Shown here: piece by piece, positions 1 through 64,000 of the stretch
Layout of the letters: every line of letters begins with the position of its first letter
How positions within the stretch are numbered: position 1 is the first letter of the stretch
Assembly: GCA_965218795.1 (NCBI GenBank)
Contig: OZ244653.1
Location: 992,001 to 1,056,000 of the forward strand
Length of the DNA stretch: 64,000 nt
Direction of reading: 5' to 3'
DNA from: a bacterium
GTDB taxonomy: Bacteria > UBA8248 > JACPRG01 > G963555815
Program-made: the position numbers and the translations under genes
Notes under the pieces: generated by a model
Told to the model about the DNA's origin: nothing
What the model saw: only the letters and a program-made list of their open reading frames with translations
Databases searched by the model: none

Positions 1-555
1 GGCCAGATCGTCGAGCAGACCGCAGAGCCAGCGCGCGATCTCCTGGAAATCCTCCGACGAATAGGTCTTGATCCAATCGGCGTAGGGATTGGCCTCGGTG
101 ACATCGCCCTCGCGCTCCAGCATCGCACCCAATTCGGCGTATCCCCATTGACATGGCATGAGGGCGGCCGCGACCTCCGGCAATCCCCCGGAGTGGGCCG
201 CCTCCAGCAGATGCCTCGTATAGGCGTACGCCGTGGGGGCAAGTTTCGCCGATTCCAGCTCCTGCGCCGATATTCCGAACCGCTCGGCATAGGATCGGTG
301 AAGCTCCATCTCCTGATTCAGCGTGGCGTCCAGCAGCCCGGCAAACCTCCCCATCGTCTCCAGGCCGCCCCCTTTTGTCACGGCCAGGGCCAGAACCCGA
401 GCGTATTCGACCAGGAATACGTAATCCTGGGCCATATAAAAGCGGAACGCCTCAAGCGGAACCGAGCCGTCCCCCAGCCCCTGAATGAAAGGATGCCGCC
501 GAATCTCATTCCAGACGATCTCGCCCTGTTTTTTCAGCGCCTGGGTAAATCCCAT
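1..555 (-). CDS. tenA: Thiaminase II (TenA), 3' end runs off window
   Basis: Not in ORF track. Manual translation from ATG 555: MGFTQALKKQGEIVWNEIRRHPFIQGLGDGSVPLEAFRFYMAQDYVFLVEYAR...NPYADWIKTYSSEDF, typical TenA motifs. Confidence 0.9.
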   Translation of the reverse strand, partial: MGFTQALKKQGEIVWNEIRRHPFIQGLGDGSVPLEAFRFYMAQDYVFLVEYARVLALAVTKGGGLETMGRFAGLLDATLNQEMELHRSYAERFGISAQELESAKLAPTAYAYTRHLLEAAHSGGLPEVAAALMPCQWGYAELGAMLEREGDVTEANPYADWIKTYSSEDFQEIARWLCGLLDDLA

Positions 556-578
556 CGGAGGGTTCCCCTCTTGAGTCA

Positions 579-1319
579 TCAGTAAAACACCTCGACGAGG
601 AACAGGCCGCAGGCGGGGGCCGTCGGTCCCGCCAGGGTCCGCTCCTTCGATTCCAGAATTTCTTTGACCCATTGCGGTCTTCTTTTCTTTTTCCCCACAT
701 CGACCAGGGTCCCGGCGATGGTCCTCACCATGTACCGCAGGAATCCGTCGGCGGTCACCCGGATCTCAATGGAGTCGCTCTCTTGGAGGACGCGAGCCTC
801 CTCGATCGTCCTCACCGAATCGCGCGGCAAATCGGAATCCCCGCCCCAGAAGGCGCGAAAATCATGCGTGCCGACCAGGTATTGGGCCCCCTCGCGCATC
901 GCGTGGACGTCCAGCGGGGAGATGATATGCCAAGCGTAGTTCCTGAGAATGGCCGAGGGGGATTCCCGGTTGAGGATGACATACTTGTAGGCCTTCCCCC
1001 GGGTGCGATACTGGGCGTGAAAATCCGCTTCCATTTCCTCCACCCGCTTCACGACGACATCTTCCGGCAATCGGGCGTTCAGTGCGCGCCGAAGCTCCTC
1101 GGGCTGAATGGATGTCTCCAGGCTGAAATTGGCCATCTGGGCAAGGGCGTGCACTCCGGCGTCCGTTCGACCCGATGCGTAAACCGTCGGCCTGACGCCG
1201 CAGATCCGCTCAATGGCGTCCAGAAGCGCACCTTGCACCGTCGGAGCGTTTTTCTGTAACTGCCAGCCGTGGTAAGCCGTTCCGTCATATTCCAGCGTCA
1301 GAGCGAAATTTTTCGTCAT
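579..1319 (-). CDS. truA: tRNA pseudouridine(38-40) synthase
   Basis: LEYDGTAYHGWQ, ASGRTDAGVHA, GFLRYMVR, AGPTAPACGLFL motifs; start trimmed to ATG 1319. Confidence 0.97.
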   Translation of the reverse strand: MTKNFALTLEYDGTAYHGWQLQKNAPTVQGALLDAIERICGVRPTVYASGRTDAGVHALAQMANFSLETSIQPEELRRALNARLPEDVVVKRVEEMEADFHAQYRTRGKAYKYVILNRESPSAILRNYAWHIISPLDVHAMREGAQYLVGTHDFRAFWGGDSDLPRDSVRTIEEARVLQESDSIEIRVTADGFLRYMVRTIAGTLVDVGKKKRRPQWVKEILESKERTLAGPTAPACGLFLVEVFY

Positions 1320-1678
1320 CGAGGAAATTCCACTATGGGTCGGACGGACGCGCCACTCTGAAGGAGGCTCAGTATTGCAACGCACATTACGATTGTAAAG
1401 GAACCCGGAGGGGTCCGGTTGGAACCGAATCGCGGATAGGGATCACACCCCCTGTTCCGTCGGGCGCATGGACTGAATTCAGTTTTCATAAAGTCTTTGA
1501 CGTAGAAGAAATCTTTTATTAAGATCCTGTCGTTGGATTCGTAGTAGATCTCGGTTGACATTCCACGTGAGATGGCGGCGGTCCGACACGGGGAGACCTG
1601 TCCCGGAGATATGTGCCGGGGTACGGGGGTGTATGGTCATATGGGGCCAGCGAAACGTTTTGGGAGGTGTAAGGTCGT

Positions 1679-1885
1679 ATGCGGATAGGGACAGTGAAGT
1701 GGTTCAATGAATCAAAAGGATATGGGTTCATCAGCCAGGAGGAGGGACCGGACGTCTTCGTCCATTATTCCTCCATCACGATGGACGGGTTCAAAACTCT
1801 TGCAGAAGGGGATATGGTCAATTTCGAGGTAGAGGAAGGCCCGAAAGGCCTGAAGGCCATTAACGTATCGCGCGCACCCGAATGA
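1679..1885 (+). CDS. Cold-shock protein (CspA family)
   Basis: GTVKWFN..KGYGFI..DVFVHYS RNP motifs; GGAGG upstream. Confidence 0.97.
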
Positions 1886-1973
1886 GTTCTTCACGGGACG
1901 GGAGAAATCCCCCCCGTACACGGTGACGGCGTCCATTTTTCGAAGGCAGTCCACACCTGACGATCCCTGCGTC

Positions 1974-2004
1974 AGGCGGGGGGGGGCTCGCCTTCTTTTT
2001 TTTT
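1974..2004 (+). terminator. Probable intrinsic terminator after csp
   Basis: aggcggg/ctcgcct hairpin followed by a long T run. Confidence 0.55.
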
Positions 2005-2073
2005 ACGGACGTGATCGTCACAAATCAAGACCCTTGGTCCATTTGACAAGCCCACCGAAAAAACTCTGACTCC

Positions 2074-3414
2074 TCAAAGAACGCCTTCCGGCCAACCGCT
2101 TGCAGCAGAATGGTCAGCCGTGTCGGCTCCCTCAACCACCATCCCGGGGGTAATCGTGAATCGCAGGGCCTGATGGGCCAAGCGGAGCGCGCTCTCGGTC
2201 TCCCCGGGTGTGGCGCCCCGGGAGAAGATGAATCCGAGATAACTATCCCCTTCCGGAAGCGGCACGAGGATCTGACGAGGCTTGGCCGTGATGACCACGT
2301 CCTCCACCCCGTTCAACCGGCGCGCCTCATCGACACCCTCGACCCGCTGGAGGATGCCGCCCTGCGGAATCGGGATCATCATGACTCCCGCCGCCGCGTG
2401 CGGCATGGCCTTCCAATCGATGGACCAGCCGAGGGAGTGCCGAAGCACGATTTCCTCCAGAGACATCCCGCAGGCGGTCCGCAGGACCCTGGAACACAGG
2501 CCGCCAATGGGACGGGAGGCGATTTCCAGTACGTACACCCCTCCCTCGTTCACCCGGGCTTCGGCATGGACGGGGCCATGAAATAATCCAAGCGCCCTGC
2601 AGGCCTCCTCAACGGAGCGTTCAACAGCCGCCTGGGCCGACCGCTCAAGACGCGAGGGGGTCACATACAGGGTTTCTTCGAAGAATGGGCCGTCCAGGGG
2701 ATCGGGCTTGTCGAACAACGCCAGCGGCCTCAGTCGCCCGTCATCCATCAATCCCTCAAGGGAGATTTCCGCTCCTTCAATGAAGTCCTCGACGAGGATG
2801 GTTTCGTCCGCCGGATCCCTTCTGGCGCGAATCTCGGGCGCCTCCAGAATCTTTCTGATGCGATGGAACGCCAGCTCGAATGAACGGCAATCGTCCGCCC
2901 GGATGACGCCCCGGCTCGCACCCAGTCCCAAGGGTTTCAGAACGCATGGATAGCTCTGCTTTTTTGAATGCGATTCCGGATCGGTCCAGCCGGGTACCGG
3001 AGTGAACTTCGGGACGGGGAGCCCCGCCTCAAGGAACGCACGCCTCGACAACAGTTTGTTCCTCGCGGCCGCGGCCGCGTTCGGCGGATGGTGTCGGAGC
3101 CCCAACGCTTGGGCGGCCTGAGCGGCAACCACCGTTGGTCTGTCGCCGATGGGTATGACGGCGTCTATCGGTCTGTCGCGGGATGCGCTCAGAATCGCGC
3201 TCACGCATTGGTCCAGCTCTTCGAACCGCAAGGCGAGAGCGCCGTCGAGCCATGGGTCGTTGAGTACGTGACAACGGTCCGTCCCGATCAGGACATCCAG
3301 CCCCAGGGCGCTTGCCGCGTCCAGGAAATCCCGGGCCTGGTAGCCGGTGGTGGCATACAGGAGAAGAACCCGCGGGCGCCGCGAGCCCTCTGAGATGGAT
3401 GGGCGGGGGTTCAT
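2074..3414 (-). CDS. ATP-grasp domain protein (amino-acid-ligase-like)
   Basis: ARNKLLSR..AGLPVP, YPCVLKP..GASRGVI, ILVEDFIEGAEISLEG, HAEAR..VLEIASRPIGG; ATG 3414 sits 1 nt after the read-through stop of the radical SAM gene. Confidence 0.9.
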   Translation of the reverse strand: MNPRPSISEGSRRPRVLLLYATTGYQARDFLDAASALGLDVLIGTDRCHVLNDPWLDGALALRFEELDQCVSAILSASRDRPIDAVIPIGDRPTVVAAQAAQALGLRHHPPNAAAAARNKLLSRRAFLEAGLPVPKFTPVPGWTDPESHSKKQSYPCVLKPLGLGASRGVIRADDCRSFELAFHRIRKILEAPEIRARRDPADETILVEDFIEGAEISLEGLMDDGRLRPLALFDKPDPLDGPFFEETLYVTPSRLERSAQAAVERSVEEACRALGLFHGPVHAEARVNEGGVYVLEIASRPIGGLCSRVLRTACGMSLEEIVLRHSLGWSIDWKAMPHAAAGVMMIPIPQGGILQRVEGVDEARRLNGVEDVVITAKPRQILVPLPEGDSYLGFIFSRGATPGETESALRLAHQALRFTITPGMVVEGADTADHSAASGWPEGVL

Positions 3415-3415
3415 A

Positions 3416-4816
3416 TCAAATCGGAGCCAACTGCTCCTCCAGAGGCTCCGCTCAGCAGTACCAAGGCTCGGTGAGGAAAGGAATTGCGGCCGGAGAGGGT
3501 AAAAGCGGGAGGTCGGGGAGATACTGAACCTCGATCCCTTCGGCCCGATGAGCCGCTCTCCAGACCCGTGCAAAGACTTCGCGGCGGCTCAGGCCCGCTT
3601 CACCGCCCTTTTGGACAATGTCCAGGACTTCGCGGTGAAGCGCATCCACGCGGGCGTCCTCGTGCCGCCAAGTCCAGCTCAGCAGTGAAGGATCGAATCC
3701 TTCCAGGGCTTCCCTGACCTCACCGAGTTCCAGCAGCCGGGAACCCGCGGGGATCAGGAGCCGAATCGCCAGCTGAACGGGAGAAACATGCCCCACCAGG
3801 TCCAACTCGATCAGCAGAGAGAGAAGGTCTCGATAACCCTTCAACGTGGTCCAGGGAGTGAAAGTCACGAAGGTCGGATTCAGATTCATCCCGATGTCCC
3901 TGAACATCCCGACGGCGCGGACAAAATCGTCGCGTGTGTGCCCCTTGTCGAAAATCTCCAACACCCTGTCGTCAATGGCCTCGACCGCACTGGTCACAAA
4001 GCCGCAGCCGGTATCCCGCAAGACGGTCAACTGATCCGCGTGCTTCAGAAGGTGCTCCACTTTGATCGTGACGTCGTAGGTCAAGTCCGGATGTGCGGCA
4101 TGCAGCTCCCGAACCAGGGAGAGAGCGTGCCGAATCCCATTGAAAAAATCCGGATCTCCGAATGTGATGTGCCGCGCTCCATGGTCCACCTGCCTCCGGA
4201 TGTCTTCCAGAACGATGTCCCGCTGGACCACCCGAAAGGCCCCCTGATACACGGGAACGACCGGGCAGTGCCGGCATAAGTGCTTGCAGCCCCGGCTGGC
4301 CTCCGTGTACCCGACGGTGCGCGTTTGGCCGTTTCCCAAGTCCAGTCCGGCATAGGAGACCAGGTCCGGCAGATCGCTTCGGTCGGGAACCTTGAACTGG
4401 AGACGCTCCATGCCGATCCGGGTATTCCCGGGAGTGTTGCCGCTCTGTCCCGAACCGAGTTGACGGGCGAGCGCGGCGAGGTCCTTCTCGAACTCACCGC
4501 CCAGAAGGGTCTGTACGCCCAGGCCGCGAAGGTAATCGGCATTGACCGTGGCATAGAGACCGTAAAAGCAGATGTGCGCATTCGGGTTCAGCGACTGGAC
4601 ACGCCCCAGCACGCTGACCGCGATCCTCGTGGCCGTGTGCATGGGGACGTAAAAAGCGACCAGATCGGCCGCTCGAACCGGCTCTTCGAGCAACGGGAGA
4701 ACGGACAGATCCTGGCAGGTGACGTCCACGCCCTCCCGCCGGAGCCACCCGGCCGGAGAAGCCAGCCCGAACGGCTGCCTGCCAAGGTCATAGGTGGAGA
4801 TCAATACGACCTTCAT
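3416..4816 (-). CDS. CUAEP-tail radical SAM selenoprotein with N-terminal B12-binding-like domain
   Basis: CxxxCxxC (CKHLCRHC). In-frame TGA 3452-3454 reads on as EPWYC-U-AEPLEEQLAPI*; hairpin cggagcc...ggctccg directly after the UGA. Confidence 0.9.
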
Positions 4817-4939
4817 GGTCTTCCTCGATGCGCCCGCTGGCCGGCTCAAGGTTTCGGGCTCCGTGGAATCCCCGGCGGGAAAGTTCTCGAAATCCGGATA
4901 CTCAATCTCGGCATCCGCAGCGAATCGCGATGGGGCGGT

Positions 4940-5221
4940 TCACCCTTTTGACTGGGGGGGGATATACCCCTCAGGCATCGCGGCGCCTTCGCCGAAGAAA
5001 TACTCATCGACCGATTTTTCGAATATTTCATCGGTTGAATCATCCATGAGGTTCAACCGGTATTCGTTCACGACCATCTTGAAATACTCGAGAAACATCT
5101 CCCAGCCTTCCGCGGACACGTTCTCGAAGACCTTTTGTCCCAGCTCTCCGGGAACGGGGGCTTCCGAAAGACCTGGGGCCTCCCGTTCCAACTTAACACA
5201 ATGGACCATCCGTATCGACAT
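4940..5221 (-). CDS. yggX: Fe(II)-trafficking / oxidative damage protection protein
   Basis: RMVHCVKLEREAPGL..PVPGELGQKVFENVSAEGW..VNEYRLNL..PEGYIPP. Confidence 0.9.
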   Translation of the reverse strand: MSIRMVHCVKLEREAPGLSEAPVPGELGQKVFENVSAEGWEMFLEYFKMVVNEYRLNLMDDSTDEIFEKSVDEYFFGEGAAMPEGYIPPQSKG

Positions 5222-5614
5222 GACGTCGCCTCCTGTCAAAGGACACGAAAACTGTTGCGTCCCCACCCATGATCTATGTATAACGATGTTCCCCGTCGTT
5301 CAAGGAAGCCTCCGGCAGCCTATGCCCCGCGCGGCGCCGGGGCGACGATGGAAAACCATTTTGACCCCGCCCCTTAAAAATTATAACATTTGGCTTGGGT
5401 ATACGTACCGGCGTACTCCCACCCAATAAACGCTCATGCAGGTTTTGTCGCTCGGCCGTGGGTCATGGAAATTCGGGGGAGTCTCGCAGGGCCACCCTGC
5501 CGTACGGCTCTCTTGCGTGACAGACGCGGCCGATATGCATTCGGTTCATTTTCCCAAGTTGCTGCCCGGGGCCTGTCAAGTCAACCGGGCATCGGGGTCT
5601 GGAGGATTCCCGTC

Positions 5615-6613
5615 ATGGCGAAGAAGAACCCCTCCACCATTGGCCGGACCATCCGGATTCGGGGAAATCTGGAGGGGGATGAAGACCTCGAATTCCTAGG
5701 GCGGATTGAAGGTGACCTGGACCTCAACGCCCACCACCTGTTGATAGGCGAAGGGGCCCAGGTGGACGCCAATATCCGGGGACGCGCCATCACAGTGGAG
5801 GGACAGGTCTCCGGGACGATCGAGCTGAGCGAGTTGTTGTGCGTCCAGGCGACCGGCTCCGTTTCAGGCGATGCCCATACCCCGCGGCTCCTGACGGAGG
5901 ACGGAGCCCGTCTTAACGGCCGCTTTGTCGTCGGGGCTTCGATGGACGGCGCGGGCCAGTGGATTCCGGACTTTGACCGCCTTCGCCGGCTCGTGCAATC
6001 TGAACTCCTCGGGGTGACCGATCAACATCTGGATTTTTCATCCAAGAGCCCGGACTGGGCGAGGTGGAGCATTCGGCGACAGGTGAGTCACATGGCCAAC
6101 AGCGTCTACTTTTGGCTCGTTGGCCGGTGGAAGGACGTTCTATGGGACAGAGTGGAGCCCGACCCGGAACTCGTCGAGATTGCCTTGGCCGATCACGGCC
6201 ATGACCGAATGCTCGACCCGTCCAGGTATCGGGACGTCCAGACGCTGCTCACAATGCTCAATCGATCGTACGATTTGATATATGAAGTGGCGGGCCGGGA
6301 AAGCGTCCAGTCCATCAGTGAGAAGAAGCTGACGCTCCATCTCGGCCCGGATGCCAGGGTGGGCGCCTCCGAGGAGAACGCGCATCAACTCTGGGAACGG
6401 TTCGGTCCGCTCCATGAGGGGGGCATCGTTCGGGACCCGCCGGACTCTTTTGCATGGACCTTCACGCTCGAGGCTACGCTTCGGCATCTCTATTACGAAC
6501 AACTCTCACACCTTCGTACCATCCATCGGCTGAAAAAGAAGCAGGGGCTTCCCTCTGTTGCACGGGTCCCCCGGGAGGGCTACCTCCAGTTCGACGGCTT
6601 CTGGAATGACTAG
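5615..6613 (+). CDS. Bactofilin domain fused to DinB-like domain
   Basis: N-terminal beta-helix repeats (TIGRTIRIRGNLEGDEDLEFLGRIEGDL...); C-terminal WSIRRQVSHM and LRHLYYEQLSH; GGAGG RBS before ATG 5615. Confidence 0.75.
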   Translation: MAKKNPSTIGRTIRIRGNLEGDEDLEFLGRIEGDLDLNAHHLLIGEGAQVDANIRGRAITVEGQVSGTIELSELLCVQATGSVSGDAHTPRLLTEDGARLNGRFVVGASMDGAGQWIPDFDRLRRLVQSELLGVTDQHLDFSSKSPDWARWSIRRQVSHMANSVYFWLVGRWKDVLWDRVEPDPELVEIALADHGHDRMLDPSRYRDVQTLLTMLNRSYDLIYEVAGRESVQSISEKKLTLHLGPDARVGASEENAHQLWERFGPLHEGGIVRDPPDSFAWTFTLEATLRHLYYEQLSHLRTIHRLKKKQGLPSVARVPREGYLQFDGFWND

Positions 6614-7109
6614 GGACTGTTAACGCTAGCGCAGGGCATCGACGATGAGCGCGAACGTCAGGGCCGTTCGAGCATCCGCGGCAACCAGATGAATCTTGGT
6701 GGTCCACCCGCCCCGGGACTGGCCGATGGACTGGGGGCCGTTTTTTGCAGCGCGCCCGTTCCGTCGGGATGGACCTTGACGAGGGTGCTGTCCAGCGACA
6801 CCGCCTCGAGCTGGATGCGCATGATCCGTTCCCGCTGCAGCTGCTCGAAGACCCGGTCGAGCACCCCGTTCCTGGACCAGCGGTTCATCCGGGTGTAGAT
6901 GGTGTGCCAGTTGCCGAACCGGGTCGGCAGCCCCCGCCACTTGCAGCCATGCTCGGCGACGTACAGGATGGCGTTGAGCACTTGCAGGTTCGACACGCTG
7001 ACGTTGCCGCGTTGCACCGGCAGGGAGGGCGCAATGCGTTCGTACTGAGCTTGGGTGATCTCCATCCGCAAAGGATAACATAACCCCACCCATTAGTGCT
7101 AACAGGCCC
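6613..7109 (-). mobile_element. IS5-family element, internally deleted copy
   Basis: Transposase N-part (GCKWRGLPTRFGNWHTIY..SLDST); imperfect IRs gggactgttaacgcta / tagtgctaacaggccc; flanking TA; lacks ~320 bp present in the 40142 copy. Confidence 0.9.
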
Positions 7110-7174
7110 TAAAGCACTCAAGGACAAGCCCCGCAGGAATGACAATCAAAAGGGCTGACAGGGGGAGTTCGACG

Positions 7175-7663
7175 GGAGTGCGGGCCTTCCACGCTGTCTG
7201 AGCCGTTTGTCATTCCTGCGCAAGCAGGAACCCATTCGGCAGGCTCTCGACTGAAGCATTCGCGGGCAGGCCTCGGCCGACAAAGACATTCGAGGAGAGG
7301 CCGCGCGGGTGGCCCCCGCCGCCATGCTTATCTATTTTTTCGGGTGAACAGACACAGCTTTCTCGCGTTGGATACGCAAGGTTCTACGTCGCGAAGATCG
7401 AAGTATTGGGTCATCGACGATAAGAACGTCTCCCAACAATACTCTTCGAATATATCCACACGGTTTCGCAGTAACCGCTGAACCATTGGGTCCGATTTCT
7501 CGACCCATTCGACCACGCCGCCGTTTCCCAATCCGGACAGCGTATCGGCAAAGTACTGTATCGGCACATTGCCGCCGATGCATATGTGGTGAATTACGGC
7601 CAGCGCAAGGAAAGCGTCGGATTTGACGCGTTCGAAAAGACTTTTCCTTTCGGTCAACGCCCA
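7175..7663. repeat. Direct duplication, copy 1 (matches 10776-11222)
   Basis: 7316-7663 appears identical to 10875-11222; 7175-7273 is similar to 10776-10874. Confidence 0.9.
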
Positions 7664-8725
7664 GCCGAGGGGCGGGCTGGGGTTGAGCAAATCCGTGACC
7701 AGCGGAACCACGCGGGTGTTGCCGCCGCCGCGGGCCTCCCTGTAGACGGTATCGACGCACGCGGGGTCGCCGTCAAGCGCGATCACGCAATCCGTTCGCT
7801 TGGCCGCGAGGAAGCTATAAGTGCCCGTATTGCATCCGATATCGAGAAGTTTCGTTCCGCCAATTTTCCTGAGATTGTCTTGGACGAGATTCCTTTTTCT
7901 CTGCTCTTCTTCCTCGGAATACGAATGCTCTTCGCTGTAAAGCAGCCACTCCGACTCTCGTCGATCGTATCGGAGAGACCGTATGACATCCCGAAGGTTT
8001 CGTACGTTGTGTTTGAGGGTCTTCCGCGAATATTTTATGCGGCCGAATGACTCGCGAATTGGAATATCCTGCTTACCGAAGGAACGTTCGAAGTGGGCCT
8101 GCAACCCAACATGCTTGAAAACGCCTTTTCTCCGATAATCCCAAATCCCGAAGAGCCGATCCATATCCGTCACACCGATGCCTGTGCCAGACCCCCTGAA
8201 CCAAAACTGGAAATCCACCTTCTTATATGCCGTCAGCATGAGTGGAAAAAGGAACTCTCGGCAAAACTGCCCATAGCCCTCCCACGGTTGATTTTCGTCA
8301 TAGTCGTCGAGCGAAAGTGTGTCGATGAACAAAAAGCGGCCCTCGAAGAAGGCGATATTGTAGGGAGTCGCGTCCTTCAAGGTGAGGTTCCTGTCCAGGC
8401 AGGCCTCCAGCAGGTCCAGCGTGGCCAGGGCGGCATCCCGAAGCATGGTGAACGACCACTCATACGGATAAGTGAGCACATCGATGGGCGCGTGCTCCAT
8501 GACTTCGGCGCCCACTTCGCCTTGCGCGAGCCCGGTTTCACCGGCGGGCGTGAGCCAGCACGGTAGCAACAGACCGGCATCGATCAGCGCCTGCAGATCA
8601 CCGGACTCCGTTAAACGCCGCATTCGCGCGAGCGCCGAAGCCGAAAGCGTTCGGAAGACTCGGCCCTCGGAGTAGAACACCCGCCCTTCGGGGTCCTTGA
8701 ACGAGCCCTTGTCGTAATCGGACAT
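7328..8725 (-). CDS. Class I SAM-dependent methyltransferase (NoeA-like)
   Basis: SFKDPEGRVF, TYPYEWSF, LKDATPYNI, LLDIGCNTG, FLALAVIHH. Confidence 0.85.
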   Translation of the reverse strand: MSDYDKGSFKDPEGRVFYSEGRVFRTLSASALARMRRLTESGDLQALIDAGLLLPCWLTPAGETGLAQGEVGAEVMEHAPIDVLTYPYEWSFTMLRDAALATLDLLEACLDRNLTLKDATPYNIAFFEGRFLFIDTLSLDDYDENQPWEGYGQFCREFLFPLMLTAYKKVDFQFWFRGSGTGIGVTDMDRLFGIWDYRRKGVFKHVGLQAHFERSFGKQDIPIRESFGRIKYSRKTLKHNVRNLRDVIRSLRYDRRESEWLLYSEEHSYSEEEEQRKRNLVQDNLRKIGGTKLLDIGCNTGTYSFLAAKRTDCVIALDGDPACVDTVYREARGGGNTRVVPLVTDLLNPSPPLGWALTERKSLFERVKSDAFLALAVIHHICIGGNVPIQYFADTLSGLGNGGVVEWVEKSDPMVQRLLRNRVDIFEEYCWETFLSSMTQYFDLRDVEPCVSNARKLCLFTRKNR

Positions 8726-8748
8726 GGCGCTGCGCTGCTCCGTTGGCG

Positions 8749-8970
8749 CTATCGCTTCCGTTTCGAGCCGGGCGGCTTTCGAAAGAAGAGTCTTCCGGCC
8801 GATTTCTTGATACGGTGCCAATACAGCTTGAGAACGACCAACAGCCCCGCGGCGCCGCCCAGAAGAAGCTGCAAAAGCATTCCTCCCGCGCCAGGGTCCA
8901 AATAAGCATGCGCGGCGGACGGATTGCCGAGAATCAACGCGGTCAAAATGACAAAGTAAAGTCGACTCAT
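8749..8970 (-). CDS. Small membrane protein with AHAYLDPG motif
   Basis: Signal-like N-terminus, AHA|YLDPGAGGMLLQLLLGG TM helix, basic tail; overlaps the upstream gene stop (ATGA). Confidence 0.75.
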   Translation of the reverse strand: MSRLYFVILTALILGNPSAAHAYLDPGAGGMLLQLLLGGAAGLLVVLKLYWHRIKKSAGRLFFRKPPGSKRKR

Positions 8971-10519
8971 GGTTTTTCCAGCGCCCCATGCTGATGGTAA
9001 CTCACCAAAATGCTCCGGTCCGCCAGCAATTCCGAGGGTCGTCCTTCTAGGCACGAGAAAACGAGCCGAAACGTATTCACCGGCGAGAATGACGGGTAGA
9101 GCCGGTCTCGACATTCGGGTGGAAATCGAACAACGTTGAGGATACCGTAGCGCTCGAGAATCTGCGCCTCGCTCCACTCCGAAATGGGTTTATGGAAATC
9201 GACCGTGAATCCGGTGCCATGGTCGCCCTGAAAAATTACGATCGCGTGGGGATCCTCGGCGAGGATGCGGTCGACAGCCGAGAGCGCCTGTTTGTTTATG
9301 CACCTCAGATTGTCCAGGTAAAGGCTCTTCTCGACGTCGCTTCCCCTCTGCTCGCCTCGCAGCACCATGTCGCGCGCCTCCACGGAGCGTGGCGAACAAT
9401 CTTCGTGATACCGGTAGGGTGGATGCGGGGCGAAAATGTGAGAGAAAAGGAAGAATGGCCGCCGCATTGTCGCCGGAAGCGCGTCCATGACGTCCGTTAT
9501 CCCGACAAGGGGTTGCGTGATTACGTTGCCAATAAGATCCCTGCTCTCCAACCCTTTGATGACAGCCAATATCGGCGTTTGAGCGAGCAGGTAAATTTCT
9601 ATTTCAGACAGGTCTCCAAGACCGCTTCGGTTTATGCAATGGTCCTCGCTGTCGCTGCAATCGAACCCGTGTGCGCCGCCGGGTGGGGCATGGGCGTACG
9701 CATAGCCCAGGGCGCGAAAGCGCCGCACGACGTTGTTATGACCGCGAATCAGATGAATGAAGAAGCGATCCTTGAGAACCGTATCGCCCGGTTGGACGAT
9801 GTAGTCCATGTTGAGGGTGGCCGGGACCGAGAGTTCCGTCATGCCGTAGTTGGCCAGGCTTTCATCGGCGACGAAGAATCCTTTCGTCTCGAGATGGCGC
9901 AGGAACAGCGTGTTGTCGAAGCCGATAACCCTCTGCAACTGATCGTGCCGTCCGTACATGTCGAGGACGAAGAAGTATACGTTGGGTCTTCGCTTCGCGC
10001 GGTGCCTTCAAGCACGGGAACTGGCTCGGACGCGGACCAGCCATGATGGAAAATGAGTTGAACCGTCGGGAGTCCGGTCATGACGGCGGCGGCGACCGTC
10101 AGAACGCGCACCGTTGCCGCGTGGCGGGACAGCCGCCAGGTCAGAAGCAAAGCCAGAACACCCAGGATAAACCAAGTGATGAGCGGATACCTTGGCGCCG
10201 ACGCCCCGAAGTCCAGCCACATGGTATCGAGTACGCCGTATAGGAACAACACGACCGTTCCCACGCCTGCGACGCCCGCGATCTGCCCGAACCGCCGCCG
10301 GTGAAACACCAAACCGACAACAAGAACGAGACACGACACCGCGACGGCATAGACAGTTGCGTCCCCTATCAATCGGATCGCATCGAAGGATTCATCCCTG
10401 TTCCGGTTGGCAAAATGGACGAACGGCCAAACGGAAAACAGCACGATCGGGACGAACCATTTGACTTCGCGGACCGCTTCTCCACGTCGCTTTGCCGCCG
10501 ATGGCGCGGGGTGTTTCAA
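8967..10519 (-). pseudogene. Membrane-anchored sulfatase-like hydrolase/transferase, frameshifted near 9990-10020
   Basis: TM N-part in one frame; PNVYFFVLDMYGR..HIFAPHPPY..QGDHG in another. Confidence 0.75.
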
Positions 10520-10664
10520 CGCTCAAACTCCAGTGCTGTCGGATCAGGTGTTGGTGACAGCCGCGATCTCTCCGGCACGAATACTATACTTCGTCATCCG
10601 CGCCCAGGCCCCATCATATCATCATATATTCCAAACGGTGAAGCCGGACTCGAGGCTCCGCCGA

Positions 10665-10800
10665 TGCGGGCGTGCACCAGCGGGCTCCACAAGATCTTGC
10701 CGTGGAGCATCCCCGGCAGCTTGAGGTCGGGGACGTATTTCGCCCGCCCGACTGCCTTCTCCGGCCCGTTGATGAGGAGTGCGGGCCTTCCACGCTGTCT
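10665..10800 (-). pseudogene. Relic of xanthine dehydrogenase-family Mo subunit N-terminus
   Basis: GPEKAVGRAKYVPDLKLPGMLHGKILWSPLVHARI resembles the N-terminus of 60153..62441. Confidence 0.7.
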
Positions 10801-11222
10801 GAGCCGTTTGCCATTTCTGCGCAAGCAGAAATCCATGCGGCAGGCTCTCGACTGAAGCATTCGAGGGCAGGCCTCCGCCGCCATGCTTATCTATTTTTTC
10901 GGGTGAACAGACACAGCTTTCTCGCGTTGGATACGCAAGGTTCTACGTCGCGAAGATCGAAGTATTGGGTCATCGACGATAAGAACGTCTCCCAACAATA
11001 CTCTTCGAATATATCCACACGGTTTCGCAGTAACCGCTGAACCATTGGGTCCGATTTCTCGACCCATTCGACCACGCCGCCGTTTCCCAATCCGGACAGC
11101 GTATCGGCAAAGTACTGTATCGGCACATTGCCGCCGATGCATATGTGGTGAATTACGGCCAGCGCAAGGAAAGCGTCGGATTTGACGCGTTCGAAAAGAC
11201 TTTTCCTTTCGGTCAACGCCCA
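10776..11222. repeat. Direct duplication, copy 2 (3' third of the methyltransferase, non-functional)
   Basis: Translation WALTERKSL...LFTRKNR is identical to the end of 7328..8725. Confidence 0.9.
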
Positions 11223-11601
11223 CACCCCCTGGCAGGCGTTCAAGGACGGCTTGCCAGCCACCGACAAACCGAGCACAATCAAACAGGAGGAGAATCCTGA
11301 AGCCGCTTAATCAAAACCCTCGCCGTACGTGCGGCAAACGGGGCGGCACTGTCAGGTGATTACCCTATCTGTACACTTCATGTGATTACTGCTACCCCTC
11401 CCATACCGATTGGGACGGAAGATCTCTTCAGTACTTTATTCCATTTGTTTTTGTCTTCGCAGCTCATGGAATCCAGTGCTCGTGGGAATGGCTTCGAAAC
11501 CAAACGTTTTCTCAAGAACCGATTGCCCCCTAAACTTGACGAAGACTCGTCAGGGTGAGGAAAATCGCTGGGTTGAAAGCACGTCAAGCGGATGAGGATT
11601 G

Positions 11602-11882
11602 ATGAAAGTATCTATTCTCATTCTCGTCCATAACGAAGCCAGGGCCATCGCCCGCGTAATTCACAAGGCGCTTTGCCTTCCCCTTGAGGAAGAGATTATC
11701 GTGATCGACGATGGGTCCACAGATGAAACTTTGGACATCCTTCTTTTATTGCAGGATCAAGTAGAGACTGTCTACCGCCTGAAGCCCAATCAAGGCAAGG
11801 AGACGGCAATTTGAAAGGGGATTGAGTTGGCAGCCGGAGACGTCATCATCATTCAGGATGCTGACCTGGAGTTGGATCCATC
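11602..11882 (+). pseudogene. Glycosyltransferase family 2 fragment
   Basis: HNEARAI..IVIDDGSTD..NQGKETAI*KGIELAAGDVIIIQDADLELDP; premature stop, then truncated at a repeat. Confidence 0.8.
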
Positions 11883-11904
11883 GTTTCCCCACCAAAGCCG
11901 AAAA

Positions 11905-12300
11905 GCTGGGGGGGCATTTTGGGTACTTGCGTGCCGGCCATTTCGCGGATGAAGATCCGCGCTTTGATCAGATCCTTCGCAACGCTCGCCTATCCGATGG
12001 CGTGATAACTAGGCATGCGAGTGCTGAGAACTGATACAGTGTGTCCCCCCCCCCAACCCCCCTTGAAAACTTCCGGCGTGCCGAGCTTTCGGCCCGGCCT
12101 GCTCGCGGCGAGGGGAGTCTGGCTGGCTGTGTGCTCTTGCAGCGTGGAACGGGGACTTTTTTGGCCGGATGCCCGCCTTCCTGCGAACGCCTCCGGCATC
12201 CGGCCAAGGTTCCAGTTGTTGCGATGGCGTGCGAAGCACGGCATTGCGAATGAAAAGTTTTGCGGGGGGGCGGGGGGCGCCTTTCAAAAAGCGCCCCAGG
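11905..12300 (+). repeat. Dispersed ~400 bp mosaic intergenic repeat, copy 1
   Basis: Shares blocks (gctgagaactga.acagtgtgtc, tgtgtgctcttgcagcg, gttgttgcgatggcgtgcgaagcacg, gaatgaaaagttttgc..ttcaaaaagcgcccc) with the other copies. Confidence 0.85.
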
Positions 12301-12359
12301 TTGAGTAGGTACGTTGCCTCCCAAAAAGCCCCTTCAAGAGTTTTTGTCGCTCGGAGGTT

Positions 12360-13328
12360 TTGAAAGAAATGTACGAAGGGGATCTTTGGCCCGCGTTGCG
12401 GGGGTACTGGCATCCGGTGGCCTTGTCGGAGGAGTTGTCGGACAGGCCCTTGGCCGTCCGGCTGTTGGGGGATCGGCTGGCGGTTTGTCGGCTCAACGGT
12501 GAGGCAGCGGCCTTCCATGATCTCTGTATTCATCGGGGGACCCCCATCTCTTTGGGTTGGGTGGAGGGCGGCCAGCTCGTCTGCGCGTACCACGGATGGT
12601 CGTACGACGGGGCGGGCAGGTGCACGCGGATTCCCTCGGTGCCGGCCGGGCACCCCATTCCGAAGAAGGCCTGTCTGACGGCGTATCCCGCGCAGGAGCG
12701 TCACGGCATGGTTTGGGTCTGCCTGTCGGAAACGCCGAGAGCGGAGGTTCCCGAGTTTCCCATGTTGGAGGACGACAGTTTCACCCAGGTGATTCGGGAC
12801 AAGCGCATCTGGAACTGCACGGCCGCCCGGGCCGTCGAGAACTTCCTCGACATCGCGCATCTGCCCTGGATCCATCACGGCATTCTGGCGGACCGCACAA
12901 AGCCCCGTACTCCGCCCATTCATTTGAAGCGGGAGGGCGACCGGCTCTTTTATGCCGTGGAGAACGTGCCGGACCAGACGCACGCCGTCTCGTACGAGCG
13001 GGTGTATGAGTTCCAGCGGCCGTTTTCCGTGCACCATGCCAAGCGCGAGCCGGACGGCAAGTCCGAGATCATCGTCTTCGTCGTCTCGCCGACCTCGGAG
13101 CGGGCGTGTACCCGGTTCACTTTTATCGGACGGAACTTCGAGGCGCCCGCGGGCGGGTCGAACATCGAGAATTTCGAAGAGGAGATCATCGAGCAGGACC
13201 GGGTGATTGTGGAGAACCAGCGGCCGGAGGAATTGCCGCTGGACCTGACCGAGGAGCTTCACGTCAAAGGGCCGGACGGCCCGGCGCTCGAGTACCGACG
13301 CATGATGCGGGATCTGGGCGTGGAGTGA
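12360..13328 (+). CDS. Rieske non-heme iron oxygenase alpha subunit (VanA/Ndm-like demethylase type)
   Basis: CIHRG..CAYHGW Rieske motif; ENFLDIAHLPWIH and EQD mononuclear Fe ligands. Confidence 0.92.
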   Translation: MKEMYEGDLWPALRGYWHPVALSEELSDRPLAVRLLGDRLAVCRLNGEAAAFHDLCIHRGTPISLGWVEGGQLVCAYHGWSYDGAGRCTRIPSVPAGHPIPKKACLTAYPAQERHGMVWVCLSETPRAEVPEFPMLEDDSFTQVIRDKRIWNCTAARAVENFLDIAHLPWIHHGILADRTKPRTPPIHLKREGDRLFYAVENVPDQTHAVSYERVYEFQRPFSVHHAKREPDGKSEIIVFVVSPTSERACTRFTFIGRNFEAPAGGSNIENFEEEIIEQDRVIVENQRPEELPLDLTEELHVKGPDGPALEYRRMMRDLGVE

Positions 13329-13539
13329 GGGGGGTCGAGGAGGCCAGGAGAGGGATCGACTGAAGACCGGCCTATAGGGAAAAATGGGCGGAGCAAGCTC
13401 CGCCCGCGGGGATACAGAGACGCTTCCCTACGAAATGCAAGAACGTCCGCGGATTGCTGGAAGGACAAGGACAAAGAAGGGCGGATTGAGAGCCCCATGC
13501 CGCGCGAAGAGACATCGTTCCAAGCACGACGAATGAACA

Positions 13540-13756
13540 GGGGCGCATCGATTTGGCGCATTATGATTCCGACAAGTCACCGACAGGACGGGCCTTCGGA
13601 TACGCTCGGATTTGGCGCGCTTTGCGCCCAGGCGGAGTGCTCGTCTCCGATGATGTGCACAACAATCTGGCATTTGCCCGTTTTGCCGAGAAGGTCGGCC
13701 GGACGCCGGTCGTCGTTACATGGAACGGCAAGTATCATGGTATTTTGATAAGATGA
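13540..13756 (+). pseudogene. C-terminal fragment of a class I SAM methyltransferase
   Basis: IDLAHYDSDKS..WRALRPGGVLVSDDV; N-terminal part missing. Confidence 0.65.
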
Positions 13757-14883
13757 GTGTCTCCCGAACATCTCACTCCATGACGATGTCTCGACGCGTG
13801 CTGTTCCCATTCGTCGGCGACACCGTCGGCGGCAGCCATGTCTCGACGCTGGCTCTGGTCGAAGGGATCGACCGGGCTCGATTCGAACCGGTGGTCGCCG
13901 TGCACGAGAAGGGGCTCTTGCAACCCTACATGGCAAGCCAGGGATACTCCTTCATACAGGCGCCAGCCTTGCCCTCCGAGTCGGTCGGACGAGGCTTGGT
14001 CCGAGAGATGGTCGCCGTACTTTCTGGCCTCCCCCGCCTAGTCCGATTCATACGCTGGTTGCGAATCGACATCGTGCATACGAACGACCATCGGATGCAT
14101 GTCTTCTGGATGCTCGCGGCGAAGCTTGCAGGTGCCAAGCTCGTTTGGCACGTGAGAAGTCCGGGCATATCACGCCGGTTCCGGCTCTATTCCCGGCTGG
14201 CCGACGCGATACTCACGGTCTCGAACCACAGCCGAGACCTGCTCGCACCTAATGTGGCAATCAGGCCGCAAGTAGTGCGGAATCCGTTTCGCGCGCCGCC
14301 CTCGGTAGAGGATAGTGAGAAGTGTAGACAGAAGCTCCCGGCGTTGAGGACGGTCGTCGGATTCGTGGCGAACTTCACACATCAGAAACGGCCGCTTGTG
14401 TTCGTCGAGACGGCAGCCCTGCTGCGCGACCGCTTCGGGGATGGACTCTTGTTCCCGATGTTCGGCGATACGCGTGACATGAAACACAAAGTCGAGGCAA
14501 AAATCGCAGAGCATGACCTGACCTCCCAATGCCTGCTCATGGGGCCGTGTTTTCCTATCGAGCCGTGGCTCATGTGCTGCGACGTGCTGGTAGCTCCGGC
14601 CGTGAACGAAGCCTACGGACGAACGTTGGTCGAGGCGATGCTCTGCGGCACGCCGGTTGTGGCGACCGACGAAGGCGGCCACAGGGAGATCGTTCGCAAC
14701 GGCGAGACCGGACTTCTCGTATCGCCGGACGACCCAGCATCGTTCGCAGATGCTGTCGCCTTGCTTCTTGAACAACCGATCACTGCGCAAGCCATGGCCA
14801 TCAGGGCCAAGACGTCAGCGGCATACCCTATAGACGCCCATGCGCTAGATATCGAACAGATCTATGACGCGCTCTTGCAATGA
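13753..14883 (+). CDS. Glycosyltransferase family 4
   Basis: GGSH, DIVHTN, HQKRP, EAYGRTLVEAMLCGTPVVATDEGG..NGETG. Confidence 0.92.
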   Translation: MSVSRTSHSMTMSRRVLFPFVGDTVGGSHVSTLALVEGIDRARFEPVVAVHEKGLLQPYMASQGYSFIQAPALPSESVGRGLVREMVAVLSGLPRLVRFIRWLRIDIVHTNDHRMHVFWMLAAKLAGAKLVWHVRSPGISRRFRLYSRLADAILTVSNHSRDLLAPNVAIRPQVVRNPFRAPPSVEDSEKCRQKLPALRTVVGFVANFTHQKRPLVFVETAALLRDRFGDGLLFPMFGDTRDMKHKVEAKIAEHDLTSQCLLMGPCFPIEPWLMCCDVLVAPAVNEAYGRTLVEAMLCGTPVVATDEGGHREIVRNGETGLLVSPDDPASFADAVALLLEQPITAQAMAIRAKTSAAYPIDAHALDIEQIYDALLQ

Positions 14884-15136
14884 ACGGAAGAAACGACAAC
14901 ATTCAAAACGGAGCTTGGATGACACGGGCGGGTTTCAGTCGGTGGCTGTCCGTACCGGTCCTCAGTATCTGATATCAGAAACGGAAATACGGCGATTTTC
15001 CCAAACAGCGATTGAGAAAAAGCGGTTCTGCTCCAAGAGGGCGGCCTGGCAAGCCGCCTTCTTGGAGCGAAACGAAAGTTTTTGAGGGGAGTCTGAGGGG
15101 ACAATTTTCAAAATGTCCCCTCAGAAGTATTCGAAC

Positions 15137-16120
15137 TCACACGGTCACGCCTTCCATCACCTTCTTGACCGCGGCGACGATCTTCTCCTCGTTGGGAAGG
15201 ATGTAATCTTCGAGCGGCGGGCTGAAGGGAATGGGCGCGTCGTGAGCCGCCACCCGGCCGATGGGCGCGTCCAGGTAATCGAACGCCTCCTCGTTGATCA
15301 CCGCGGTGATCTCCGCCCCGACGCCGCCCGTCTTGCAGCCTTCCTCGACGATCACCACCCGGTTGGTTTTCTGAACCGCCTCGGCGATGCCCGCCTTGTC
15401 CAGAGGGACCAGCGTGCGGGGGTCCAGCACCATGGCGTTGATGCCTTCCTGCGCCAGGGTCTCGGCGGCGGCCAGGGCCTTGCTGACCATGAAGGACAGG
15501 GCGATGATGCACACGTCCGTCCCGTCCCGCTTGACGTCGGCCTGACCGAGAGGAATGGCGTACTCTTCCTCCGGCACGGGCCCTTTCACCTTGTAAAGCA
15601 TCTTGTGCTCGAAGAAGGCCACGGGGTTCGGGTCGCGGATGGCGCTCTTGAGCAGCCCCTTGCCGTCCCCGGGATCGGAGGGCATCACCACCTTCAGCCC
15701 CGGAGCGTGGATCAGCAGGGCCTCGAGGCTCTGGCTGTGCGTCGCGCCGAAATTCAGCCCGCCGCCTCCCGGCAGCCGGATGACCATCGGAACGGAAAGC
15801 TGCCCGCCGAACATGTAGCGGGTCTTGGCGGCCTGGTTGAAGATCTGGTCCATGCAGACGAACATGAAGTCGCTGAACTGGAGCTCGGGCACCGGCTTCA
15901 TCCCCATCAGGGCCGCCCCGACGGAAGCCCCGATGATGGCCGCTTCGCTGATCGGCGTGTCCCGGACGCGGTCCGGTCCGAACTCATCCTGCAGCCCTCG
16001 CGTCACCGACCACACGTAAGCCAGCGCGACGTCCTCGCCGAGACAGAAGACCTTATCGTCGCGCTGCATCTCCTCCCGCAAGGCCTCGTTCAGCGCCTCC
16101 CACATCATCATCTCGCGCAT
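15137..16120 (-). CDS. 2-oxoacid/acetoin dehydrogenase E1 beta subunit
   Basis: GEDV, RVRDTPISEAAI, ELQFSDF, HSQSLEA, FFEHK. Confidence 0.95.
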   Translation of the reverse strand: MREMMMWEALNEALREEMQRDDKVFCLGEDVALAYVWSVTRGLQDEFGPDRVRDTPISEAAIIGASVGAALMGMKPVPELQFSDFMFVCMDQIFNQAAKTRYMFGGQLSVPMVIRLPGGGGLNFGATHSQSLEALLIHAPGLKVVMPSDPGDGKGLLKSAIRDPNPVAFFEHKMLYKVKGPVPEEEYAIPLGQADVKRDGTDVCIIALSFMVSKALAAAETLAQEGINAMVLDPRTLVPLDKAGIAEAVQKTNRVVIVEEGCKTGGVGAEITAVINEEAFDYLDAPIGRVAAHDAPIPFSPPLEDYILPNEEKIVAAVKKVMEGVTV

Positions 16121-16130
16121 GACGGCTCCT

Positions 16131-17129
16131 TTAGGCGTAAATGTCTTCCAGCGCTTCTTCGGGCGCCGGGAAATCGCTGGCCAGGGCGAAGGCGACGGCC
16201 TCCTGAATGACGGCGCCAGCGTTCGCGTTCGCTTCTTCGACCTGTTTCTTCGTCATTTTCAGATGTTTCTCCAACCGGAGCACCGCGTCTTTCTTCATCC
16301 AGGATTCGAGCTCGTCCTTGCTCCGGTACACGCCCGCGGGGGGATCGCCTCGTGAATGGCCGCGGAACCGGTAGGTCTTCATCTCCAGCAGGGAAGGCCC
16401 TTTCCCCGCGCGGGCCCGGGCCACCGCCTCGCGGACCGCCTCGTTGACGGCCAGGACGTCCATTCCGTCCACGACGACGCCCGGTATGTCGTAGCCCCTC
16501 GCCCGATCGGCGATATCGGCCACGGCCGTGCTGCGCTCCGCCGATAAGCTGACGGCGTACCCGTTGTTCTCGCATGCGTAGATCACCGGAAGCTTCCAGA
16601 TGGCGGACATATTGACGCCCTCGTGGAAGGTGCCCTGGTTGGAGGCGCCGTCCCCAAAGAAGGCCACGCAGACGTTGGGCTTTTTCTGGATGCTGAAGGC
16701 GAGGCCGACGCCCGTTGCGATGACGAGATTGGCCCCCACGATGGGATTGGCGCCGTACAGACCTTTGGGCAGATCGGCGATATGCATGGAGCCGCCCTTG
16801 CCTTTGCAGAGCCCCGTCTTGCGGCCGAGCAGTTCGGCCATCATGGCCTTGGGATCGCTCCCTTTGGCGATGGCCGTACCGTGCCCGCGGTGCGTAGCGA
16901 GGACAACGTCGTCATCGGTCAGGTTGGCGCACACGCCCATGCTCGTGGCCTCCTGCCCGATACTGGTATGAACCGTCCCCCGGACGTGGCCCTCCTGGAA
17001 AAGCTTGTCGGCCATTTCATCAAACTTGCGGATGATGAGCATCGTCTCGTGCCAACGGAGTAACGTGGCCTTATCGACAGCGGACCTCCGCGCTCCATTG
17101 GTCTTCTTCGCTGCGGCTCGTTTTGCCAT
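16131..17129 (-). CDS. 2-oxoacid/acetoin dehydrogenase E1 alpha subunit (TPP-dependent)
   Basis: THRGHG, GKGGSMH, GDGA..ENN, YRFRGHS. Confidence 0.95.
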   Translation of the reverse strand: MAKRAAAKKTNGARRSAVDKATLLRWHETMLIIRKFDEMADKLFQEGHVRGTVHTSIGQEATSMGVCANLTDDDVVLATHRGHGTAIAKGSDPKAMMAELLGRKTGLCKGKGGSMHIADLPKGLYGANPIVGANLVIATGVGLAFSIQKKPNVCVAFFGDGASNQGTFHEGVNMSAIWKLPVIYACENNGYAVSLSAERSTAVADIADRARGYDIPGVVVDGMDVLAVNEAVREAVARARAGKGPSLLEMKTYRFRGHSRGDPPAGVYRSKDELESWMKKDAVLRLEKHLKMTKKQVEEANANAGAVIQEAVAFALASDFPAPEEALEDIYA

Positions 17130-17182
17130 TTGAACAACGCCCTTTCCTGAACGAGAGAACATCCCGGCGCGGCCGGGAGAGA

Positions 17183-17650
17183 CTGATTCGCGTAAGGGTT
17201 CGGCTGCTGCTCCGTCAGGTCCATCCAGACGGTCTTGGTCTGGGTGTACATGTCCCTGACCTCCCGCCCGTTCTCGCGGCCGTATCCACTCATCTTATAT
17301 CCGCCAAAGGGGGCGGCCCTGTGAATCTTCCGGTAGCAGTTGATCCGGACGGTCCCCGCCTTGATGCGGCGCGCTTCAGGTCCCGGGTCCAGACGCCGCC
17401 GGCGAGTCCATACTTGACGGAATGGGCCGGCTCCACCAGATCGTCCGCGGCGGAGAACTTGAACGCGGAGATGACCGGCCCGAAGATCTCCTCCTGCTCG
17501 ATGCGCATGCCGTGCTCCACGCTGGAGAACAACGTCGGCGCAAAGAGAAATCCCTTGGAGAGGCCGGGACCTTCCTGCGAGCCGCCCCCCGTCAGGATCT
17601 CCGCACCCTTTCGCCGCCGATGAACAGCTTGTCAAACGTTTGAACTTCGG
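17183..17650 (-). pseudogene. Aldehyde dehydrogenase C-terminal remnant
   Basis: EEIFGPV..YGLAGGVWTRD, then frameshift to APFGGYKMSGYGRENG..YTQTKTVW. Confidence 0.85.
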
Positions 17651-17978
17651 CTGCGACCCCTGTCGCGCCGGTCATGCGGGATCTCCTCATGAACTCGCTG
17701 GATCGATTTGGGCGCTCCCATTCTAGCAAAAAATGCGGTCCCGCGAGTCTGGTTCCGTTTCCATCCGAGCCTCATCGTTTCGATCCTCCGGTTGCCGCCC
17801 CTTTCAGGAATCTGTTAGTTTGGAACTGTTCCTCATCTGGAAATTCGAAAAATTTCAAGGCGGCCTGTGGTCCTGAACAGGGTCCACTCCGTTACCGGCG
17901 GAGCGGCGAAGCCCCCGCTTTTGGGCGGACCCGTAAAAGTTTGAGTTCCGTTCACAATGAAAGAAAGGAGAGCGTCCG

Positions 17979-18764
17979 ATGGATTTGGGATTGAAGGGAA
18001 AAAACGCAGCCGTCTCGGGTGCCAGTCAGGGGATCGGCTACTCCATCGCCCTGGCGCTGGCCGATGAGGGATGCAACGTCGCCATTTCCGCCAGAGGGGA
18101 AGAACGGCTGAATCAAGCGGTTCAGGATATCGAAGCCAAGGGCGCCAAAGGCGTCGGCATCCAGTGCGATATGGCCACCGCCGAAGGGGCCGGGAAGTTT
18201 ATCGAGGATGCGGTCGCCCAGCTTGGCGGGCTGGACATTCTGGTCAACAACGTGGGGGGCATGATCCCGGGAACCATCGACACTCTGTCGGATGACCAGT
18301 GGACCGATATCATCAACCGCAACCTGATGGCCTATGTGTGGACGACGCGGGCGGCCATCCCGCACCTGAAGAACGCTTCGGCCGGCCGGATCCTGAACGT
18401 ATCCGGCATGACGGGGAAACAACTCCTTCCCGGCGCCCTGACCACGACCTTGCCGAATACCTCCATCATCGGCTTCACGAAGGTCATGGCCGGCGACCTG
18501 GGCAAGGAGGGAATCACCGTCAACAACATCTGCCCGGGCATCGTGAACACCGAGTCCTGGGGACCGCGGGCCGAGATGATGGCCAAGGTCCGGAACATGA
18601 CCGTCGACCAGGTCCGCCAGATGTTTTCCGACTTCACGCTCCTGGGCCGCTGGGCCGAGCCGGAGGAGATTGGAACGGTGGCGGCCTTCCTGGTCTCCGA
18701 AAAGAACAGCTACATGACGGGTACGACCGTCGAGGTCTGCGGAGGCTGGTCGCGTTACATCTGA
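17979..18764 (+). CDS. SDR family oxidoreductase
   Basis: SGASQGIG, LDILVNNVG, VNNICPG; canonical YxxxK absent. Confidence 0.92.
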   Translation: MDLGLKGKNAAVSGASQGIGYSIALALADEGCNVAISARGEERLNQAVQDIEAKGAKGVGIQCDMATAEGAGKFIEDAVAQLGGLDILVNNVGGMIPGTIDTLSDDQWTDIINRNLMAYVWTTRAAIPHLKNASAGRILNVSGMTGKQLLPGALTTTLPNTSIIGFTKVMAGDLGKEGITVNNICPGIVNTESWGPRAEMMAKVRNMTVDQVRQMFSDFTLLGRWAEPEEIGTVAAFLVSEKNSYMTGTTVEVCGGWSRYI

Positions 18765-18846
18765 GAGAACGCCGATCCCGGCTGATCCCGGAGCCTCCCC
18801 GAAGAAACCCCGACGGAGGAGCCGGGCGTCCCCAACCCATGCGAGG

Positions 18847-19830
18847 ATGATGATGAAGATCGATATCCAGTGTCATTACTACCCCGATGAGCTCATCAAG
18901 AAGCTCCTGGAGCGGGACACGCCGCCCCGGGCCTTCAAGAAGAACGGCCAGACGATCCTCATGGCCACCGAGCACACCAAACTCCCGGCCCTCCCCCACT
19001 TCAGCGACCTGGACGACAAGCTCCAGGCCATGGACGAGGCCGGGGTGGATGTCCAGGTTCTGAGCCTCAACGTCCCCGGGCCGGAACTGGCCGGCGGCCA
19101 GGAGGCCGACGACCTGGCCGAACTGGCCCATGACTGCCTGGCGGAGATCACCCGGAAGCGCCCCGACAGGTTTTGGGGGATGGCCACCCTGGGCCTGGGC
19201 GACATGGACCGTTCCCTCAAAGAGCTGGACCGCTGCCTGAACGATCTGGGCTTCAAGGCCGTCCAGGTCTACTCCAACCTGCGGGGCGCCCCTCTGGACG
19301 ACCCCTTCTTCCATCCCCTGTACGAGCGGTGCGCCGAGCTCGATCTGCCCATCTTCCTGCACCCCACGGCTCCGGCCCTGTCCGAGGCCCCCATGGCGGA
19401 TTACGGACTGATTCCCATCGTGGGCTTCTTGTTCGACACCACCCTGGCCGCCCTGCGCCTGATCATGAGCGGGACCTTGAACAAGTATCCCAACGTCCGG
19501 TTCGTCCTTCCCCACGTGGGCAGCACCATTCCGTACCTGATCGGCCGAATCGACTACCTGACCGGCCTCATGCCCGGCGGACGGGAGCACATCGAGGACC
19601 GTCCGCCCAGCGAGTTCTTCAAGCAGCTCTATTTTGACGTCGTATCCTCGTACCAGCCGGCCATCGATTACTTCTACCGGGAGTACGGGGCGGACCACCT
19701 CCTGTTCGGGAGCGACTATCCCTGGGTGCGGATCGATTCCTGCGTGGACCTCGTGGAAAACCTTTCCGCTTCCGGCGAGGAGAAGGAGAATATCTACTCG
19801 AAAACCGCCCTGAATATTTTGAAGGGGTAA
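18847..19830 (+). CDS. Amidohydrolase_2 family protein (ACMSD-like decarboxylase/hydratase)
   Basis: IDIQCH, IFLHP, PHVGSTIP, LLFGSDYP. Confidence 0.9.
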   Translation: MMMKIDIQCHYYPDELIKKLLERDTPPRAFKKNGQTILMATEHTKLPALPHFSDLDDKLQAMDEAGVDVQVLSLNVPGPELAGGQEADDLAELAHDCLAEITRKRPDRFWGMATLGLGDMDRSLKELDRCLNDLGFKAVQVYSNLRGAPLDDPFFHPLYERCAELDLPIFLHPTAPALSEAPMADYGLIPIVGFLFDTTLAALRLIMSGTLNKYPNVRFVLPHVGSTIPYLIGRIDYLTGLMPGGREHIEDRPPSEFFKQLYFDVVSSYQPAIDYFYREYGADHLLFGSDYPWVRIDSCVDLVENLSASGEEKENIYSKTALNILKG

Positions 19831-19884
19831 GGGCGAACGGAATGCAGGAGAACATTTCCGAAAATGCTGGAGGAGGGCATCTTC

Positions 19885-20325
19885 ATTGATTCAACGCTTG
19901 TGCCCGGCGAGAACGATGCAGGCTGAGGAAATTTTTCCGGGGGGCGCTTTTTGAAAAGCGCACCCCCCAGCAAAACTTTTCATTCGCGATGGCGTGCTTC
20001 GCACGCCATCGCAACAACTTCCATTTTCAAGATGCGGGAGCATCCCGCAGGGATGCGCGCATCCGGCACAGAGAAGTCCACGTTCCGCGCTGCAAGAGCA
20101 CACAGTCAGCCGGAATTCCCCTTACCGCGAGCAAGCCGGACCTTGGGCCCGGCCGTCAGAAGTTTTCGAGGGGGCGCTGGGGGAAGACACACTGTGTCAG
20201 TTCTCAGCGTTCGCATGCCTGGCGATGAGGCCATCGTAAGGCAATGCGCCACAAAGATTCTGATTCAGAGACAAATCCTCATCCGCGAAACAGCCGGCGC
20301 GCAAGCGTCCAACCAACCCCAAAGA
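19885..20325 (-). repeat. Dispersed mosaic repeat, copy 2 (longest, inverted)
   Basis: Reverse complement is colinear with 11905-12300. Confidence 0.85.
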
Positions 20326-20338
20326 GAATCTTTCTGAA

Positions 20339-22576
20339 TTACCCGCTGTTTCTCAAAACCGACAGTATCCTTTCGGGCATAACGGGGATATCCGTAATAC
20401 GCGCGCCGATGGCGTCGCTGATGGCGTTGGTGATGGCCGCGGGCGAAGCGTTGCAGGGGGGTTCACCGATGCCGCGCGCGCCTTTGGGCCCCATGCCTTC
20501 CCCCGACTCGGTGACGATGGTTCCCCAATCGCCGATATCCAGGGCCGTCGGGATCAGATAATCATGGAGGACCGGGTTGGCCATTCGGCCGTCTTCCATG
20601 ATGACCTCCTCGGTCAGAGCGTAACCGATGCCCATCACCGCGCCGCCTTCGATTTGGCCCTCGACGCTGACCGGATTGATGGCCGTCCCCACGTCGTGCG
20701 AGGCGACGAACTTCAACAGTTCGACCTCGCCGGTCGTCTCATCCACCATCACTTCCGCCGCGTGGACCCCCCAGGTGTAATCCGTCCAGCCCGCGAAGCC
20801 GTTGTACCGGTCGGCGCCCGCGTAGCCCAGGTCGGGGGTCTTGTATGAGCCCGTCGCCGCAATCGGCAGCCCTTTGGCCTGGGCGCGGACCACGGTCTCG
20901 GCGATCGGGACACCCTTGTCCGGCGCGGAGGACACGCGGATCCAGCCGTCCGCCATCGTCAGATCATCCCGGCGGGCCTCCAGCATCTCCGCGGCCGCTT
21001 CCTGAAGCGACCCCCGGACGATCTCCGAAGCGTGCTGCAGCGCCCGGCCTGACATCATCGTCTGCCGGCTGGAGGCCGTGTACCCGACCAGCGGCGTCGT
21101 GGCCGAATCCGAATTCAGGATGGAGACCTTCTCGAGGGGCAGGCCCAGCTCGTCGGCCACCACCTGGCAGGCGGTCGATGTTTGGCCCGCGCCCAGGTCG
21201 GACACACCGACGCGGATGAGGGCCGAGCCGTCCACGTCCATCCCGACAAAGCCCTCGGATGCGCTGAACGGCCGTCCGTAGCCCGTCATGTTCGCGGCGT
21301 ACCCCCGGCCGACGCGCTTCCCCGGCGGGGCCGGCGTATGGGGTCCCAGAACCTTTTCGACCTCATCGGTGAGCCGGGCGAGATCGACGTGACGTTCCAG
21401 CCGTTGCCCGACGGAGAGCCGATCCCCCGTTCTCAGATAGTTTTTCCTTCGCACCGCAAGGGGATCCATCCCCAGGGCCTTGGCGACCTCGTCGATCTGG
21501 CCTTCCACGGCGAAGGTGATCTGGTTGCATCCGACCCCGCGCATGGCGTCGGAAAACGGCCGGTTCGTGACCGCCCCGTGAACGCGGGCGCGGACGTTTT
21601 CAACGTTGTACGACCCTTGCGCCAGGACCATGGCCCCCATCGTAATGATGCCCGTATTCGTTCGGTAAGCGCCGGCGTCGGCCGTCACCTCCACGTCCAT
21701 GGCCGTGAGGGTTCCGTTTTTTTTCGCGCCCGTGCGGTACTTCATGACGAAGGGGTGCTTCTTGGAGCCGCCGAGCAGGGTGTCCTCCCGCGTCAGGACC
21801 AGCCGGACGGGCTTGCCCGTCGCCTGCGCCAGCAAGGCCAGCCACGTCGCGACGAGCGGCTGCTCCTTGCCGCCGAACCCGCCCCCCACCATCGGGCTCT
21901 GGATTCGCACCCTGCCCGCCGGAACGCCAAGCACCTTGGCCACCGACCGATAGTTCTCGAGGAGTTGGGTCGGCCAGCGGACGTTGATCACGCCGGTCGA
22001 ATCGATCCAGGCCACGCCGGCCTCGGGCTCGATGAAGCAGTGGTCCGCCTGCCGGGTCGTATAGGTACGTTCGACGACGATGTCGGCATCGGCCAGGGCC
22101 GCCTCCGGGTCTCCCCGCGTCAGCGAGAACTTGCCGACCTCGGCTTCGGGCTGCCGGGAAATGGCTTCGTCGGGATCGTAGACCCCGGGCTCCGGACGGA
22201 GCCGGGGCGCGAGAGCATCGGCGGCGGCCTGCGCGGCATCCGGGGAATCGGCGGCGAGGAGGGCGATGGCGTCCCCGGCGGACCGGATATACCCGCTGGC
22301 AAGAACGGGAAAATCATCACCGTGGGCTTGATTGGCGCCCGGGACATCCTCGGCGGTCAGGACCGTGCGAACTCCGGGCAGGTTGCGGGCGGATTTAACG
22401 TCCATGGCGTCGAGGACGACCGATGCGACCCCGCTGCGGACAACCCTTCCGTACAGACATCCCGGGATGTCGAAGTCATCCGCGAACAGCGTCCCGCCCA
22501 CGGCCTTTTCAACAGCGTCCGCGCGCGATACCGACTGCCCCACCATCTTCCAGGAGTCTCGCGTTTCAACCGTCAC
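20339..22576 (-). CDS. Xanthine dehydrogenase-family molybdopterin-binding subunit
   Basis: VGGGFGGK, AMRGVG, DLGAGQ, ASSRQT, GQIEGG, RGIGEPP. Confidence 0.93.
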   Translation of the reverse strand: MTVETRDSWKMVGQSVSRADAVEKAVGGTLFADDFDIPGCLYGRVVRSGVASVVLDAMDVKSARNLPGVRTVLTAEDVPGANQAHGDDFPVLASGYIRSAGDAIALLAADSPDAAQAAADALAPRLRPEPGVYDPDEAISRQPEAEVGKFSLTRGDPEAALADADIVVERTYTTRQADHCFIEPEAGVAWIDSTGVINVRWPTQLLENYRSVAKVLGVPAGRVRIQSPMVGGGFGGKEQPLVATWLALLAQATGKPVRLVLTREDTLLGGSKKHPFVMKYRTGAKKNGTLTAMDVEVTADAGAYRTNTGIITMGAMVLAQGSYNVENVRARVHGAVTNRPFSDAMRGVGCNQITFAVEGQIDEVAKALGMDPLAVRRKNYLRTGDRLSVGQRLERHVDLARLTDEVEKVLGPHTPAPPGKRVGRGYAANMTGYGRPFSASEGFVGMDVDGSALIRVGVSDLGAGQTSTACQVVADELGLPLEKVSILNSDSATTPLVGYTASSRQTMMSGRALQHASEIVRGSLQEAAAEMLEARRDDLTMADGWIRVSSAPDKGVPIAETVVRAQAKGLPIAATGSYKTPDLGYAGADRYNGFAGWTDYTWGVHAAEVMVDETTGEVELLKFVASHDVGTAINPVSVEGQIEGGAVMGIGYALTEEVIMEDGRMANPVLHDYLIPTALDIGDWGTIVTESGEGMGPKGARGIGEPPCNASPAAITNAISDAIGARITDIPVMPERILSVLRNSG

Positions 22577-22812
22577 CGCGGCTTCCTTCCCGGTACGTCA
22601 GGGTGGGCAAAAGCTCCACCCGAGCCCGCCGAGGTCGTTCCCGGCTGCTCACAATCCATTGTCAAACGCAGGAACCATGGCCTTTTCAGTTTACGAAATC
22701 TCCTGATCCAACTCAACAATCCGGGAAGGTTTTCGGGGAGGAGGAGGAATCCATGTGTCAAAGCAGGGGGAGAGCCCATCCCCGGAGCGCACATGCTTGA
22801 TCGCTGGTCTCC

Positions 22813-22838
22813 TGGATTCCTGCCTGCGCAGGAATGAC
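22813..22838. repeat. dRS3/REP-like palindrome (TGGATTCC-N-GGAATGAC family)
   Basis: tggattcctgcctgcgcaggaatgac; related copies at 7209-7234, 10810-10834, 59203-59255, 59467-59492. Confidence 0.75.
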
Positions 22839-23039
22839 GGGCTGGGGGCGCCGCGGGAATGATGAATTGAGGGATCTGCGTTGCTCTATTCGGTCATTCC
22901 TGCCCCTGTCGGATACATGCAGGGGCGGGCCCTCGACCCGATCAGGCGCGTGATTCCGGGATGCGCGGTGTTTGCCAGCTTCTATGGGAACCCGGCCCAC
23001 TCCGAATTAGACCGATTCCCGGCGAAATTGAAAAAAGCG

Positions 23040-24434
23040 TCAGAGGATCGGCCACTTCGGCTTGATCAGATCCCACAATTCGGATTTGCTCGCGATCACC
23101 TCGCCCCGCTTCTGGGCCTCTTCGAGAATCTTGCCTTCATCCAGCGTCAGGACGTTTCCCGCCTCCATGACGACCCGCCCGTTGCAGATGACCGTATCCG
23201 CCCCGCCGCGGGAGCTGTAGACCAGGTTGGCGATGGGGTTGAGGATGGGCCGCCACTCCACGCTCCGGGTTTCGAACGCCGCGATGTCCGCCTTCTTTCC
23301 GGTTTCGATGGACCCGATTTCGTCCTCCCAGAGCGCGGCCTTCGCGCCGTTGAGCGTCCCCATCTCCAGGACCGTCTCCGGCGGCATGATGGTCGGATCC
23401 AGGCGCTGGGCCTTGCACCCGCCCGAGGCCAGGAACATCTCCCGCACGATGTCCAGGTAGTTGCTGGACATGGCCGCGTCCGACCCCAGGGCCACCGTGA
23501 TGCCGAGCTCGATCATTTCGGGGAAACGACCGAACTCCATGCTTCCCATGCCCAGCCGGTAGCCGGTGGAAGGCGTGCAGGAAACCTTCAGGTCGTGCTT
23601 CATGCACAGCACAATCTCTTTCGGGCTCGCCCATCCCATGTGGATCAGGACCATGTTCGGTCCCAGGGCGCCGAGCGCTCCCACGCGCTCCACGTCCGGC
23701 AGGCCGTGCCGCATGCGCGATGCGACGGTCTCGTCGCGGGACTCGGAGGCATGCATCACTACGCCGACCCGATGAGAATCGGCCAGCTTCTTGATTTCCT
23801 GGATGATCCGATCCGAGCAACCGGAGAGGATCCGAAGGGCGAACCAGGCCTTGACCCGGCCATCGTGCGCGCCGTTGTATTTCTCCACAATCTCTTCGCC
23901 CTTCCGGAGGGCGTCGTCCGTCGTTTCGCGGAACATCTTGCCGGGAAGCGAGCCGATGGGGGTGTCGTGAACGTCGAACGCCGTGCGGGCGATGATCCCC
24001 CGCAACCCGCTCTCCCCCACGGCTCTTGCCGTCTCGGACGGGAAATAGCTGCCCGGATCGATATAACAGGTCGTCCCCGCCCGGATCAGTTCGAGCTGAC
24101 AGGCGAGCGCGGCCCAGTAGGCGTCCTCCTCCATCAGCTCCTTTTCATAGCCGTACAGGCGCTCCAGGAGATGAACGGGAATGTCGCATTCGTCCGCCAG
24201 ACCCCGGCCGAGCTGCTGGGTGTTGTGCACGTGCGTATCCACCAGGCCGGGCATGACCAGCTTGCCCCGCGCGTCGATCTCCTGATCGGCCTGGAATCCT
24301 TTGGAAACCTCGTCCGTCTTTCCAACGGCGGTGATCCGGTCATCCTGGATGGCCACCGCCCCATCCTGGAGGATCCGCCGATCAGCGTCCATGGTGACCA
24401 GCCAGTCCGCGTTCTTGATCAAAATCGTGCTCAT
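23040..24434 (-). CDS. Amidohydrolase (MtaD/AtzB-like deaminase family)
   Basis: PGLVDTHVH, MHASES, LIHMGW, ALGSD, GSIETGKKAD. Confidence 0.9.
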   Translation of the reverse strand: MSTILIKNADWLVTMDADRRILQDGAVAIQDDRITAVGKTDEVSKGFQADQEIDARGKLVMPGLVDTHVHNTQQLGRGLADECDIPVHLLERLYGYEKELMEEDAYWAALACQLELIRAGTTCYIDPGSYFPSETARAVGESGLRGIIARTAFDVHDTPIGSLPGKMFRETTDDALRKGEEIVEKYNGAHDGRVKAWFALRILSGCSDRIIQEIKKLADSHRVGVVMHASESRDETVASRMRHGLPDVERVGALGALGPNMVLIHMGWASPKEIVLCMKHDLKVSCTPSTGYRLGMGSMEFGRFPEMIELGITVALGSDAAMSSNYLDIVREMFLASGGCKAQRLDPTIMPPETVLEMGTLNGAKAALWEDEIGSIETGKKADIAAFETRSVEWRPILNPIANLVYSSRGGADTVICNGRVVMEAGNVLTLDEGKILEEAQKRGEVIASKSELWDLIKPKWPIL

Positions 24435-24771
24435 GCCTTCGCCTCCCGTCCCGTTAACGGAATGGACCGATTCAGGTTTCCAGAATCGATGAATGCCCCG
24501 GACCGATTGCGGAGTATACCGATGGTGTAACACAAACGGACGATCAAAGCCAAAGGGACAGAGGGACATTTTGAGACGACGTATCTCCTGCTTTCTTGAC
24601 ACCCCTCCTTTCGATTGGATACGCTCGCTGAATCCAACGGAAGATTGAGACCCGTACGGCCCGGAAAGGCGCTCGCGCCGGTTTCTTGCCCCGGCACTCT
24701 ATCTGGGAGGTGTCGATCCGTGATCAGGCTTCCTCTTCGCCACACCGGCGTCCCGCCATAGGAGAGGCTTC

Positions 24772-25956
24772 ATGCTGGTTGCAACCAAAGAGATCGTACT
24801 GCCCACGACCATCACCGGCTCCCTGCCCAGGCCGCACTGGTACACCGCCGCCCTGGGCGACCGATCCTTCCGGGAGGCCCTGTCCGATGTGAAGTATCGC
24901 GAGCAATACCTCGACGCCGTTTCCTCCTATATCCGGGACCAGGAACGCGCCGGGCTGGACATCGTGACCGACGGCGACTGCCGGTTCGACCCGGACGTCG
25001 GCGGGATGTCCTGGTTCACCTACGCGGCCCGGAGGCTGGGGGGAATGGAGGGATACGACCCCTATCGGGTCCAGAAGGGCTACCAGGGCGCGGGCCGGGG
25101 AGATATCGTCTTCGAGATCATGGAATCCCGCCTGATGCCCCGGGCCGTCGGGGAAATTTCGCGCGGCCATCTGGACTACACGCCCATCTGGAAAACCGCC
25201 CAGCAGATGACCGCCAAGCCAGTCAAGTTCGGAACGATCACCCCGGAGCTGGTCGCCACCTCCGTGGGGAACGATTTCTACAAGAACCGCCGCGAACTGA
25301 TCCTGGCTACGTCGGCCGCCTTCAACGAGGAGCTGAACCAGCTGGCGGACGCGGGCGCCAGCGTCATCCAGATGGAGGAGCCCTCCATCCACCTCATATC
25401 CATCAAGCGGCACCAGGACATGCAAGAGGAAGAGCTGACCGTCGATTTTTACGTGGACGTGTTCAACGGAACAGTGAAGGGCCTGCGCGACAAGACGGAG
25501 GTGTGGTGCCACACCTGTTGGGGTAACCCGGGACAGCAGCGCCTGTTCGCCGAGCCCCAGTCCTACGAGCCCGCGCTGGAAGACCTGAACCGCCTCGACT
25601 GCGACGTTCTCACCTTCGAGACCGCCAGCACGGACGGGATGGACCTGGCGGCCATCGGCCGGGTCATCACCGAGAAAAAGGTCGCCATCGGCGTGGTCGA
25701 CCACCGCAACCTTCAGGTGGAACGGCCGGATGACGTCGCGGGTCTCATTCGAAGGGCGCTGGAACACATCCCCGCAGAGCGGCTGGTCATCTCCACGGAT
25801 TGCGGATTCGGACGCGAAGGGCTCACCCGCCGGGTGTCGTTTTTCAAGATGGCCGCCATCGTCCGGGGGACCAACATCGTGCGCAAGGAGCTGGACCTGC
25901 CGGAAGCGGAGTGCCCCGCGGCGGACCCCGGGTATCAGATCGCCGAAGAAGAATGA
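24772..25956 (+). CDS. Cobalamin-independent methionine synthase II family protein
   Basis: TGSLPRP, QERAGLDIVTDGD, Zn ligands HTC and TDCGF. Confidence 0.9.
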   Translation: MLVATKEIVLPTTITGSLPRPHWYTAALGDRSFREALSDVKYREQYLDAVSSYIRDQERAGLDIVTDGDCRFDPDVGGMSWFTYAARRLGGMEGYDPYRVQKGYQGAGRGDIVFEIMESRLMPRAVGEISRGHLDYTPIWKTAQQMTAKPVKFGTITPELVATSVGNDFYKNRRELILATSAAFNEELNQLADAGASVIQMEEPSIHLISIKRHQDMQEEELTVDFYVDVFNGTVKGLRDKTEVWCHTCWGNPGQQRLFAEPQSYEPALEDLNRLDCDVLTFETASTDGMDLAAIGRVITEKKVAIGVVDHRNLQVERPDDVAGLIRRALEHIPAERLVISTDCGFGREGLTRRVSFFKMAAIVRGTNIVRKELDLPEAECPAADPGYQIAEEE

Positions 25957-26041
25957 ATCCCCAGGACCGGATCGCGCGCCATCGCCGGCGATTCAAGGGC
26001 GGAGGTTCGGTTGAAGACGGGGCGCGGAAGGGAGTGCGGAC

Positions 26042-26653
26042 ATGCCCAGAATACCGTACTGCGATGAAGTGGAAACGCCGCCGGAGATGGTCCCGCTTTT
26101 CGAGGAGGCTCAACGGCAATGGGGCAACGAGCGGCCAAGGTACTTCCGGCTCTTCGGCCACGCCCCCGCCTTCGTCGAGGCCTGGCAGCTCATCGACCGG
26201 AAGCTTCGGCTGGACCGCTTGAAAGCGGGCGATTCTGAATTCGTCAAGCTGGAGCAACTGGCCATCCTCAGAACCAGCTATATCAACACCTGCAACAACT
26301 GAATCGGCCACAACGAGGAGCTCGGTCGGGCTCTCGGGTACACCGAAGAACATGTCGCTCTCCTGCAGGGGGACGACTGGCGGGACAGCGACCTCTTCAG
26401 CGAACAGGAAAAAGCGGTCATCGCGTGGTCCGAGGCGATCACGCGTCATACGGCCAAGGAAGACGAAGCCGCATTCCAGGCCATGCGGAAGCACTTCAAC
26501 GACCAGGATCTCGTCACCCTGACGATTTTTGCCGGGCTATGGAACTGCTCCAACCGCATCGCCGAGGCGCTCCACCTGCTGGTCGAGCCGCCCGGCGGCC
26601 GGATCGGGTTTCAGAAGGAAGACCTGAGAGTGTCGAAGGGCGAAACATCGTGA
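26042..26653 (+). CDS. AhpD/carboxymuconolactone-decarboxylase-like selenoprotein (CxxU)
   Basis: The 86-aa ORF ends at NTCNN-TGA (26300-26302), but the frame continues IGHNEELGRALGYTEEH..FSEQEKAVIAWSEAIT..HFNDQDLVTLT..NRIAEAL to TGA 26651-26653; hairpin gagctc-GGTC-gggctc follows the UGA. Confidence 0.88.
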
Positions 26654-26679
26654 GCATTGGAGCACGGACTTATCAAATT

Positions 26680-26822
26680 TCTCTTGGGGGTTTGTTGGGC
26701 GCTTGCGCGCCGGCCATTTCGCGGATGAAAAGTTTTGCTGGGGGGGGCGGGGGGGGGCGTCTTTCAAAAAGCGCCCCCCGAAAAATTTCCCCAGCCTGCA
26801 CCGTTCTCGCCGGATACAAGAA
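26680..26822 (+). repeat. Dispersed mosaic repeat, copy 3 (internally deleted)
   Basis: Left and right ends of the element joined at the shared ATGAA word. Confidence 0.8.
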
Positions 26823-27062
26823 GTGGACAATTTCCGATACCCCTGGCCAGCCCGGCTGCGGCGCTCTTGAGGTGCGGGGAAATCGCGGAGGACCGTTGCC
26901 GACGAAAGGGAGATCCATCGCTTCGCTCGGGACAGGCTCCGCCCCTCCCTTACAGCCGTGCGGAGCACGGCGAAACCGCAGTGGCACGTTGCCACCGAAA
27001 AACGCCCCCCGGAAAAAATCTTCCCGGCCCGCCAGGGATCGTTTTGTTCCCGGTCTTTCCGG

Positions 27063-28082
27063 CTAAATCTTCACCACCGCCCGGCCGGGGATGTTTCCCT
27101 CCCGCAGGACGCGGTGGGCTTTCTCCAGCTCTTCGAAATCGAACGTCCGGCTGACGATCGGCTTCAGAACGCCCCGACCCGCGAGGTCCGCCACCTCGGC
27201 CAGTTCCTGCCTGGTCGTGTTCCGCGAACCGAGAATTTCCCACTCCTTGACGACGATCTCGATTCCCGAGACCGACATCTCGAGACCCGTATGGGTCCCG
27301 ATGATCACCATGCGCCCGCCCACCGCCAGGCACCGGAAGCTGGCTGCGTAGGTTTCCCCGCCCACGAGCTGAATGATCTTGTCCGCGCCCTCCCCGTCCG
27401 TGCGCTCCAGCACCTCCGCCGGCCAATCCGAATCGGCCGGCAACGCCGCGTCGGCCCCCATCTCCCGGACGGCCTCCACTTTGTCTCCCGGAAGATCGAC
27501 GCCGATCACCGTGGCCCCGCAAAGTTTGGCGATCTGGACGGCGTGAACGCCCACGCCTCCGCCCGCGCCCACAATCGCAACGGTCTCGCCGGGTTTCACT
27601 TCGGCCCGGACTTTGACGGCGTGGTAGGGGGTGCCGAGGGCGTTCGCCAATATCGAGGCTTCTTCGAACGATAGTGAGTCCGCAATCGGGACCAGCATGT
27701 CCGCCGGGAGGGTCATGTACTCGGCGAAACCGCCGTCCGCCTCGGCCCCCAAATGACCGCCGAAGCTCAAGCAGAGGGTCTCGCGCCCCGACCGGCAAAA
27801 CCTGCATCGCCCACAGGTCAGGTAAAGGGTGGAGGCCGCCCGGTCGCCGGGCGAGACGTTCTCCACGCCTCCGCCCACGCCTTCGACCTCCCCTGCCACT
27901 TCGTGTCCAAGGATAAGAGGCAGCTTGGCTCCCGGCCACTTGCCGTCCCGGATGGTCAGGTCGAACTGATCCACGGCGCAGGCGCGAACGCGAACCAGGG
28001 CCTCTCCGTGATCGGGTTCGGGGACCGGGAGTTCCTCAATCCGGAGAGGCCCGCCGAACTCGTGAAGGACATGGGCTCGCAT
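27063..28082 (-). CDS. Zinc-binding (MDR) alcohol dehydrogenase family protein
   Basis: LGHEVAG, CGRCRFC..C structural Zn, GAGGGVG. Confidence 0.92.
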   Translation of the reverse strand: MRAHVLHEFGGPLRIEELPVPEPDHGEALVRVRACAVDQFDLTIRDGKWPGAKLPLILGHEVAGEVEGVGGGVENVSPGDRAASTLYLTCGRCRFCRSGRETLCLSFGGHLGAEADGGFAEYMTLPADMLVPIADSLSFEEASILANALGTPYHAVKVRAEVKPGETVAIVGAGGGVGVHAVQIAKLCGATVIGVDLPGDKVEAVREMGADAALPADSDWPAEVLERTDGEGADKIIQLVGGETYAASFRCLAVGGRMVIIGTHTGLEMSVSGIEIVVKEWEILGSRNTTRQELAEVADLAGRGVLKPIVSRTFDFEELEKAHRVLREGNIPGRAVVKI

Positions 28083-28099
28083 AGTCGATCTCTCTCCCT

Positions 28100-28395
28100 G
28101 ATTTTTGGGGCCTTTTTTGGTGCTTGCGCGCTAGTCAGCCAGACTCGCCTTCGCCGCGAGCAGGCCGAGCTCAATGTAAGCGGGGGCGCTTTTTGAAAGG
28201 CGCCCCCCGCACCCCCCGCAAAACTTTTCATTCACGATGCCGTGCTTCGCGCGCCATCGCAACAACTGGCACCTTGACCGGATGCCGGAGGCTTTTGCAG
28301 GAAGGCGGACTGAAAGCCCGCCCTACCGGGGTTTGAAGGGGCAGACACGGCCTGCTCCGGTTCGCCGGGCGCAAGCGTTGAATCAATGAAGATAT
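28100..28395. repeat. Dispersed mosaic repeat, copy 4 (rearranged blocks)
   Basis: Contains blocks of copies 1/2 in shuffled order and orientation. Confidence 0.75.
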
Positions 28396-28397
28396 CC

Positions 28398-29225
28398 TCA
28401 TCCAGCCCGGTCGCGGCTGGGGACGCCCGCCTGTTTCAGGGCCTCTTCCACTTCGTCCATCGTCTGGCGGCCCCAAACGAGCTGACCGTCCACGACGAAC
28501 GTCGGCACGCCGAAGACCCCGGCGCAGGCCCCATCGGCCCGGTGCTGATCGATGATGGCCTCGAACGCCCCGGACTCGACCGCCTCATCCATCTCCGCGA
28601 CATTGAGCCCCACGTCCTCGGCGATGCGATCCAGGACCAGCGGGTCTCCGATGTCCACATGCCGCCCGTGCATAGCCTCCAGAAGGGTTTTGATCAGGGC
28701 CATCTCCATGCCCTGTAGCCGGGCATACTCCGTGCACATATGCAGGCGGCGGGTGTTGAATCGAATCGGGGACCGGGTCTTGGCCAGCTCGAGTCCGAGG
28801 ATTTTTCCGACCGCGCGGCTCTGATCCCACCGCCACGCCATCACTTCCTTGGGGGCGGGGGAGCGGTCGAACGGCTTCCATTCCGGCCGTTGCTGGAAGG
28901 CGCGCCAAGAAAACTCGACGGCGTATTTCTGCGACAAAGCCTCGCAAACCGGAACGGCCAGCCAGGAATTCTGGGACTGGTAGTCGAAGTAGACCGGCAC
29001 GGTCAATGGGCCGGGCGAGGCCAGGATTTCAGCCAGGAGGGTTTCGAGCTCCTTTTTTTTCTTTTCGTCGATGAGGAGCCACGTCGACCGGTGAAACGCG
29101 CCGATGGATCGGACGGCCATGCGCGTGCGGAGGCCATGAAGCTGTCGGGGCGTGAGCGCGGGAATCCTGGCGCGGACGATTCGGGGACGGACCTTCTCGT
29201 ACTGTACGATCGGCTTCGTGGCCAT
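28398..29225 (-). CDS. DsbA-family / 2-hydroxychromene-2-carboxylate isomerase-like protein with N-terminal extension
   Basis: VYFDYQS..W, GVFGVPTFVVDGQLVWG. Confidence 0.8.
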   Translation of the reverse strand: MATKPIVQYEKVRPRIVRARIPALTPRQLHGLRTRMAVRSIGAFHRSTWLLIDEKKKKELETLLAEILASPGPLTVPVYFDYQSQNSWLAVPVCEALSQKYAVEFSWRAFQQRPEWKPFDRSPAPKEVMAWRWDQSRAVGKILGLELAKTRSPIRFNTRRLHMCTEYARLQGMEMALIKTLLEAMHGRHVDIGDPLVLDRIAEDVGLNVAEMDEAVESGAFEAIIDQHRADGACAGVFGVPTFVVDGQLVWGRQTMDEVEEALKQAGVPSRDRAG

Positions 29226-29489
29226 GTCGTAATCTCCCGGTAAAAAATTGAACCACCCGCCTGCGGATCAGTTCGTGGGGTGGCCATTCGCTTGGTCCTG
29301 GCGGCCCTGGCTTCGGGACCAACTCCAGCCCGAAGTATTCAAATGCGGGCAACCCATATCGCTTCGACAAAAACCGCGCATCGGGCGCGGGAAATCCGGC
29401 CGGGTCAAACCGCTGCCGTCGAAGCGTCCAACTGGTACAAACCCTCATGAAACGCCTTCTGCCGATAACGGGGCGCCCGGTCTTTTCCA

Positions 29490-29672
29490 TCAGGGCGTCA
29501 ATGGACCCGGCTTCACGTACTTGAGTTGAAAGAAGTAGCGGAGGAACGACCTCAGCCCATCCTCATCCACGTCATAACGGTCTTCCTTGAACGGCGTCAC
29601 CGCCGCGACGAACAGCCGATCAAACCTTCCGTCATGCCAGCGTTCTTCGCCGATGGCCTTTCCCTCCGTCAA
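29490..29672 (-). pseudogene. Dihydrodipicolinate-synthase-family N-terminal remnant
   Basis: LFVAAVTPFKEDRYDVDEDGLRSFLRY, then breaks off. Confidence 0.6.
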
Positions 29673-29974
29673 TACTTCCTTCAGCGAATACCCTTCATTC
29701 TACCCGACAAAATCAGGAATCACGCCTTTTGTGAAAGATGGCCTGCCCGAAAGTTTAGGCGACAACCGGCTTTGATCGGAATTTCCCGGATCCCCGATGC
29801 TCATGTATATTAGGAAATCAAAGAACCAAAACGCGCGCCAACGAGGACAAGCACATATCGGTCGGGGGAATCGGAGGATATTCATTCGCCTTGACCGGTT
29901 GACAACGGCTTCGGCAATCAACGCGGGCGGGGAGCCATCCCGCTCCGTTATTCATCTTCCATTGAAGGTTCACC

Positions 29975-30427
29975 ATGACGACGATCTCCCGGGAATTGGC
30001 CGATTGGGTTGTTTCCCTGAAGTACGACGACATCCCGTACAACGTCATTGAGAGCGCAAAGACCGCGTTCCTGGACGTCGTGGGAATCGCTTTGGCCTCT
30101 TCCGGCATGGAGTTCGGGCGGGACGCCGTCGCCTTGGCCCACGATCCGGGAACGGGGGGGAAGGCATCGGTCCTCGGGTTCGACCTCCGCCTGCCTGCCC
30201 CCAACGACGCCCTGGCCCACGGGCTGGATTATGACGACACCCACGCCGAATCCGTCATCCACACAAGCGCGTGCGTCGTGCCGGCCGCCCTCGGCGCCGC
30301 TGAAGCCGACGGGGCCGATGGCCGGGCCCTTTCCGACGACCGGGTGGGTGAGGCCCTCGCCGTTCTCCGCGGGCTGGCATCGGTTCCGGATCTCTCGGGG
30401 TTGATGTCTCTCTGCCGTCCCGCCTGA
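29975..30427 (+). pseudogene. MmgE/PrpD family protein, internally deleted
   Basis: AKTAFLDVVGIALA..LAHGLDYDDTH..IHTSACVVPAAL joined directly to a C-terminal helix; about one third of normal length. Confidence 0.8.
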
Positions 30428-30436
30428 GCCCCTCTC

Positions 30437-31633
30437 ATGTCCTACGCGCTTCAAGGTCTGAAGGTCGTATCCCTCGGCACATCCGTGAGCGCGCCCCTGT
30501 GCGCGCGCTATCTCGCGGATCTCGGGGCGGACGTCGTCAAAGTCGAACGGCCGTCGACGGGAGATTTCGCGCGCGGATGGGATGAGGTCCTTCCGGGGGC
30601 GAGCTCGGCCCACCTGTGGTGCAACCCGAACAAGCGCTCCCTCGCCCTCAACCTGAAAGCGGAACAGGGCCGGCAAATCCTGGGACGGCTGGTCAAGGAC
30701 GCCGACGTCTTTATCGAAAATTTCTCCCCGGGCGTCGTCGACAAGCTGGGCATCGGCTACGATTGGGCCCGGTCCGTCAACCCAAATATCCTGTACTGCC
30801 ACATATCGGGCTACGGACAGGACGGCCCCTACCGGGACATGAAGGCGATGGATATGCTGATTCAGGGCGAGGCCGGCGTGATCTCGGTCAACGGCTCGCC
30901 CGAGGAACCCGCCAAGATCGCTTTGTCCATCTCCGACGCCGCCGCCGGGCTGTTTGCCGCGATTTCCATCCTCGCCGCGCTGGAGGAGCGCCGCCGCACC
31001 GGCGAGGGCCAGGAAATCGACGTCTCGATGTTCGACTGCACGGTCTCGCTCCTCGGCTACCTGTCGTATCAATACCTTTACGGCGGGGAGGAGCCGAAGC
31101 GGGTTGGCCTGCGCCATCACCTGATCGCCCCCTACGGCCCGTGGACGGCAAAGGACGGCAAGATGGTGAACGTTTCCGCCGCAACGCCCGCTCTTTGGGA
31201 AGCCTTCTGCGGCGTGATCGGCCGGCCCGGCCTTCTTGACGATCCCAGGTTTCGGAACAACGCAGACCGGGTAAAAAACCTTCCCGCGCTGGACGCGTCG
31301 ATCGCCGAGGCTTTCGCCCGGGAGGATTCCTCGGTCTGGCTGGAGCGGCTGAGGGCCGCGGGGGTGCCGTGCGGGGCGGTGAACCGGATTCCGGAAGTCA
31401 TCGAGCACCCGCAGCTGAATTTCAGGCAGCTGCTCCGCGACGCCGGAGGGGACGTACAAGACGCCTCCGGACGGCAGCTCAGGCTTTTCGACTTTCCCGT
31501 CCGATTTTCCAGGTCGGACACCCGATTGGAAGCCCCTCCCGGATTGGGCGAGCAAACCGACGCCGTGCTCGCCGAGCTCGGTTATTCGAGCGAAGAGGCC
31601 GAAGCCTTCCGGCGCGCAGGCGTGGTGGAATGA
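30437..31633 (+). CDS. CaiB/BaiF class III CoA-transferase
   Basis: LADLGADVVKVE, NKRSLALNLK, ENFSPG, ISGYGQDGP, PPGLGEQT. Confidence 0.95.
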   Translation: MSYALQGLKVVSLGTSVSAPLCARYLADLGADVVKVERPSTGDFARGWDEVLPGASSAHLWCNPNKRSLALNLKAEQGRQILGRLVKDADVFIENFSPGVVDKLGIGYDWARSVNPNILYCHISGYGQDGPYRDMKAMDMLIQGEAGVISVNGSPEEPAKIALSISDAAAGLFAAISILAALEERRRTGEGQEIDVSMFDCTVSLLGYLSYQYLYGGEEPKRVGLRHHLIAPYGPWTAKDGKMVNVSAATPALWEAFCGVIGRPGLLDDPRFRNNADRVKNLPALDASIAEAFAREDSSVWLERLRAAGVPCGAVNRIPEVIEHPQLNFRQLLRDAGGDVQDASGRQLRLFDFPVRFSRSDTRLEAPPGLGEQTDAVLAELGYSSEEAEAFRRAGVVE

Positions 31634-31661
31634 ATGAATACGCGAACAGGAGCCGGACCTG

Positions 31662-32816
31662 ATGGATTTTGAACTCAATGAGGTGCAGCGACAGGTTCAG
31701 CGGACCATCCGCGAATTTGTAGACAAAGAGGTCATCCCCGTCGCCAGCGACTACGAGCACAAGGACGAATATCCTCACCCGCTGGTCGACCGGATCAAGG
31801 AGCTGGGGCTGTTCGGGTTTCTCATCGGCGAGGGATACGGCGGTTCCGGGATGGATTACGTCAGCTACGCCGTCATGATGGAGGAGCTCTCCCGCGGCTG
31901 GATGAGCCTCGGCGGCGTGATCGGCAGCCATGGCATGACGGCCTGGATCATCGAGACCTATGGAACCGAGGAGCAAAAGCTCAAGTTCCTCCCTGACCTG
32001 GCTGCGGGGATCCGGCGCTCGGGGATGGCCCTGACCGAGCCGGAATCCGGCTCCGACTCCGCCTCGCTGCGGACGGCCGCCCGCCTCGAAGGCGACGAGT
32101 TCATCGTCAACGGGACAAAGATGTTCATCACGAACTCGGAGATGGGGACGACGTTCAGTGTATTCGTCCGGACCCACCCCGACGCATCCCTGCGCCACAA
32201 GGGGATCTCCTGCCTGATCATCGAAAAGGGGATGCCGGGGTTCACCGTGGGGCGCCACCTCCACAAGCTCGGCTACCGGGGGGTACGCTCGGGAGAGCTG
32301 ATTTTCCGGAATTGCCGCGTGCCGGCCGAGAACCTGATCGGCGAGGAGAACCAGGGCTTCTACTACATCATGGCGGGCCTGGAGGCCGGACGCATCAATG
32401 TGGCCGCGCGCGGCGTGGGCTTGGCCCGGGCGGCGTTCGAGGATTCCATCAAGTACGCGCAGCAGCGGGTCCAGGGCGGAAAACCCATCTGCCAGCACCA
32501 GACCATCCAGATCAAGCTGGCCGAAATGGCAACCCGGATCGAGGCGGCCCGCATGCTGACCTATATGTCGGCGGAAAAGCGGAACCGGGGAGAGCGGTGC
32601 GATCTGGAAGCCGGCATGGCCAAGCTCTTCGCTTCGGAAACCGCCGAGTTCTGCGCGTCGGAGGGGATCCAGATCCACGGCGGCTACGGCTATATCAATG
32701 AGTTCAACGTGGAGCGCTACTTCCGCGACTGCAAACTCCTGACGGTCGGCGAAGGGACCAACGAGATTCAGCGGCTCCTCATCGCCCGCCGGTTATTGGA
32801 TCGATACGCCGTTTGA
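31662..32816 (+). CDS. Acyl-CoA dehydrogenase
   Basis: ALTEPESGSD, NGTKMFITN, QIHGGYGY, GEGTNEIQR. Confidence 0.96.
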   Translation: MDFELNEVQRQVQRTIREFVDKEVIPVASDYEHKDEYPHPLVDRIKELGLFGFLIGEGYGGSGMDYVSYAVMMEELSRGWMSLGGVIGSHGMTAWIIETYGTEEQKLKFLPDLAAGIRRSGMALTEPESGSDSASLRTAARLEGDEFIVNGTKMFITNSEMGTTFSVFVRTHPDASLRHKGISCLIIEKGMPGFTVGRHLHKLGYRGVRSGELIFRNCRVPAENLIGEENQGFYYIMAGLEAGRINVAARGVGLARAAFEDSIKYAQQRVQGGKPICQHQTIQIKLAEMATRIEAARMLTYMSAEKRNRGERCDLEAGMAKLFASETAEFCASEGIQIHGGYGYINEFNVERYFRDCKLLTVGEGTNEIQRLLIARRLLDRYAV

Positions 32817-32840
32817 GCCGCATGGCGAGGGAGAACCAGA

Positions 32841-33326
32841 ATGGGCGGAAGGTATCTGGAAGAATTCAAAGCCGGCGACGTCTATCAACATACCCCCGGC
32901 CGCACCATCACCTCCAACGACAATACGTGGTTCACGCTCCTGACGATGAACACCCACCCCGTCCACTTCGATGAAAACTACGCGTCCAAAACGGAAATCG
33001 GAAAGATTCTGGTCAACGGTACGCTGGTGTTCTCCATGGCCGTGGGCATGAGCGTGTCCGACATGAGCGAGAAATGCATCGCGAACCTGGATTATGAAAA
33101 CATCATCCATCACGGTCCGGTCTTTAACGGCGACACGATTTATTCGGAATCCGAAGTGCTGGACGTCCGGGAATCGAAAAGCAAGCCGGACCGGGGCATC
33201 GTGTATATCGAGACCCGGGCGTTCAACCAAAATAGCGAAAAGGTGCTCACCTTCCGCCGCCACGTTCTGATCCCCAAACGCGACAGCCGTGCAGTTCCCG
33301 AGCCGTGGGGCGGCCCGGCGGAATGA
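32841..33326 (+). CDS. MaoC family dehydratase
   Basis: GRTIT..DN..F..LTMNTHPVHFD, PVFNGDTI. Confidence 0.92.
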   Translation: MGGRYLEEFKAGDVYQHTPGRTITSNDNTWFTLLTMNTHPVHFDENYASKTEIGKILVNGTLVFSMAVGMSVSDMSEKCIANLDYENIIHHGPVFNGDTIYSESEVLDVRESKSKPDRGIVYIETRAFNQNSEKVLTFRRHVLIPKRDSRAVPEPWGGPAE

Positions 33327-33350
33327 TCCGTTGTCGAGCGCAGGACGGTC

Positions 33351-34151
33351 TCAATTCTGACTTCCTGCGGCCTTGTAATGCTTCATCGCCTCGGGCAGCC
33401 AGCCTTCGATGTCCTTGATTCGGGTATCGTGGGAGGGGTGGGTCGAGAGGAACTCGGGGGGCTGTTTGCCCTGAGAAGCCTCCTTCATCCGGGTCCAGAA
33501 CCCCTTGGCCGCTCGCGGATCATAGCCCGCCCTGGCCATGTAGATGAGGCCCAGACGGTCGGCTTCCGACTCCTGCGCCCGGCCGAACGGCAGGATGATC
33601 CCCACTGTTGCGCCGGCCCCCAAAAGGGCGATGACGTTTCGGGTGGTCGGGGAGTTCCTATCGTTCAGAGCAATCATGACGGCCGTAAGACCTATTTGGA
33701 CCAGCAGGCCCCGGCTCACCCGTTCTCCGCCGTGACGGGCGGTGGCGTGGGCCACTTCGTGTCCCATCACCGCGGCCAGACCCGCTTCGTCCTGGGTCAC
33801 GGGCAGGATCCCCGTATAGACGGCCACCTTCCCGCCGGGGAGGGCGAAGGCGTTGATCATTTTGTCGTTTTCGACGACCTTGAACTCCCACTGGTAGTCG
33901 TCGCGCCCCGTGGCTGCGGCAATGCGCCGGCCCACGCGCCGAACCAGGGCGTTCAGCTTCGAATCGCTCGATATCTTTTCCTTGGCCAGGATGTCCCGGT
34001 AGGCCTTTGCGCCCATCTTGATCTCGTCCGGTTCCGAAAGCAGGAGGAACTGGCTGCGCCCCGTGTGGGGAACGGTGGTGCAAGCACCGAGGAAAAACAC
34101 GAGAGCCGTCAGAAGGGCGGGAACCCATTGTTGCCTGGGACGGATGGACAT
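33351..34151 (-). CDS. M48 family metallopeptidase, lipoprotein
   Basis: Lipobox LGAC, NAFALPGG, HEVAH, ESEAD, FLSTHP. Confidence 0.95.
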   Translation of the reverse strand: MSIRPRQQWVPALLTALVFFLGACTTVPHTGRSQFLLLSEPDEIKMGAKAYRDILAKEKISSDSKLNALVRRVGRRIAAATGRDDYQWEFKVVENDKMINAFALPGGKVAVYTGILPVTQDEAGLAAVMGHEVAHATARHGGERVSRGLLVQIGLTAVMIALNDRNSPTTRNVIALLGAGATVGIILPFGRAQESEADRLGLIYMARAGYDPRAAKGFWTRMKEASQGKQPPEFLSTHPSHDTRIKDIEGWLPEAMKHYKAAGSQN

Positions 34152-34228
34152 ACGGACCTCCCCGAAAGGCGTTGACCTCCTCATACAATATAGGCTGCGT
34201 AGTCTGTCTCAGCGATCTTCCGGCCGCG

Positions 34229-35113
34229 TCACAGTGACACAACCCCCGCCAGAAGCGCCCGGGTCACGTTCGTCAAAAACGTGTAATCCAGCGTATCGGG
34301 CGTGTCCGTGGGCTGGTGGTAATGTGGATTTCTCAGGGGGACCGTGTCCGTGAGCATGAGCGCCGGATATCCCCGGTCCCAGAAGGGCGCGTGATCGCTC
34401 CACCGGGTCATGGGCAGGAGGCGGCCGCTGAACGGGGCCTGGTACGAAACCGTCTCCAGCGCCGGCGCGTATTCATGGGTCAGCGTTCCGAAGCGGTGTA
34501 TGAGTTTCCGGCTCCTGCGGTTGGCGACAACGCAAAGAAACGTCCCCGTATCCGGCACCGGAACGGCCGCGCGAAGAGGAACCCGCTGGCTTCCGAAACG
34601 CGAATCCGTATATCCAACCGACTCCAGGATAAAAACCCCTTCATAACTTTTCCCTTGGCCGCAGACCTGTTTTACAAAATGGCGGCTCCCGTGGCGAAAG
34701 CGGCCGTCCGCCCCGTGCTGGGGTTCTTCCAGCGTAAAACCGACAAGCTCAACGGTCCGGGCGGTCGGGTTTTGCGCCAGTATCCGGGCAACGGCCAACA
34801 GGGCGGCCACACCGCTTGCGTTGTCATCCGCCCCGGGCGTTCCCTTCATCCCATCATAGTGCGCTCCGATCAGAAAAGGATGGCTTTCCTTTCCGGCGCA
34901 CTCGGCCACGACATTGAAATAGGTGCGCCCTCTGTAGCGGAACTCGTCGCGTCGGACCGCAAGGCCAAACCCCTCGAGCCGGTCGATCAGCAGCTCCCCC
35001 TTGACTTCGAGTTCTCCGGGATTGAGCCGGCCGTGGCGAAGCCCGGAGAATTCCTCCACCCACCGGCGAATCTCCTCCTGTTCAACCTGCTGTATCAGCT
35101 CTTCCCGGTCCAA
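34229..35113 (-). CDS. M28 family peptidase
   Basis: GAHYD, GADDNASG, TLEE, SDHAPF, YHQPTD. Confidence 0.9.
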   Translation of the reverse strand: MDREELIQQVEQEEIRRWVEEFSGLRHGRLNPGELEVKGELLIDRLEGFGLAVRRDEFRYRGRTYFNVVAECAGKESHPFLIGAHYDGMKGTPGADDNASGVAALLAVARILAQNPTARTVELVGFTLEEPQHGADGRFRHGSRHFVKQVCGQGKSYEGVFILESVGYTDSRFGSQRVPLRAAVPVPDTGTFLCVVANRRSRKLIHRFGTLTHEYAPALETVSYQAPFSGRLLPMTRWSDHAPFWDRGYPALMLTDTVPLRNPHYHQPTDTPDTLDYTFLTNVTRALLAGVVSL

Positions 35114-35595
35114 GAGGGTCCGCCTTCAAGGCTGCTTTTGAGGGGGCTTCCGGCCCTCGAGATCTCCCACCCTTTCCGCTCGTCCTCAGTGACGACGGGT
35201 GATCGGCCGAGAAAGTGTATGTAGTGGGCCATATCCCAAATCTCGTCGTCATCCAGAACCAGAATGTACGACGGCATCGGGGTTCCATCCATTCCCGTGT
35301 AAACCGTCCGAAAGATGTCGCGGGGAGTCGGTCCGCTGTTGAGCGGCCTGCGGGTCAGGTCCGCCGGTTTGACAGACAGGTCCTTGGCGGACGGGCCGTG
35401 CCCCATGCCCTCGGGTCCGTGGCACGTGTCGCATTCCCCCTTCCAATAAGCCTTGCGGCCGCGGGTCAGAGTTTCCGGCGTGCGCGAGGGTTCAGGAGGA
35501 ATCTCAAGGGGCTGCGGGGGCGGCTCCTCTGAGAACTCCGAGGAGAAGGCCTTGATGTACCGGACAACGGCCATGATCTCCCTTTCGCTCAAGAG
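35095..35595 (-). pseudogene. c-type cytochrome, N-terminally truncated
   Basis: CDTCH haem motif, GTPMP; begins with the tail helix of a lost first cytochrome domain (LSEREIMAVVRYIK) and has no signal peptide. Confidence 0.65.
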
Positions 35596-35685
35596 GAGAA
35601 GAAGGGCCTTCGAACGCTTGGGATGGATCGAGGGCGACACGGATAACCACGGTGCCGGAGGCTTCAACGCCACGACCGGACATGG

Positions 35686-36462
<777 letters not shown>

Positions 36463-36486
36463 GTCGTTCCCTCGAGAATCGCTCTG

Positions 36487-37326
36487 CTAGAGCTGTGAGC
36501 CCTCTTCTTCTTCCAGGTACCAGGGCGAGAGCAGCCGTTCAATCCCGGCGACCACGCCGAACAATCCCACGCCCAGGACCGAGAGGATCACGATGGCCCC
36601 GAAACCCAGCGAGGTATTCATCCGGGCGCTGGCGGAGAGGATCAAGAACCCCAAGCCCGAGTCCGAGCCCACGAATTCGCCGATCACCGCACCGATGACC
36701 GCGAAGGCGATGGCGATCTTCACCCCGGCGAAGAAATGCGGCAGGGCCATGGGAAAGCGGACCTTGATCAGAACCTGCCACCAGCTCGCCCGCAGGATGC
36801 GCGACATCTCCAGCATCTCCGGCGGAATGAGCGTCAGTCCGGTGGCCATGTTGACCACCATGGGGAAGAAAGCCACCAGGAAGGCAACCGTAATAATGGG
36901 CCAGACGTTGATGCCGAGCCACACCAGCAGGATGGGGGCGAGGGCGACCTTGGGAACGGACTGCGTCACAACGAGGAGCGGGTACACGGTGTTTCGGAGA
37001 AAGGGCGAAGAAATGATGACGACGGCCAGGAACACGCCCAGGATCACGGCGGCGATAAAGCCCAAAAACGTCTCATAGAACGTCACCCAGATGTGCTTCG
37101 GCAGGACGGTCCACCAATCCCCCAGTTCGAAATAAATCTTGGACGGCGCGGGCAGGAGCCAGATCGGGAGGGCGAAGATCCGGACGGCGAGCTCCCAGAT
37201 GACAAAGATTGCCAAGAGCGTCAGCGTGGGCCCGATGTACTTCTCGGTGATGGCGCCCATTCTCATTCGGAATCCGGTCCTCTCTCCAGGCCCCGGCCGG
37301 GGAGCTTGCGCTTCCGCGAGCGTCAC
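36487..37326 (-). CDS. ABC transporter permease (NitT/TauT type)
   Basis: LLPAPS, QSVPKVALAP, GAVIGEFVGSDSGLG. Confidence 0.95.
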   Translation of the reverse strand: MTLAEAQAPRPGPGERTGFRMRMGAITEKYIGPTLTLLAIFVIWELAVRIFALPIWLLPAPSKIYFELGDWWTVLPKHIWVTFYETFLGFIAAVILGVFLAVVIISSPFLRNTVYPLLVVTQSVPKVALAPILLVWLGINVWPIITVAFLVAFFPMVVNMATGLTLIPPEMLEMSRILRASWWQVLIKVRFPMALPHFFAGVKIAIAFAVIGAVIGEFVGSDSGLGFLILSASARMNTSLGFGAIVILSVLGVGLFGVVAGIERLLSPWYLEEEEGSQL

Positions 37327-37350
37327 GCGCGCCCGGGTGCCGTGGCGGAA

Positions 37351-37383
37351 AGGGGGACGAGTCCGATCGGACCCGTCCCCCCT
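37351..37383. other. Strong hairpin between SBP and permease genes
   Basis: agggggacgagtccg/cggacccgtccccc near-perfect inverted repeat; likely mRNA stabiliser or attenuator. Confidence 0.55.
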
Positions 37384-37398
37384 CGGTTCGATTGCAGT

Positions 37399-38412
37399 TT
37401 ACTGGGGGATCATGATCTTCGGATTGAACTGATTGGTGTAGACGTCCTCCGGCTTGACCTCTGGCTTGAGTTTCAGGTACTTCCGCATGGTTTGAATGGT
37501 CTGGACGATTTTTGCGCGATCCATGTAGCCCATCCCGTTCTTCAGGGCCTCCGGGGAGGACATCATCTGCTTCACCAAAACCATCTCACCAAGACCGGCT
37601 TCCCGGTCCACCTGGGGGTTGAGTTTCCGGTGGATGTCGATGGCCTCTTGGGGGTTTTTGAAGGCGTACTCCATGCCCTGGAAGGTCGCCTTCAGGAACC
37701 GCCGGACTTGGTCGGGCTTTCCGGCGACGGTCTTATCCGGTGCGAGGAGACTGTTGGAATAGAACTTCATACCGCCATCGGAGTACAGGAAATACTTGGC
37801 CTTCAGCCCCTTGGTCGCCCCGAGCTTGTTGAGCAGAACGGTGTTGAAGATGTACTCCGTCATCGCGTCCACCCGCTTGCTCAGGAGCAGTTGGTTCAGC
37901 GTGTCGCCCTTCACCAGCTTTTTGTCGACCTTCCCCGCAATCCCGGACGCCTGCTCGAAACCCTCGAACATCTTGGTTGTCGAAGCGCCGGCGGCCTGGG
38001 CCAGGGTCCGGCCCGCCAGGTCGGAGGGCTTCATGATCCCCGATCCCGCCAGGTAGTGGACAGCGTGGGGCGTCTTGGCGTAGACCACCCCGATCGCCTT
38101 GACGGGCACCTTGTCGTTCCCCCTCGAGAGCACCAGGGCCCCCATGTCGGCAAGGGTATAGTCCGACTGGCCCTGGGCCATGAGGGCGACCGCCTTGACG
38201 GAGCCGAATCCCCGCTTGACGACGGCGTCGATGCCGTTCTGCTTGTAGAAGCCCTTGCCAACGGCCGTGAAATAGCCGGTGTGCCGCCCGAAGATGACCC
38301 AATCCAGATTGAAACGGATCTTGTCCGCCGCCTGGGATTGCGTGCTGAACCCAAGCATCAGACAGATGGTCACCGCTCCCAAAAAAAGGGAGATTATTCT
38401 GCGCATCTTCAT
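37399..38412 (-). CDS. ABC substrate-binding protein, NMT1/THI5-like
   Basis: Signal peptide, FNLDW..GRHTGYF.A..KGFY, RGFGS, YTNQF. Confidence 0.9.
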   Translation of the reverse strand: MKMRRIISLFLGAVTICLMLGFSTQSQAADKIRFNLDWVIFGRHTGYFTAVGKGFYKQNGIDAVVKRGFGSVKAVALMAQGQSDYTLADMGALVLSRGNDKVPVKAIGVVYAKTPHAVHYLAGSGIMKPSDLAGRTLAQAAGASTTKMFEGFEQASGIAGKVDKKLVKGDTLNQLLLSKRVDAMTEYIFNTVLLNKLGATKGLKAKYFLYSDGGMKFYSNSLLAPDKTVAGKPDQVRRFLKATFQGMEYAFKNPQEAIDIHRKLNPQVDREAGLGEMVLVKQMMSSPEALKNGMGYMDRAKIVQTIQTMRKYLKLKPEVKPEDVYTNQFNPKIMIPQ

Positions 38413-38754
38413 TTTTCTTTTCCTCCATCATGAAATTTCAAGCAGACTACGCTTCGGGACGTTGTAATCTGCAACGCCACGCCCAATCTCCCCCGACAAC
38501 CCGGTTCCGCATCCTGCCCAGCCTTTCCAGAATCCCAGGCCGACCGGATACCCCCTTGTGAATTCGTCATTCTCCAATGGAATGAGCCTTCGTTTGGAAT
38601 GGGCAGATCTCACTTTAACCTAAATTCTGTGTATTTCAAATAGGAAAACGGATGACAATGTGTAATCGACAAACATGAGCTGAGGGAGTATCATGGTCAC
38701 CGGTACGCCAGCCTTTTCGCGAATCAAGATATAATTTCAATTCAGGAACTCTGT

Positions 38755-38935
38755 GGCGCCTTGGTCGGATGCTCGCCTTCCTAGCGGAAGCCTCCGGCCA
38801 GAGAAGTCCAAGTTCGCGCCGCTGCAAGAGCACACAGCCAGCCAGACTCCCCTTCCCCGCGAGCAGGACGAGCCGAAAGCTCGGCCGCCGGAAGTTTTCG
38901 AGGGGGGGACAGCTTTCCAAAATGCCCCCCCAGGC
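38755..38935 (-). repeat. Dispersed mosaic repeat, copy 5 (partial)
   Basis: gctgcaagagcacacagccagccagactcccc..gagcagg..gccgaaagctcggc..ggaagttttcgaggggg is the reverse complement of 12055-12190. Confidence 0.8.
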
Positions 38936-39098
38936 TTTTCGGCTTTGGCCGTCTGCTCAAGGTCTGCCTACCGAGAATGGGGCATCGAATCCGGGGATGA
39001 CTGAGATGGCCCCGCCTTGATCTGCACCTTCCCTTAACGATAGAATTTTCTTCATTGGGGAAGTCGCATCTCATCGCCCCGATCCTGGGAGAGGCGTC

Positions 39099-40142
39099 AT
39101 GGACGAGACCCAACTGTGGCCGGCTTTGCGTGAGTACTGGCACCCGGTCTGCTGGTCCAAAGAGGCGACGGACAAGCCCCTGGCCGTCCAGCTGCTCGAT
39201 GAGCGCATCGCCGTCTGCTGCATCAACGGCCGATTTCGCGCGTTTCGTGACCTCTGCATCCATCGCGGCACGCCCATCTCGCTGGGGTGGGTCGAGGGCG
39301 AACGGATTGTCTGCGCCTACCACGGCTGGTCGTACGACGGGGCGGGCAAGTGTACGCGCATCCCCTCCGTCCCACCCGAACACCCCATCCCGAAAAAAGC
39401 CTGCCTGACGACCTATCCGGCCCAGGAAGCCTACGGGATGGTATGGGTCTGCCTGTCGGACACGCCCCGCGCGCCCATTCCGGAGTTCCCCCAGTACGAC
39501 GACCCCGGCTTCAAGATCTTCTTCCGGCAGCGGAAGTACTGGAAGTGCAGCGCCGCCCGCTCCATCGAGAATTTCGTCGATTTCGGGCACTTCGCCTGGG
39601 TGCACACGGGCATCCTGGGCGACCGGGACCATCCCGAAGTCCCGCACGTGGAGATCCGGCGGGAGGGCGAGTCGCTGCGGTTCGGGATTCAGCAGCATCC
39701 CGACGGGATGCATCCCGTCCCCCACACGCGCAATTACCGCGTGACCCGTCCATTCACCATCCACCAGTGGAAGGTGGAGGAGAACGGAAACACCGAGGTC
39801 TATCTCTATCCGGTCACGCCGCACACAATCAACGAGAGCACGCGGTATGAGCTCATCGGCCGGAACTATGACATGGACGAACCCGAGGTGAAGCACGGCC
39901 CGGTCTGGGTGGAGCAGTACGACATGTGGATGGACGATGAAAATTATAAGGGCGAGATCCCGGGGTTCGCCGTCCGGTCGAACACCATCGCGGACCAGGA
40001 CGAGCCCATCGTCAACAACCAGCGCCCCTGGGAGTTGCCGCTGGATTTAAGCGAGGAGCTCCATCTCAAAGGTCCCGACGCCGTGGCCGTCGCCTACCGG
40101 CGGTTCATGAGGGAGCTGGGGGTCGACGTGGACGCCGGCTAG
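39099..40142 (+). CDS. Rieske non-heme iron oxygenase alpha subunit, paralog of 12360..13328
   Basis: CIHRG..CAYHGW; ENFVDFGHFAWVH; DQD. Confidence 0.92.
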   Translation: MDETQLWPALREYWHPVCWSKEATDKPLAVQLLDERIAVCCINGRFRAFRDLCIHRGTPISLGWVEGERIVCAYHGWSYDGAGKCTRIPSVPPEHPIPKKACLTTYPAQEAYGMVWVCLSDTPRAPIPEFPQYDDPGFKIFFRQRKYWKCSAARSIENFVDFGHFAWVHTGILGDRDHPEVPHVEIRREGESLRFGIQQHPDGMHPVPHTRNYRVTRPFTIHQWKVEENGNTEVYLYPVTPHTINESTRYELIGRNYDMDEPEVKHGPVWVEQYDMWMDDENYKGEIPGFAVRSNTIADQDEPIVNNQRPWELPLDLSEELHLKGPDAVAVAYRRFMRELGVDVDAG

Positions 40143-40956
40143 GGCCTATTACCACTAGCGCAGGGCATCGACGATGAGTGCGAACAGGATGAACCCGAGG
40201 TACAGGGCGTCGAGCTTCTCGAAACGGGAGAAGATCCGCCGAAAGCCCTTCAATCGCCGGAACAGACGCTCGATCTCGTTGCGCCTCTTGTACGCCTCCC
40301 GGTCGTACGCCCGGGGATCGTGCCGGGTTCTAAGAGGCGGAACCACAGGCGTGTACCCCAGCGCCAAGGCCAGTTGGCGTGTCTCGCTGCCCTCGTATGC
40401 GCGATCCATCACCAGGGACGGGTTGCCGTGCCGCCGACCCAGGCGGTTCAGCAGCTTGCGCCCTTCCGGCGCATCGTGAGCCTGTCCGGGCGACAGCGAG
40501 AAGGTCAGGGCCGTTCGAGCATCCGCGGCAACCAGATGAATCCTGGTGGTCCACCCGCCCCGGGACTGGCCGATGGACTGGGGGCCGTTTTTTGCAGCGC
40601 ACCCGTACCGTCGGGATGGACCTTGACGATGGTGCTGTCCAGCGACACCGCTTCGAGCTTGATGCGCATGATCCGTTCCCGCTGCAACTGCTCGAAGACC
40701 CGGTCGAGCACCCCGTTCCTGGACCAGCGGTTCATCCGGGTGTAGATGGTGTGCCAGTTGCCGAACCGGGTCGGCAGCCCCCGCCACTTGCAGCCATGCT
40801 CGGCGACGTACAGGATGGCGTTGAGCACTTGCAGGTTCGACACGCTGACGTTGCCGCGCTGCACCGGCAGGGAGGGCGCAATGCGTTCGTACTGAGCTTG
40901 GGTGATCTCCATCCGCAAAGGATAACATGATCTCAATCATTAGCGCTAACAGGCCC
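40142..40956 (-). mobile_element. IS5-family element, full length, two-ORF transposase with frameshift at an A6 run
   Basis: ORFs 40505..40936 and 40155..; DDE parts SLDST, MDRAY, RNEIERLF; IRs gggcctattaccacta / tagcgctaacaggccc; TA duplication. Confidence 0.93.
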
Positions 40957-40997
40957 TAACCCCCAAAACCAGCGACACGAATAAGGAGTCTGGTCAG

Positions 40998-41387
40998 ATG
41001 GGATCCTTTCATCACGATCACGTCCATTACCGTACCACCGAAGTTCCCGCGATGGTTGATTTCTTCACGCGGATATTCGACGCCGAGGTGTTCTCCGAAG
41101 CCGAAACCGACGGGTGGCCGTTCATCCGATTACGGTTGGGCGACATCAACATTACGGTCTCGGGTCCTCCCAAGGGAGTCACTGAATTGCATCCCACCGA
41201 GGGGAAAATACTGCGCGGCGTCGATCACCTGGCGTTGGGCGTCGATGACTTGGATGCCGTTGCGGCCGATCTGAAGACCCGGGGCGCGAAGTTCATCACC
41301 GAACCGACACAGTCCGGCCCCAATTTGAAAATATCTTTCATCGAGGGCCCCGAGGGAATCCGCGTCGAAGTCCTGCAGAGAATGTAA
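40998..41387 (+). CDS. VOC (glyoxalase) family protein
   Basis: HDHVH, GVDHLALGVDDLD, FIEGPEGIRVEV. Confidence 0.92.
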   Translation: MGSFHHDHVHYRTTEVPAMVDFFTRIFDAEVFSEAETDGWPFIRLRLGDINITVSGPPKGVTELHPTEGKILRGVDHLALGVDDLDAVAADLKTRGAKFITEPTQSGPNLKISFIEGPEGIRVEVLQRM

Positions 41388-41520
41388 GCGGGCGGGCGGC
41401 GGACGGCGCTGTTCCGTATCCGCTTCATGATCCGCCCGCCGGCGAGATGCGAAGTCCACGGCTCGGGATCGACCGCCGTTTCGCCGGTCTCCCGATGCGG
41501 TCAGTCCTTTTCGGAACGGC

Positions 41521-42401
41521 ATGTCGGGCGGGATCCCCGTGGAGCAAATCACTTCCCACGTCCATATCTCCACCGAGCACGGGGCTTGTACGGTCGGCGC
41601 CATTCAGTCCTCCGGCGGAGTCGTCCTCATCGACTCCCCGAACCGCGCCACCGGCGCCTTGCAATGGCGGGAGGAGATCGAACGCCTCGGGCCGGTCCGT
41701 TACCTCATCAACACCGAGCACCACGTCGATCACGTTTTCGGGAATTACTTCCTTCCGGGCACCATCATCTCGAACCATTACAACAAACAGAATTTTTATC
41801 AGGAAGGCTTCCACGGGACGAAAAGCGCCGAAGGCCCCAGCCGTCTCCTGGACCCCGAAGGCTACATGCGGGACGAAGACCCGGAAAAGGGCTCGCGCTG
41901 GTATCCGATTACCGGCCTCGGGAGCCTGAGATCGTTTATCGGGGCGGCTTGACGCTCTGTCTCGGAGACCTGACGATTGACGCCCTCGAGACGGCCGGTC
42001 ACATGCCCGCCAACACCATCGTCTATGTGCGCGAAGACCGCACCCTCTTTACCGGGGACAATGTATTTCACAATGTGATGACCTGGTTTCACGAGTCCGT
42101 TCCGCTGAAATGGCTGGAGACCCTCGACCGCCTTCGCGCAATGCCGATTGATGTGGTTGTGCCGGGCCACGGCAAGGCCGGCGGTCCGGAACTCATCGAC
42201 GCAATGAAAATCGTCGTGTCGACGGCCGTGGAGCGGGTTCAGTCGGCGATTGACTCGGGGATGACGCGGGAAGAGACCACCGAACGAATCAGCTTTGAGG
42301 ACCTGCAGCCCGTTCTGAAGCGTCTCCGGCACCGGCTCCCCGGCCTCCAGCGGATTTTCGTCGGGCGGGTCTACGATCAACTACAGGCACAGGACGCCTG
42401 A
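41521..42401 (+). pseudogene. MBL-fold metallo-hydrolase with -1 frameshift near 41885
   Basis: LINTEHHVDH..GN in frame 1; AGH..LFTGDN..VVPGHG in the -1 frame. Confidence 0.8.
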
Positions 42402-42416
42402 GAAGGCGGGAGCGGG

Positions 42417-43004
42417 ATGACGCCCTCAGACCCTCAAGATGTTTTCGATCGGTTCGTGGCGGAAGTCTCTACCGGTTTGGCCAAGGCTGGAACCCCTGAA
42501 GCGGTCACCCTCATGGTGGAGGAATCCCTGGCGCGAATTCTTCCGGATTCATCCTGGTTGGCGGAGGAACACCGGAAGCCGTCCGGCGAGGGATTCACCC
42601 GGAGCCTCATATTTCGACACCCGGAGCTCGGCTTCGCGGTGGTGGCCACGGTTTGGAGTCCAGGTCAGGGAACCCCTGTCCACGATCACGGCGGCATATG
42701 GGGAGTCGAGGGGGTGGTGGAAGGAACCGTCCGAATTCGACAGTTCAATCCGGTCAGCGGCGAGGAGCCCGCCGGAAGGATTCACATTCGCCAGGAACGA
42801 GAATACACGGCCCGATTGGGTGACATCGAGCGCTTGGTTCCAGGCTCGGATCATCACCAAATGGAAAATGCTGGCGACATGCCGGCCGTCACGGTTCACG
42901 TTTTCGGTGACTATCCCTTGAAACCCCGGGTTTACGAAGACGCAGAGGACGGCACGTTCTTCCTGGCCGTTCAGAACCGCCGGTGGGAAGAGATCGGAGA
43001 TTGA
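42417..43004 (+). CDS. Cysteine dioxygenase-like cupin
   Basis: WSPGQGTPVHDH..WGV..HQMEN..AVTVHVF. Confidence 0.85.
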   Translation: MTPSDPQDVFDRFVAEVSTGLAKAGTPEAVTLMVEESLARILPDSSWLAEEHRKPSGEGFTRSLIFRHPELGFAVVATVWSPGQGTPVHDHGGIWGVEGVVEGTVRIRQFNPVSGEEPAGRIHIRQEREYTARLGDIERLVPGSDHHQMENAGDMPAVTVHVFGDYPLKPRVYEDAEDGTFFLAVQNRRWEEIGD

Positions 43005-43523
43005 AGGCCGGCCGGATGGGTTCGGTCGAGGGGGGTTTGTCCTGCCTGAAGACGGGACGCCGGGCTCCGAATGCAACCGCTCGGACGGGAAGGATTCGGC
43101 GGACTCAAGTCCAGTTCAAGAGGGATTGATGCGGCAGACCTTTAAAGGTTACCCGTAAAGTAAAGGCTCACGAATGTCACGGCCACGATGAGTCTCAACA
43201 TCAGCCGGAGAAACCGATCCCCAGCTCATTTCGGCCAAAGGAGCGACTCTGATGGATCGCCATCTGTTCGCGCTCAATGCCGGAGAGTCTCTTTCGTCGC
43301 TGCTTGAAAGTGACCCGATCAGAGGACTGCGGACGGCGGCCGGACCCGGATTTCGATCCCTTTCGGCGTGGCCCGTCTGACTGCGGGCGTTGTGCTTACG
43401 CTGATTCACGATCTATTCTCACAAAAACAATATTCGATTCCTACGAACATCCGGCCCTATATACGACCATCAATAAAGGACTTACCTCACGGACTCACCA
43501 AATACCACACAAAGGAAATTCGG

Positions 43524-43928
43524 ATGACCCAGCGAGCCGACGATCCATCCGGTTCAAAGCGTGTTTCTTTCAAGGAGGCAGAGTTTCCCCAGATCGATTG
43601 TGTAACCAACGATTATGCCGGACGGGACTATGAAGTGAAATTCTCCATACCCGAGTTCACTTGTGTGTGTCCCGTGACCGGTCAGCCGGATTTCGCTGAG
43701 TTTCGTATTTCTTATACCCCCGGCGAAGTGCTCATAGAGTTGAAGTCGCTGAAGCTCTACATCCATTCTTATCGGAACGTCGGAATTCATCATGAGTCGG
43801 CCACAAACAAGATCCTTGATGATCTTGTTGCAGCCTGCATGCCACGGCGGATGGAGGTGGTTGGCGACTTCTCGGTCCGGGGAGGGATCAAGACAATCGT
43901 TCGCGCTTCCTACCCGGAAGTGAAGTAA
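43524..43928 (+). CDS. queF: NADPH-dependent preQ0 reductase (preQ1 synthase)
   Basis: PEFTCVCPVTGQPDFA, ELKSLKLY, HHE, RGGI; AAGGA RBS. Confidence 0.96.
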   Translation: MTQRADDPSGSKRVSFKEAEFPQIDCVTNDYAGRDYEVKFSIPEFTCVCPVTGQPDFAEFRISYTPGEVLIELKSLKLYIHSYRNVGIHHESATNKILDDLVAACMPRRMEVVGDFSVRGGIKTIVRASYPEVK

Positions 43929-44594
43929 TTATCCCTTGACCGGCTGCGCACTCAGACTTTCCAAAACACTCTCCGAATTCGTGACATTGGTGAATCCGGA
44001 AAGCCCTTTCAGGACCCCCCGATGGACCTCCGGGTTCCAGGTGGTCATCAGGTCGTGAGCCATCACGACCCGGAAATCGCGCTGATAGGCATCGAAGGCC
44101 GTCGCCTGAACGCAATGGTTCGTGTAGACCCCCGTCAGCACCACCGTTTCGATGTCGAAGCTTCTCAGCAATTCCTCAAGCGGCGTGCCCAGGAAACTGC
44201 TGAACCGCACTTTGACCACTTCATCGTCCGGCTCCGGCAGGAGATCGACCGTCGCCGCACCCCAGGACCCGGGGCGCAGCCCCTCTTTTCTCAGAAAGGG
44301 CCGGCTTTCGAGATGAAGTCCCGCCTCCAAGGGATTCCCGTTTGCATCACACTTGTAAACGGTCCGGATGTTGATCAGCCGCGCCCTCGCTTCCCTCGCC
44401 GCAACCAGGAAATCCCGGAGCGGCTCCAGCAGCGCGGGGATGCTCGGGCAGGCCAGCCCGTTGCGGGCATAGACGCCTTCCGGAAGGCAGAAATCGTTTT
44501 GAACGTCAATGACGAGAACCGCGGTGGATTGCGGCTCCAGCTTCAGGGGGATCGCGGGGAAATCCCCAACCGTCTGGCGGAATTCATCGTTCAT
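43929..44594 (-). CDS. Isochorismatase-family cysteine hydrolase
   Basis: IDVQNDF, VVKVRFSSF, TGVYTNHCV (D-K-C triad). Confidence 0.92.
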   Translation of the reverse strand: MNDEFRQTVGDFPAIPLKLEPQSTAVLVIDVQNDFCLPEGVYARNGLACPSIPALLEPLRDFLVAAREARARLINIRTVYKCDANGNPLEAGLHLESRPFLRKEGLRPGSWGAATVDLLPEPDDEVVKVRFSSFLGTPLEELLRSFDIETVVLTGVYTNHCVQATAFDAYQRDFRVVMAHDLMTTWNPEVHRGVLKGLSGFTNVTNSESVLESLSAQPVKG

Positions 44595-45532
44595 CGAGCG
44601 GCCCCCTCTGTTTCCTTTTTTTGCAAAGACCGGAGAATCTGCTCGGAGATGTCCAAACCCACTCGTCCACTGAACCCCTCGATGATCCTTTTCGAGATCG
44701 GGCCGGGAGCGCTTTTCCGCAGCGGTTGCCCGTTGATCTTCCCCACGGGGAGAAGGACGAAACTGGTGGTGCAGAGAAACGCCTCATCGGCGTTGATGGC
44801 GTCAAAGACGGTCATGTCCCCTTCCCGCACCGGGATGCCCTCTTCCGCCGCGATCTCCATGATTTCCATCCGGGTGATCCCTTCCAAAACGTTCAGCAGG
44901 CTGGCCGTCAGCAGCGTATCCCCGGAAACGGCGAAAAAGTTGGCAAAACTGCTCTCCGTGATGAACCCCCGGGTGTCGAGCATCAACGGGTAGCAGCGTG
45001 GTTCCACCATCCGCGCCTGGAAGTTGGCCTGTATGTGATTCGCCTTGTTTGTGATTTTGGCCCGGGCGTCCAGGGACTCCGACGGTGTGCGTCGAACGGC
45101 GGGCGTCACCAGGTGCGCGCCGTGTTGAAAATCCTCGACGAACTGCGGTGTGAACTCGAGCGGCACACAATAGATCACCATCGTCGCCGGAACGCCGGAC
45201 ACCCCGTGGGTCGACCGCAGGCTGACGCCGCGGCTGACGTTGTGCCAGATCTGGTAGTCTTCCCCTTCTTCAAGCAGGTGGGCGTTTCGTTCGAGAACCT
45301 CCAGGGTGATTCGCTCCAGGTCCTCCGAAGAGAGCGCCGGGTCCAGCTGCATGTATCGCATGGAGCTGTCAAGTCGCCGCAGATGGCGGTCCAGGCGAAA
45401 GGGCTTGCCGCTATACGTGCGGGTCATTTCATAGACACCGTCGCCCGCCCGAAAACCGGCGTCGAAGATCGATACCTTCGCCTCCGATTCAGGGAGGAAT
45501 TCACCGTTGATGTAAACCACGCGATCGTCCAT
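44591..45532 (-). CDS. Class IV aminotransferase (BCAT/D-AAT-like)
   Basis: YINGEF..GDGVYE..HLRRL, AKITN, ESSFAN, LEGITR, ADEAF. Confidence 0.92.
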   Translation of the reverse strand: MDDRVVYINGEFLPESEAKVSIFDAGFRAGDGVYEMTRTYSGKPFRLDRHLRRLDSSMRYMQLDPALSSEDLERITLEVLERNAHLLEEGEDYQIWHNVSRGVSLRSTHGVSGVPATMVIYCVPLEFTPQFVEDFQHGAHLVTPAVRRTPSESLDARAKITNKANHIQANFQARMVEPRCYPLMLDTRGFITESSFANFFAVSGDTLLTASLLNVLEGITRMEIMEIAAEEGIPVREGDMTVFDAINADEAFLCTTSFVLLPVGKINGQPLRKSAPGPISKRIIEGFSGRVGLDISEQILRSLQKKETEGAAR

Positions 45533-45732
45533 AGTCTCTGCCTCCAAGCTCCGAAACTGGTGAACCTTCTCAAGAGTATTCAACTGCGTTCGAGACCGGA
45601 AGTCCAGCGTTTTGAGAGGGCCTCTCCCGAATCCGGTCTCGCCCATACCGGCCCCTTTCCTTTGCCCAAGAGACGGTCATCATGAAGCAATTTGAAATGT
45701 AAAACCTGATCCCGATGCTTCCCTTGCATGGC

Positions 45733-46847
45733 TAGTACCTTGTAACAGAGACTTTGCTAGTGGTGATTCGCCGTGAGCCATCAGTATAGCTCCACTTGAT
45801 GGGTTTGGGTTTCTTGTTGCACTGTCGAATATAGCGCATCAGTTTTCGAGCCAAATCAGGAACCGAAGTGAAGACGCCGCGGGCAATGACGTCGCGTTGG
45901 ATTTTTGCGAACCAGATTTCGACCTGATTCAACCAAGAGGAATAAGTTGGGGTGAAATGCAAATGCACGCGCGGGTGAGCGTCAAGAAACTGTCGCACGC
46001 GGCGGCTCTTATGAGCCGACAGATTGTCTGCGATGATGTGAATTTCACGCCGCTTGGGTTGTCTGGCCACGATGCCAGAAAGGAAAGCCACAAAGGCCTC
46101 GCTGGTGTGCCTCGCTGCGGTCTTGCCGATGACCTCGCCGGTCTTTGTATTCAGGGCCGCATACAGCGAGAGCGTTCCGTGCCGGTAATACTCGAAACCG
46201 TGACGCTCGGCGCGACCCGGAGAAAGCGGCAACACGGGATCGAATCGGTCCAAGGCCTGAATGGCGGTTTTTTCATCCACACAGAAAACGGCGGCGTGTT
46301 GCGGCGGGTTGACATAGAGGCCAATGATATCGGCCGCCTTCTTCTCAAAGTCCGGATCATTCGATGCCATGTAACGTTGAATGCGGTGGGGTTGCAGACC
46401 CGCACGTTTCCAAACCCGGGCCACCATCATGTGGTGGGTGCCCAACTGCCGCGCCAGCTTGCGACTACTCCAGTGCGTCGATCCGTCCGGTGGTCGGCGC
46501 CTGGTCCAGTCCAGAATCCGAGCCTCCAGCCGGGGGGTGCGCTTGTGAACCGCTCGACCGCAATGTCTGGAATACAAGCCGGCCAGTCCCTCTTGTTGGA
46601 ACCGGGTCTTCCATCGGCTCACATACCGGGCATCGCAGCCCACGGCGCGCTGGATCCTCAAATAAGACTCCCCGGCATCGAGCATCAGAATGACTTGGGC
46701 TCGTCGGACGTCTTCGGACCGCAGCACGCGCGAACGGGATCGCCGTTGCAGTTCTTCTCTTTCATCGGAAGTCAGCTGAATGGGGGTGTTTGGCATGCAT
46801 GATACTGTACCAAACATTACTGGCTATCTCAATGTTACAGTCCACTA
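45733..46847 (-). mobile_element. IS630-family element, copy 1
   Basis: 361-aa transposase (VDEK, ADN..HK, SSWLNQVE); CTAG at both ends, IR core tgtaaca/tgttaca. Confidence 0.95.
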
Positions 46848-46873
46848 GAGACCATAGAATAGAGGAAACGCCG

Positions 46874-47378
46874 ATGACCAGAGAGTTGCCCCTTGCGATT
46901 TCCCGCGTGTTGTCATACTTGGCCTGACCGTGTTAGCCGTCGGTTATGCATCCCCACAGACGCCACCAGCCCGTAAGCAGGCGAATCTTCCAGTTCTAAA
47001 GACATGGCAAGCAGGCAGTGAAACGGAGTCGAGACTGATTGACGACGGATGCTCGCGAAATTCCAGGATAAGCGGCTGTCTCAACTCATTGAGGAAGTCG
47101 AAACGGCGCTTACGAACGAACGGGTCCTCCAGGTACGAGAGGAACGGCTGGCTGTCGTTGCCGAGGAGTTGACCGAGGCTCTGCGCATTATGGAGCTGCG
47201 CTATAACGTTGACGAGATCGATTTTCTCCGCCTCAGCCAGGTGAGAAAGCAATCTTTCAGGGCGCGCAGCGACTTGCTCAAGGCGCAGGTGGAACGTTTG
47301 AAACAGTGTGTCAATTTGCACTTGGCCCTTGGGGGGTCTGAAGCCCGGCCGCCGGCAGGAAGGCGCGACACGTCATGA
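46874..47378 (+). pseudogene. Outer-membrane efflux (TolC/NodT) remnant
   Basis: Only fragments: D..LSQLIEE joined to EVETAL..RY..IDFL..VNLHLALGG. Confidence 0.65.
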
Positions 47379-48536
47379 ATACAGACAAGCCGAGCATATG
47401 GAGTATCGTTTCTCTTGCCTTCACGCTTTCGATCACGGGGTTGACGATCGGCGGCTGTAAGCCGTCGTCCGACGACTATGTGGCGCCACCGCCGCCAACG
47501 GTCACTGTGAGCCAGCCCGTACAGCGCAACGTGATGGACTACATCGAATTCACCGGAATGACCGAAGCCGTTCAAATCGTGGAGATTCGGGCACGGGTGA
47601 AAGGTTTTTTGCAAAGCAGCCATTTCAAGGCGGGCACGGACGTTAAGAAAGATGATTTGCTCTATGTAATCGATCCCAAGTCCTTTCAAGCGCAGGTGAA
47701 CAAGGCGCAGGCTGATCTGAATCGGAGAATTGCAGAGCTCGAACTGGCTCAGGCGAACTACAGGCGCTATGAGACCCTCTACCGTAAGCGCACGGTTTCA
47801 GAGGTGAAATTAGCCGAGGCCAAAGCGGCTCGGGACACTGCGAAAGCCGACATCGAAGCGGCACGAGCAGTGCTTGAAGAGGCCAGACTTGATCTCAGTT
47901 ATACCCGGGTCCGCGCGCCGATCAGTGGTCGGGTCGGACGCAATCTGGTGAGTGTGGGCAATCTCGTCGGGTCGGGCGAGAGTACACATTTGACCACGAT
48001 AGTGCAATATAACCCGGTTTGGGCCTATTTCAGCGTGAACGAGCGCGATCTCCTGCGCTTACGACAGAAGGCTCATGAGAAGAAAGGCAGGGCGAAGCAG
48101 AAGAAGGGTCGGCGGGGTGTGATACACCTTCGGACTGGCGAATGAAACGGGGTATCCCCACAAAGGCCGGCTCGATTTCGCCGATCTTGGTGTCGATCCC
48201 GGCACGGGTACTTTTCTCCTGCGTGGAAGATTCGCTAATCCCGCGCCACACGTTATATTGCCGGGAATGTTTGTCCAGTTGCGTGGTCTCCTCGGCAAAC
48301 GAGATGCCGCCTTGCTCGTCACAGAGCGCGCATTGGGGGCTGACCAGGGCGGTCGCTACGTACTCGTTGTCAATGAGAAAAATGTGGTTGAATACCGTCC
48401 GGTCAAGGTTGGGGCCTTGCATGATCGGATGCGTGTGATTGAGGAGGGGTTACGGCCAAGCGACTGGGTCGTGGTGAACGGTGTGTTGCGCGCGCCCAGG
48501 GGCGACGGTCAACCCGAAACGTCAGAAGAAGGGTAG
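47375..48536 (+). pseudogene. RND efflux periplasmic adaptor, frameshifted near 48130; no permease follows
   Basis: VEIRARVKG, LDLSYTRVRAPISGRVG; continuation GLANETGYPH..LPGMFV in another frame. Confidence 0.85.
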
Positions 48537-48724
48537 TTAGCGGCTTACACGGATCCCACCCCCACACGAATAGACGCCGGTTTGGAAACGGTCTTGAAAC
48601 AGCCGTGAAATGCCCTTGCAAGGGCGTTGCAAGGGGCGTGCATGGACCGCGCTCGATGCCGGCGGCGGCCGATCTGCTTTCCGACCGGAGCGACGCTCAT
48701 CCAGGGATCCTTGGACACCCTTAG

Positions 48725-48760
48725 ATGGCGCGGGCGGGGGACTCGAACCCCCCCGTGGCA
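48725..48760 (-). other. tRNA-like 3' end (T-arm plus ..GCCA), possible att remnant
   Basis: Minus strand GGGGG-TTCGAGT-CCCCC-GCCCGC-GCCA; no convincing D or anticodon arm. Confidence 0.5.
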
Positions 48761-49109
48761 CACTTGGCTAGGCTTTCGACAATGATTGGCTCCGTATTGC
48801 CTGCGCATGTTCGCTCACCACCGTGGACCCGCTGCGCCACGAGCTCCCATACGCCGAATAAATTTCTGCGCATTTTCACCTCCGTTGGCACATTAATAAT
48901 GAGCCTCATCAGGTGAGAAACATGCGCGGCAATCCCGGCACCGCACATGGCGTCGGTCGCCATGGCAGCCAAGCTCTAAGTTAATTTTTAGGATAGCGGT
49001 TGACCCAACCGATTCCAACCGGACAAGACAGTTTCTGAGGATATCATACTTGATGAATGGCTTTCGGATTGGTGTGCCGCAGCGTGTGTGCAGGGCAAGG
49101 ATCGCACGG

Positions 49110-49250
49110 GTCGTGGCCCACTTGAAGGTCGGCTTGACCATGCAGGATATTGACGGCCGGCTGGCCGAGGATGAACGCCCCGGCGTCTTCCTCACCAATG
49201 CACTCACCGGATGGGAGCCGAGAACGACCAAGTCATTGACGTGGACCAAA
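49110..49250 (+). pseudogene. Probable relic of a type ISP-like R-M methyltransferase
   Basis: VVAHLKVGLTMQDIDGRLAEDERPGVFLTNALTGWEP resembles, from memory, the segment preceding motif IV in these enzymes. Confidence 0.55.
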
Positions 49251-49378
49251 TTCGGGCTGCTCCGCCGCGCATTGAGGGGCCGTTCGGACCCTGTCCCGAG
49301 CAAGGCGGGAAGCCTCCCGCCCGCTATCCCAATCTAAGGCCAAGTGGGATTTTGGCCTTTGAAGTATCTCGGCTTTAT

Positions 49379-52300
49379 TCACCCTGTCAGTATGTCGAAA
49401 CAGATCAGCCGTAAGTCGTCACGCGTATAGCTGCGCCGACCGCCGTTCTCGCTGGCTTGTTTTTCGGTGTGTTCCTTTCCACTTTCAGTTTGCAGTTGAG
49501 TGGTCTTGTCCAGCAGAGCCTGAATATCTCCCCTCGACTGAAACGCCTTGTATGCTTGCCGAAGTTCCCTGATATTTGCCTGGATCATGGGCTGGTTGAG
49601 GAACCGAATCGCATCCATCGCACGCCGTCTGTCAACATCTGGGTGATCGATGTAACCTTGTATGACTGTCGATACGGTCTGTTGGATGGGATCGACCTGC
49701 CGCGGAACCGCTTCCAGGGCCTCTTGCTGCTGGACAGACTCCAAGATGTTTTCGATAATCTTCTCCTGAAGATTGAAGACCTGTTCGAAAACCTCCGGGT
49801 CAACAACGCGGGGCGTGTCTTTCTGGCAGGCAATCAGATTTGCGACGAGATAACGGTTGTCGATGATTCGGTCGTCCTTCAGGTCGTAATACCGCCAGAA
49901 GTTGTCCTTTCCACTCCCTGAATCTCTCGCCTGGAAATAGAAGAACACACCCTTCGCGTCCGGCTTGACCAACCCCGAATGTATCCCATCCGGTAAAGAT
50001 TCGAGCATCTCCCGGCCGCCTGCATCCAGCAATCCGCGAAGTTGCTGGGCCAAAAACTCGCTGCTGGCCAGCTCCGAAAACTCTTCTTCCTCTCGGATGA
50101 CCGATCCGTCTTCGTCCCGGATGCGCCTCAGTGTGTTGAATGTGCGGGGATGAACAGCCTCCCCGAGCACGCTGGCATCCATTAGTCCAACTTGATCGAT
50201 ATCCGCAATTCGCTGGCTCAGGCGTTCGACCAGCCGAAGGAGCTTCTCCAGCCCCTCGTCTGGAAACATGTTGAAAATCCAGAGGGTGTCGAATTCCGTG
50301 CCGATGCGGTCGATACGCCCTGCCCGCTGAACCATCCGGGTGGGGTTCCAGTGGAGGTCGTAATTGACCAAGTGGCCGCAATCCTGGAGGTTTTGTCCTT
50401 CAGAGAGCACGTCCGTAGAGATCAGGATATCGATCTCTTTGTCGGTTCCAGCCCAATCGGACATTTCGTTGGCAATTGGGGCAAATTCCTGAATGATACG
50501 AGTCCGGTCTTTCGGCCCGGCGCCGCTGTCGATTCTTCGAATTTTGACGTCGTCCAGGCTCTCTCGAAATTCTTCGCCTTCAGGCCCCCCGAGTTCCCGG
50601 TAGAGATATCGGGCGGTGTCCTTGTAATAGCTGAAAAGGAGGACCTTCTGTCCCTTCAGTTCCGTGGAGAGGAGCACCTTCAGCCGGGCCAGCTTGGCGT
50701 CTTTGTCCGGGCCGATGTCCTTCACCCGGTCCCAAATACGGTTGAGCACTTCCACGTCGTGTTGGAGCGCATCGTGGAGTTTTCGGAGGTCGTATTTCCC
50801 CGGATCGATTTCCTCCATTTGGTCCATGATGTCTCTTGCTTCCTCGCTGGTGTCCATCTCTTCGGCCAAAGAGATAGGCGTGGCGTCGTCCTCTTCGTTC
50901 TCGCGCTCGATGAATCGGAGTGCGTTGTGAAATTCGGCGCTCTGGAGGATACGGCCATCCAGGATGTATGACTCGAACGTCTTGATGAACGCCAGCGCGC
51001 GCCGCACGCTGATCCGGAAGGCGTCGATACTGGACTCGAACCTCTTCAAGTACCGGCTCTTGAAAATCCCGACCAAGGCCTGTTCGCGGCCCGCCTCGAA
51101 ATCGTCCCTATCCACGCCGGCCTTCTTATAGGACTCCAGATTGTAGGGGGCTAGCTTCAGGCTCTCGATACCGGAAACAACCTCATCGTAGATGCCGGCG
51201 TATGTGGCCTCCAGGTCGTATTTAATGGTTCGGAGCTTGCGTTGGGGGAAGTGGATCTTCTTGCCTTCAATGGTGGCTTCGGGATAGGCCGTACGAATGA
51301 AATGACGGGTCCTTCGGATAACGATTTCTTCCAACAGGTTGAACAGGGAGACCGGCCCTGGGCCGTTCGTCCGGGCGTCGCGCCGTGCGCGCAGAAAGTA
51401 TCGATACAGGTCCCCGATACCGCAGGCCGAGAAATAGCCTCGGTCTCCCTGGGTAATGAGATTGATCTGATTGTGCAGGTCGAACAGGTCGTTATTGATT
51501 GGCGTGGCCGATAGGAGGATGACCTTCTTTCGGCTTCCGTCTCGTCCCCGCCCTCCATTTCCGCTTAGGACCCGCTCCAGGTTTCCGTACCGTTGCGCCG
51601 TCGCATTTCGGAAATTGTGCGATTCGTCGATGAGGATGACATCCGAGTCCCCCCATGGTTCGGGTTCAAACTCCGCGCGGCCAAATTCCTCCTGGGATAG
51701 AACCATTGCCGAGATGGACGCATCCCTGAGCTCGTGTGTCCACATGTCCCGCAAACTGGCGGGGCACACAACGATCGCCTTCTGTCGCATGTGATAGGCG
51801 AAATCTTCCAGCAGCTTCTTGCCGATCCAAGTTTTTCCGAGGCCCACGGAATCCGCGATCATTACCCCGTCGTAACGCGAAAGAATTCTTCGGGCCTTCT
51901 TGACAGCGTCTTCCTGAAACTCGGCCAACTCCACGGCGGATCGCGTTCCCGTCGGGATTTCCCCTTCCAGGTCGTCCTTGAAGTACTCGAACAGAGCTTT
52001 CATGTAGACCTCGTAGGGGGTGTATTCCTTCCGGCCGAACTTGGAGGCGTCGAGAAGGGAGATGAGATCCTCCTTGAAGTTGCGGCTCTCGGCCCATCTC
52101 TCCTCGAACCACCGCTCCAGATCGATGATGGCCCGCGCGCCGACCTCGCTCTTTAGAAGCTGCTGGTTCTCAAGTTTTATCTGGCGGCTGGGTTTTGTGT
52201 CCGAGAGCCAGGAAACCGCTTGCGCTGCATCGGGGTCTTCGACTTCTGAGGGATCCAGAAGGACTTTGTGTGCCAAGTTGAGCTCACGATTCGAGGTCAG

Positions 52301-52774
52301 GCCGGGGATGGTGAAGTTAGAGGATCCTACAATCGCCAGAACAGGCCGGAATCGATCGAAGAGCATTTGCTGATCGGGCCGATCGGAGTAGAACAACCAG
52401 CTCTTGGCGTGGAGGAAGCCTTTCTCGTGGATCCGCACGGCGACCGTATCCCGCCTCAAGTACGCGATGAGGTCTTCGACCGTCCGGAGGGTGTCTTCCG
52501 TAAAAGGAAGGTCTTCCAGATCTTGCCGGATCAGGCCCTTTAGCCGGTTGGATTCAGGCCGGAGGCCCAGGGCTTCGCCGCTTCTTGGCTCCTCGCCGAG
52601 GAGGAGCCGGAAGTTACCGAGGGTCTGAAGGCCCTCTCTGAGAAGCTCGAATCCGCCGACCGTGAAATACGCCGTGGCGGTGTCGAGCGACCGGCCCGCG
52701 GATTCGGCTAGGGCTTGGCTAAGAACAGCAGCCAGCCGATGCTGCTCGTTGTCAATGACGTACGGGATTTTCAT
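49379..52774 (-). CDS. SNF2-like SF2 helicase with N-terminal phospholipase D-type nuclease domain
   Basis: FLHAK..GSSNFT..NRELN (PLD); ADSVGLGKT, DESHN, LSATPINN, STDVLSEGQNLQ, WNP..QRAGRIDR. Confidence 0.92.
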   Translation of the reverse strand: MKIPYVIDNEQHRLAAVLSQALAESAGRSLDTATAYFTVGGFELLREGLQTLGNFRLLLGEEPRSGEALGLRPESNRLKGLIRQDLEDLPFTEDTLRTVEDLIAYLRRDTVAVRIHEKGFLHAKSWLFYSDRPDQQMLFDRFRPVLAIVGSSNFTIPGLTSNRELNLAHKVLLDPSEVEDPDAAQAVSWLSDTKPSRQIKLENQQLLKSEVGARAIIDLERWFEERWAESRNFKEDLISLLDASKFGRKEYTPYEVYMKALFEYFKDDLEGEIPTGTRSAVELAEFQEDAVKKARRILSRYDGVMIADSVGLGKTWIGKKLLEDFAYHMRQKAIVVCPASLRDMWTHELRDASISAMVLSQEEFGRAEFEPEPWGDSDVILIDESHNFRNATAQRYGNLERVLSGNGGRGRDGSRKKVILLSATPINNDLFDLHNQINLITQGDRGYFSACGIGDLYRYFLRARRDARTNGPGPVSLFNLLEEIVIRRTRHFIRTAYPEATIEGKKIHFPQRKLRTIKYDLEATYAGIYDEVVSGIESLKLAPYNLESYKKAGVDRDDFEAGREQALVGIFKSRYLKRFESSIDAFRISVRRALAFIKTFESYILDGRILQSAEFHNALRFIERENEEDDATPISLAEEMDTSEEARDIMDQMEEIDPGKYDLRKLHDALQHDVEVLNRIWDRVKDIGPDKDAKLARLKVLLSTELKGQKVLLFSYYKDTARYLYRELGGPEGEEFRESLDDVKIRRIDSGAGPKDRTRIIQEFAPIANEMSDWAGTDKEIDILISTDVLSEGQNLQDCGHLVNYDLHWNPTRMVQRAGRIDRIGTEFDTLWIFNMFPDEGLEKLLRLVERLSQRIADIDQVGLMDASVLGEAVHPRTFNTLRRIRDEDGSVIREEEEFSELASSEFLAQQLRGLLDAGGREMLESLPDGIHSGLVKPDAKGVFFYFQARDSGSGKDNFWRYYDLKDDRIIDNRYLVANLIACQKDTPRVVDPEVFEQVFNLQEKIIENILESVQQQEALEAVPRQVDPIQQTVSTVIQGYIDHPDVDRRRAMDAIRFLNQPMIQANIRELRQAYKAFQSRGDIQALLDKTTQLQTESGKEHTEKQASENGGRRSYTRDDLRLICFDILTG

Positions 52775-55700
52775 GATAGGCCCTTTTGAGCCCCTACAAT
52801 CCTGTTTTCTTCTCGTCCCTCTATGGTAGCGATCTCCTCCTCTGTCAGACCGTAGAGGCGGTAGACTATCTGGTCGATAAGATAGTCAGTCTTTTTGAGG
52901 CGATTTCTGATGAGTAAGAGCCTTGCTAGGCTTTCCTCATACTTGTCCCTAACATCCCCAACGAGTTTTGAATCCGAAAGGTTTACACCGAGTCGGTTCC
53001 TATTCTTATGGAGGATGTGAAGGAGTTGTTTAAAGGCGAGGGGCTCCTTATTCTTCGCGTAGTCGCCTAGATAATTCTTGATATTGGTCTTGCCAGTTAG
53101 AGCCTCAATCCCTTTTTCGCCTTTGGGACCACACCCTACTTTGATGGCCTTATCAAGCCAAGCAAGGAATCGCCTTATCTCATCCTGTTTCTCTTCATTG
53201 AGCTCGATCATCTGTTCTGTCAAAAAGGCCAGGAAATCATGGACAACGTCAGATTTCTCCAGGGGTTCCCCCTTGCCATCATAACCGGAGTGATCCTCGT
53301 CTTTGATGGATGAGGGATGATCCACTCTGAGAAATCCCCTATCCCGTGCCTCTTTGACGGAGATAGAAACGGTGAAAGCAAGGAAGTTTGCCTCCTTGTC
53401 TTTGGGCAACAGTTCCTCGACAAACGCGGTAATACATAATGTGTCTCCCTTCACTAGAAAATCCTGATAAAAGGCTTTTCCTTTCTCTAGTACCTTGTAA
53501 CAGAGACTTTGCTAGTGGTGATTCGCCGTGAGCCATCAGTATAGCTCCACTTGATGGGTTTGGGTTTCTTGTTGCACTGTCGAATATAGCGCATCAGTTT
53601 TCGAGCCAAATCAGGAACCGAAGTGAAGACGCCGCGGGCAATGACGTCGCGTTGGATTTTTGCGAACCAGATTTCGACCTGATTCAACCAAGAGGAATAA
53701 GTTGGGGTGAAATGCAAATGCACGCGCGGGTGAGCGTCAAGAAACTGTCGCACGCGGCGGCTCTTATGAGCCGACAGATTGTCTGCGATGATGTGAATTT
53801 CACGCCGCTTGGGTTGTCTGGCCACGATGCCAGAAAGGAAAGCCACAAAGGCCTCGCTGGTGTGCCTCGCTGCGGTCTTGCCGATGACCTCGCCGGTCTT
53901 TGTATTCAGGGCCGCATACAGCGAGAGCGTTCCGTGCCGGTAATACTCGAAACCGTGACGCTCGGCGCGACCCGGAGAAAGCGGCAACACGGGATCGAAT
54001 CGGTCCAAGGCCTGAATGGCGGTTTTTTCATCCACACAGAAAACGGCGGCGTGTTGCGGCGGGTTGACATAGAGGCCAATGATATCGGCCGCCTTCTTCT
54101 CAAAGTCCGGATCATTCGATGCCATGTAACGTTGAATGCGGTGGGGTTGCAGACCCGCACGTTTCCAAACCCGGGCCACCATCATGTGGTGGGTGCCCAA
54201 CTGCCGCGCCAGCTTGCGACTACTCCAGTGCGTCGATCCGTCCGGTGGTCGGCGCCTGGTCCAGTCCAGAATCCGAGCCTCCAGCCGGGGGGTGCGCTTG
54301 TGAACCGCTCGACCGCAATGTCTGGAATACAAGCCGGCCAGTCCCTCTTGTTGGAACCGGGTCTTCCATCGGCTCACATACCGGGCATCGCAGCCCACGG
54401 CGCGCTGGATCCTCAAATAAGACTCCCCGGCATCGAGCATCAGAATGACTTGGGCTCGTCGGACGTCTTCGGACCGCAGCACGCGCGAACGGGATCGCCG
54501 TTGCAGTTCTTCTCTTTCATCGGAAGTCAGCTGAATGGGGGTGTTTGGCATGCATGATACTGTACCAAACATTACTGGCTATCTCAATGTTACAGTCCAC
54601 TAGGAGCTTCTTCCTCTCATTGTGTTGCGTTGTAAATCCAATTCTTCGGATAGGGATCTTCTCGATTCGGAAAGCCTTAACCTGAGCAAATGCACGTCCA
54701 TCTTCTTCGGCAAAATAATCGTAAACATGACTAATCAAATGTGAATTAAGAAGGCTGAGGACAAAGTTCAACGACGTCTGCGCTTCTTTACTTCGCGGAA
54801 TGATAACGTGAACGGTTTTGTCTACTAAAGCGCCACTTCTATCGATCGATGCGACAATGCAGTCCGAGGTCTGCCTATTAATATTTTTACGGGTACCTGG
54901 AGAAACTTGCCGCTGAATCGAAATACATCAGATTCAGGATCGAGAAGTTGCTTATAGTTATATCTTAGCCAATGCTGACCAATCTCAGGCTCGGTGTAGC
55001 GGGTAAAGTCGCCTCCCTTGACAAAGGGGATGTCGTCAGGGTGAAATCTTGATCCGTCGTACAAAATGCGTGAACCGATTGACTTCCCACGCTGCTTCCC
55101 TCGACCAACAGTCCAGTAGTTTAGACCAACATCCTTGACCCAAAAGAGTTTTTCAAGCGGATAACTAACTTTCCTCAGACTCTCCACTGTTGTGTCTTGT
55201 CGTTTCCAAGGCCATCGCCGAGTAGCAAAAGATCAGCCTTGAAATCTTTCACTATTGCTATTCTGTCATCTTGTATTGTTGCTTTCGCAAGACGAGTAAG
55301 CCACGGCAGAGTTGGTGTTGCTCGAATGCCTACATAAATGGCAGAAAAAACGTTGGGATCAGGAAACAGTGTAGTGGATCCAAAGTCGAGGATCTCGAGA
55401 AACGTAGCTTGCTTCAATGCTTGGCGTTTCAACGAGGCGAAGTATGGACCAAGAACAAAGGTGTTCGGAACGATGAGCGATAGGAACCCACCTGCTCGAG
55501 GCAACTGGAAGGAAAGTTCGGTAAATGCGGAGTAGAGGTCGTTATTCCGCTGGAACGCCGGAAATCGTTTTTCAATCGACGATTTCACCGATGGATCGAA
55601 TACGATACCGTAAGGTGGATTACCAATTACAGAGTCAAACCCGGCCCCATTTAATCGCTCTACGACTTGAGTCGTCCCCTCCCGCGGTCCGTAGAAGACC

Positions 55701-58700
55701 TCGGGGAACTCCAGCTCCCAGTGGAAGAAGGATGTCGCCGCTGCTGCTTTGATCCCGGCCCTTAGGAGTCCCCGATAGGGCTCCTCGTCGAGCGGGGTTC
55801 CATCCTTGCCCTTGACCCACTCGAAAAGGTCCCCACTGCGCAGGATGTCGTCAAAGCGGTCGATTTCCGCAGCCTTCTTTTTTGATCCTTTCCTCTTGGG
55901 CTTTCCGTTCGTCACGAACCACCGGGCCGTGTGAACATCCAGGATTTTCTTGAAGTTCTCCAAGTCTGACAGGGCGGACTTGTAGCGCCGCCGAGATTCG
56001 ACCACCTGCTCCGATGTAACGTCCGGAAGCCCGCCGATGGCGATCATCCCTTGCACGGCCTGAAGCAGTCCCTGCCAGTCGCTCGTGGCGGACAGAGGAA
56101 GCTGCCCCTTGGCTTGCCGGATCTTGTCCACATCCTCCACGGTCGAGCCGATCAGGGAGTTCCCGACGCGAAGGTGATGGTCCAGGAAAGACAGCGGCGC
56201 ACCCAAGGTGAAGCAGTCCAGCCACAATGAGACCTTGGCCAGCTCCACGGCCATGGGATTCAGGTCCACGCCGTAAATGCAACGCTTCAGGACGTGTCGT
56301 TTGAGGAGATTCACGTCCGTCAGCTTGTCCCGGTCAATCGTTACGTCCTGCTGGTCCAGCCCGTGGAGGATGGTCTCCCGCGTGCGCTGGAGCTCCGCCT
56401 GGACGGGATTCCAGGGGAAGGCGTTCAGGAAGTCGAGCATCTTGTCCGTGATGAAGTCCACCGCCTCGACCAGAAAGTGGCCGGACCCCATCGCGGGATC
56501 GAGGACCTTGATGTCGAAGAATTCCTTGACGAGATTGCCCCACTTCTCCGTCACTGCCGGACCGGTCTCATACTTCGCCACGACGTCGCCCTTGGCCTTC
56601 GCCAGTTCGACCATCTCCTTGTTCCACTTTTGGGCCTCGCGGAACCTGGGGCGGAGGGCTTCGAGCTTTTCCTCCACTACGGGGCCGACGGCGTGCTCCA
56701 CGATATACTTCACGATGTGGTCCGGGGTGTAGTAGGAACCCGTGGCCTTGCGCTCCCGCTTGTCGTTCTCGATGTAGACTTGGCCCTTCTTGTAGATTCG
56801 TTCCTGCGCGTCCTTCCCCTTTCCTCTCTTCAGGATCTTCCGGCCCTCTGAGGCAATCTCTTTGTAGGGTACGACCTCCTCGGTCCGCTTCCCCTTGACC
56901 ACGGCCATCTTCTGCGAAGCGATGCGCAGCTTGAACTCCAGGAGGCCCTCGTAAATGGACCCGAGTTGCCGGACGCCCAGGGATTTGTAATCGATGAACA
57001 CGAGGTCCTGGCGCTTTTCTTCCTCGTCCCTCGCCAAGAGGTCGATGGCCGTGACCAGGTAATAATCGGGGACTTGCGTATCCAGCAGGAACCTGCTAAC
57101 TCGCGTTTCGGCGGAGTGGTCCTCGTCCTCGGGCTTGGTCAGGAACAGGCCGCCGTTGTAGACGGGCACGTTCAGGGACTTGTCGCCCTGATCCACGGCT
57201 TCAAAGAGTGCCGTGAGACGGCCGTACAAATGATAGGCGCTTTTGGAATAGTGTTTCCTGAAGCGCGTTTCCGCCTCTTCACGGATGGCTTTTCCAACGT
57301 CCGCGATTTCCTTCTTCAGCCTTTCGAGGCTGGCTTCGTAATAGCCCCGGACCTCCTTGGCGGGCAGAAGGTCCCTGGCTTCGGCATAAAGCAGAAAGAG
57401 CACCCGGTAGAGAAGCGTCAGCGTGCCTTCGAAGACGGTATTCAGTGCTTCGTCCGAAAGATTGGCATCCACTCCTTGCTGTTCCCTGATGTGGGCGATG
57501 AAACCCTCGGCCAGGACGGGAAAGATACGCTCGAAGACCCGATCCTTGAGTTTGTCCCCCAGCCTCTTTGCGTAATCCTGACTTTCCAGGAAAAGACGCT
57601 CAAGGAACGAAAGAAGCTCGGTGCGTCCTTCCCGTTGGGTCTCGGCCGGCTCGAAGGCCTCCCTGCGGAAGAGAATCCAGAAGAAAGGAAAGGCTTCGGC
57701 GGGATCGGCCGTATAGGGTCCGGCCTCGGCGAGGAGTTCCTCCAGGTCGATTTCGTAATAGTTCGTCGCCCGGGAATGGGCGCGCTTTGAATAGAGCCGC
57801 CACAGCTTGCCGTTCGTCACGATTACCCACGGGACATCTTCCGTTTCCAGAAGGCTCACGACCACGGCGCCGGGGTTTTCGTCCGGGGTTTCCTTGTCCC
57901 GCTGGTCGTCCTTGCCGTCCAGGGAACGGTCCCACGGATAGGTCAGGCAGAGGGCCCGGGGCTTTCCATCACCGCTCGGCTCGCGAAGGAGATAGTCCGG
58001 CTTGCTCTCCGCGCTGTCCGGCGGTTTTCCCTCTTCGGCCCGGAAGCCGAGAGATTCGAAGACCGGCTCGAAAAGCGCCTTTCGGAGATCCGCTTCCGTC
58101 TTTCCGGCGAAACGGCTCCGGGCGTCCTTGTAAGTCTCCCGCAAGCTCAGGTAAGCGGATTTCAGATCGCCCTCCTTGGGAGGCGATACGGTCAGGTAGG
58201 TCTTGAGGTAGTGGTCAGAGAAAAGAGCCCGGTTGTTGAAGTACTCTTCTGACCAGTCGGCCACGGTGTAAGCGGAAAGAAGCTTCGGATAGTGGGCGAT
58301 GGGGTCGCCTTCCGTGTAGGTGAACCGCCGAAGGATCCGGAGTTCCACCCGTCCGGGCTTTCGCCGATCCACCGTGAGGACGCGCGGGCGGATGCCCACC
58401 TGCTTCGGCGCGAGCGCCTTTCCCTCTCCGTTCTGAGACGGGATGTACTTGTGAAGGAGAACGAAATCCAGTTGCTCGTAATCGCTGGTGAGGACGAGTA
58501 GATAGTTGCCTGCCCGGTTGCGGAAGATGCGAGCCAGTGCCCGGGTCTGGGCAACGGTCACGCTTTTGAGCTCAAACAGATAGACCTGAAAGAGCCCTTC
58601 CTGATCCGCGATCAGCTCGATTTTCTTGATGGGGCGGAGCGTGCCTTCGGCCGTGATGCCCAAGTTGCCGGGCGTCTGCACTGTCCTGGCGTCTGTGTTG

Positions 58701-58933
58701 TACCCCAGACGGGCGAAGAAGGAGACCAGAGCGTCCGAGTGATTCAGCTCTTGGATGTCGTGGGGTGCAAGTTCAATGTCTGCAAAAATGGGTTGTTTGA
58801 GGTTTTCATCTTCCAACCGTCTGTTCAACTTCCTTGAGCAAATTGGCAAAAAGCTATTGAAGTAAAAACTGAACAAATCTTTCTGAGTAATTTGTGCTCC
58901 CATCCCAACCAGAGGTGAAACTGCACGTTGCAC
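52771..58933 (-). pseudogene. Type IIG (Eco57I-like) fused restriction-modification enzyme, disrupted
   Basis: TGSYYTP, LDPAMGSGHFL, GNPPY in the 1252-aa ORF; target-recognition region broken by frameshifts near 55200 and 54878 and by IS630; removing the IS rejoins NERKKLL|EKGKAFYQDFLVKGDTL..IDQIVYRLYGLTEEEI in frame. Start uncertain. Confidence 0.88.
53488..54602 (-). mobile_element. IS630-family element, copy 2, inserted in the R-M gene
   Basis: Same length (1115 bp) and identical translation to copy 1; CTAG target. Confidence 0.95.
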
Positions 58934-59244
58934 CTACATAATAAGTCAAACTGATTAGCAGAAGAAGTAACGGTAAATTTAGAATTCAAGCGTACCGACC
59001 GGGAAGAGAGAGGTCAAAACAACTCACGAAGGTACCGCAGCCTCGACGAGGTGCTCGTCTGTGCAGCGGATCGAAAACAATTGCGAATGGCCTGAAACTC
59101 CGGGGAATTCCGGGGCGAAACGGCCTGGGAAAACGTGAAGGGTTCAAGATGTGTTGGAGGACCCCCCACCGCATCAGGCCTCGCCTCGCGGCTCGGCTTG
59201 TCTGGATTCCCGCCCCCGATTGAAACCTTCGAGGGCATGCTTGA

Positions 59245-59680
59245 GCGGGAATGACAAGTGGAAAATCCCACCGAAAAAGGCCCTGGAATCGCCTGTGAAA
59301 AGCCCTTGCAAGGGGGTTGCAATGGGCGTGCATGGACCACGCCCGATGCCGACGATGCGTGAAGCGGAACGGCTATCTCCCCCCACCGGAAAATCCGCGG
59401 GCTGCGCCCTTGATTTGCCGACTCCCCCTCAAGGGGGGAGTGGTTATTGGAGCAGGAGGCCATGACTGGATTCCCGCCTGCGCGGGAATGACAAGTGGAA
59501 AATCCCACCGAAAAAGGCCCTGGAAACGCCTGTGAAAAGCCCTTGCAAGGGGGTTGCAATGGGCGTGCATGGACCGCGCTCGATGCCGACGATGTGTGAA
59601 GCGGAACGGCCTTTTCCCCCCACCGGAAAATCCGCGGGCTGGGCCCTTGATTTGCCGACTCCCCCTCAAGGGGGGAGTGA
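59245..59680. repeat. Tandem duplication, ~237 bp period, of a palindrome-rich unit
   Basis: gcgggaatgacaagtggaaaatcccaccgaaaaaggccctggaa at 59245 and 59482; core also at 48600-48665. Confidence 0.88.
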
Positions 59681-59926
59681 TTGAAAGACCGGGAGCAGGC
59701 TGGCCAGGTGGGCGCCTGTCTGACGCTCAGCGGTGAGCTGTCCAGGAATCCCCGCCAAAAAGGCGGTTCAACCCCCCTCATGTCTTTAATTTGTCCCGGA
59801 AAAGGCGCTTGTTACGCGATTTTTAGGCGTTTGAGGCAAGAAAGCGACGGTCGAATTTCAGGGCGAAGGATCAGGCGTTCACGCGTACTTTGCGGAGCGC
59901 GCCGACGGCACCCACCGCCACTTCTG

Positions 59927-59982
59927 CACGGTATTCCACGGTATTCCACGGTAAAACACGGCAAAACACGGCAAAACACGGA
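59927..59982. repeat. Six 10-bp-period CACGG repeats
   Basis: cacggtattc x2, cacggtaaaa, cacggcaaaa x2, cacgga. Confidence 0.85.
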
Positions 59983-60152
59983 ACCCCGGCCCCTACAGTT
60001 ATTTCCGATCCTCCCCAATCTGCCTGCCCGTCACGGGGCCGACGATGAGAACGAGCAGGTTGGATATCCCCACCCCATCAGGATCAAGGATCCAGTCCCA
60101 ATGATCACACGTATCCGGGAAAACGAAATAAAAGGAAAGACATTGCGGAATG

Positions 60153-62441
60153 TTAAGAGATTTTTTCTTCTTTCAGCAGACCCAGCAACCGCTCGGAATT
60201 GATGGGCAGCGACTTGACCGACACGCCTGTGGCATCGATCACCGCATTGGCGATAGCCGGCGCGATGGCCACCAGGGCGGGCTCAGCCAGGCCCTTTGCG
60301 CCCCATGGACCCGTAGGCTCGATGGATTCCACGATGATCGGGACGGTCTCCCGAGGCATGTCCTCCGAGGTGGCGATACGGTAATCCACGATATTGGCGT
60401 TCTGCGGGAGACAGGTTTCCGGGTCAATCACCATGTCTTCAATCAGCGCATACCCCACCCCTTGAGCGGCCCCGCCCTCGATCTGGCCCTCGCAGATCTG
60501 GGGATTGATGGCCCGCCCGATGTCGTGAGCGCAGACGAGCTTCAGGACCTCCACCTCTCCGGTCTCGGTGTCCACTTCCACTTCGGCAAACTGCGCCAGG
60601 AACGGCGGGCAGTTCGTGACCGGGGCGAAGGTTCCCCGGCCCATGATCATCTCGTTCTTGTCGCAATGGACGGCATGCATCGCCGCATCTTCGAAACGCA
60701 TGGCCCGCTTCGGAGCGCTCTGGACGTAGACCTTTTCGTCAGCGCACACGAGGTCGCCCGGGTCGGCCTCGAGATGCTCCGCCACCACGCCGAGGAGCTG
60801 ATCGCGCGCCTCCTCGGCGGCGCGCTTGACCGCGTTTCCGGCCATATAGGCTTGCCGGCTGCTGTGCGTTCCGTTGTCGTACGGGCAAAACTCGGTGTCG
60901 CCATTGAAGACATCAATCCGATCCGGATCGGTGCCCAACACCTCGGCCGCCACCTGGGCGAGAATCGTGTCCGACCCCTGTCCCAAATCGCAGGCCCCGA
61001 CGGAGATGTTCACTGTCCCGTCCTCGTTGATCTTCAGTATCGCCCCGGTGACCTCGTTGACGAACGGCTTGACGCCGGTGTTGTGGGTTCCAATCCCCAT
61101 CCCCACGCCGCGGACTTTTGTCCCGTTCCGGATCTTCCGGCCCCGCACCTCCGACCACCCGACGGCGTCCGCGCCCTTCCGGATGCATTCTTCCATGCCC
61201 GAGCTCTCGATGGTGATCTTGCTCATCTCGTCGTAATCGCCCACGCGCACATGGTTTTTCAAACGAAGGTCCACCGCGTCCATGCCGAGCTTTTCCGCCG
61301 CCCGGTCCATCAGCAATTCCATGGCGAAGGTCTGCTGGGGTGTCCCGAATCCGCGAAAGGCTCCGGCCACGGGGAAGTTCGTGTAGGCGGCAATCCCCTC
61401 GTAGCGGACGTGCGGAGTGCGGTAGAGCATCATCCACCGATGGCCCGTCGTCATTGTCACCTTCGGGCTGGCGGCGGAGTAACCGCCGGCGTTCAGGTAG
61501 GCCCGCAGCTCCCGGGCGTGGAGCGTGCCGTCCGACTTGAATCCGAGCTTCAGATAAAACCGGTTGGCGTGCCGCGTGCGCGTGCCGACGAACTCTTCCC
61601 ACCGGGTCAGGGAAAGGCGCACCGGGCGTCCCGATTCCATGGCCATCAGCGCGACGACGATTTCGTCGAATAAGTCGTTCTTTCCCCCGAAGCTGCCGCC
61701 GGTGAAGGGCTTGATGACGCGGATGCGCGTCAACGGAATATTGAGCACCTTGCCCAGCAGGATGCGGATATTGTGAACGCCCTGGGTCGAGGTCCAGATC
61801 GTCAATCGGCCGGAGTGTGCGTCATACGCTCCGGCATAGGTGTGGGTTTCCATCGGCATATGCTGGACGACATGAGTCTCGAAGGAGTCCTCCAGGATCA
61901 GTTCGCTCTCCTGAAATCCTTTTTTCGCGTCCCCGACGCCCCATTCGACATGCTTGAGGAGGTTCGTATCTCCGTGGATCGGGGAGGCCCCGGGCTTCAG
62001 CGCCTCCTCCGGGTCGCCGACGACGGGCAGAGGCTCGTATTCGACCTCGATGAGCTCAAGGGCCTCCTCCGCAATGTGCGGGGTGGTGGCCGAGACGGCG
62101 GCGACACGATCGCCAACGTGCCGGACGACGGGTGAGAACGCGCGCTCGTCCGGAAGGAGCCGGTCATCGTCGACGGGCTCGCGCCAATAACTGTTGTAGA
62201 GAACGTCCGGGGTGTTCTCATGGGTGAGGACGACTTTGACGCCGGGCAGCTCCAGGGCTTTGGAGGCATCGATCTTCGCGATGCGGGCGTGGGGGACCGG
62301 GCTTCTGAGGATCCGGATGGTGAGGGCTCGTTGCATCGGCAGGTCGGACGTGTACTTCGCGTGGCCGGTCACTTTGAGAAAGGCGTCCTTTTTCCTGATC
62401 GGCTTTCCGATGAAACGGAGATCGCCCCCGTTGCCGCTCAT
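60153..62441 (-). CDS. Xanthine dehydrogenase-family molybdopterin-binding (large) subunit
   Basis: GGSFGGK, AFRGFG, DLGQG, HSSRQA, GQIEGG, KGLAEP. Confidence 0.95.
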   Translation of the reverse strand: MSGNGGDLRFIGKPIRKKDAFLKVTGHAKYTSDLPMQRALTIRILRSPVPHARIAKIDASKALELPGVKVVLTHENTPDVLYNSYWREPVDDDRLLPDERAFSPVVRHVGDRVAAVSATTPHIAEEALELIEVEYEPLPVVGDPEEALKPGASPIHGDTNLLKHVEWGVGDAKKGFQESELILEDSFETHVVQHMPMETHTYAGAYDAHSGRLTIWTSTQGVHNIRILLGKVLNIPLTRIRVIKPFTGGSFGGKNDLFDEIVVALMAMESGRPVRLSLTRWEEFVGTRTRHANRFYLKLGFKSDGTLHARELRAYLNAGGYSAASPKVTMTTGHRWMMLYRTPHVRYEGIAAYTNFPVAGAFRGFGTPQQTFAMELLMDRAAEKLGMDAVDLRLKNHVRVGDYDEMSKITIESSGMEECIRKGADAVGWSEVRGRKIRNGTKVRGVGMGIGTHNTGVKPFVNEVTGAILKINEDGTVNISVGACDLGQGSDTILAQVAAEVLGTDPDRIDVFNGDTEFCPYDNGTHSSRQAYMAGNAVKRAAEEARDQLLGVVAEHLEADPGDLVCADEKVYVQSAPKRAMRFEDAAMHAVHCDKNEMIMGRGTFAPVTNCPPFLAQFAEVEVDTETGEVEVLKLVCAHDIGRAINPQICEGQIEGGAAQGVGYALIEDMVIDPETCLPQNANIVDYRIATSEDMPRETVPIIVESIEPTGPWGAKGLAEPALVAIAPAIANAVIDATGVSVKSLPINSERLLGLLKEEKIS

Positions 62442-62917
62442 TGAGAACTCCCCATTCGTTCCGCCGCGAGCTCAACGGCCTCGATAATCTTGATGTAGCC
62501 GGTGCATCGGCAGTAGTTGCCGTGCAAGGCCTCGCGAATCTGTTCACGGCTTGGATTTCCGTTTTCGTTCAATAGCGCGATGGACGTCAGGACCATGGAC
62601 GGCGTGCAGAACCCGCACTGCACGGCTCCGCATTCGATGAAGGTCTCCTGGACCGGGTGCAGGTTCCCCCCATCGGCCACCCCCTCGATGGTGCGGACCT
62701 GCGCGCCGTCCACCCGGACTGCCGGGATCAGGCAGGAGCAGGCGAGCTCCTCCCCCACCAATACGGTGCAGCATCCGCAAACGCCGACGTCGCAGCCGAC
62801 CTTCGTACCCGTCAGCTCGAGGTCCTCCCTGAGTATCTCCGACAGAAACCGGTTCACCGGAACCGTGAGCTCCACGGGCTCGTCATTCACCATGAACCGA
62901 ATCGCCTTTCTTTCCAC
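62438..62917 (-). CDS. (2Fe-2S)-binding small subunit (CoxS/XdhC-like)
   Basis: GTKVGCDVGVCGCCTV, QCGFCTP, NYCRCTGY. Confidence 0.96.
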   Translation of the reverse strand: MERKAIRFMVNDEPVELTVPVNRFLSEILREDLELTGTKVGCDVGVCGCCTVLVGEELACSCLIPAVRVDGAQVRTIEGVADGGNLHPVQETFIECGAVQCGFCTPSMVLTSIALLNENGNPSREQIREALHGNYCRCTGYIKIIEAVELAAERMGSSQ

Positions 62918-62978
62918 GGGCAGCCTTTCTTCTTTCCTGAAGTCCGGACGCGAATCGCAAAGGCTCGGGACGCCTGAA

Positions 62979-63842
62979 TCAATCCCCGCCGGTCACTTGT
63001 CTCAAGAGCCGGGGCAGGAGTACCTTGACCATCTCCCTCTTGTAGCTTCCGGTGCAGTAGACGTCATCCGGAGGATTCACCTCGCCCGCGGCGGCCTCGG
63101 CGGCCTTCCGGAATCGATCCTCCTCCGTCGGCTGTTCCTTCAAAACGTCCTCCGCCGCCTGGGACCGCATCGGAACCGGGGAGGCGTTGGAGAACGCGAC
63201 GCGAGCGTCAAGGCAGGTCTTTCCGTCGGGCGACAGGTCCAGGCGCACGGCGAGCCCCAGGGTGGGCTTGTCCCCCTTCGATCGCGGCGTGAACTTGTAA
63301 TGACCGAAGACGGAATTCCCGCCGCCCATCGGAACGGTGATCTCGGTAATCATCTCGTTGGGCTGAAGGGAGGTCTCATAGGCATCGACGAAGAGGTCTT
63401 TCACCTCGACGGCCCGCGAATGCCCCTTCCGAACGGCGCGCACGATGGCGTCCAGGACCAGGCAGGCAGCGGGCGGATCGGAAGCCGTCTCCCCATACGC
63501 CAGGCAGCCGCCCAGGGTGATCTGGTTGCGCAGCCGCCGGGACGCCACCTTCCCGACCACTTCCGCCAGGAAAGGGACGTTTTTGAGGACGACGGGGGAG
63601 CGCCCGATATCCGTCAGGGTCGTCATGGCCCCGATTCGAAGTCCCTCGCCCCCCATCAGGAGAAACTTCAGATCGGAAACCCCCTGAAGGTCCACGAGAG
63701 ATTCGGGCGAAAACAGCCGCTCCTTCATCAGCGCGAAGAGCGCCGTCCCGCCGCCGATCGGGCGAGTCAACTCTCCCCGCCCCTCCAGCAGGGCGACGGC
63801 TTCTTTCAAATCACCTGGAAGCTGATAATCGAAATTCTTCAC
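62979..63842 (-). CDS. FAD-binding medium subunit (CoxM-like)
   Basis: IGGGT, IGAMTT, RNQITLGG..SDPP; GTG start at 63842. Confidence 0.93.
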   Translation of the reverse strand: MKNFDYQLPGDLKEAVALLEGRGELTRPIGGGTALFALMKERLFSPESLVDLQGVSDLKFLLMGGEGLRIGAMTTLTDIGRSPVVLKNVPFLAEVVGKVASRRLRNQITLGGCLAYGETASDPPAACLVLDAIVRAVRKGHSRAVEVKDLFVDAYETSLQPNEMITEITVPMGGGNSVFGHYKFTPRSKGDKPTLGLAVRLDLSPDGKTCLDARVAFSNASPVPMRSQAAEDVLKEQPTEEDRFRKAAEAAAGEVNPPDDVYCTGSYKREMVKVLLPRLLRQVTGGD

Positions 63843-64000
63843 GGACCATCTAGTCAAAGGCGCGGGCTTCAACCCATCGACCCATCCAAATCACCCTTCC
63901 ATCCGACATGACGCTGTGTTCTATCCCGGCAGCCGGAGCGTTGTCAAATAGGCCGGCGGGAAGAGCCGCGGGCCGGCCGCCGGCATGGTTGTGATAACCC

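Follow-up and report, generated by a model that had tools for sequence, protein, structure and literature searches.

A predicted radical SAM selenoprotein encoded between a YggX-like protein and an ATP-grasp ligase in a bacterial three-gene operon

Introduction

The 64,000-nucleotide stretch of bacterial DNA analysed here (‘the window’) very probably carries, on its minus strand, an operon of three genes in the order yggX-like gene, radical SAM selenoprotein gene and L-amino-acid-ligase-type ATP-grasp gene, in which the UGA at codon 455 of the middle gene is read as selenocysteine by way of a hairpin 17-33 nt downstream and of the genome's own SelA, SelB, SelC and SelD, and in which the resulting enzyme is a regular member of family NF040546. 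Taken as a whole, the best explanation of the locus seems to be this selenocysteine-dependent operon together with a mechanism resembling that of the radical SAM enzyme ArsL, although that combined reading is tentative and is held with somewhat less than even confidence.

Family NF040546 was named by NCBI for its ‘CUAEP/CCAEP’ tail, and the source that describes it calls it uncharacterised (Haft 2022, bioRxiv 10.1101/2022.07.06.499078). What the present analysis adds is the genomic context of that family, which includes an upstream Fe/Fe-S carrier gene, an ATP-grasp of the L-amino-acid-ligase (LAL) type and DUF169; in the literature searched, a printed description of this context was not found.

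Table 1. Positions of the operon's genes and sequence elements within the window
Feature	Position	Strand	Remarks
yggX-like gene (Fe(2+)-trafficking / oxidative-damage-protection family)	4940..5221	-	93 codons plus stop; first gene of the operon
Radical SAM selenoprotein gene (predicted), CUAEP/CCAEP-tail family	3416..4816	-	466 residues with Sec455; ATG 4816; stop TGA 3418-3416
CxxxCxxC motif (Cys177, Cys181, Cys184), SAM-cleaving [4Fe-4S] cluster	4265..4288	-	all three Cys in 125/125 distinct family sequences
Cys271 codon, family-specific core Cys	4004..4006	-	candidate third ligand beside the Cys-Sec tail (putative role)
Cys454-Sec455 dipeptide (TGC TGA)	3452..3457	-	Cys454 = 3457-3455; in-frame TGA = 3454-3452
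Family-conserved hairpin GGAGC-AGUUG-GCUCC, candidate SECIS core	3423..3437	-	5 pairs, loop of 5; 18-32 nt past the U of the UGA
Longer alternative hairpin CGGAGCC...GGCTCCG (of the original prediction)	3422..3450	-	shares its 3' arm with the conserved hairpin
ATP-grasp ligase gene, L-amino-acid-ligase architecture (predicted)	2074..3414	-	446 residues; start 1 nt past the radical SAM stop

The radical SAM enzyme and its tail

The product of the middle gene scores 619.1 bits against the NF040546 profile (cut-off 500), with residues 3-464 aligned to positions 1-467 of the 468 in the model, and also matches the Pfam Radical_SAM domain (PF04055; 47.4 bits, cut-off 29.5). Nothing distinguishes it from other members of NF040546: the CxxxCxxC motif, the C-terminal Cys-Sec-Ala-Glu-Pro and the alternation of Sec and Cys among members are all matched. 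The original prediction, made from the letters of the window, had referred to such a named family and had proposed that translation continues past an apparent end at ...EPWYC. The family does exist, and the read-through was borne out: the codons that follow the in-frame TGA (GCG GAG CCT CTG GAG GAG CAG TTG GCT CCG ATT, 11 in all) encode AEPLEEQLAPI, giving a C-terminus that reads WYCUAEPLEEQLAPI, and the true stop is separated by a single base (3415) from the ATG (3414-3412) of the ATP-grasp gene.

The tail is conserved almost residue for residue. Among 125 distinct family sequences (the window's own being counted with the TGA forms), Cys454 is kept in all 125, codon 455 reads TGA in 93 sequences and encodes Cys in the other 32, and the residues that follow are Ala456 (123 of 125), Glu457 (125 of 125) and Pro458 (125 of 125). 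Column 271 has Cys in 124 of the 125, whereas the ArsL-family protein with an RCCLKC tail that was compared, from a Priestia plasmid, has Val. Three residues outside the cluster motif are candidate ligands by their conservation: Cys271, Cys454 and the Sec or Cys at 455 (one or other in 125 of 125).

The predicted fold combines a B12 domain with a radical SAM domain, and AprD4, TsrM, MgmA, OxsB and MiaB are the nearest solved folds. In an AlphaFold2 model of the enzyme (mean pLDDT 88.2, pTM 0.88), tail residues 451-460 are modelled poorly (pLDDT about 57). A sequence search of the PDB returned one weak match (9ccb, E = 1.7e-5), and the PDB set searched by sequence contained no structure of ArsL.

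Evidence for selenocysteine at codon 455

The assignment of the TGA as a selenocysteine codon is supported by sequence comparison on three counts, namely its alignment with Cys in homologues, the association of a hairpin with the TGA forms and the presence of selA, selB, selC and selD in the genome. The first and last of these had been named as checks in the original prediction, and both turned out as anticipated. In 80 relatives, the codon equivalent to 455 is TGA in 62, TGC or TGT in 17 and lost to a contig end in one, and AEP follows it throughout the comparison. Profile matches to selA (565.8 bits), selB (386.7 bits) and selD (319.1 bits) all lie above their cut-offs, and selC is present as a tRNA-SeC with anticodon tca. 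The genome's selD itself contains an in-frame TGA, with a hairpin at a similar distance from that UGA.

The original prediction had also drawn a hairpin that starts directly after the UGA. That longer structure does exist as the minimum free energy fold of the region (-17.8 kcal/mol), but it is no better than chance when considered alone (z = -0.82, with 38 of 200 shuffles folding equally well or better), and it was ruled out as the conserved element because it cannot form in RDQLVP-type relatives; the conserved element is instead the shorter hairpin that uses the same 3' arm. When stems were counted directly, with the 62 TGA loci as the denominator, at least 5 consecutive pairs were found at that place in 50 of the 62, as against 2 of the 17 Cys loci. 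The stems vary on both sides among lineages (GGAGC/GCUCC, GGGACC/GGUCCC, GAGACC/GGUCUC, CCGGCC/GGCCGG and others), and the mean fold energy is -12.95 kcal/mol for the TGA forms versus -8.82 kcal/mol for the Cys forms (one-sided Mann-Whitney p = 1.8e-5, uncorrected for relatedness). RNAalifold, applied to 63 TGA-form tails, recovered just 3 pairs (-0.15 kcal/mol) because two stem registers exist. The hairpin that accompanies the TGA forms is a candidate for the bacterial SECIS element; the whole window was also scanned against Rfam at gathering thresholds, with 0 matches. Such evidence as exceeds chance comes from the comparison with relatives, and not from the fold of the window alone.

The flanking genes of the operon

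The original prediction had described a two-gene unit and had overlooked the gene directly upstream, whose product matches the YggX profiles of both Pfam (PF04362 Iron_traffic; 106.1 bits, cut-off 27) and NCBIfam (NF003817; 107.4 bits, cut-off 74). Its start was placed at ATG 5221 from two relatives (L016 and L017), the frame being also open to an upstream GTG at 5266. A tblastn search with that query found no further copy in the genome, and the C-terminal residue of YggX is not conserved.

The downstream gene was originally thought to encode an ATP-grasp enzyme that ligates amino acids, and its architecture supports a predicted ligase of the L-amino-acid type. Three domains score above their cut-offs (ATP-grasp_4, 102 bits; LAL_C2, 55.8; ATPgrasp_N, 33.9), the same set as in L-amino acid ligase BL00235 (3VOT) and in the alanine-anticapsin ligase BacD; the former is the best solved relative (E = 7e-39) and the latter the next (7e-15). 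All NCBIfam models fall short of their cut-offs, that of BacD scoring just 54 bits (cut-off 850), and a protein-cluster search returned generic ATP-grasp/LAL_C2 clusters only. Cys48 and Cys307 are invariant within the window's ATP-grasp subfamily. A second ATP-grasp paralogue in the genome (48% identity) lies beside a NifU-domain gene and a gene with an NAD-binding oxidoreductase domain, at a place with no radical SAM gene, and a FastTree phylogeny groups the Nfu-linked ligases (6 of 6) with this paralogue in a single clade (SH-like support 99). A predicted complex of the ATP-grasp with YggX, built from alignments of 84 rows each and without controls, scored 0.00 against a mark of 0.32, which is evidence neither way.

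Neither the operon nor its flanks contain arsenic, metalloid or transporter genes, and no precursor-like open reading frame was seen, in agreement with the earlier remark that neither a precursor peptide nor a transporter was evident. Scanning positions 1800-5500 for promoters and terminators brought out no promoter-like site for the operon and no other usable signal. Two metatranscriptome libraries and two libraries guessed to be of RNA type, all of which may contain DNA, yielded short contigs that agree with parts of the operon to at least 99%: X18 (4833-5068), X19 (3760-4007) and X17 (3282-3476, 4330-4536 and 4659-4869). The first of the X17 contigs covers the UGA, the tail, the stop and the start of the ATP-grasp gene.

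Genomic distribution and linkage

Family NF040546 has at least 573 matches when one genome is taken for each of 185,579 species, and in the window's phylum 48 of 51 genomes carry the radical SAM enzyme with a score above cut-off. Its most constant neighbour is a small Fe/Fe-S carrier, which is encoded upstream in 49 of the 50 genomes of that phylum that bear the enzyme (YggX in 7, an A-type carrier in 42). In one family of the phylum (f1), YggX is directly upstream in 7 of 7 genomes; in another (f4), 42 of 42 genomes have an upstream PF01521 A-type carrier in the same orientation, most of these (38) lying within about 100-200 bp and the other 4 at about 1 kb. Genes for NfuA-like proteins (ATC+NifU) occupy the upstream position in other phyla (L025, L030, L049, L050 and L083).

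Linkage with the ATP-grasp, which had been proposed as a pair to be surveyed, was found in 49 of 80 radical SAM loci, and 58 of 80 ATP-grasp loci contain the radical SAM gene; within the window's phylum, however, the two adjoin in just 5 of 51 genomes, and in family f4 the ATP-grasp is far from the radical SAM gene. The sampled loci are mostly from Acidobacteriota, so that shared synteny inflates these counts. ATP-grasp and YggX genes also stand side by side in loci where no radical SAM gene was seen (for example L105, L107, L109, L110 and L114). DUF169 occurs in 13 of the 80 radical SAM loci, and 19 of the 80 (short contigs left in the count) show none of the partners. Ten such partner-less loci share no neighbour family, their neighbours being a GFO/IDH/MocA protein, a methyltransferase, two integrases, two arginases, a glutamate synthase, a molybdopterin oxidoreductase, an open reading frame of no family and a weak bpMoxR match.

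Relation to ArsL and other characterised systems

The comparison with ArsL offered in the original prediction proved apt, in that ArsL is the closest characterised relative of the enzyme: its model (NF040542) is the second-best match (285.9 bits, residues 4-401), and identity with an RCCLKC-tail protein is 35% over 417 alignment columns. The score misses the ArsL cut-off of 450, and the enzyme is therefore not ArsL itself, an identification that was considered and rejected. ArsL is described as binding As(III) through its three C-terminal Cys and moving a 3-amino-3-carboxypropyl group onto it (10.1101/2024.02.01.577332; 10.64898/2026.04.29.721666), and as forming an Fe-C bond at the unique iron (10.64898/2026.04.29.721666). 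Both proteins share a layout of N-terminal Rossmann-like domain and radical SAM core, the canonical CxxxCxxC and a vicinal Cys pair on a C-terminal tail, MAFFT placing the CC of RCCLKC on Cys454/Sec455. They differ in the tail, which in ArsL is CCxxC with three ligands and in the window's enzyme is C-U/C-A-E-P with two, after about 50 extra residues; in the presence of Cys271, where the RCCLKC protein has Val; and in context, with an Fe/Fe-S carrier gene upstream instead of arsM, arsQ or arsR nearby. No ArsM scores above cut-off in the window's genome (best 56.9 versus 263 bits).

The combination of a radical SAM enzyme with a dedicated Fe-S carrier recalls lipoyl synthase, whose consumed auxiliary cluster is regenerated by NfuA (PMC9585516), and the upstream gene in several phyla is indeed NfuA-like (ATC+NifU). 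The homology to lipoyl synthase is nevertheless limited to the radical SAM core, with no auxiliary-cluster Cys triad evident in the window's enzyme; the pairing is known here from genomes, and not from biochemistry as with NfuA/NFU1, and the carrier may be YggX or a plain A-type protein. In selenoproteins with a ‘CU’ motif (HgcA, SAO-locus proteins and some MerT), the Cys-Sec pair is proposed to contact a heavy-metal atom (10.1101/2022.07.06.499078); the adjacent dipeptide is all that they have in common with the window's enzyme, their folds being unrelated.

A possible mechanism and its rivals

The mechanism that is favoured, by analogy with ArsL and with less than even confidence, is a chemistry like that of ArsL on a soft atom to which Cys271, Cys454 and Sec455 would be the ligands, with a dedicated Fe/Fe-S donor and a ligase step where a ligase is present. 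SAM would be cleaved at the [4Fe-4S] cluster of the CxxxCxxC motif, as in ArsL, and a SAM-derived carbon fragment (3-amino-3-carboxypropyl in the case of ArsL) would be joined to a metalloid or chalcogen held by three thiolate/selenolate ligands; the Cys454-Sec455 pair of the flexible tail, together with Cys271 of the core, would thereby replace the three tail Cys through which ArsL binds As(III). The chemistry would work at, or consume, the iron site of a cluster, for which reason the enzyme would need a dedicated donor. That role would fall to YggX in the window and, in the other lineages, to A-type carriers or NfuA-like proteins, much as NfuA restores the sacrificed cluster of lipoyl synthase. 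The ATP-grasp, where present, would then ligate the resulting amino acid to a second one. A soft metalloid or metal substrate on the Cys-Sec tail and a peptide-like product of the ligase had been put forward in the original prediction too, and both stay putative. A bolder version, judged unlikely, would have a widespread ArsL-like selenoenzyme move 3-amino-3-carboxypropyl to a soft atom other than arsenic (such as Se, S, Te or Sb) on the same three ligands, damaging or consuming its iron site and hence accompanied by a private Fe/Fe-S donor in each lineage, with a dipeptide as product where the ligase is present.

Several observations count against the favoured mechanism. The sequence would fit cleavage of SAM either to 3-amino-3-carboxypropyl or to 5'-deoxyadenosyl, identity with the ArsL family is just about 35% and the score misses the ArsL cut-off, the tail is modelled with low confidence, and the carriers might do no more than mature an ordinary cluster. 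Arsenic, metalloid and transporter genes are absent nearby, as is ArsM from the genome; the ATP-grasp is seldom adjacent within the phylum, and partner-less loci occur among the 80 sampled. The near-universality of the enzyme in the phylum is more in keeping with a housekeeping role than with a specialised metabolite.

That last point also suits a rival reading as an Fe-S/thiol homeostasis module, in which the three genes would protect or repair Fe-S clusters and take no part in metalloid chemistry. The radical SAM enzyme and the ligase might, for instance, make an amino acid or dipeptide that serves as a small thiol or selenol, with S or Se drawn from a cluster or from the tail, and that acts with YggX, Nfu or A-type carriers. 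Raised YggX makes up for the loss of glutathione in Salmonella, and the constancy of the carriers as neighbours, the ATP-grasp-YggX pairs that lack the radical SAM gene, the setting of the second ligase paralogue and its clade of Nfu-linked ligases all point the same way. On the other side, the members are all uncharacterised and a metabolite of this kind is not known; the counts are inflated by synteny among loci mostly of Acidobacteriota, and the ATP-grasp of family f4 lies far from the radical SAM gene. The module is judged unlikely. A canonical radical SAM enzyme whose Cys-Sec tail serves as a redox or hydrogen-atom-donating arm (a selenenylsulfide shuttle, for which the C-terminal Cys-Sec of mammalian thioredoxin reductase is the model), resolving a radical that 5'-deoxyadenosyl chemistry generates on an organic substrate, seems slightly less likely still. 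It would suit the canonical CxxxCxxC, the B12-domain fold, the flexible, low-confidence tail and the invariant vicinal pair, but it leaves the constant carrier partner unexplained, and the nearest characterised relative, ArsL, uses its C-terminal Cys to bind the substrate atom and not for redox.

Much less probable is the modification of a protein or peptide, with the radical SAM enzyme, the ATP-grasp or both acting on YggX, its analogues or an unseen peptide. The idea draws on the small protein almost always encoded beside the enzyme in the window's phylum (49 of 50), on Dph2 (the other known 3-amino-3-carboxypropyl-radical enzyme), which transfers its group to a protein histidine, and on the RimK/LysX-type ATP-grasps, which extend protein C-termini. 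Against it, the ATP-grasp has the architecture of ligases for free amino acids (LAL_C2), the C-terminus of YggX varies, no precursor-like reading frame was seen, and the small partner comes from three unrelated families and therefore offers no shared target residue. It is extremely improbable, finally, that the TGA is a real stop, the protein ending at ...EPWYC and the conserved tail simply reflecting an RNA element or the coupling of translation to that of the following gene. The Thermomicrobium roseum homologue is annotated to the TGA, and neither the shuffling of the window's hairpin nor Rfam lends the structure support; yet in 17 of 80 relatives Cys takes the place of the TGA and the AEP tail continues in frame, Glu457 and Pro458 do not vary among the 125 sequences, loci without a downstream ATP-grasp retain the tail too, and the genome has the full selenocysteine machinery.

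Implications

The family is common, in the species surveyed and in the window's phylum alike, most of the members examined are predicted selenoproteins, and the sole characterised relative makes carbon-arsenic bonds through an unusual cleavage of SAM. Were the reading with a non-arsenic soft atom true, it would establish a second natural family of radical SAM enzymes for carbon-metalloid or carbon-chalcogen chemistry, one whose function would be central both to Acidobacteriota and to the phylum of the window. Study in vitro is made easier by the natural Cys-Cys forms, which can be expressed without selenocysteine machinery, and by a definition of the real C-terminus that now includes Cys-Sec-AEP; the dedicated Fe/Fe-S carrier must probably be supplied for turnover. 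Gene callers truncate proteins of this kind at the UGA, which is where the RefSeq-type annotation of the T. roseum homologue ends.

A three-gene operon with an in-frame UGA

The radical SAM gene interrupted by an in-frame UGA, together with the ATP-grasp gene that follows it, is a real feature of this genome, and all of the coordinates originally predicted for the two minus-strand frames and for the internal TGA hold (see table). The description of these genes as a pair overlooked a further gene directly upstream; the unit is an operon of three genes: YggX-type, radical SAM and ATP-grasp. The upstream gene is assigned as a YggX-type Fe(2+)-trafficking protein because it scores 106 bits against PF04362 and 107 bits against NF003817, the model named ‘oxidative damage protection protein’, and it is the sole copy found in the genome.

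Features of the operon in the window (feature, positions, strand, remarks)
Radical SAM start codon	4816 (ATG)	minus	Frame reaches ...TEPWYC; Cys454 = 3457-3455
In-frame TGA	3454-3452	minus	Followed in frame by AEPLEEQLAPI
Second TGA (radical SAM stop)	3418-3416	minus	
ATP-grasp ORF	ATG 3414-3412, ends 2074	minus	Begins one base after the radical SAM stop
YggX-type gene	4940-5221	minus	93 codons; directly upstream of the radical SAM gene; PF04362, NF003817
Conserved hairpin	3437-3423	minus	GGAGC-AGUUG-GCUCC
Longer, originally predicted hairpin	3450-3422	minus	Minimum free energy fold, -17.8 kcal/mol

The flanks of the operon appear unrelated to it, with a tRNA pseudouridine synthase gene downstream and a divergent bactofilin-domain gene upstream. 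The latter (5390-6613, plus strand) encodes 407 residues, in which the bactofilin domain scores 73 bits and a long remainder has no Pfam match; beyond it, at 6626-7093 on the minus strand, lie two overlapping short ORFs that resemble a transposase fragment by eye. Within 3282-5068, stretches of the operon are matched at 99% identity or more by contigs of metatranscriptome libraries that carry the label ‘sponge metagenome’, a weak observation that does not prove transcription.

With the TGA read through, the radical SAM protein matches the NCBIfam model NF040546 (‘CUAEP/CCAEP-tail radical SAM (seleno)protein’) at 619.1 bits, against a cut-off of 500, and the alignment spans positions 1-467 of the 468 in the model. 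The second-ranking model (NF040542, for the arsinothricin enzyme ArsL, its nearest characterised relative) scores 285.9 bits over residues 4-401, under its cut-off of 450. A Pfam scan finds the Radical_SAM domain, and a match to the B12-binding domain stays under threshold. The family named originally, CUAEP/CCAEP, is confirmed: besides the model match, the one paper found to name it, the Haft 2022 preprint (10.1101/2022.07.06.499078), lists it as an uncharacterised protein bearing a CU motif. The selenocysteine reading of the family is thus already on record, and the protein described here is a further member of a family that has been named, yet is uncharacterised. The present analysis corrects the operon to three genes, supports the SECIS hairpin by comparison of relatives, and adds an apparent rule concerning iron or Fe-S carriers.

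Selenocysteine and its hairpin

Relatives were taken as the best 80 of at least 573 confirmed matches to the radical SAM protein, on contigs from one genome per species. As anticipated, the TGA aligns with cysteine codons: position 455 is TGA in 62 of these 80, TGC or TGT in 17, L033 and L034 being examples of such Cys-Cys members, and in one the contig ends just after C-TGA-AE. Of 125 distinct family sequences, 93 carry TGA at this position and 32 carry Cys; all have Cys454, Glu457 and Pro458, and 123 have Ala456. The genome also carries the complete set of sel genes sought, with selB and selA adjacent, a tRNA-Sec (selC) and selD. The selD gene (C1:5147448-5148413, in the same genome) itself encodes a selenoprotein, with an in-frame TGA at the active site (...VKAGG-TGA-GSKLG...) and a GGUCC-UGA-GGACC hairpin that begins 15 nt after that UGA, a distance similar to that of the radical SAM hairpin. 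Judged from sequence, insertion of selenocysteine at the radical SAM UGA is very likely.

Among the same best 80 relatives, a hairpin of at least five consecutive pairs, 17-33 nt past the UGA, occurs in 50 of 62 TGA loci versus 2 of 17 Cys loci, despite the fact that both encode the same peptide motif. Local folding energies average -12.95 kcal/mol in TGA loci and -8.82 kcal/mol in Cys loci (one-sided Mann-Whitney p = 1.8e-5, with no correction for relatedness). The stems vary on both arms between lineages and fall into two registers, GGAGC/GCUCC (with the peptide EEQ[LV]AP) and GGGACC/GGUCCC (with [RG]DQLVP), across which the loop, AGUU(G)/AGGU(G), is unchanged. The longer hairpin originally predicted for this gene is real in the sense that it is the minimum free energy fold of the region; it does not, however, stand out from shuffled sequences (z = -0.82; 38 of 200 shuffles fold equally well or better), and many relatives lack the pairing needed to form it. 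A scan of the whole window against Rfam gave zero matches.

An iron or Fe-S carrier precedes the radical SAM gene

Comparison of gene neighbourhoods points to a rule, of which no description was found in the literature searched: a carrier of iron or of Fe-S clusters, belonging to one of three unrelated types, precedes the radical SAM gene. Among 51 genomes of the window’s phylum (UBA8248), the radical SAM protein scores above the cut-off in 48, is present as fragments in two more and is absent from one; 47 of the 48 genes carry exactly one in-frame TGA, and the other is cut before the tail. In the window’s own family, YggX lies directly upstream in all seven genomes. In a second family of 42 genomes (f4), a search for YggX found none. 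Each of the 42 has, upstream of the radical SAM gene and in the same orientation, a gene for an A-type Fe-S carrier (PF01521), which scores 69.5 bits in locus L180; by hand comparison of coordinates, it lies within about 100-200 bp in 38 genomes and at roughly 1 kb in the other four, which belong to a single genus. The f4 radical SAM proteins of L180 and L181 (genomes G013 and G022) are only about 42% identical to that of the window, as against 56-65% for those of Acidobacteriota (L018-L095), and the yggX-radical SAM-ligase cassette may have been transferred between phyla.

The forward survey of the same best 80 of at least 573 radical SAM loci, short contigs included, found ATP-grasp in 49, YggX in 41, a NifU-domain gene in seven, DUF169 (PF02596) in 13 and none of these in 19; the reverse survey of the best 80 ATP-grasp loci found the radical SAM gene in 58 and YggX in 64, and these counts are not independent because the sample is mostly Acidobacteriota. 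Linkage of the radical SAM and ATP-grasp genes, as expected, recurs in many genomes. In five of the seven NifU-domain loci (L025, L030, L049, L050 and L083) an A-type-carrier domain directly before the NifU domain makes the gene NfuA-like, and it lies immediately upstream of the radical SAM gene. Gene order varies (yggX-radical SAM-ligase; radical SAM-ligase-yggX; radical SAM-ligase plus a yggX in convergent orientation), a variation that speaks against inherited synteny as the whole explanation.

The DUF169 gene beside the radical SAM gene (L022, L023, L029, L033-L036, L038, L048, L050, L061, L063 and L089) has conserved cysteines, and seven of these 13 loci have neither ATP-grasp nor carrier; the sole DUF169 match in the window’s genome (C1:4881700-4882296) lies away from the operon. 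A cultured carrier of the selenocysteine form is Thermomicrobium roseum DSM 5159 (plasmid NC_011961.1), where the adjoining genes encode an aminotransferase and an MFS transporter, with no ligase among them.

The ATP-grasp ligase

The ATP-grasp protein contains ATP-grasp_4, LAL_C2 and ATPgrasp_N domains; its best solved relative is the L-amino acid ligase BL00235 (3VOT, E = 7e-39), with BacD at E = 7e-15, and none of the NCBIfam models attains its cut-off. Relatives (E <= 1e-40) occur in 46 of the 51 phylum genomes, and adjoin the radical SAM gene only in G000, G001, G002, G003 and G006. In two of these (G001 C24:31105-32397 and G002 C4:164759-166045) the match carries one internal TGA, which may be a run-on into the radical SAM stop or a second recoding site.

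When 108 ATP-grasp sequences are placed in a FastTree phylogeny, the six Nfu-linked ligases all group in a single clade (SH-like support 99), which also includes a second paralogue from the window’s genome. This paralogue (region C1:3857118-3860087; L096 5118-8087), 48% identical and with the same LAL domains, has a NifU-domain gene on one side and a gene with an NAD-binding oxidoreductase domain on the other; no radical SAM gene lies near, and the arrangement looks like a parallel pairing of ligase and Fe-S carrier.

Mechanistic considerations

An AlphaFold2 model of the radical SAM protein (33 sequences; mean pLDDT 88.2, pTM 0.88) predicts a Rossmann-like domain joined to the radical SAM domain, with AprD4, TsrM, MgmA, OxsB and MiaB as the nearest solved folds; the tail is poorly modelled (pLDDT about 57 at 451-460 and below 50 at 460-466). 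Beyond the three cluster cysteines, the only conserved ones are Cys271 (124 of 125 sequences), Cys454 and Sec/Cys455, with Cys83 kept in 105.

Two sources (10.1101/2024.02.01.577332; 10.64898/2026.04.29.721666) describe the ArsL reaction: SAM is split into methylthioadenosine and a 3-amino-3-carboxypropyl fragment, an Fe-C bond is formed with the cluster’s unique iron, and the fragment is joined to As(III), which the cysteine triad of the RCCLKC tail holds. By analogy, the NF040546 family might perform related chemistry on a soft atom bound by Cys271, Cys454 and Sec455; the constant carrier partner could be a sign of cluster iron lost or consumed in turnover, for which a precedent is the restoration by NfuA of the sacrificed cluster of lipoyl synthase (PMC9585516); and the ligase, where present, would turn the amino-acid product into a dipeptide. 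Counting against this scheme are the near-universal presence of the radical SAM gene in the phylum, the patchy linkage of the ligase, and searches that found no metalloid genes near the operon and no ArsM in the genome.

An RCCLKC-tail protein of the ArsL family, encoded on a Priestia plasmid, is 35% identical to the radical SAM protein over 417 alignment columns and differs in having Asn at the position of Cys83 and Val at that of Cys271. Its locus (Priestia aryabhattai plasmid NZ_CP064098.1, 95226-108470) also holds genes for an aquaporin, an ArsR-family regulator, a phosphate transporter and an ATP-grasp protein only 24% identical to that of the window; ATP-grasp genes near ArsL-like genes may be a recurrent arrangement.
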